A program made the translations under genes and the position numbers. A stretch of DNA of 20,000 nucleotides from an uncultured virus (IMG/VR IMGVR_UViG_3300037067_011710) (taxonomy: Duplodnaviria > Heunggongvirae > Uroviricota > Caudoviricetes), in the IMG/VR virus record IMGVR_UViG_3300037067_011710; one strand, given 5' to 3'. The notes under the pieces are model-generated. The model ran no database searches. It saw only the letters and a program-made list of their open reading frames with translations, and was not told where the DNA came from. This document shows positions 1 through 20,000 of this stretch, in pieces (position 1 is the stretch's first letter; each line of letters opens with the position of its first letter).

Positions 1-3000
1 TTTTTGAAAATACTGTCACCCCATTTAATTCCTACTGCCTTAAACAGTTTATCAACCGCATCAGCTATCTTGCCGGGATCTCTAAACTCTCCCGCGACAT
101 TGTCTACTCCAAGGTCTTTTACCGTGAGCCCGGTCTTACCAAACAGCGCCTTTACCACTGCCGGTATCTCTCCGACGCCAGTGGTGTAAAATCCGAAAGC
201 AGCATCAGCCATCTGGCTGAACATCGAGCTGAATCCGCTTCCCATGGTTGTCATGTACCCAAGGTTTTTAATAGCGGCAAACGATTTGTTTGTCGGTTTG
301 TAATTGAAAAAGCTTTTCAGTATCCCGATAAGTTCATCTTGCTTTCGAGGGTCTAACTTCTTATCCTTGATCAGTTGCGAAACATATTCTCCGATACTGT
401 CATCGATGTTGTTAATTTCAAGCTCAGTGTCTTTTTGCTGTGGATCAAAGAACTCTTTTCGAGCAGCCTTCTTAATCATGCGCTCAACATATAGCGGAAT
501 GGCAACCATCGTATCTTCGAGAAGGCTGTTCATCTCGTTGCTGATAAGTTTTACTTTGCGTTCCTTTAAATTTCCCGGCTTTGCGGCGTTCATCCTGTCA
601 CTGTATCCGCGGATGTATAGATCGAGAAATTCTTCCTGCTCTTCGTCGGTCATCGTCCGGCCGATTTTCTTTTCCTTTTCTCGAATAGCCTCATCAATGC
701 TTCCCCACTCAGGGACACCCCGTATAAAGTTCCGGTAAGCATCACGGTCCTTGCTCATGCGCGGGAAGTAGTCTTTCAAGTACCCGGTTTCATACCCTGC
801 CGCCATGAGTCTTTTAATGAGTCCGTTGAACGTATCCCGGTAGGATTTCAGTGCCTCCTCAAAACCGTACTGCTTTGCCAACTCGTTTATTTTTTCGGTA
901 TCCGCCTGCTTGGCTGCAAGGTCGAATACCCGATAATCTGCATTCGGCATTTTCTTGAGAGCGTTGAGCAGTGGGAGAATCTTGCGTGTGGCCTTGGCGG
1001 TATCGAGCGTAATCCCGCTCACGTGCTTCTGCACCTGGTCCCTGATTACCGGGGAAATATCCATCAACCTGCCGGTAGTCGTCCGGAGTAACCACCGTGC
1101 CGTTTCTCCGGCGTTACGTTTGTTGGCGTAGATTTTTCGTATTTCCTTGGCGGATTTCTTTTTATTGAAACCCTTGGCTTCTTCGTAGAGTTCGGGAAGG
1201 TCAGCCTCGGTCACCTTCTTGGAGAACATTGGTTGACCTTCTCCGGATTTCTTTGAGTATCGTATATCAGGGTATCCTCCAACTGCATCAATGATTTTTT
1301 TATCTACTTCTCTGGCGCTCTCTTTTCCCTCGTACTTGTCGCGACGTTTTTGGTATTGATATTCTTCCCTGTCCTTATTTCCATGTCTATCAATCCATTC
1401 TTTTTTTGCCGCTTCTTTGGCATCAGCGTCATCGACTTTTCCCGGCACTGTGGTTTTATGGTAGTGACCATCATAATAAAATTCAATGACGGTTTTTGGT
1501 ATAGCTTCTTTTTCTTTGATTATTGCCAACTCGTCCAATACTTTTTTGTCTATTTCTCCATTATAGCTATCAAACAAATTACGACTTTTTTTTGTGTCTA
1601 AAAAGTTTCTCCAGTATGAATTGTTCTTATTTTTTTCAGCCCACGAAGCAGCCTCTACAGCATTATCAACGTTATACGAATATTTCCATCCTCCGGTATC
1701 CTTTGGATTTTCAACAGTAAATTTATCGCCGTATAAATAAATTTTTTCTTTCTGCACAGGTTCATCATATTGGATCTTTGTTTTTATATTATTCCAATCG
1801 GGTTCCCCTTTTATCGTTACTTTCTTTCTCGTATCCCCATGCAAAACGTCTCTTTCTTTTACTATTGGAGCTTCTTTCTTCCAATCGCCATACAAATTAG
1901 CAACGTTGTAGTTGCCAAAAATATCTTCAATTGGCATTATATAATCATTGTTTTTACCTTTCATTAATATGGAATCAATACCCATTTCTTTAAGTGATTC
2001 AACTACATTACCATCCCCTATTTCTTCACCAATACTCGCTAAAAACATGATGTTTGGGTTATAGGCTTGTTGCCTAATCTGACTTTCCCTGCTCATCATT
2101 GCTTCTGTCTCTTCGGTAGACGATGAACGGGCCTCTATTTCTAATTCGTTTGGCTGCTTCGGATTTACAAGGGCGTCGTAATATGCATTAAAAACACCTT
2201 CAAGCCTATCCCTCTTACCTTTAAACTTCGCCCAATCGCTACCATTAGGCAAATCATCAACCAATTTTTCTACAACATTAATAGACATCTTATAACTTAA
2301 ATCAAGAGGATTTTTATACTTAACAACATAGGGAGTATCCTTTGACCCAACTTTCTTTCCGACAACAAACCAGCTTCCAATACCAAATCGATATTTCATA
2401 GGAAGTATTTCATCGGCAAATTCAGGAGAATAAACCAAAGCGGTTTTTGGAGTATTTAATTCTTCTATTTCATTTGACTCTATACGCTTTTCTCCACTGG
2501 TTATATTTTCGATTTCATTTTCATCGTATAAGTCTTGAATCGTTCTGGTTATTGCATCCATTCCAGCTTTTAAGTGCTTCGGTATCTCAACCCACTTTTT
2601 AAAGCCCGGTTGTTTTTGAATTGATTTAAAAAGGTCCTCCTGAAATCGTTGCTTCAATTGATCTGGAACTTCGGGATCGTCGTAATCAACTGTCGTTGCG
2701 GAAAGCTCTAGTTGTATTTCATCGAGCCTGTCCTTTTCTTTTTGAGAAAGTTTTGTTCTCCATGAAGTAAGGAAATCGTCGCCGCCAAGCCTTCTTTGTC
2801 CCGCCTCCATTATTTGTTGAGCTTCATTTTTTAAAATGTACGAAGTAGGCATTCCCTGTAATTTTTTTATTTTATAAGAAAGTTCTCTCCATTCATCCGA
2901 TTCTTCTGAAGTGAGGTTATCCATCCAATCTTCATTGTACATAACATTCATTCGCTTAAAAACGCCCTGTTGAATGTCATACATTCTTTTTTCGAGAACA

Positions 3001-6000
3001 TCTATTTCCTTTTCAGTTTCCGGCCCCCACTTAAAACGTCTCGAAGCCGCCATGCGCTGCTCCCCGGTCGCCTGTTCCCCGCCATACTCCCGGAGAATAC
3101 CCTTCAGTGTATCGCGCAGTCCTTCTACGTCCTCAACGTACTGCGCGTACCTCTTTGTGTCCTTGCGGCCTGTAAAAGCCTTGGCGAGCCTGTCGAGTAT
3201 CTCAATGAGTTTATTGATAAACGCTTGAAGTATGGTCTTGTCTTCGGCAATCGATTTCCAGAAATTCGGTTCGGCCATCATCTCGCCGGCAATGTCGGCC
3301 ATCGTCTCGTCGCGGCCTTTTCGCGCTACCAGTTCCGCACCCTTCGGTGTAAGTTTTACGGCGTCCCAGAATGCAGCTGTATAATCAGGGTTCTGCTGAA
3401 TGAAGTGGGCAAATTCGTGGTAGGCAACAAACTGAATAGGCTTCTCTGCGGTTGTGGAAATGAAGATGCGGTTCGCCACTTCGGGCACCTTCGCGCCCTT
3501 GATCATGAATCCATCAAAGGCGTACCCGAGATCCCGTTGAAGCTGCCGGTCGTCTACGTCGAGCCAGACAACCTCTTTACCGGTTACCTTTTTTATGACT
3601 TCGGAGAGTTCTTTCTGCTCTGCGGTTCCTTCGACAATGCGGATGGCTCCCGGTGCTGGCTTTTTTCCTTCACTGGCATAAACAGCTCTTGCCACTTGTT
3701 CCTCATCACGAGTAGGGGCTGTTGATTCTTTGGTCTGCCTTTCACTTGGCTTCCTCTTTTTGGAGAAGCGAACGTCCTCACCGCTCAGATACGCCTTGAT
3801 GTAACCTTCTGGGATAATGCCCTTACCGCGGGGTCCACTTGAAAATTCGTCGCGCATCATACGCCGGGCAATCTCTTTGCCGAACAGTTTGCTGAGTGTT
3901 TCCTGGTTCCACTCGGCCTCACCGTTTTTCTCGGTGTACCCGGTGCCTGTTTTTATGGAGTAGGTGAATCTTTCGCCTGCGGCATAGCGGTAAAACTCTA
4001 TCTGTTTGACGCCCTTGAGCTTTCTTTCGTCGGCTGCGGATACCGAACTAAAATTTCCGGCTTTGGTACGAATAGATTTTCCTCGCTGATAGGATATCTC
4101 GTCATTGAATTCTCGTTTGAAATTATCGTAAAGTCGTCGGGTTTCTTCATGATCGCCTTCTTTGATAGCCGTTTCGAGATCGGCTTTATACCTGTCCGCC
4201 AGATAGTAATATACTTCCTCTTTGGAATTTTTGAAGGATTCTCCGTCATCGAGTGCATCAAACCTGTCTTCGGTGATACCACCGAATAGTCGGGTAAGTA
4301 CTGGTTCTAGGTCCTTTGCAGCAATCAGGTCATCAACGATAACTTCCTGTTTCTTTGAAGACTTACTCGGTGTTTCCTGTGCAAAAAGATCGATCTGGTC
4401 GGGATTCTCATATCGCTTCAAAAAAAGCGTTTGCTGACTGCCTTCGATATTCTGATTCTCGAACATAGGCAACCCGGACATATCTGCTTCCCCGCCACGT
4501 CTTCGTTGTATCCGGCCTTTCACTTCAGCGCGTTCGATGCGCTTCTTTTCTTCACTCTCAATTTCTGACAGTGATTTTTCTCCGCCGAATACGTTTTGCT
4601 GCATCGGTTCTTTTTTGGAGAACATCACTTTCCCACTCGTATCTCTCGCCATTGTAATCTCATTGTAAACATCATCAACGGTCTGGTTGTAGAGCAAGCG
4701 GGGAGCAATGGCAGTAAGTACCTTCTGTGAGACTTCAGTACGCTTACCTGCCTTTATGTCAGCTACCGCGGTCTTTGCTTCATCCTCGGTAATCCCGGAT
4801 GCCTCAGCAAGGTCTACGGATGCAGCGCGGTCGATAAGCTGAACCACGTTGTTGTGCAACTTGGTCGCCGTCTTACCTTCGACCAATCCTTTTTTGATGT
4901 AACGATTGAGAATAACGTCGGTCACTCGGGTGTGAAGCTTTGAAAACGGCTTCGTCTTTGGAAATTCCACCTCAAGTTTTTTAAGGTCTTCCGGGCCTTT
5001 GATTATCGGTTCTTTCTGAGTAGGAGCCGTCACGGTGGGCGGCTCCAATGTTTCACCTTTTAACAGGGCTTCGGCTTGCCCTTCGGGCCTTTCGGCGGTC
5101 GTCCTCTCGGCATTTGCCCCTCCTTTCTTGCTTTTAAGGTAAGATTTAATTCTCTCAACGGTATCACCTGGGTTAATGGTAACCGGTATTCCGTCTTCGG
5201 TTTTAAACTGGTAAGTATTCTCTGTCGTATACGCTCCACCCTGCTTTGGCTGGCCGATGATCGGCTTGCTTCCAACATATTCAAGACCCCCCACTTGTCC
5301 GGCGATAGATTTTGCTACCGCTTCGGGATCTGCCTGGCGTACGTCGGCAATCTTTTTCTTCAACTCTTCAAGTCCACCTTCGCGTGTGATATTCACGTTG
5401 CTGCCGGTAAATTCATCCCGGAAAGTCATGGTTGGCTGAACTGCCTTACCCGGTCGGGCAATCCCCTCCTGTGCTCCGCCGTACTTTATGCCATCGATCT
5501 GCTTTTCGAGTTCCGGGCCGAGCTTATCAAACTCTTCGTTTTTGTTGAGGATTATTCCACGTTGTTTCCGTTCGACTTCAGGCAGCGCCCCTCCCTCATA
5601 CTGCCTTCCGCCGATCGATCGCCCTTCTTTGCCGTATGCTGATACCTCCCCAACTTCTTCTTTTGAAAGCTTCGACACGTCGGCCTTGGGTATTCCTTGC
5701 GCACGGCGTAGTACCTCCTTGGCTTCTTCTCCGGTAATACCCTCTACGATAGCCTGCTTCTCCTGGGCTGTCCCTGCTGCCTTCAGGCGTTCAACCATGC
5801 CAACTATACGATTCTCGTCAAGAGGTTCAATTACTTCGACGTTCGCTTCTGCTGGAGCTTCAGGAGCCCCCGCTCCTGCATCGTCCCGTAGATGTACGCC
5901 TTTCGCTTGTTCCCCACCAAGCCCAGCCTGTCCGCCTGTCGCTCCAATTTCTGTTCTACCTTCTTCGGCATTTGGTCCTCCTTTTGGATATTGCATTGCT

Positions 6001-7391
6001 GAAAAATCTTTTTCAACTTCGGATATCGGTTTCTGTGACGATGCTGGCGCTGCCGGTTGCTCTATCTGCTTACCCTGAATTGCTCCTATGCCCTTGGCGG
6101 CGGCACCGGTAACCCCACGGATAGCCCCGCCGCCGATCGCCCCGAAGTATGCCTGTTCGAGTGCGCTCTTTACCGACTTGTCGAGGTCAATAGCGTCACG
6201 CTGCTTTCGGTAGAACTCCGCCTTGCCCGGGTGCTTCTTTTCGGCCTGTACGAACGCTGCGTACTTCATGGCGTCGCTCAGCATTGCCTGGGTGAACTCT
6301 TCGCCACCTTCAGCGAGAGCACCTATCCCAACGTCTCCGAGTTCCCCGGCAATTCCCTTAAGCACCTTTTTAAAAATAAGCCCCTTGGCTTTATCGCTTA
6401 CCACTTTCTCAAAGGCTTTGGTCGCAACCTTTCCCTTCATCACACCTTTCACCGGAGCAAATAGGATCTCGCCGCCCATCCGCTCTACTCCGCCGGAGAG
6501 TAGACCATAGACATCGCCGTACTTATTCAGCAAATCGGGGTCATCAAGTCCCGACGCTTTGGCCTCGTCTATCCATCCGGTCTTTTCTACAAGCCCGGGA
6601 ACGGCCACTCCTGCCACCGGAACGGCGCTGAGCAGATTGGTCGCCCCCGATTCGGCGGCAACCGTAGCGGCTGCGGTAACCGTCCTGCCAATGTTTTTAG
6701 GATTCAGAGCGTCTTTGTGCTTCAGCCATTCATGGGCATCCTGTAATTCCTGTTCGGTCTGCTGAGTTTCGGGTGTGGTCGGGCCTTTGATCTTCTCGGC
6801 TGCGCCAATCATCTTTTCACCGACAGGTTTTAGAACCTTTTCGCGGATTCCCCCGGCAATCTTCTCGGCTTGTGGTTTGGTTACCGCGAGATTCTTGTAA
6901 TACTGAACGTATCCCCTCTCGGTTGCGTCGACCGGCTTTTCACCACTTTCGACAATCGATTTTCCCATGTCGTACATGGTACGTTGATTTTCGTCCAGTT
7001 CTTCATACGTTAAGGCCTTCTTGCCTTCCCCCTGAAATTCATATCCAATACCCGACATTACCCCGGCACCAGCTCGTCTCACATCTTTTGCAAAAGCTTT
7101 ACCTACTGTTTTTGGGGTGAATCCTGCAGGGGTTACCGAAGTAGGTTCAAATGGCTCTTCGAACGTCGTTGAAGTCTGGGTAGTGGAAGGTTCGGCAACG
7201 TTCGCCGGTCGGCTTACCGTTATCGGCAAGGGTTGACCAAGTCCACTTTGCGGAGGTTCTTCAGGTTCAAACTGATCTGCGGCAGAAAATATTTCCTCAA
7301 GGTCTGCATCGGTCGGGTCGTTTTCGTCATCCCAATCAAATGTAATCTCCCTTCCGGTTTCACTATTTAATACCGTGTATTCTCGCGCCAT
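1..7391 (-). CDS. Giant (>=2463 aa, 3'-truncated) putative internal virion/ejection protein of large polyvalent protein type
   Basis: ATG at 7391-7389 overlaps the upstream TAA (TAATG). Manual translation gives MAREYTVLNSETGREITFDWDDENDPTDADLEEIF... and the same frame reads ...AVGIKWGDSIFK at base 3. The track lists no terminated ORF in this frame, consistent with no stop. Motifs: Gly/Ala-rich helices with EGGEEFTQ (6288-6311), HEFAH (3405-3419), ART-like segment (~1920-2450), GYLKDYFPRM (756-785). Confidence 0.92.
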   Translation of the reverse strand, partial: MAREYTVLNSETGREITFDWDDENDPTDADLEEIFSAADQFEPEEPPQSGLGQPLPITVSRPANVAEPSTTQTSTTFEEPFEPTSVTPAGFTPKTVGKAFAKDVRRAGAGVMSGIGYEFQGEGKKALTYEELDENQRTMYDMGKSIVESGEKPVDATERGYVQYYKNLAVTKPQAEKIAGGIREKVLKPVGEKMIGAAEKIKGPTTPETQQTEQELQDAHEWLKHKDALNPKNIGRTVTAAATVAAESGATNLLSAVPVAGVAVPGLVEKTGWIDEAKASGLDDPDLLNKYGDVYGLLSGGVERMGGEILFAPVKGVMKGKVATKAFEKVVSDKAKGLIFKKVLKGIAGELGDVGIGALAEGGEEFTQAMLSDAMKYAAFVQAEKKHPGKAEFYRKQRDAIDLDKSVKSALEQAYFGAIGGGAIRGVTGAAAKGIGAIQGKQIEQPAAPASSQKPISEVEKDFSAMQYPKGGPNAEEGRTEIGATGGQAGLGGEQAKGVHLRDDAGAGAPEAPAEANVEVIEPLDENRIVGMVERLKAAGTAQEKQAIVEGITGEEAKEVLRRAQGIPKADVSKLSKEEVGEVSAYGKEGRSIGGRQYEGGALPEVERKQRGIILNKNEEFDKLGPELEKQIDGIKYGGAQEGIARPGKAVQPTMTFRDEFTGSNVNITREGGLEELKKKIADVRQADPEAVAKSIAGQVGGLEYVGSKPIIGQPKQGGAYTTENTYQFKTEDGIPVTINPGDTVERIKSYLKSKKGGANAERTTAERPEGQAEALLKGETLEPPTVTAPTQKEPIIKGPEDLKKLEVEFPKTKPFSKLHTRVTDVILNRYIKKGLVEGKTATKLHNNVVQLIDRAASVDLAEASGITEDEAKTAVADIKAGKRTEVSQKVLTAIAPRLLYNQTVDDVYNEITMARDTSGKVMFSKKEPMQQNVFGGEKSLSEIESEEKKRIERAEVKGRIQRRRGGEADMSGLPMFENQNIEGSQQTLFLKRYENPDQIDLFAQETPSKSSKKQEVIVDDLIAAKDLEPVLTRLFGGITEDRFDALDDGESFKNSKEEVYYYLADRYKADLETAIKEGDHEETRRLYDNFKREFNDEISYQRGKSIRTKAGNFSSVSAADERKLKGVKQIEFYRYAAGERFTYSIKTGTGYTEKNGEAEWNQETLSKLFGKEIARRMMRDEFSSGPRGKGIIPEGYIKAYLSGEDVRFSKKRKPSERQTKESTAPTRDEEQVARAVYASEGKKPAPGAIRIVEGTAEQKELSEVIKKVTGKEVVWLDVDDRQLQRDLGYAFDGFMIKGAKVPEVANRIFISTTAEKPIQFVAYHEFAHFIQQNPDYTAAFWDAVKLTPKGAELVARKGRDETMADIAGEMMAEPNFWKSIAEDKTILQAFINKLIEILDRLAKAFTGRKDTKRYAQYVEDVEGLRDTLKGILREYGGEQATGEQRMAASRRFKWGPETEKEIDVLEKRMYDIQQGVFKRMNVMYNEDWMDNLTSEESDEWRELSYKIKKLQGMPTSYILKNEAQQIMEAGQRRLGGDDFLTSWRTKLSQKEKDRLDEIQLELSATTVDYDDPEVPDQLKQRFQEDLFKSIQKQPGFKKWVEIPKHLKAGMDAITRTIQDLYDENEIENITSGEKRIESNEIEELNTPKTALVYSPEFADEILPMKYRFGIGSWFVVGKKVGSKDTPYVVKYKNPLDLSYKMSINVVEKLVDDLPNGSDWAKFKGKRDRLEGVFNAYYDALVNPKQPNELEIEARSSSTEETEAMMSRESQIRQQAYNPNIMFLASIGEEIGDGNVVESLKEMGIDSILMKGKNNDYIMPIEDIFGNYNVANLYGDWKKEAPIVKERDVLHGDTRKKVTIKGEPDWNNIKTKIQYDEPVQKEKIYLYGDKFTVENPKDTGGWKYSYNVDNAVEAASWAEKNKNNSYWRNFLDTKKSRNLFDSYNGEIDKKVLDELAIIKEKEAIPKTVIEFYYDGHYHKTTVPGKVDDADAKEAAKKEWIDRHGNKDREEYQYQKRRDKYEGKESAREVDKKIIDAVGGYPDIRYSKKSGEGQPMFSKKVTEADLPELYEEAKGFNKKKSAKEIRKIYANKRNAGETARWLLRTTTGRLMDISPVIRDQVQKHVSGITLDTAKATRKILPLLNALKKMPNADYRVFDLAAKQADTEKINELAKQYGFEEALKSYRDTFNGLIKRLMAAGYETGYLKDYFPRMSKDRDAYRNFIRGVPEWGSIDEAIREKEKKIGRTMTDEEQEEFLDLYIRGYSDRMNAAKPGNLKERKVKLISNEMNSLLEDTMVAIPLYVERMIKKAARKEFFDPQQKDTELEINNIDDSIGEYVSQLIKDKKLDPRKQDELIGILKSFFNYKPTNKSFAAIKNLGYMTTMGSGFSSMFSQMADAAFGFYTTGVGEIPAVVKALFGKTGLTVKDLGVDNVAGEFRDPGKIADAVDKLFKAVGIKWGDSIFK
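1215..4634 (-). repeat. Dispersed linker motif (D/K/Q)-(V/I/P)-(R/M)-(F/Y)-S-K-K within the giant ORF, 4 copies
   Basis: GKVMFSKK (4611-4634), EDVRFSKKR (3753-3779), PDIRYSKK (1248-1271) and QPMFSKK (1215-1235). Three copies share TTCTCCAA at the DNA level. Confidence 0.75.
5060..5113 (-). CDS. Nested +1-frame micro-ORF, 17-aa basic AT-hook-like peptide MPRGRPPKGPKGKPKPC
   Basis: Minus strand reads AGAAAGGAGGGGCAAATGCCG (AGGAGG, 5-nt spacer, ATG at 5113). TAA at 5062-5060. Contains the PRGRP core. Confidence 0.55.
   Translation of the reverse strand: MPRGRPPKGPKGKPKPC
5119..5124 (-). promoter_or_regulatory. Shine-Dalgarno AGGAGG for nested ORF 5060..5113
   Basis: Plus-strand cctcct at 5119-5124, 5 nt upstream of ATG. 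Confidence 0.6.
5831..5971 (-). CDS. Nested +1-frame small basic protein, 46 aa (MPKKVEQKLERQADRLGLVGNKRKAYIYGTMQERGLLKLQQKRTSK)
   Basis: Minus strand reads CAAAAGGAGGACCAAATGCCG (AGGAGG, 5-nt spacer, ATG at 5971). TAA at 5833-5831. The product looks like a basic helical protein, while the host frame here is a low-complexity linker. Confidence 0.7.
   Translation of the reverse strand: MPKKVEQKLERQADRLGLVGNKRKAYIYGTMQERGLLKLQQKRTSK
5977..5982 (-). promoter_or_regulatory. Shine-Dalgarno AGGAGG for nested ORF 5831..5971
   Basis: Plus-strand cctcct at 5977-5982, 5 nt upstream of ATG. Confidence 0.65.
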
Positions 7392-8560
7392 TATCTCACG
7401 CTCTTGATTACAAATTTCGATTTCTTTGTTGGTGTCGGCTGCGCTCCCGGTCGTGTGGTTACCGTTCCACCCTTTTCCTTGAGTAGCCCCTCATAGTCGC
7501 TGTTGATATCTTGAAGGTCTTTAAGTTGAAACTTCAATTCGTTGAGTTCTTCAAGAAAACTTTGGGTATCTTCCTGAGAAATAAGCGGCATAAACGTATT
7601 GGGATCGGTTTTGCCGGAATTTGTTTTCAGGTTCGTTTCAAGAGCTTTTATCTTCAGCTCAATATTAAGCCGGTCAACTTCGTTTTTAGACTGTGACTTG
7701 AGAATATCACGCCGTTCGTCGCTGGTCAATCTGTTCTGCTGAATAGATGCTCTCCATGACGCTATCCGGTTACGTTCAGCGTCATTTAATGCCTTCTGTG
7801 CTGCTGCTGCTTCAAGACGTTTATTTATTGCAATCTGATTAGCCGTCTGTTGTGCCTTTATTGGTCCTTCCATTCCTTTTACCGGCTGTTCGCCTATGGC
7901 TTTATACGTCTGTGCTTGTGTTTGGCCGGGAACAAATTTACCCATTTGCCTCGCGTACTGTTCGGCTTCGGCAGTTTGCATCTGAGGACCAAGTTGTTCT
8001 TTGGTCACCCCGTATTTCTGGCCGATCGCTTCTACCTCGGTAGGTGTGACAGGTCCCTTATCTGCTGTACCTTTGGCACCAATGGCCTGTAACGTTTCGG
8101 GTGTCATACCCTCTTTGTAAACACCCATCTTATCGACTTCGGTATCGGGAGTAACCTTACCCTGTGATCGCGCTTCGATGTCACCAATTGCCTGTTGAAT
8201 TCTCTTTCTGGCAGCGATTTTATTGTAGCCTTCAAGCGCTTTTACTATACGGGTATTGTATTCCGGCCCTTCCACTTTTCCCGGCTTAGCTATTTTTAGA
8301 AACGTTGATTTGTCCATATTAAAAGCATCTGAAAACTCATCGTCAGGAATATCCTGTACAAAAGCGCTTACTTCGGAATAAACCTGCCCATTGGTTACCT
8401 GTCCCTCTTTGATGGCGTCGTTGAAAAGCTGCATCTTCTCGTATTCCATTTTTTGCTGCGGATATTTTGCAATCCTGTCGGCAAGGTCTATTCCGAGAGA
8501 CGCTATCCAATCGTACTGAGGAACAAATTGAGCTGTATTATGGCCGTAGAAATCGCCCAT
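7391..8560 (-). CDS. 389-aa putative ejection/DNA-transfer protein (helical, coiled-coil)
   Basis: Long ORF coupled by TAATG at both ends. Q/A/K/E-rich with a C-terminal coiled coil and a KFVIKSVR tail. Sits between the pilot-like gene and the giant gene, as P22 gp20 or T7 gp15 do (positional inference). Confidence 0.75.
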   Translation of the reverse strand: MGDFYGHNTAQFVPQYDWIASLGIDLADRIAKYPQQKMEYEKMQLFNDAIKEGQVTNGQVYSEVSAFVQDIPDDEFSDAFNMDKSTFLKIAKPGKVEGPEYNTRIVKALEGYNKIAARKRIQQAIGDIEARSQGKVTPDTEVDKMGVYKEGMTPETLQAIGAKGTADKGPVTPTEVEAIGQKYGVTKEQLGPQMQTAEAEQYARQMGKFVPGQTQAQTYKAIGEQPVKGMEGPIKAQQTANQIAINKRLEAAAAQKALNDAERNRIASWRASIQQNRLTSDERRDILKSQSKNEVDRLNIELKIKALETNLKTNSGKTDPNTFMPLISQEDTQSFLEELNELKFQLKDLQDINSDYEGLLKEKGGTVTTRPGAQPTPTKKSKFVIKSVR

Positions 8561-9015
8561 TAACCCATCCTTGTCGGGGTGCTTTTTCCATATAGAGAAG
8601 AAATAAATTGTTGCATGTCAACACCATTCTTTGAAAGCATACTCAGTGAAGTCCCGAGATTGGCGATCGATGATTTATTCGCTACCTCACGGTTCATCAT
8701 TTTTTCGTAACTGAATTGATTCTCATTCAGCTTCAATTGACGTTTCTTCAATCCAGTCTGTATTGCCTGTTCTTTCAGGGTATCACTCCTGGCAATTCCT
8801 GCAAGCTCTAGAGATTGTTCTCCTGCCTTTTTTTGCGCCCTGTTACTGGCTACTCCCGCAGCAGTGGTTGCCGTAGCTGCTATAATGGCAGCAATAATGG
8901 CGCTTATTCCAAAATCAGCATACAAAACACCTTCTGGTGGCTTATCGAATATTACAAGTGCTACTGCCGACAAAAAAAGAATATTTAAAAAAATATCTTT
9001 AACTGTAACTTTCAT
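8560..9015 (-). CDS. 151-aa pilot/ejection-like protein with hydrophobic N-terminal leader
   Basis: Hydrophobic FGISAIIAAIIAATATTAAG followed by SNRAQKKA and a Q-rich helix, resembling P22 gp7/T7 gp14-type proteins. It carries an extra ~33-aa hydrophobic N-terminal extension. Confidence 0.7.
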   Translation of the reverse strand: MKVTVKDIFLNILFLSAVALVIFDKPPEGVLYADFGISAIIAAIIAATATTAAGVASNRAQKKAGEQSLELAGIARSDTLKEQAIQTGLKKRQLKLNENQFSYEKMMNREVANKSSIANLGTSLSMLSKNGVDMQQFISSLYGKSTPTRMG

Positions 9016-9016
9016 A

Positions 9017-11779
9017 CTACGCCTTTCCTATCGTTCCATCGTCATCGAAGTAATAACTTTGATTTTTACCATCCGGCATTTTTAATGTGAATCCAACCGC
9101 TTTCGGAGTCTCAAGATAGCTTACAAGCTGACCGGTTATAGACGTTCCCATCTTTGCCGTCGATCCAAGCGGATCAGTTATTTTGAATCCAATTATTTTA
9201 CCAAGACTTTCATCCATCGTTATTTTAAACGCCGATGAAAGCGTGGTACTCCTTCTGTTTTTATTGTCAGTTTCCTGTGTAACATTACTTGATAAATATT
9301 TTGTATCAGGTAATTCAAGATAATAATCGGATTTTTTCAAAGCAGTTGGATCGTTCTTCAATACTTCAAACAACTTTTTTGAATTATTGATGGAAAGTAA
9401 TTCCGAATAGTTTCCGACATTCAATGCGTTCAATCCGCTAACCCCGGTCTTATACGCTTCGATAGTCGGATATCCCGACTTCTCCCATTCCTGACGATCA
9501 ACGGTTATTCCATATTTATCGGCATCTTTCTGAAGCGTATTCCACGCCGTAGTTTCCTGCGAAGTAGAAGCGAATTTATATCCCGTAGTTCCCCTGTCAA
9601 CTGAAACTTTAGTTGCGGCTACCGTGGAAGCTTCTTCGGGTATGGTCCATATCTGATTACCTTGAGAATCATTCAGGCCTATAATGTTACCCTTTTCCCC
9701 ATAAACAGGTACAGCCCCTTGGGTAACGCTCAACATTGCTGCGAGTTCGGCAACCTGCTTTATCTGCTTCGCCTGCTTCGGATCGCTTATCACAAGTTCC
9801 TGGTACCATTTTTCTTTTTCAAGACCAGCAAGCGCAGCATCGGTTTGAGAAATAGTGGTTGCCGCATACTGGTTGTCGGCCCATGACGTATCATACATCC
9901 CTGTATTTCCACTGGCCTCCCAATATGCCTGAAGTAATTTATCAGCCTGCTTATCTGTTTTCGGATTCCACCCGGCTACATTTTTCATCGTCCCGAAATA
10001 ATTGGCAAGAGCTGTTCCGGCCTCACTGTCTTGTTGTCGCTGTGCTTCATCCCTTATGATATCAAGTTTATCGGCTTCTATCTCAAGACTTCCCGAAACA
10101 TGTTTGCCATCTTTTTCGTACCCAAACAGTTGAGCTTCATCCAGAGTAAGCCCCTGCTTTTTTATGGCAAGTTCGTCTCCCATTATTTCGAGACTTCCGG
10201 CAATATGCTTACCGGTTGTCTCGTCGGTATATCCATAAAGTTGCTGCGCGGCCCTCTGATCCTCGGCATTAAGTATACCCATTCTGCCTTTAACAACCTC
10301 ACCGGTGGTTTCATCAGTATAGCCCTCCAATTCTCTCCGCTGCAATTCCACCGTTTTTTCGTTAAGGCCAAAACTTTTGGCCGATAAAGAAAGAGCACCA
10401 TCAACATGCTGAAGCTCGGTACTCCGACGCGAAATCTCGCTCGGATCGGATATTACTTCTCCGGTTTCCTGATCGTAGTAATACCCGTAGAGCGAACTCA
10501 CTTCCTGTCCCGCTCTCTCGGCCGCAATCTGAACGCTACCCTTTACCCATTGCCCTGTCTTGGTATCAACATAACCTTTGATTTGTGCTTCGGTCAAATT
10601 AAGTCCCTGCCGGTTGATTGCATCAGCGCTATTCGCAAGCTCAAGAGTTCCCATAACATGAACTTTATTTCCCAACGCATCAGTCGTATCATACCCGTAT
10701 GCTGCATCGGCGGCTCTTTTATTTTCGTCGGAAAGAAGATCATACCGCCCGGCATGCTTTACTCCATCCTCGTCGGTCCATCCCCACATTTCTTTTTTCT
10801 GTTCCTCAAAAGTCTTTCCCTGAAGATCAAACTGTCCTGCTGATATTTCAAGGCTTCCAGCAATACGATTACCGTTTTCATCGGTATACCCATAAAGGGT
10901 TGCCTCTTGCATATCGATACCCTTTGACGTGAAATAAGTATCGGTATTTTGACGCATCTGTGCATATTCTTCCGGAGTCAGATCGGTTCCAAGCTCCTTA
11001 TTTATTCTGTCTACCGAATAACCAGAAGCGATACGCGACATTATTGACCCCTGCTGCTGATCGAGCGTCGTCTGTTCCGCCTGGGTAACTCCTATTCCAC
11101 CCATTTGAACATCCTGCTGCTGCTTGGTACGGGCATAGTTGCGCTGTTCGGTCATAGTATTGAGATCGGGAGCCACTCCACCGAACATCGATGTGTATGC
11201 CGTTTGTAGCGACTTAAGACCTTCGGGTGTACTCGGGTCATACGTGGTGAGCATACGCTCCCAATCAGTTTGCTTCTGTGCTTCTGCCGTCGCCTTTTCA
11301 GCCTGTGTCTGCTGACGTTCGGCGAGTTGTTGTCCCATACCCGACAGTCCTCCGCTTACCAACTGGGTTGCCGCCGTATTCGCAAGGCTTTGCTTCTGGC
11401 TGGCAATTTCTCCCATCATTTTTGACCGTTCACCGCTCAGGTTTCTGGCGGTGGTCTGGGCAACGCTTCCGATACCCTCTTGAGTAAGACCTGCCTGTGC
11501 CCCTTCCTGTTTGGCTGCTCCCATAGTCGCCATTGCTGCGCCACCGAATTGTTGTCCAGCACGGTTCTCAAGGTTCTGAAAAATCGGACTGGTTCCCGCC
11601 GCCATCTCTCCAATAGCACGCATACCCTGATCATAGTATGTCTTAGGGTTACCCATTCCTACAGACGTGCTCGAAGATTTCGGAGCTGTAACCATTCCGG
11701 TGCCAATGGCTGTTGTGGCTGGTTTTGCGTCACCACCCCAAACGTCATCTGGAATATCATCCATCCAGCTTTTTGCCAT
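9017..11779 (-). CDS. 920-aa repeat-containing putative ejection/internal virion protein
   Basis: Long ORF with an N-terminal G/A/Q/M-rich helical region, eight central GY-x-D...G...G-(S/R/T/A)-hydrophobic repeats and an AT-richer C-terminal domain. Confidence 0.75.
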   Translation of the reverse strand: MAKSWMDDIPDDVWGGDAKPATTAIGTGMVTAPKSSSTSVGMGNPKTYYDQGMRAIGEMAAGTSPIFQNLENRAGQQFGGAAMATMGAAKQEGAQAGLTQEGIGSVAQTTARNLSGERSKMMGEIASQKQSLANTAATQLVSGGLSGMGQQLAERQQTQAEKATAEAQKQTDWERMLTTYDPSTPEGLKSLQTAYTSMFGGVAPDLNTMTEQRNYARTKQQQDVQMGGIGVTQAEQTTLDQQQGSIMSRIASGYSVDRINKELGTDLTPEEYAQMRQNTDTYFTSKGIDMQEATLYGYTDENGNRIAGSLEISAGQFDLQGKTFEEQKKEMWGWTDEDGVKHAGRYDLLSDENKRAADAAYGYDTTDALGNKVHVMGTLELANSADAINRQGLNLTEAQIKGYVDTKTGQWVKGSVQIAAERAGQEVSSLYGYYYDQETGEVISDPSEISRRSTELQHVDGALSLSAKSFGLNEKTVELQRRELEGYTDETTGEVVKGRMGILNAEDQRAAQQLYGYTDETTGKHIAGSLEIMGDELAIKKQGLTLDEAQLFGYEKDGKHVSGSLEIEADKLDIIRDEAQRQQDSEAGTALANYFGTMKNVAGWNPKTDKQADKLLQAYWEASGNTGMYDTSWADNQYAATTISQTDAALAGLEKEKWYQELVISDPKQAKQIKQVAELAAMLSVTQGAVPVYGEKGNIIGLNDSQGNQIWTIPEEASTVAATKVSVDRGTTGYKFASTSQETTAWNTLQKDADKYGITVDRQEWEKSGYPTIEAYKTGVSGLNALNVGNYSELLSINNSKKLFEVLKNDPTALKKSDYYLELPDTKYLSSNVTQETDNKNRRSTTLSSAFKITMDESLGKIIGFKITDPLGSTAKMGTSITGQLVSYLETPKAVGFTLKMPDGKNQSYYFDDDGTIGKA
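10085..10897 (-). repeat. Eight imperfect protein-level tandem repeats (helix + GY-x-D-x2-3-G-x3-4-G-S-L hairpin)
   Basis: LYGYTDENGNRIAGSL; MWGWTDEDGVKHAGRY; AYGYDTTDALGNKVHVMGTL; IKGYVDTKTGQWVKGSV; LYGYYYDQETGEV..HVDGAL; LEGYTDETTGEVVKGRM; LYGYTDETTGKHIAGSL; LFGYEKDGKHVSGSL. Confidence 0.85.
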
Positions 11780-11788
11780 AGTAGAGCC

Positions 11789-12211
11789 TTATGCTGAAAA
11801 GTAAATTTCTGTAAATGTAGAACTTGACCCCGCCAGATAAACAGAATGGACGCAACACTGGTGACGTGTACGGGTAGTAAGAGTATTAACTATATGCTTC
11901 TGATATCGTGTAGCCCCGTTTCCCCACTCCGCTCCGTATCCAATTTCGTCCATCTCAATCACCGCATCGGTATAAGTTGTCTCACCGGATACTCGATGCA
12001 TGTAAATACCACGACAAGAAAATGGAACATGCCACTCTGCTTGATTCGGACACAATTGCCATCCTGCTCCATCCCATAGATTAAATTGCCATCCGGCAAT
12101 GTTTGACCGTATCGCAGCTTGTCCGTGTTCTCCCAATATGGCATGAACCGGATTCCCGCCCGGAACTGTCGAGTGGTACATAATCGGTACTTGGTCATTG
12201 TTCATCGGCAT
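11789..12211 (-). CDS. 140-aa hypothetical protein (beta-rich, possibly structural)
   Basis: SD GAGGT upstream (TAGAAAGAGGTAGTTATG). Fills the gap between neighbours. No recognised motif. Confidence 0.7.
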   Translation of the reverse strand: MPMNNDQVPIMYHSTVPGGNPVHAILGEHGQAAIRSNIAGWQFNLWDGAGWQLCPNQAEWHVPFSCRGIYMHRVSGETTYTDAVIEMDEIGYGAEWGNGATRYQKHIVNTLTTRTRHQCCVHSVYLAGSSSTFTEIYFSA

Positions 12212-12223
12212 AACTACCTCTTT

Positions 12224-12640
12224 CTATAAAATATACGCAAATTCAGTGAAAGCAAATGAATTATTTACACTAATCACTTCTGCAGGCATTTCAGTAACCG
12301 TATATGTCTCACTTACAATTGCCGCTCCCATCCCGGAACTGAATCCCGCCGGTGTCAGCCGAATGGTAAACGTATCTCCAACATTGAGCGTTACCGGCAA
12401 GGTGTACCCAAAGGAAAATGTATAGACAAGACGTTCCGTGTCTCCGCTTCCAGCCGTCACCCTTGGGCAAAGCCAATAAATATCATTCGCAACATCAGAA
12501 TATGGCCCTATCGGTACTTTAATCGGATCGTTCTCGGTGAGTTCGGTGTATCCACCACCGTTAATATTTATCTCGGCCATCCAATACCGAACGCCCTGTA
12601 CCACATTGGCAATCGTTATCCTGTCTCCAATTGCTGGCAT
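12224..12640 (-). CDS. 138-aa hypothetical protein (beta-rich, possibly structural)
   Basis: TAATG-coupled to the 860-aa gene, with GGGAGG upstream. T/V/G-rich beta-strand pattern. Confidence 0.7.
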   Translation of the reverse strand: MPAIGDRITIANVVQGVRYWMAEININGGGYTELTENDPIKVPIGPYSDVANDIYWLCPRVTAGSGDTERLVYTFSFGYTLPVTLNVGDTFTIRLTPAGFSSGMGAAIVSETYTVTEMPAEVISVNNSFAFTEFAYIL

Positions 12641-15222
12641 TAGTTTACCCTCCCGATCACATGCATCGTGTGCGCTGTCGGATCATCGTTCATTATTCCG
12701 TACCTGTTTTTTACCTTCGACCGGTAATAATAGTTCAACGGAACTCCTGCAGGAATTCTGATCTGAATTGAATCCGTTCCTGACTCATTAAACCACCCTA
12801 TCATTGGAGCAATAATCGTTCTTCCTCGGTTTATCCATGTAGTGCATGCCTCCGCAGAATCACCGATATCAGTAGAAAATTTCAGTGTCCCGGTATCCCC
12901 TATACGAACGTAATCCCAATCAACATCACGCTGCACCCGGGCCGCGAAGGAAGAAATGATAGGTTTGATCGAAAATATCACGCTGTCGGTATGGTTTCCG
13001 GTGATCACATACGATCCGGTTGCCGATGTCCCGCTGTACGTGCCGCCGTACCGCACGAAGGTCCATCCTGACGTTGGTACAGACACATAATTTATCGTAG
13101 TCCCATAAGGTCTAGAAAGGCCTCCTGCGATAGTCCACGTACCCAATCCTATTATGGTAGTGTCGACGGTAAACGAATCAATATCAAAATACGCCGTAAC
13201 CGTCCCGTCACCGCTTGCCGTGGCAGTGGTGGTCGAATCGGTGGTATCGGCTATTGCGATATCGGTAGTCGATCGAGTCCAGCGTACAAAGCCGTAATGT
13301 GCGTCGCTGGTGGCAGTTATATTGGTTGCCACGCCTCCTTCTACTGCCGTCGGTCCTGATGGAGTAGTAGATCCGTTCCCAGCGTCAGTAACGGTGAGAG
13401 TGCGTATTACAGCGGCGATATTAAGGGTTGCCGCGGTAGAGGTATCGGCCCCCCTTGGATCGGTCGCTATGCACCGGTATAGATATCCGTCCTCTGCTGT
13501 CGCCGCGGCCCAAGTGAGAGTATCATTGTCAGATGATGCAACATCGTCGTATCCTCCCCCGTCATTTACCTGCCATTTATACGTTATGGCCCTTGTGCTG
13601 GTTGCGGTAATATGAAATATCACTGTCTGACCATCCGACACGGTGGTGTCGTGCGGATCAAGTGTGATCGTCGCGGTGTCATAAATACCACCAAAATAAA
13701 TTGAGTCCGACGAATCGGCTGAATACTGATCCTCCACATACGGAGTAAACCACCCTACCGGTACATTCGAACCTGGAACGTATACTATTTGGGTGTCATT
13801 CGAACTGACAGTCGTCACAATAGTGTCATTAATTTTCAGACTGTCTTTTGTCCTATTACCGTACCAACCGTGATTAATCAACGTGTCATTTGCGTAAACT
13901 GTATCACCGTCAACTTTTACACCACCGCAGGTAACCGAGTCCTGCTTAATCGAATCAAGGATAACGTCGATTATTGCATACCCAGTATCGACTGAATCGC
14001 CGTCGCAGTTATAAGCGATGAGCGGAATCGAATCTCTTTGAATGTCAACAAGAGAGTCATCAAATACAAACGTGGTATGATTAAGAGAGATGTGATCAGG
14101 CAGCGTCCCGATAGGTGCAACCGAATCGCACGAGTCACACTTTCCTGTAAATTCAAAAGTAACCCCAACGGTACACGGTGCAAATGTCGTATCATGCCAA
14201 AGTGGATCATCGCAAGATTCCTCTGAACCGTATTCATACGGACCGATCTCCTGCGTCGTTCCGTGACTTACTCCGTCTTTATCAGTAGTAAAGTTAAACG
14301 GAGCGGCATCAGAGTGAGTACTTGTCCCGGAATCGATAAGATTCGAACCGGAAAGCAAATGAAAGTCCTCACTTCCCTCAGTGATAGAAGTGAACTTTGC
14401 TCCGGAAGATATTGAGTAAGCTATATTTCTTAATCCATCAGATGATCCTGTCGTATCGCTCGCTGCGCATGTGGTCATCGTTCTGGTTCCATAAAATCCA
14501 TAACCGCCTTCTGAGCGGGAAAAATGACCGTAAGTATTTTTCATGGTGAGAGTACCGGCGTCGTTGAAAACTCCGAACCATCCACCTATAATAATGGATG
14601 AATAAATGATGCATATGCCAGAGGTTACTGCTACACCTGCGTTGTCAAAAGATACATAAGTCGCTTCGTTTGGAGACGTGGTCTCTGTGTTCCATATTCG
14701 CACTAAAGCAGGAGATTGTACCCTTACTGCTTGACATGCAACTGTCGATGTTCCGTTCGTCTCAAACCGGCACCCTTCAATATTTACCGTATCTTGAGCC
14801 ACGATACAAGCCTGCAATGCGGTAACACCCTGAACTTTTATAGTAATATTCTTAAGCCATAGGTGTTCTTGCGTAATCGATATTCCAGACTTGTCGGTAT
14901 AAATTCGTGGATGATTTAACGAATCATTTATTATCATCACGTAACACGTATCACTTGTTGTCCAGTCATTGTTGAATGCAAACGGTATCGAGTCTTTCTT
15001 TGTTCCGCGGCAATGAATATGCATTATATTCCCACCGTCGTCAGTTAGGTTTTGAGAGAGGGTGTCCATTGCTGCGCTGTCTGTGGCAATAGCATTTGTC
15101 CATGAAGTTCCGTCGCCAAGCCCTCCGGAAACGTCAGTGTCTACATACCTGTCAATAACGGGAGGGGTAGCGGTAACTGCAAAAGCAAACAAGAAAAAGA
15201 TAATCCCTATTACTATTTTCAT
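12640..15222 (-). CDS. 860-aa exported multidomain protein: pectin-lyase-like beta-helix plus several Ig-like/IPT-TIG/InlB-B-repeat-like domains
   Basis: Signal-peptide-like MKIVIGIIFFLFAFAVTA. Beta-helix cap YVDTDVSGGLGDGTSWTNA and closing motif DFHLLSGSNLIDSG...IGPYEY. Ig domain PHDTTVSDGQTVIFHITAT...YKWQ...DGYLYRCIAT. B-repeat-like TLTVTDAGNGSTTPSG...YGFVRW...TVTAYF. Confidence 0.85.
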   Translation of the reverse strand: MKIVIGIIFFLFAFAVTATPPVIDRYVDTDVSGGLGDGTSWTNAIATDSAAMDTLSQNLTDDGGNIMHIHCRGTKKDSIPFAFNNDWTTSDTCYVMIINDSLNHPRIYTDKSGISITQEHLWLKNITIKVQGVTALQACIVAQDTVNIEGCRFETNGTSTVACQAVRVQSPALVRIWNTETTSPNEATYVSFDNAGVAVTSGICIIYSSIIIGGWFGVFNDAGTLTMKNTYGHFSRSEGGYGFYGTRTMTTCAASDTTGSSDGLRNIAYSISSGAKFTSITEGSEDFHLLSGSNLIDSGTSTHSDAAPFNFTTDKDGVSHGTTQEIGPYEYGSEESCDDPLWHDTTFAPCTVGVTFEFTGKCDSCDSVAPIGTLPDHISLNHTTFVFDDSLVDIQRDSIPLIAYNCDGDSVDTGYAIIDVILDSIKQDSVTCGGVKVDGDTVYANDTLINHGWYGNRTKDSLKINDTIVTTVSSNDTQIVYVPGSNVPVGWFTPYVEDQYSADSSDSIYFGGIYDTATITLDPHDTTVSDGQTVIFHITATSTRAITYKWQVNDGGGYDDVASSDNDTLTWAAATAEDGYLYRCIATDPRGADTSTAATLNIAAVIRTLTVTDAGNGSTTPSGPTAVEGGVATNITATSDAHYGFVRWTRSTTDIAIADTTDSTTTATASGDGTVTAYFDIDSFTVDTTIIGLGTWTIAGGLSRPYGTTINYVSVPTSGWTFVRYGGTYSGTSATGSYVITGNHTDSVIFSIKPIISSFAARVQRDVDWDYVRIGDTGTLKFSTDIGDSAEACTTWINRGRTIIAPMIGWFNESGTDSIQIRIPAGVPLNYYYRSKVKNRYGIMNDDPTAHTMHVIGRVN

Positions 15223-15231
15223 TTAAACCCC

Positions 15232-17178
15232 TTATTTGTGGGTACAGTACACACGGCCGTATTTTTTTGTCGAGCCATAATTAGACTCATGTGCCCCGGC
15301 GTCAGGTGCTGTCCCATATAATACCACGGTTCCGTCAGAATCTTTGTATAGCCATATCGATGCATTGTCAGACCATGTTTTGTTCGATGTCAAGAAAAGG
15401 GTATCATCATATAGTGAATCAGTCCCATAACTAATTGATTCGATTTGTGCCGTATTCGATACCGTACCTACCGATATCCAATCTGCGGCAACTACTGCAC
15501 CGCCTCCTGCACCATTACCCCAACCAGGCTGAAAATGCTTTGCATCATCAACGATTAGTGTATCGGTATTGTTCCCGGCTCCGTATGCTTGCGTCAAACA
15601 CGTCCCTGAATCTATAGCGTTTGATGTCGATTTCAAAGTGAAGTCAGGTTCATTATTTACCGTTGTTATATCAGATCCATCCGGTGTTGACGGCCAATAC
15701 CAGTCTACGTTTGTGTTATTTACTACAGGCGATGCATAATCGTTTTCTGCAGTAAAATCAGGTTCAGTGGTATAATTGGGTGATAGTATCCAATCTCCGC
15801 ACACATCGTATCCAGTGCAGGAGTCCATCATCCATCCTTCGTTATACATATGGGATACTGCAATCGTGTCTCCGGTGTAATTTTTCCAGAAGATGTTGTT
15901 TTTGATAACTCCACCATAGGAGTTAACCGGGAAATGTTCCTCATTTGCGGCGATATATATTGTGTTTCTGTCGGGTGGATTTGACCGTCCAGGTGGATTT
16001 ATTGCATCGGGAAAATTTGCTCCGAATCCGTTTGCAAAAAATGAATTATTGTAAATGTGATTATAGCTCATCCTGCCATCAGTGGCGATTGAATGAGATT
16101 CAAAAAGAATTGCAAATGCTCCGTTGGCATACATATCGTTGTATCGAACGATATTGTTAGCTATTCCGAGGTGCATGGCTGCGGCATCGTTACTGTTGTT
16201 TACATTTTCCGATCCGTGTGAAATACGGTTTCCCTCAATGAGATTGTACCCGTGATGAAAATCGGCATTATGGACCCCCTGCATCTGTATAATGCGGTAT
16301 CCGTGCCAGATATCGACCTCATATTTTTCCTGAACTGCGTCATAGATCGAATCAACAAAGTACCATTGCTCATTGTGTAGAATATTATTACGCAACACAT
16401 TTTTATAGTTTAAAATTAAAACAACTTGGTGGCCACCTTGAGACATATCATTGTTTTCAATCACATTATCGTGAGTCTCGTCTTTACAGGTGTCTCCGGT
16501 GGTATTCCCGCAATCCTCCCACCCAATATCGAGACAGGAGGAAACATCCTCAAGCGTATATCCTCCCATTTTCTGCCATTTACAATGATGAACCCAATTG
16601 TAGCTAGAATTATGTTGAATCTCAGAAGCCGCCATCGCCGGGTTATTCGTAATCCATACTGAATGAGTTTGAACAAATTCGCAATACGCAATCTCATTGT
16701 AAGTTCCACCTGTACCAAAAGGGGGCCAAGTGTTACCATCATTTATTCGCAAAAAATATTTCAAGTTTGAAAACTTGAAATTTCTTGCAGACGTAGAACC
16801 GTCATATCCAGTGACTTTTATCCAAGCTTTTCCAACAATTAGTATGCCTTCTGCAAAAGATGAATTCCCTACGAATTCAACCTTTTCAGTCCCGTATGTT
16901 TTGTAAACAATTGGACTTTCTTCCGTCCCTGAATTGGTAGGATGAATACCTTCGGAATCTGAATCTGTCGAACCGATATAGATGGTATCGATATGCCCAG
17001 ACCCGCCACGGATGTGTACCGTGTCACCGGCAACGAGTGTTTCGTTTGCCTTGTGTATCCACTTCCACGGAGCGTCAATCGTACCGGCAGCCTCATCGCT
17101 CCCGGTTGCATTGTTGATATAATAATTCGTACTCCATGCTGCGACTGCCCAAGCAATAATCAAAAATAACTGTCTCAT
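15232..17178 (-). CDS. 648-aa exported right-handed parallel beta-helix protein (pectate-lyase-like fold, DUF1565-like N-terminus)
   Basis: Signal-peptide-like MRQLFLIIAWAVAAWS. N-cap YYINNATGSDEAAGTIDAPWKWI...GDTVHIRGG. Asn-ladder repeats (NVIENN, NLIEGN, NNIVRYN, NHIYNN, IKNNIFW). C-terminal DFTLKSTSNAIDSG...APDAGAHE. Confidence 0.88.
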   Translation of the reverse strand: MRQLFLIIAWAVAAWSTNYYINNATGSDEAAGTIDAPWKWIHKANETLVAGDTVHIRGGSGHIDTIYIGSTDSDSEGIHPTNSGTEESPIVYKTYGTEKVEFVGNSSFAEGILIVGKAWIKVTGYDGSTSARNFKFSNLKYFLRINDGNTWPPFGTGGTYNEIAYCEFVQTHSVWITNNPAMAASEIQHNSSYNWVHHCKWQKMGGYTLEDVSSCLDIGWEDCGNTTGDTCKDETHDNVIENNDMSQGGHQVVLILNYKNVLRNNILHNEQWYFVDSIYDAVQEKYEVDIWHGYRIIQMQGVHNADFHHGYNLIEGNRISHGSENVNNSNDAAAMHLGIANNIVRYNDMYANGAFAILFESHSIATDGRMSYNHIYNNSFFANGFGANFPDAINPPGRSNPPDRNTIYIAANEEHFPVNSYGGVIKNNIFWKNYTGDTIAVSHMYNEGWMMDSCTGYDVCGDWILSPNYTTEPDFTAENDYASPVVNNTNVDWYWPSTPDGSDITTVNNEPDFTLKSTSNAIDSGTCLTQAYGAGNNTDTLIVDDAKHFQPGWGNGAGGGAVVAADWISVGTVSNTAQIESISYGTDSLYDDTLFLTSNKTWSDNASIWLYKDSDGTVVLYGTAPDAGAHESNYGSTKKYGRVYCTHK

Positions 17179-17179
17179 G

Positions 17180-17398
17180 TTATTCCTTTTTAAAAGCCTT
17201 CATGATCTGTCCTCCCACACGCCCGACCACTCCGACAACCAGAGAAATAGCCGCGACGAAAGCCGCAGCTTCTTCGGCGCTCAAATCGATGTCAAAACGT
17301 TTTGCTAAGAATACCATGGCGACTCCGAGCGTTCCACCTCCTGCAAGTGTTCCCGCTTCTTGACCGCCCTTTACGGCGGCAGTAGTTTTGATACTCAT
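17180..17398 (-). CDS. 72-aa small membrane protein, holin-like
   Basis: Two hydrophobic G/A-rich segments and a basic C-terminus (KAFKKE). ATGA-coupled to the upstream ORF; its stop lies just before the 648-aa start. Confidence 0.6.
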   Translation of the reverse strand: MSIKTTAAVKGGQEAGTLAGGGTLGVAMVFLAKRFDIDLSAEEAAAFVAAISLVVGVVGRVGGQIMKAFKKE

Positions 17399-17523
17399 TT
17401 TTTACCAGCTTTCCTTTTGCGTGTCTTTTCTGCTTCTTCCACATCGGCAACTGCCGTGTGAACCTTGTTAAGGAATTTAAGGTCTTCAACAGTGTCTTTT
17501 TTACTTTTCAACTTCTGCTTCAT
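17395..17523 (-). CDS. 42-aa small basic protein (MKQKLKSKKDTVEDLKFLNKVHTAVADVEEAEKTRKRKAGKK)
   Basis: GGAGAAAGGA-N8-ATG at 17523 is a better start than the track's TTG at 17586. The stop overlaps the next start (ATGA). Confidence 0.5.
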   Translation of the reverse strand: MKQKLKSKKDTVEDLKFLNKVHTAVADVEEAEKTRKRKAGKK

Positions 17524-18217
17524 CAACAGTGTCCTTTCTCCATATGCTTGCATATTCTCCACGATATATCTGATCGGCTTTTTCAAACGCTCTCAAATAT
17601 CTTATATCGTCAGGAAGAACAAACCACAATAATGATATCATTGCCCGTAATGGAAACCATGCCACCCTTCCGGGCATACCCTTTATTCCCCCGTAAATGT
17701 GATAATTCGACAATTTTTTAAATCCCACCTCTGATAAAAGAGTGTCTATTCCCATTCGCGTCGTTGGATATCCATGGTCCGGGACTGTAAAAAACTTCTC
17801 TCCATAATCATGATAATCAGGTACACATAAAGCAAGTACTCCATCATCATTAAGCATCGTTTTGCACTGATCGACAAATGAACAAGCCTCCAAAGGGCTA
17901 ATCATATGTTCGAGTACATTACTTGCAACAATTACGTCGAATCTTTCATCGATAAAAGGTGATTGGTCGGGAAATCTCGCAATTTTTCCGCGATATTTTT
18001 CTTTTACATGCTCACTCGGATCGCTATCGACCCACTGGCATTTAAACCCGTATCCGTTTAAGGCATCAATCGCTTCACCACGCCCAGGCCCTATTTCGAG
18101 AACTGAACCTGATTTTTTATGTTTCAATATCTCGCCAATAAAATACCTGGTGAATCTCCTGTTGACGAATTTGCCTATTGAAGAAACGTTGCCTCTGTGA
18201 AAAAAATTATACTTCAT
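17501..18217 (-). CDS. Class I SAM-dependent methyltransferase (~238 aa; Methyltransf_11/23-like)
   Basis: Motif I VLEIGPGRG, plus FDVIVASNVLEH and LNDDGVLALCVP. Start placed at ATG 18217 after GGAGGT (ATGGAGGTTAAAATG). Confidence 0.88.
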   Translation of the reverse strand: MKYNFFHRGNVSSIGKFVNRRFTRYFIGEILKHKKSGSVLEIGPGRGEAIDALNGYGFKCQWVDSDPSEHVKEKYRGKIARFPDQSPFIDERFDVIVASNVLEHMISPLEACSFVDQCKTMLNDDGVLALCVPDYHDYGEKFFTVPDHGYPTTRMGIDTLLSEVGFKKLSNYHIYGGIKGMPGRVAWFPLRAMISLLWFVLPDDIRYLRAFEKADQIYRGEYASIWRKDTVDEAEVEK

Positions 18218-18218
18218 T

Positions 18219-18461
18219 TTAACCTCCATTATTTAAATCCATAGTTACACCGGTTGATACGAATACAACAAACAATATTAATTCAACCGCAAACAACAAA
18301 AAGAAAATAACGGGAATAGATTCCAATAGTAAACGAAATGGGTTTAAAATTGAGAACCTTTCCGCGTAATTGCTTATCCTGTCTTCCACTACACTATGAT
18401 AAGATCTCCAAAACCATACTGATAAAAACACAATAAAAATAACCAGAAGTACACGTGCCAT
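18219..18461 (-). CDS. ~80-aa two-TM membrane protein
   Basis: Hydrophobic helices VLLVIFIVFLSVWFW and IPVIFFLLFAVELILFVVFV. Start moved to ATG 18461 (GGGGT upstream), which removes the overlap with the lipase gene. Confidence 0.65.
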   Translation of the reverse strand: MARVLLVIFIVFLSVWFWRSYHSVVEDRISNYAERFSILNPFRLLLESIPVIFFLLFAVELILFVVFVSTGVTMDLNNGG

Positions 18462-18474
18462 TTGTAACCCCGTT

Positions 18475-19251
18475 CTATATTTTGCAGAACCAGTGACATT
18501 GCCGTAACCACCACACTTCATTCATCTTTTTCTGCGCCTCATACCAATCCCCAAGGACATTATATATCGACGAATAAGCATGGCCAAAGAAATTACCGAC
18601 TATAGGGTAATCCCGATATGATCCGATATCCGGCGTGTTGAATATCTCACCCCAATGATGCAGTATCGGTTTTCCAAGGTTGTCAACCACATCGCCCGGC
18701 ATTATCAGATGTTCGCATTTCAGGCCGTCGAGAGTGTCGAGATACTCTATCCCCTCGTTAGTACACGATGGAGGGCCGCAGTATCCTCTTACCGTAACAG
18801 GGCAGAATCCTGATTCGGTGAGGCACTTGCCTACCACCAGCGCCAGCGGATCGCCTCTTGAGTGCCCGGTGATGAATATCTGGCTATCCGTTTCGATATG
18901 CCCCTTCAGCCAGTGAAATAACTCTGAGCCGCTGTCCAAGAAATCATCATGGAATCCTCCGTTCGCCATAACAGGGAACGGGCTTTTATTTCCCCGGTCA
19001 GCTTCCTTCGTGTGAGTTCCGAGAACGACAATAACCTGAAATTTACCCGGTATCTCAAAATGATAAGCAAAGTCTTTTTCGGTATGCACCGGATGAAACT
19101 GCATATCAGGCCCGTGAAGCTGGTGCAGTGTGTCATTAATGGTCGCCCCATCATCGTGCCATGCAGCGAGCGCTATGTAGGGAAACAGTCTCGCCCATAG
19201 GTCGAGCGGCATCCATTCTTCGTTGGCAATCGGGTGCATTTCTTTCATCAT
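18475..19251 (-). CDS. Class 3 lipase-like alpha/beta hydrolase (258 aa)
   Basis: Nucleophile elbow IFITGHSRG (GHSRG at 18853-18867), GGFHDDF, candidate catalytic Asp in GDVVD and His in GHAYS. SD GGAGGT 5 nt before ATG. No signal peptide. Confidence 0.85.
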   Translation of the reverse strand: MMKEMHPIANEEWMPLDLWARLFPYIALAAWHDDGATINDTLHQLHGPDMQFHPVHTEKDFAYHFEIPGKFQVIVVLGTHTKEADRGNKSPFPVMANGGFHDDFLDSGSELFHWLKGHIETDSQIFITGHSRGDPLALVVGKCLTESGFCPVTVRGYCGPPSCTNEGIEYLDTLDGLKCEHLIMPGDVVDNLGKPILHHWGEIFNTPDIGSYRDYPIVGNFFGHAYSSIYNVLGDWYEAQKKMNEVWWLRQCHWFCKI

Positions 19252-19343
19252 TCAGGACCTCCCCATAGAAAAAGCCAAATATAAAGGAAGTATGCCATGA
19301 TAGCTACCAATTCGATACCGACAAGTATCCATGATGATTTCAT
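19248..19343 (-). CDS. 31-aa single-TM micropeptide MKSSWILVGIELVAIMAYFLYIWLFLWGGPE
   Basis: Not in the ORF track (too short). ATGA overlaps with both neighbours, GGAGG upstream, and it fills the gap exactly. Confidence 0.75.
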   Translation of the reverse strand: MKSSWILVGIELVAIMAYFLYIWLFLWGGPE

Positions 19344-19621
19344 TCCGTCCCTCCGGAATTAAGACGATTCCAGTCTTTCAGCAGGCTATCGTATTCGCAC
19401 TGAGGCCGAGATCCCATTTGAATGTACGTCTGGAATCGTACTGAACTGTTTAGCTTTTTAAGTTCAGCGACAACCGGAGACTGTTTTTCCACTATCCTTT
19501 TATCGACTTCCGGAAGGGCTATTTTACACCATGTAACGGTAATAGCTCCTGACAGCAATGTGGTCACAGTAATGATTACCGCCAAAGCTTCTTTCACTTT
19601 ACTGATTACCCTTGCCACCAT
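19340..19621 (-). CDS. 93-aa N-terminally membrane-anchored protein with coiled coil (holin/spanin-like candidate)
   Basis: TM segment ALAVIITVTTLLSGAITVTW followed by an amphipathic helix. First gene of the membrane-protein cluster. Confidence 0.6.
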   Translation of the reverse strand: MVARVISKVKEALAVIITVTTLLSGAITVTWCKIALPEVDKRIVEKQSPVVAELKKLNSSVRFQTYIQMGSRPQCEYDSLLKDWNRLNSGGTE

Positions 19622-19697
19622 TACATTCTCTCTATGGGCTTTATTTGCCCTGCAGCGTTGACCTCCCCGGTTTGCTGCGGCGTTGTCCGGGTTAGGT

Positions 19698-20000
19698 TTA
19701 CAGTTCGGTTATCGCTCCTGCAGTATGCATTTCCAATTTGTAATTAATTGTAATCACAGGAGTAGCCATATCACTGTTCGCATTACAATTAATGGTAATT
19801 TTACCTGCTCCATCGGTAATAGTAAACGCGCTTGTTAAGGAACCCCCCGGGGCAGTAAGGGCTTCGAGCCCTACCTTTTCGATGTCGCTGTGAACCGTTC
19901 CTCCTTCGTTCACCCCGTTGAATACGCATTCACCGGAAAGTGCTTGCCGCGACGTGCCGGAAGACGCGCTGATGGTATATGAAAACTTTCCTCCTTCTGC
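19698..20000 (-). CDS. C-terminal >=100 aa of a probable tail/virion structural protein (5'-truncated)
   Basis: Frame is open to the window edge: AEGGKFSYTISASSGTSRQALSGECVFNGVNEGGTVHSDI...TAGAITEL. G/S/T-rich beta-strand pattern. Confidence 0.65.
   Translation of the reverse strand, partial: AEGGKFSYTISASSGTSRQALSGECVFNGVNEGGTVHSDIEKVGLEALTAPGGSLTSAFTITDGAGKITINCNANSDMATPVITINYKLEMHTAGAITEL

Follow-up and report, generated by a model that had tools for sequence, protein, structure and literature searches.

The closest described relatives of the arrangement reported here are the embedded spanins, in which, as for lambda Rz1 in Rz, the embedded gene shares its DNA with a linker (Kongari et al, 2018; PMC6139136). 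In the sections of that survey drawn upon here, stop-codon loss is one route discussed for embedded spanins, no family is described in which some members are embedded and others separated or overlapped, and there is no overall bias toward the +1 frame (PMC6139136). A second point of reference is the large polyvalent proteins, which, on the published account, grew by repeated accretion in the neighborhood of late genes (Iyer et al, 2017; PMC5512222); the words "overlap", "linker" and "small protein" are absent from the main text of that paper, and nested genes do not form part of the description given there.

ORF1, the larger of two small reading frames considered here, resembles the embedded spanins of the cited sections in being a small gene wholly inside another on the same strand, in the +1 frame and in flexible-linker DNA (PMC6139136), with a Shine–Dalgarno (SD) sequence, start and stop of its own. 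The window (the whole stretch of 20,000 nucleotides that was analysed, of which the last 336 bases, 19665–20000, lie beyond the contig compared) is the minus strand of a viral record of 35,075 bases, estimated to be 52% complete, and the genes studied lie on the minus strand of the window. Read in that direction, tail-like genes lead to a trio of genes, the last of which is the giant host gene (Table 1). A 72-codon ORF with two hydrophobic stretches (17398–17180, minus strand), holin-like by eye, precedes the tail genes, and promoter and terminator counts were those of shuffled sequences.

Table 1. Positions in the window of the giant host gene, the two small reading frames and their start signals.
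Feature	Position	Strand	Remarks
Host gene, giant protein	3..7391	-	2821 aa in genome record; extends past window; last of trio of 151-, 389- and 2821-aa genes
Shine–Dalgarno of ORF1, AAAGGAGG	5977..5984	-	spacer 5 nt
ORF1, 46-aa basic protein, +1 frame, host codons 474–520	5831..5971	-	MPK...AY[VI]YGT family member
Shine–Dalgarno of ORF2, AAAGGAGG	5119..5126	-	spacer 5 nt
ORF2, 17-aa K/P/G/R-rich peptide, KGKPKPC end, +1 frame, host codons 760–777	5060..5113	-	probable gene

The giant protein itself (2821 codons from its start at 7391) has no Pfam or PHROG match and no polyvalent-associated domain in its own sequence, and no close relative was found among the viral contigs searched. Four homologues share 39–75% identity over the searched region, and the polyvalent-protein domains PBECR5 and ART-PolyVal borne by homologues P0153 and P0154 suggest that the giant may be grouped with that class. 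Gene order and class together suggest a candidate ejection protein; the giant matched no ejection or internal virion protein family in PHROG, and another host of a nested copy (L269) matches an internal virion protein (PHROG 6651, 1e-16).

The first-pass annotation had singled out two identical ribosome-binding architectures in the +1 frame of this gene, each opening a short K/R-rich ORF, and both are indeed present, 858 bp apart: AAAGGAGG-ACCAA-ATGCCG (ATG at 5971) opens ORF1 (46 aa, 13 K/R, net charge +9), and AAAGGAGG-GGCAA-ATGCCG (ATG at 5113) opens ORF2 (17 aa, 6 K/R, net +6), the host frame reading KGGPNAEE and KGGANAER at the two sites as claimed. In the whole 35,075-base record there are just these two instances of AGGAGG-N5-ATGCC (reversed control, 0), and by anti-SD pairing the two sites rank second and third of the 131 +1-frame ATG/GTG codons in the giant gene. 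When the host protein was held fixed and its synonymous codons were shuffled 2000 times, 116 shuffles had two AGGAGG-N5-8-ATG sites in the +1 frame, and 1142 had two sites of the looser GGAGG/AGGAG type; the RBS motif alone is therefore weak evidence, barely beyond chance. The exact architecture arose in 4 of 2000 shuffles, a figure to be read with the post hoc choice of the pattern in mind. A comparison of +1 with +2 site enrichment, proposed as a check, turns out to mislead, as codon make-up alone yields 1.8 versus 0.24 sites (an approximately sevenfold +1 bias). The strongest SD in the giant gene (AAGGAGGT) in fact precedes a third +1 ORF (5552–5704, minus strand; 50 codons, GTG start), open in the orthologues L523 and L524, which is probably a chance occurrence: its changes relative to these relatives are host-synonymous.

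Homology, rather than the RBS motif, is what decides in favor of ORF1. A DNA pattern comprising the ORF1 start and the AY[VI]YGT motif met at least 120 viral loci, and of the 120 listed, 119 were in-frame ORFs, most of 35–65 aa. A profile HMM built from 95 copies (the 4 then known as nested left out) returned ORF1 as its sole match in the genome (E 1.5e-15). The earlier interpretation is supported to this extent: ORF1 is a genuine gene-family member that has a start signal of its own. The pattern searches pre-set the start and YxYGT codons of the family members, and as a guard against circularity scoring was restricted to codons 4–24, which no search pattern fixes; here ORF1 scored 25.0 against a maximum of -9.6 over 15,824 other stop-free +1 host windows. 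On the strength of these sequence comparisons, ORF1 belongs to a large, unnamed family of small basic phage proteins (40–60 aa, with a net charge of about +11 and two helices flanking a Gly turn); clustered at 50% identity, the profile matches (E up to 0.001) form 809 clusters. ORF1 fits this description and sits on the divergent side of the family (53–55 bits, against mostly 60–85). Its AlphaFold model is a helical hairpin (helices 3–15 and 20–34, pLDDT 84), and its ESM Atlas neighbors are unnamed viral proteins of 44–45 aa (0.94–0.95).

A word-based homologue search with ORF1 alone and a tblastn search of cultured phages with ORF1 or a typical free copy returned nothing; Pfam, PHROGs and PDB sequence scans of a 99-member alignment gave scattered weak matches only, and fold searches with the 46-aa hairpin were uninformative (best E 2.7; best Z 5.0). 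The nearest named cluster by language-model features, DUF6496 (PF20106), has proteins of similar size and scored 0.76–0.78, below trust level; membership was rejected, as 0 of the 99 alignment members match it in Pfam at E 0.1. Ten longer proteins (P0056, P0059, P0060, P0080, P0092, P0112, P0120, P0122, P0124 and P0146; 200–360 aa, G/A-rich) carry an ORF1-family N-terminus, often followed by a second Met, as might befit an in-frame fusion or a targeting tag. In a separate case, the host-frame reading of a nested copy (residues 710–742 of host L245) weakly matches PHROG 20193 (79 aa, E 0.26), which could be a wrong-frame annotation of the ORF1 family.

Four scans, two of them designed to enrich nested copies, gave 269 candidates, of which 240 passed 35 bits and collapsed to 193 non-redundant copies. 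Twenty-nine of the 193, the window's included, are fully nested, all 29 in the +1 frame, and 2 further nested-type copies are open at a contig end; in 9 the upstream gene stops at codon 2, in 7 it reads part-way in and in 12 a long -2 frame lies upstream, while 89 copies are free and 45 have flanks too short for classing. Among the un-enriched scans, 11 of 41 strong members in the genome scan were nested (10 distinct), a share of a large family that annotation misses, and 4 of 119 among the matches listed in the viral scan, with 40 loci short. In these two scans, strong SDs stand before 10 of the 13 nested copies and before 30 of the 122 others, compared with 48 of 1325 other +1 ATGs in the hosts. 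A whole-record search found one copy each in 7 of 8 records and none in the eighth (an ORF2-type host), and in a record 96% complete the sole copy is the nested one.

The hosts of nested copies have little sequence in common. Pfam domains above cut-off were found in 10 of the 19 scanned and are typical of polyvalent proteins (LPD23, ART-PolyVal, PBECR5, RadC/JAB, SNF2 or Strawberry-notch helicase, methylase, SLT). A tree was built from the 29 nested copies and 45 others drawn at random (40 columns, hence read at low resolution); on it the nesting label changes 22 times (shuffled mean 23.2) and monophyly of nested copies is rejected (p-AU 0.0005). We therefore take nesting to have arisen or been exchanged many times: as judged from this tree, it is polyphyletic. 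At five loci (L255, L264, L332, L362 and L383) an upstream gene of 300–750 codons runs, in the -1 frame, into or right through the small gene; these may be stages on the way to capture. Overlap with upstream genes shows no clear frame bias (16 in -1, versus 12 in -2), and the thought that -1 already predominates there was dropped.

A comparison of 21 nested copies, from which one with an indel was excluded, put identity at 41% for the small frame and 22% for the host frame; the small-frame value was the higher in 195 of the 210 pairs, and variation was lowest at the host wobble position. In one pair of related hosts, host-wobble differences number 4 of 47 within the nested gene versus 340 of 697 elsewhere, and in a second pair 8 of 48 versus 608 of 1027 (Fisher p about 1e-8); synonymous and nonsynonymous changes between related hosts stand at 9 and 2 in the small frame, compared with 1 and 12 in the host frame. 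At the level of the family, these substitution patterns place selection on the nested gene in the small frame. Suppressed synonymous variation, as the annotation had anticipated, is thus seen in the family's host pairs but fails in the pair formed by the window and L523, where host wobble differs at 15 of 50 positions in ORF1 and at 70 of 234 outside it.

That pair bears on whether ORF1 in this genome is a relic, in other words a formerly free gene that a fusion trapped and that now drifts, kept only as linker DNA. The unsuppressed wobble agrees with such drift, as does decay at the orthologous site of L523, in which the ORF is open but degenerate (PK lost, G29E, M31Q, 21 bits; 9 synonymous and 13 nonsynonymous differences from the window) and the invariant Gly is lost. 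This decay indicates that the nested gene is not indispensable everywhere, and it is the main counter-evidence to our account. The window itself, by contrast, keeps the family residue at P2, E6, G17, I27, G29 and M31, positions from which L523 departs, and its SD, ATG and stop are intact, with other pairs under clear selection; we consider a relic improbable. The second orthologue, L524, has an intact ORF1 (GAGGAGG-GTG start, 69 bits, the same stop as the window). The identical RBS–ATG architecture does not recur in its particulars, orthologues having GTG or other spacers. Within ORF1, host residues of L524 match at only 15 of 52 positions, but the figure rises to 198 of 234 immediately downstream, a contrast that suggests cassette exchange. 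The corresponding 234 codons separating ORF1 and ORF2 are approximately 85% conserved with ordinary host-wobble variation, and the single low-complexity linker of the first description is for this reason better seen as two linkers; ORF1 does lie in a stretch rich in G/A/P/E/Q (53–62%), as that description had it. A further relative (run X9, contig record 8, covering window 3744–7259) is approximately 90% identical up to 5964, through the SD and first ORF1 codons, beyond which 552 other letters replace 534; it also has indels immediately past the ORF2 stop.

ORF2 is a harder case. Both L523 and L524 keep its AAAGGAG, ATG, a K/P-rich 11-mer ending KKPKPC, and TAA, these signals being retained across an in-frame deletion. 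A common host helix motif, [EQ]AEA[LV]L, gives the KPKPC-stop end of ORF2 when read in the +1 frame, and ORF2 could be a compositional by-product in which host-frame KGG-x-NA and QAEALL automatically give SD, ATG and KPKPC-stop. The shuffles lean that way, the frame being open in 2000 of 2000 and open with both ATG and SD in 392; so do 19 matches of the ORF2 pattern in cellular genes, which look like chance and were set aside, and homologue P0153, which appears without the signature. Against it stands the retention in two orthologues despite a changed host reading, together with the pattern MP...KGKPKP, found at 76 viral loci (44 in frame versus 32 in the other two frames): 18 of the 44 in-frame matches are peptides of 11–34 aa and like make-up, of which 2 lie nested in related giants and the other 16 are un-nested. 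(A first version of the pattern, dominated by one unrelated phage cluster, was discarded.) Free and nested copies of an identical 12-aa peptide differ in 8 codons, all synonymously in the peptide frame, and frame-specific selection on ORF2 is at this stage only suggestive. Judged on these sequence signals, ORF2 is likely a real small gene, with the by-product reading appreciably less probable. One ORF1-type host (L305:3590, plus strand) carries a second nested ORF, of 32 aa, K-rich, with a strong SD and a Cys end, like the window's pair.

A third family, MPKQY..IRDS (first met in host L280, plus strand, codon 1034; L507–L522), is nested in the +1 frame of long ORFs at 7 of 16 loci, with host-wobble differences at 7 of 53 positions within and 665 of 930 elsewhere. 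It has no Pfam match, and a profile comparison with the ORF1 family gave a probability of 3%, leaving a relation between the two not demonstrated. The suggestion that the arrangement might be general is accordingly borne out to the extent that small genes of three families lie within giant genes in the +1 frame.

How did these genes come to lie within one another? The term "overprinted" implies a new frame written over an old host, and we find this to be probably backwards. The small family is mostly free-standing and conserved, with largely unrelated hosts, whereas the host reading is not conserved; the linker is thus the derived reading and, by this comparison, the small gene would be the older frame. 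A de novo overprinted gene was rejected on the same grounds, most copies being un-nested. Our favored reading, which we consider likely, is that ORF1 began as a small late gene in its own right, through which the giant polyvalent gene now reads, and that the same probably holds for ORF2. Repeated capture could proceed via stop-codon loss and gene fusion, or by cassette insertion or exchange in linkers. The -1 reading of K/R-rich codons would produce an acidic, E/G/A-rich spacer (median net charge -4, versus +13 for the small frame), and we infer that the giant protein tolerates the nested gene because this reading is acidic and spacer-like. Ribosomes would initiate internally on the late mRNA and make the small basic protein as a product of its own. 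SD motifs inside a gene can also stimulate frameshifts or pauses, and the two sites might instead yield a shortened giant with a basic tail; this we regard as highly improbable, given that the family starts at its own M-P in free and nested copies alike, that an orthologue has GTG in place of ATG at the same site, and that no conserved slippery site was seen.

As to function, adenovirus VII and Mu, the T4 internal proteins and the alpha/beta SASPs are small, basic or helical-hairpin proteins associated with nucleic acid, and ORF1 is likened to such basic viral core proteins and SASPs as a "works like" analogy only, with no sequence or fold match. A helical hairpin of charge +9 to +13 could bind nucleic acid in the head or during its filling, for charge neutralization or as a core protein, and ORF2 might be a minimal polycation of like kind. 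Charge, predicted fold and head-gene context make nucleic-acid binding in the head our tentative proposal, held at a little under even weight. The nearest large neighbor of free copies is a portal, terminase, scaffold or other head gene at 26 of 71 loci (hand tally), the largest annotated class (the other 45 have tail, lysis, DNA-metabolism or uncharacterised genes there), and nested copies lie in genes of a class that the cited parts of PMC5512222 describe as virion-associated. Both observations count against the rather unlikely alternative of genuine, translated genes whose products work elsewhere than in the virion, as RNA-binding or regulatory factors or late anti-defence proteins; for it speak the free copies beside DNA-metabolism, lysis or uncharacterised genes and the lack of any fold or family tie to capsids. 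If the proposed head role is correct, these proteins are small, easily made candidates for neutralizing or organizing DNA in the heads of many environmental phages. A broader possibility, on balance doubtful, is that polyvalent-protein linkers offer a lasting niche to small-gene cassettes that can be exchanged. Polycationic micro-proteins of several families with no common origin would enter and leave this niche because their -1 reading is automatically an acidic spacer; expressed from the same mRNA as the giant, they would serve as protamine-like core proteins or as charge chaperones for the co-packaged giant, a hidden virion layer across many uncultured podovirus-like phages.

Two practical points follow for annotation. 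Ordinary gene finders would miss the larger nested gene, and a hidden gene can show up as its shadow, a "conserved linker motif" of a giant phage protein (GG-x-[NDY]A or [VL]R[VL]RD, for example). No description of the MPK...AY[VI]YGT family or its nesting was found in open-licence PMC or bioRxiv texts; the supplements of PMC5512222 and small-gene catalogues may list such proteins.

An embedded o-spanin of the Rz1 type was considered and rejected, there being no hydrophobic signal in ORF1 or ORF2 and the host being a 2821-aa protein. The spanins of the cited sections are partners in one complex (PMC6139136), whereas members of the ORF1 family are variously free, overlapped or embedded; their hosts are many and unrelated, nested copies are in the +1 frame without exception, and lipoprotein or membrane features are absent. 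The gene-in-gene arrangement is itself already known; what is new relative to the spanin survey is a single family that spans free, overlapped and embedded states, so that the route to this architecture can be seen at every stage—free, overlapped, part-way and nested.
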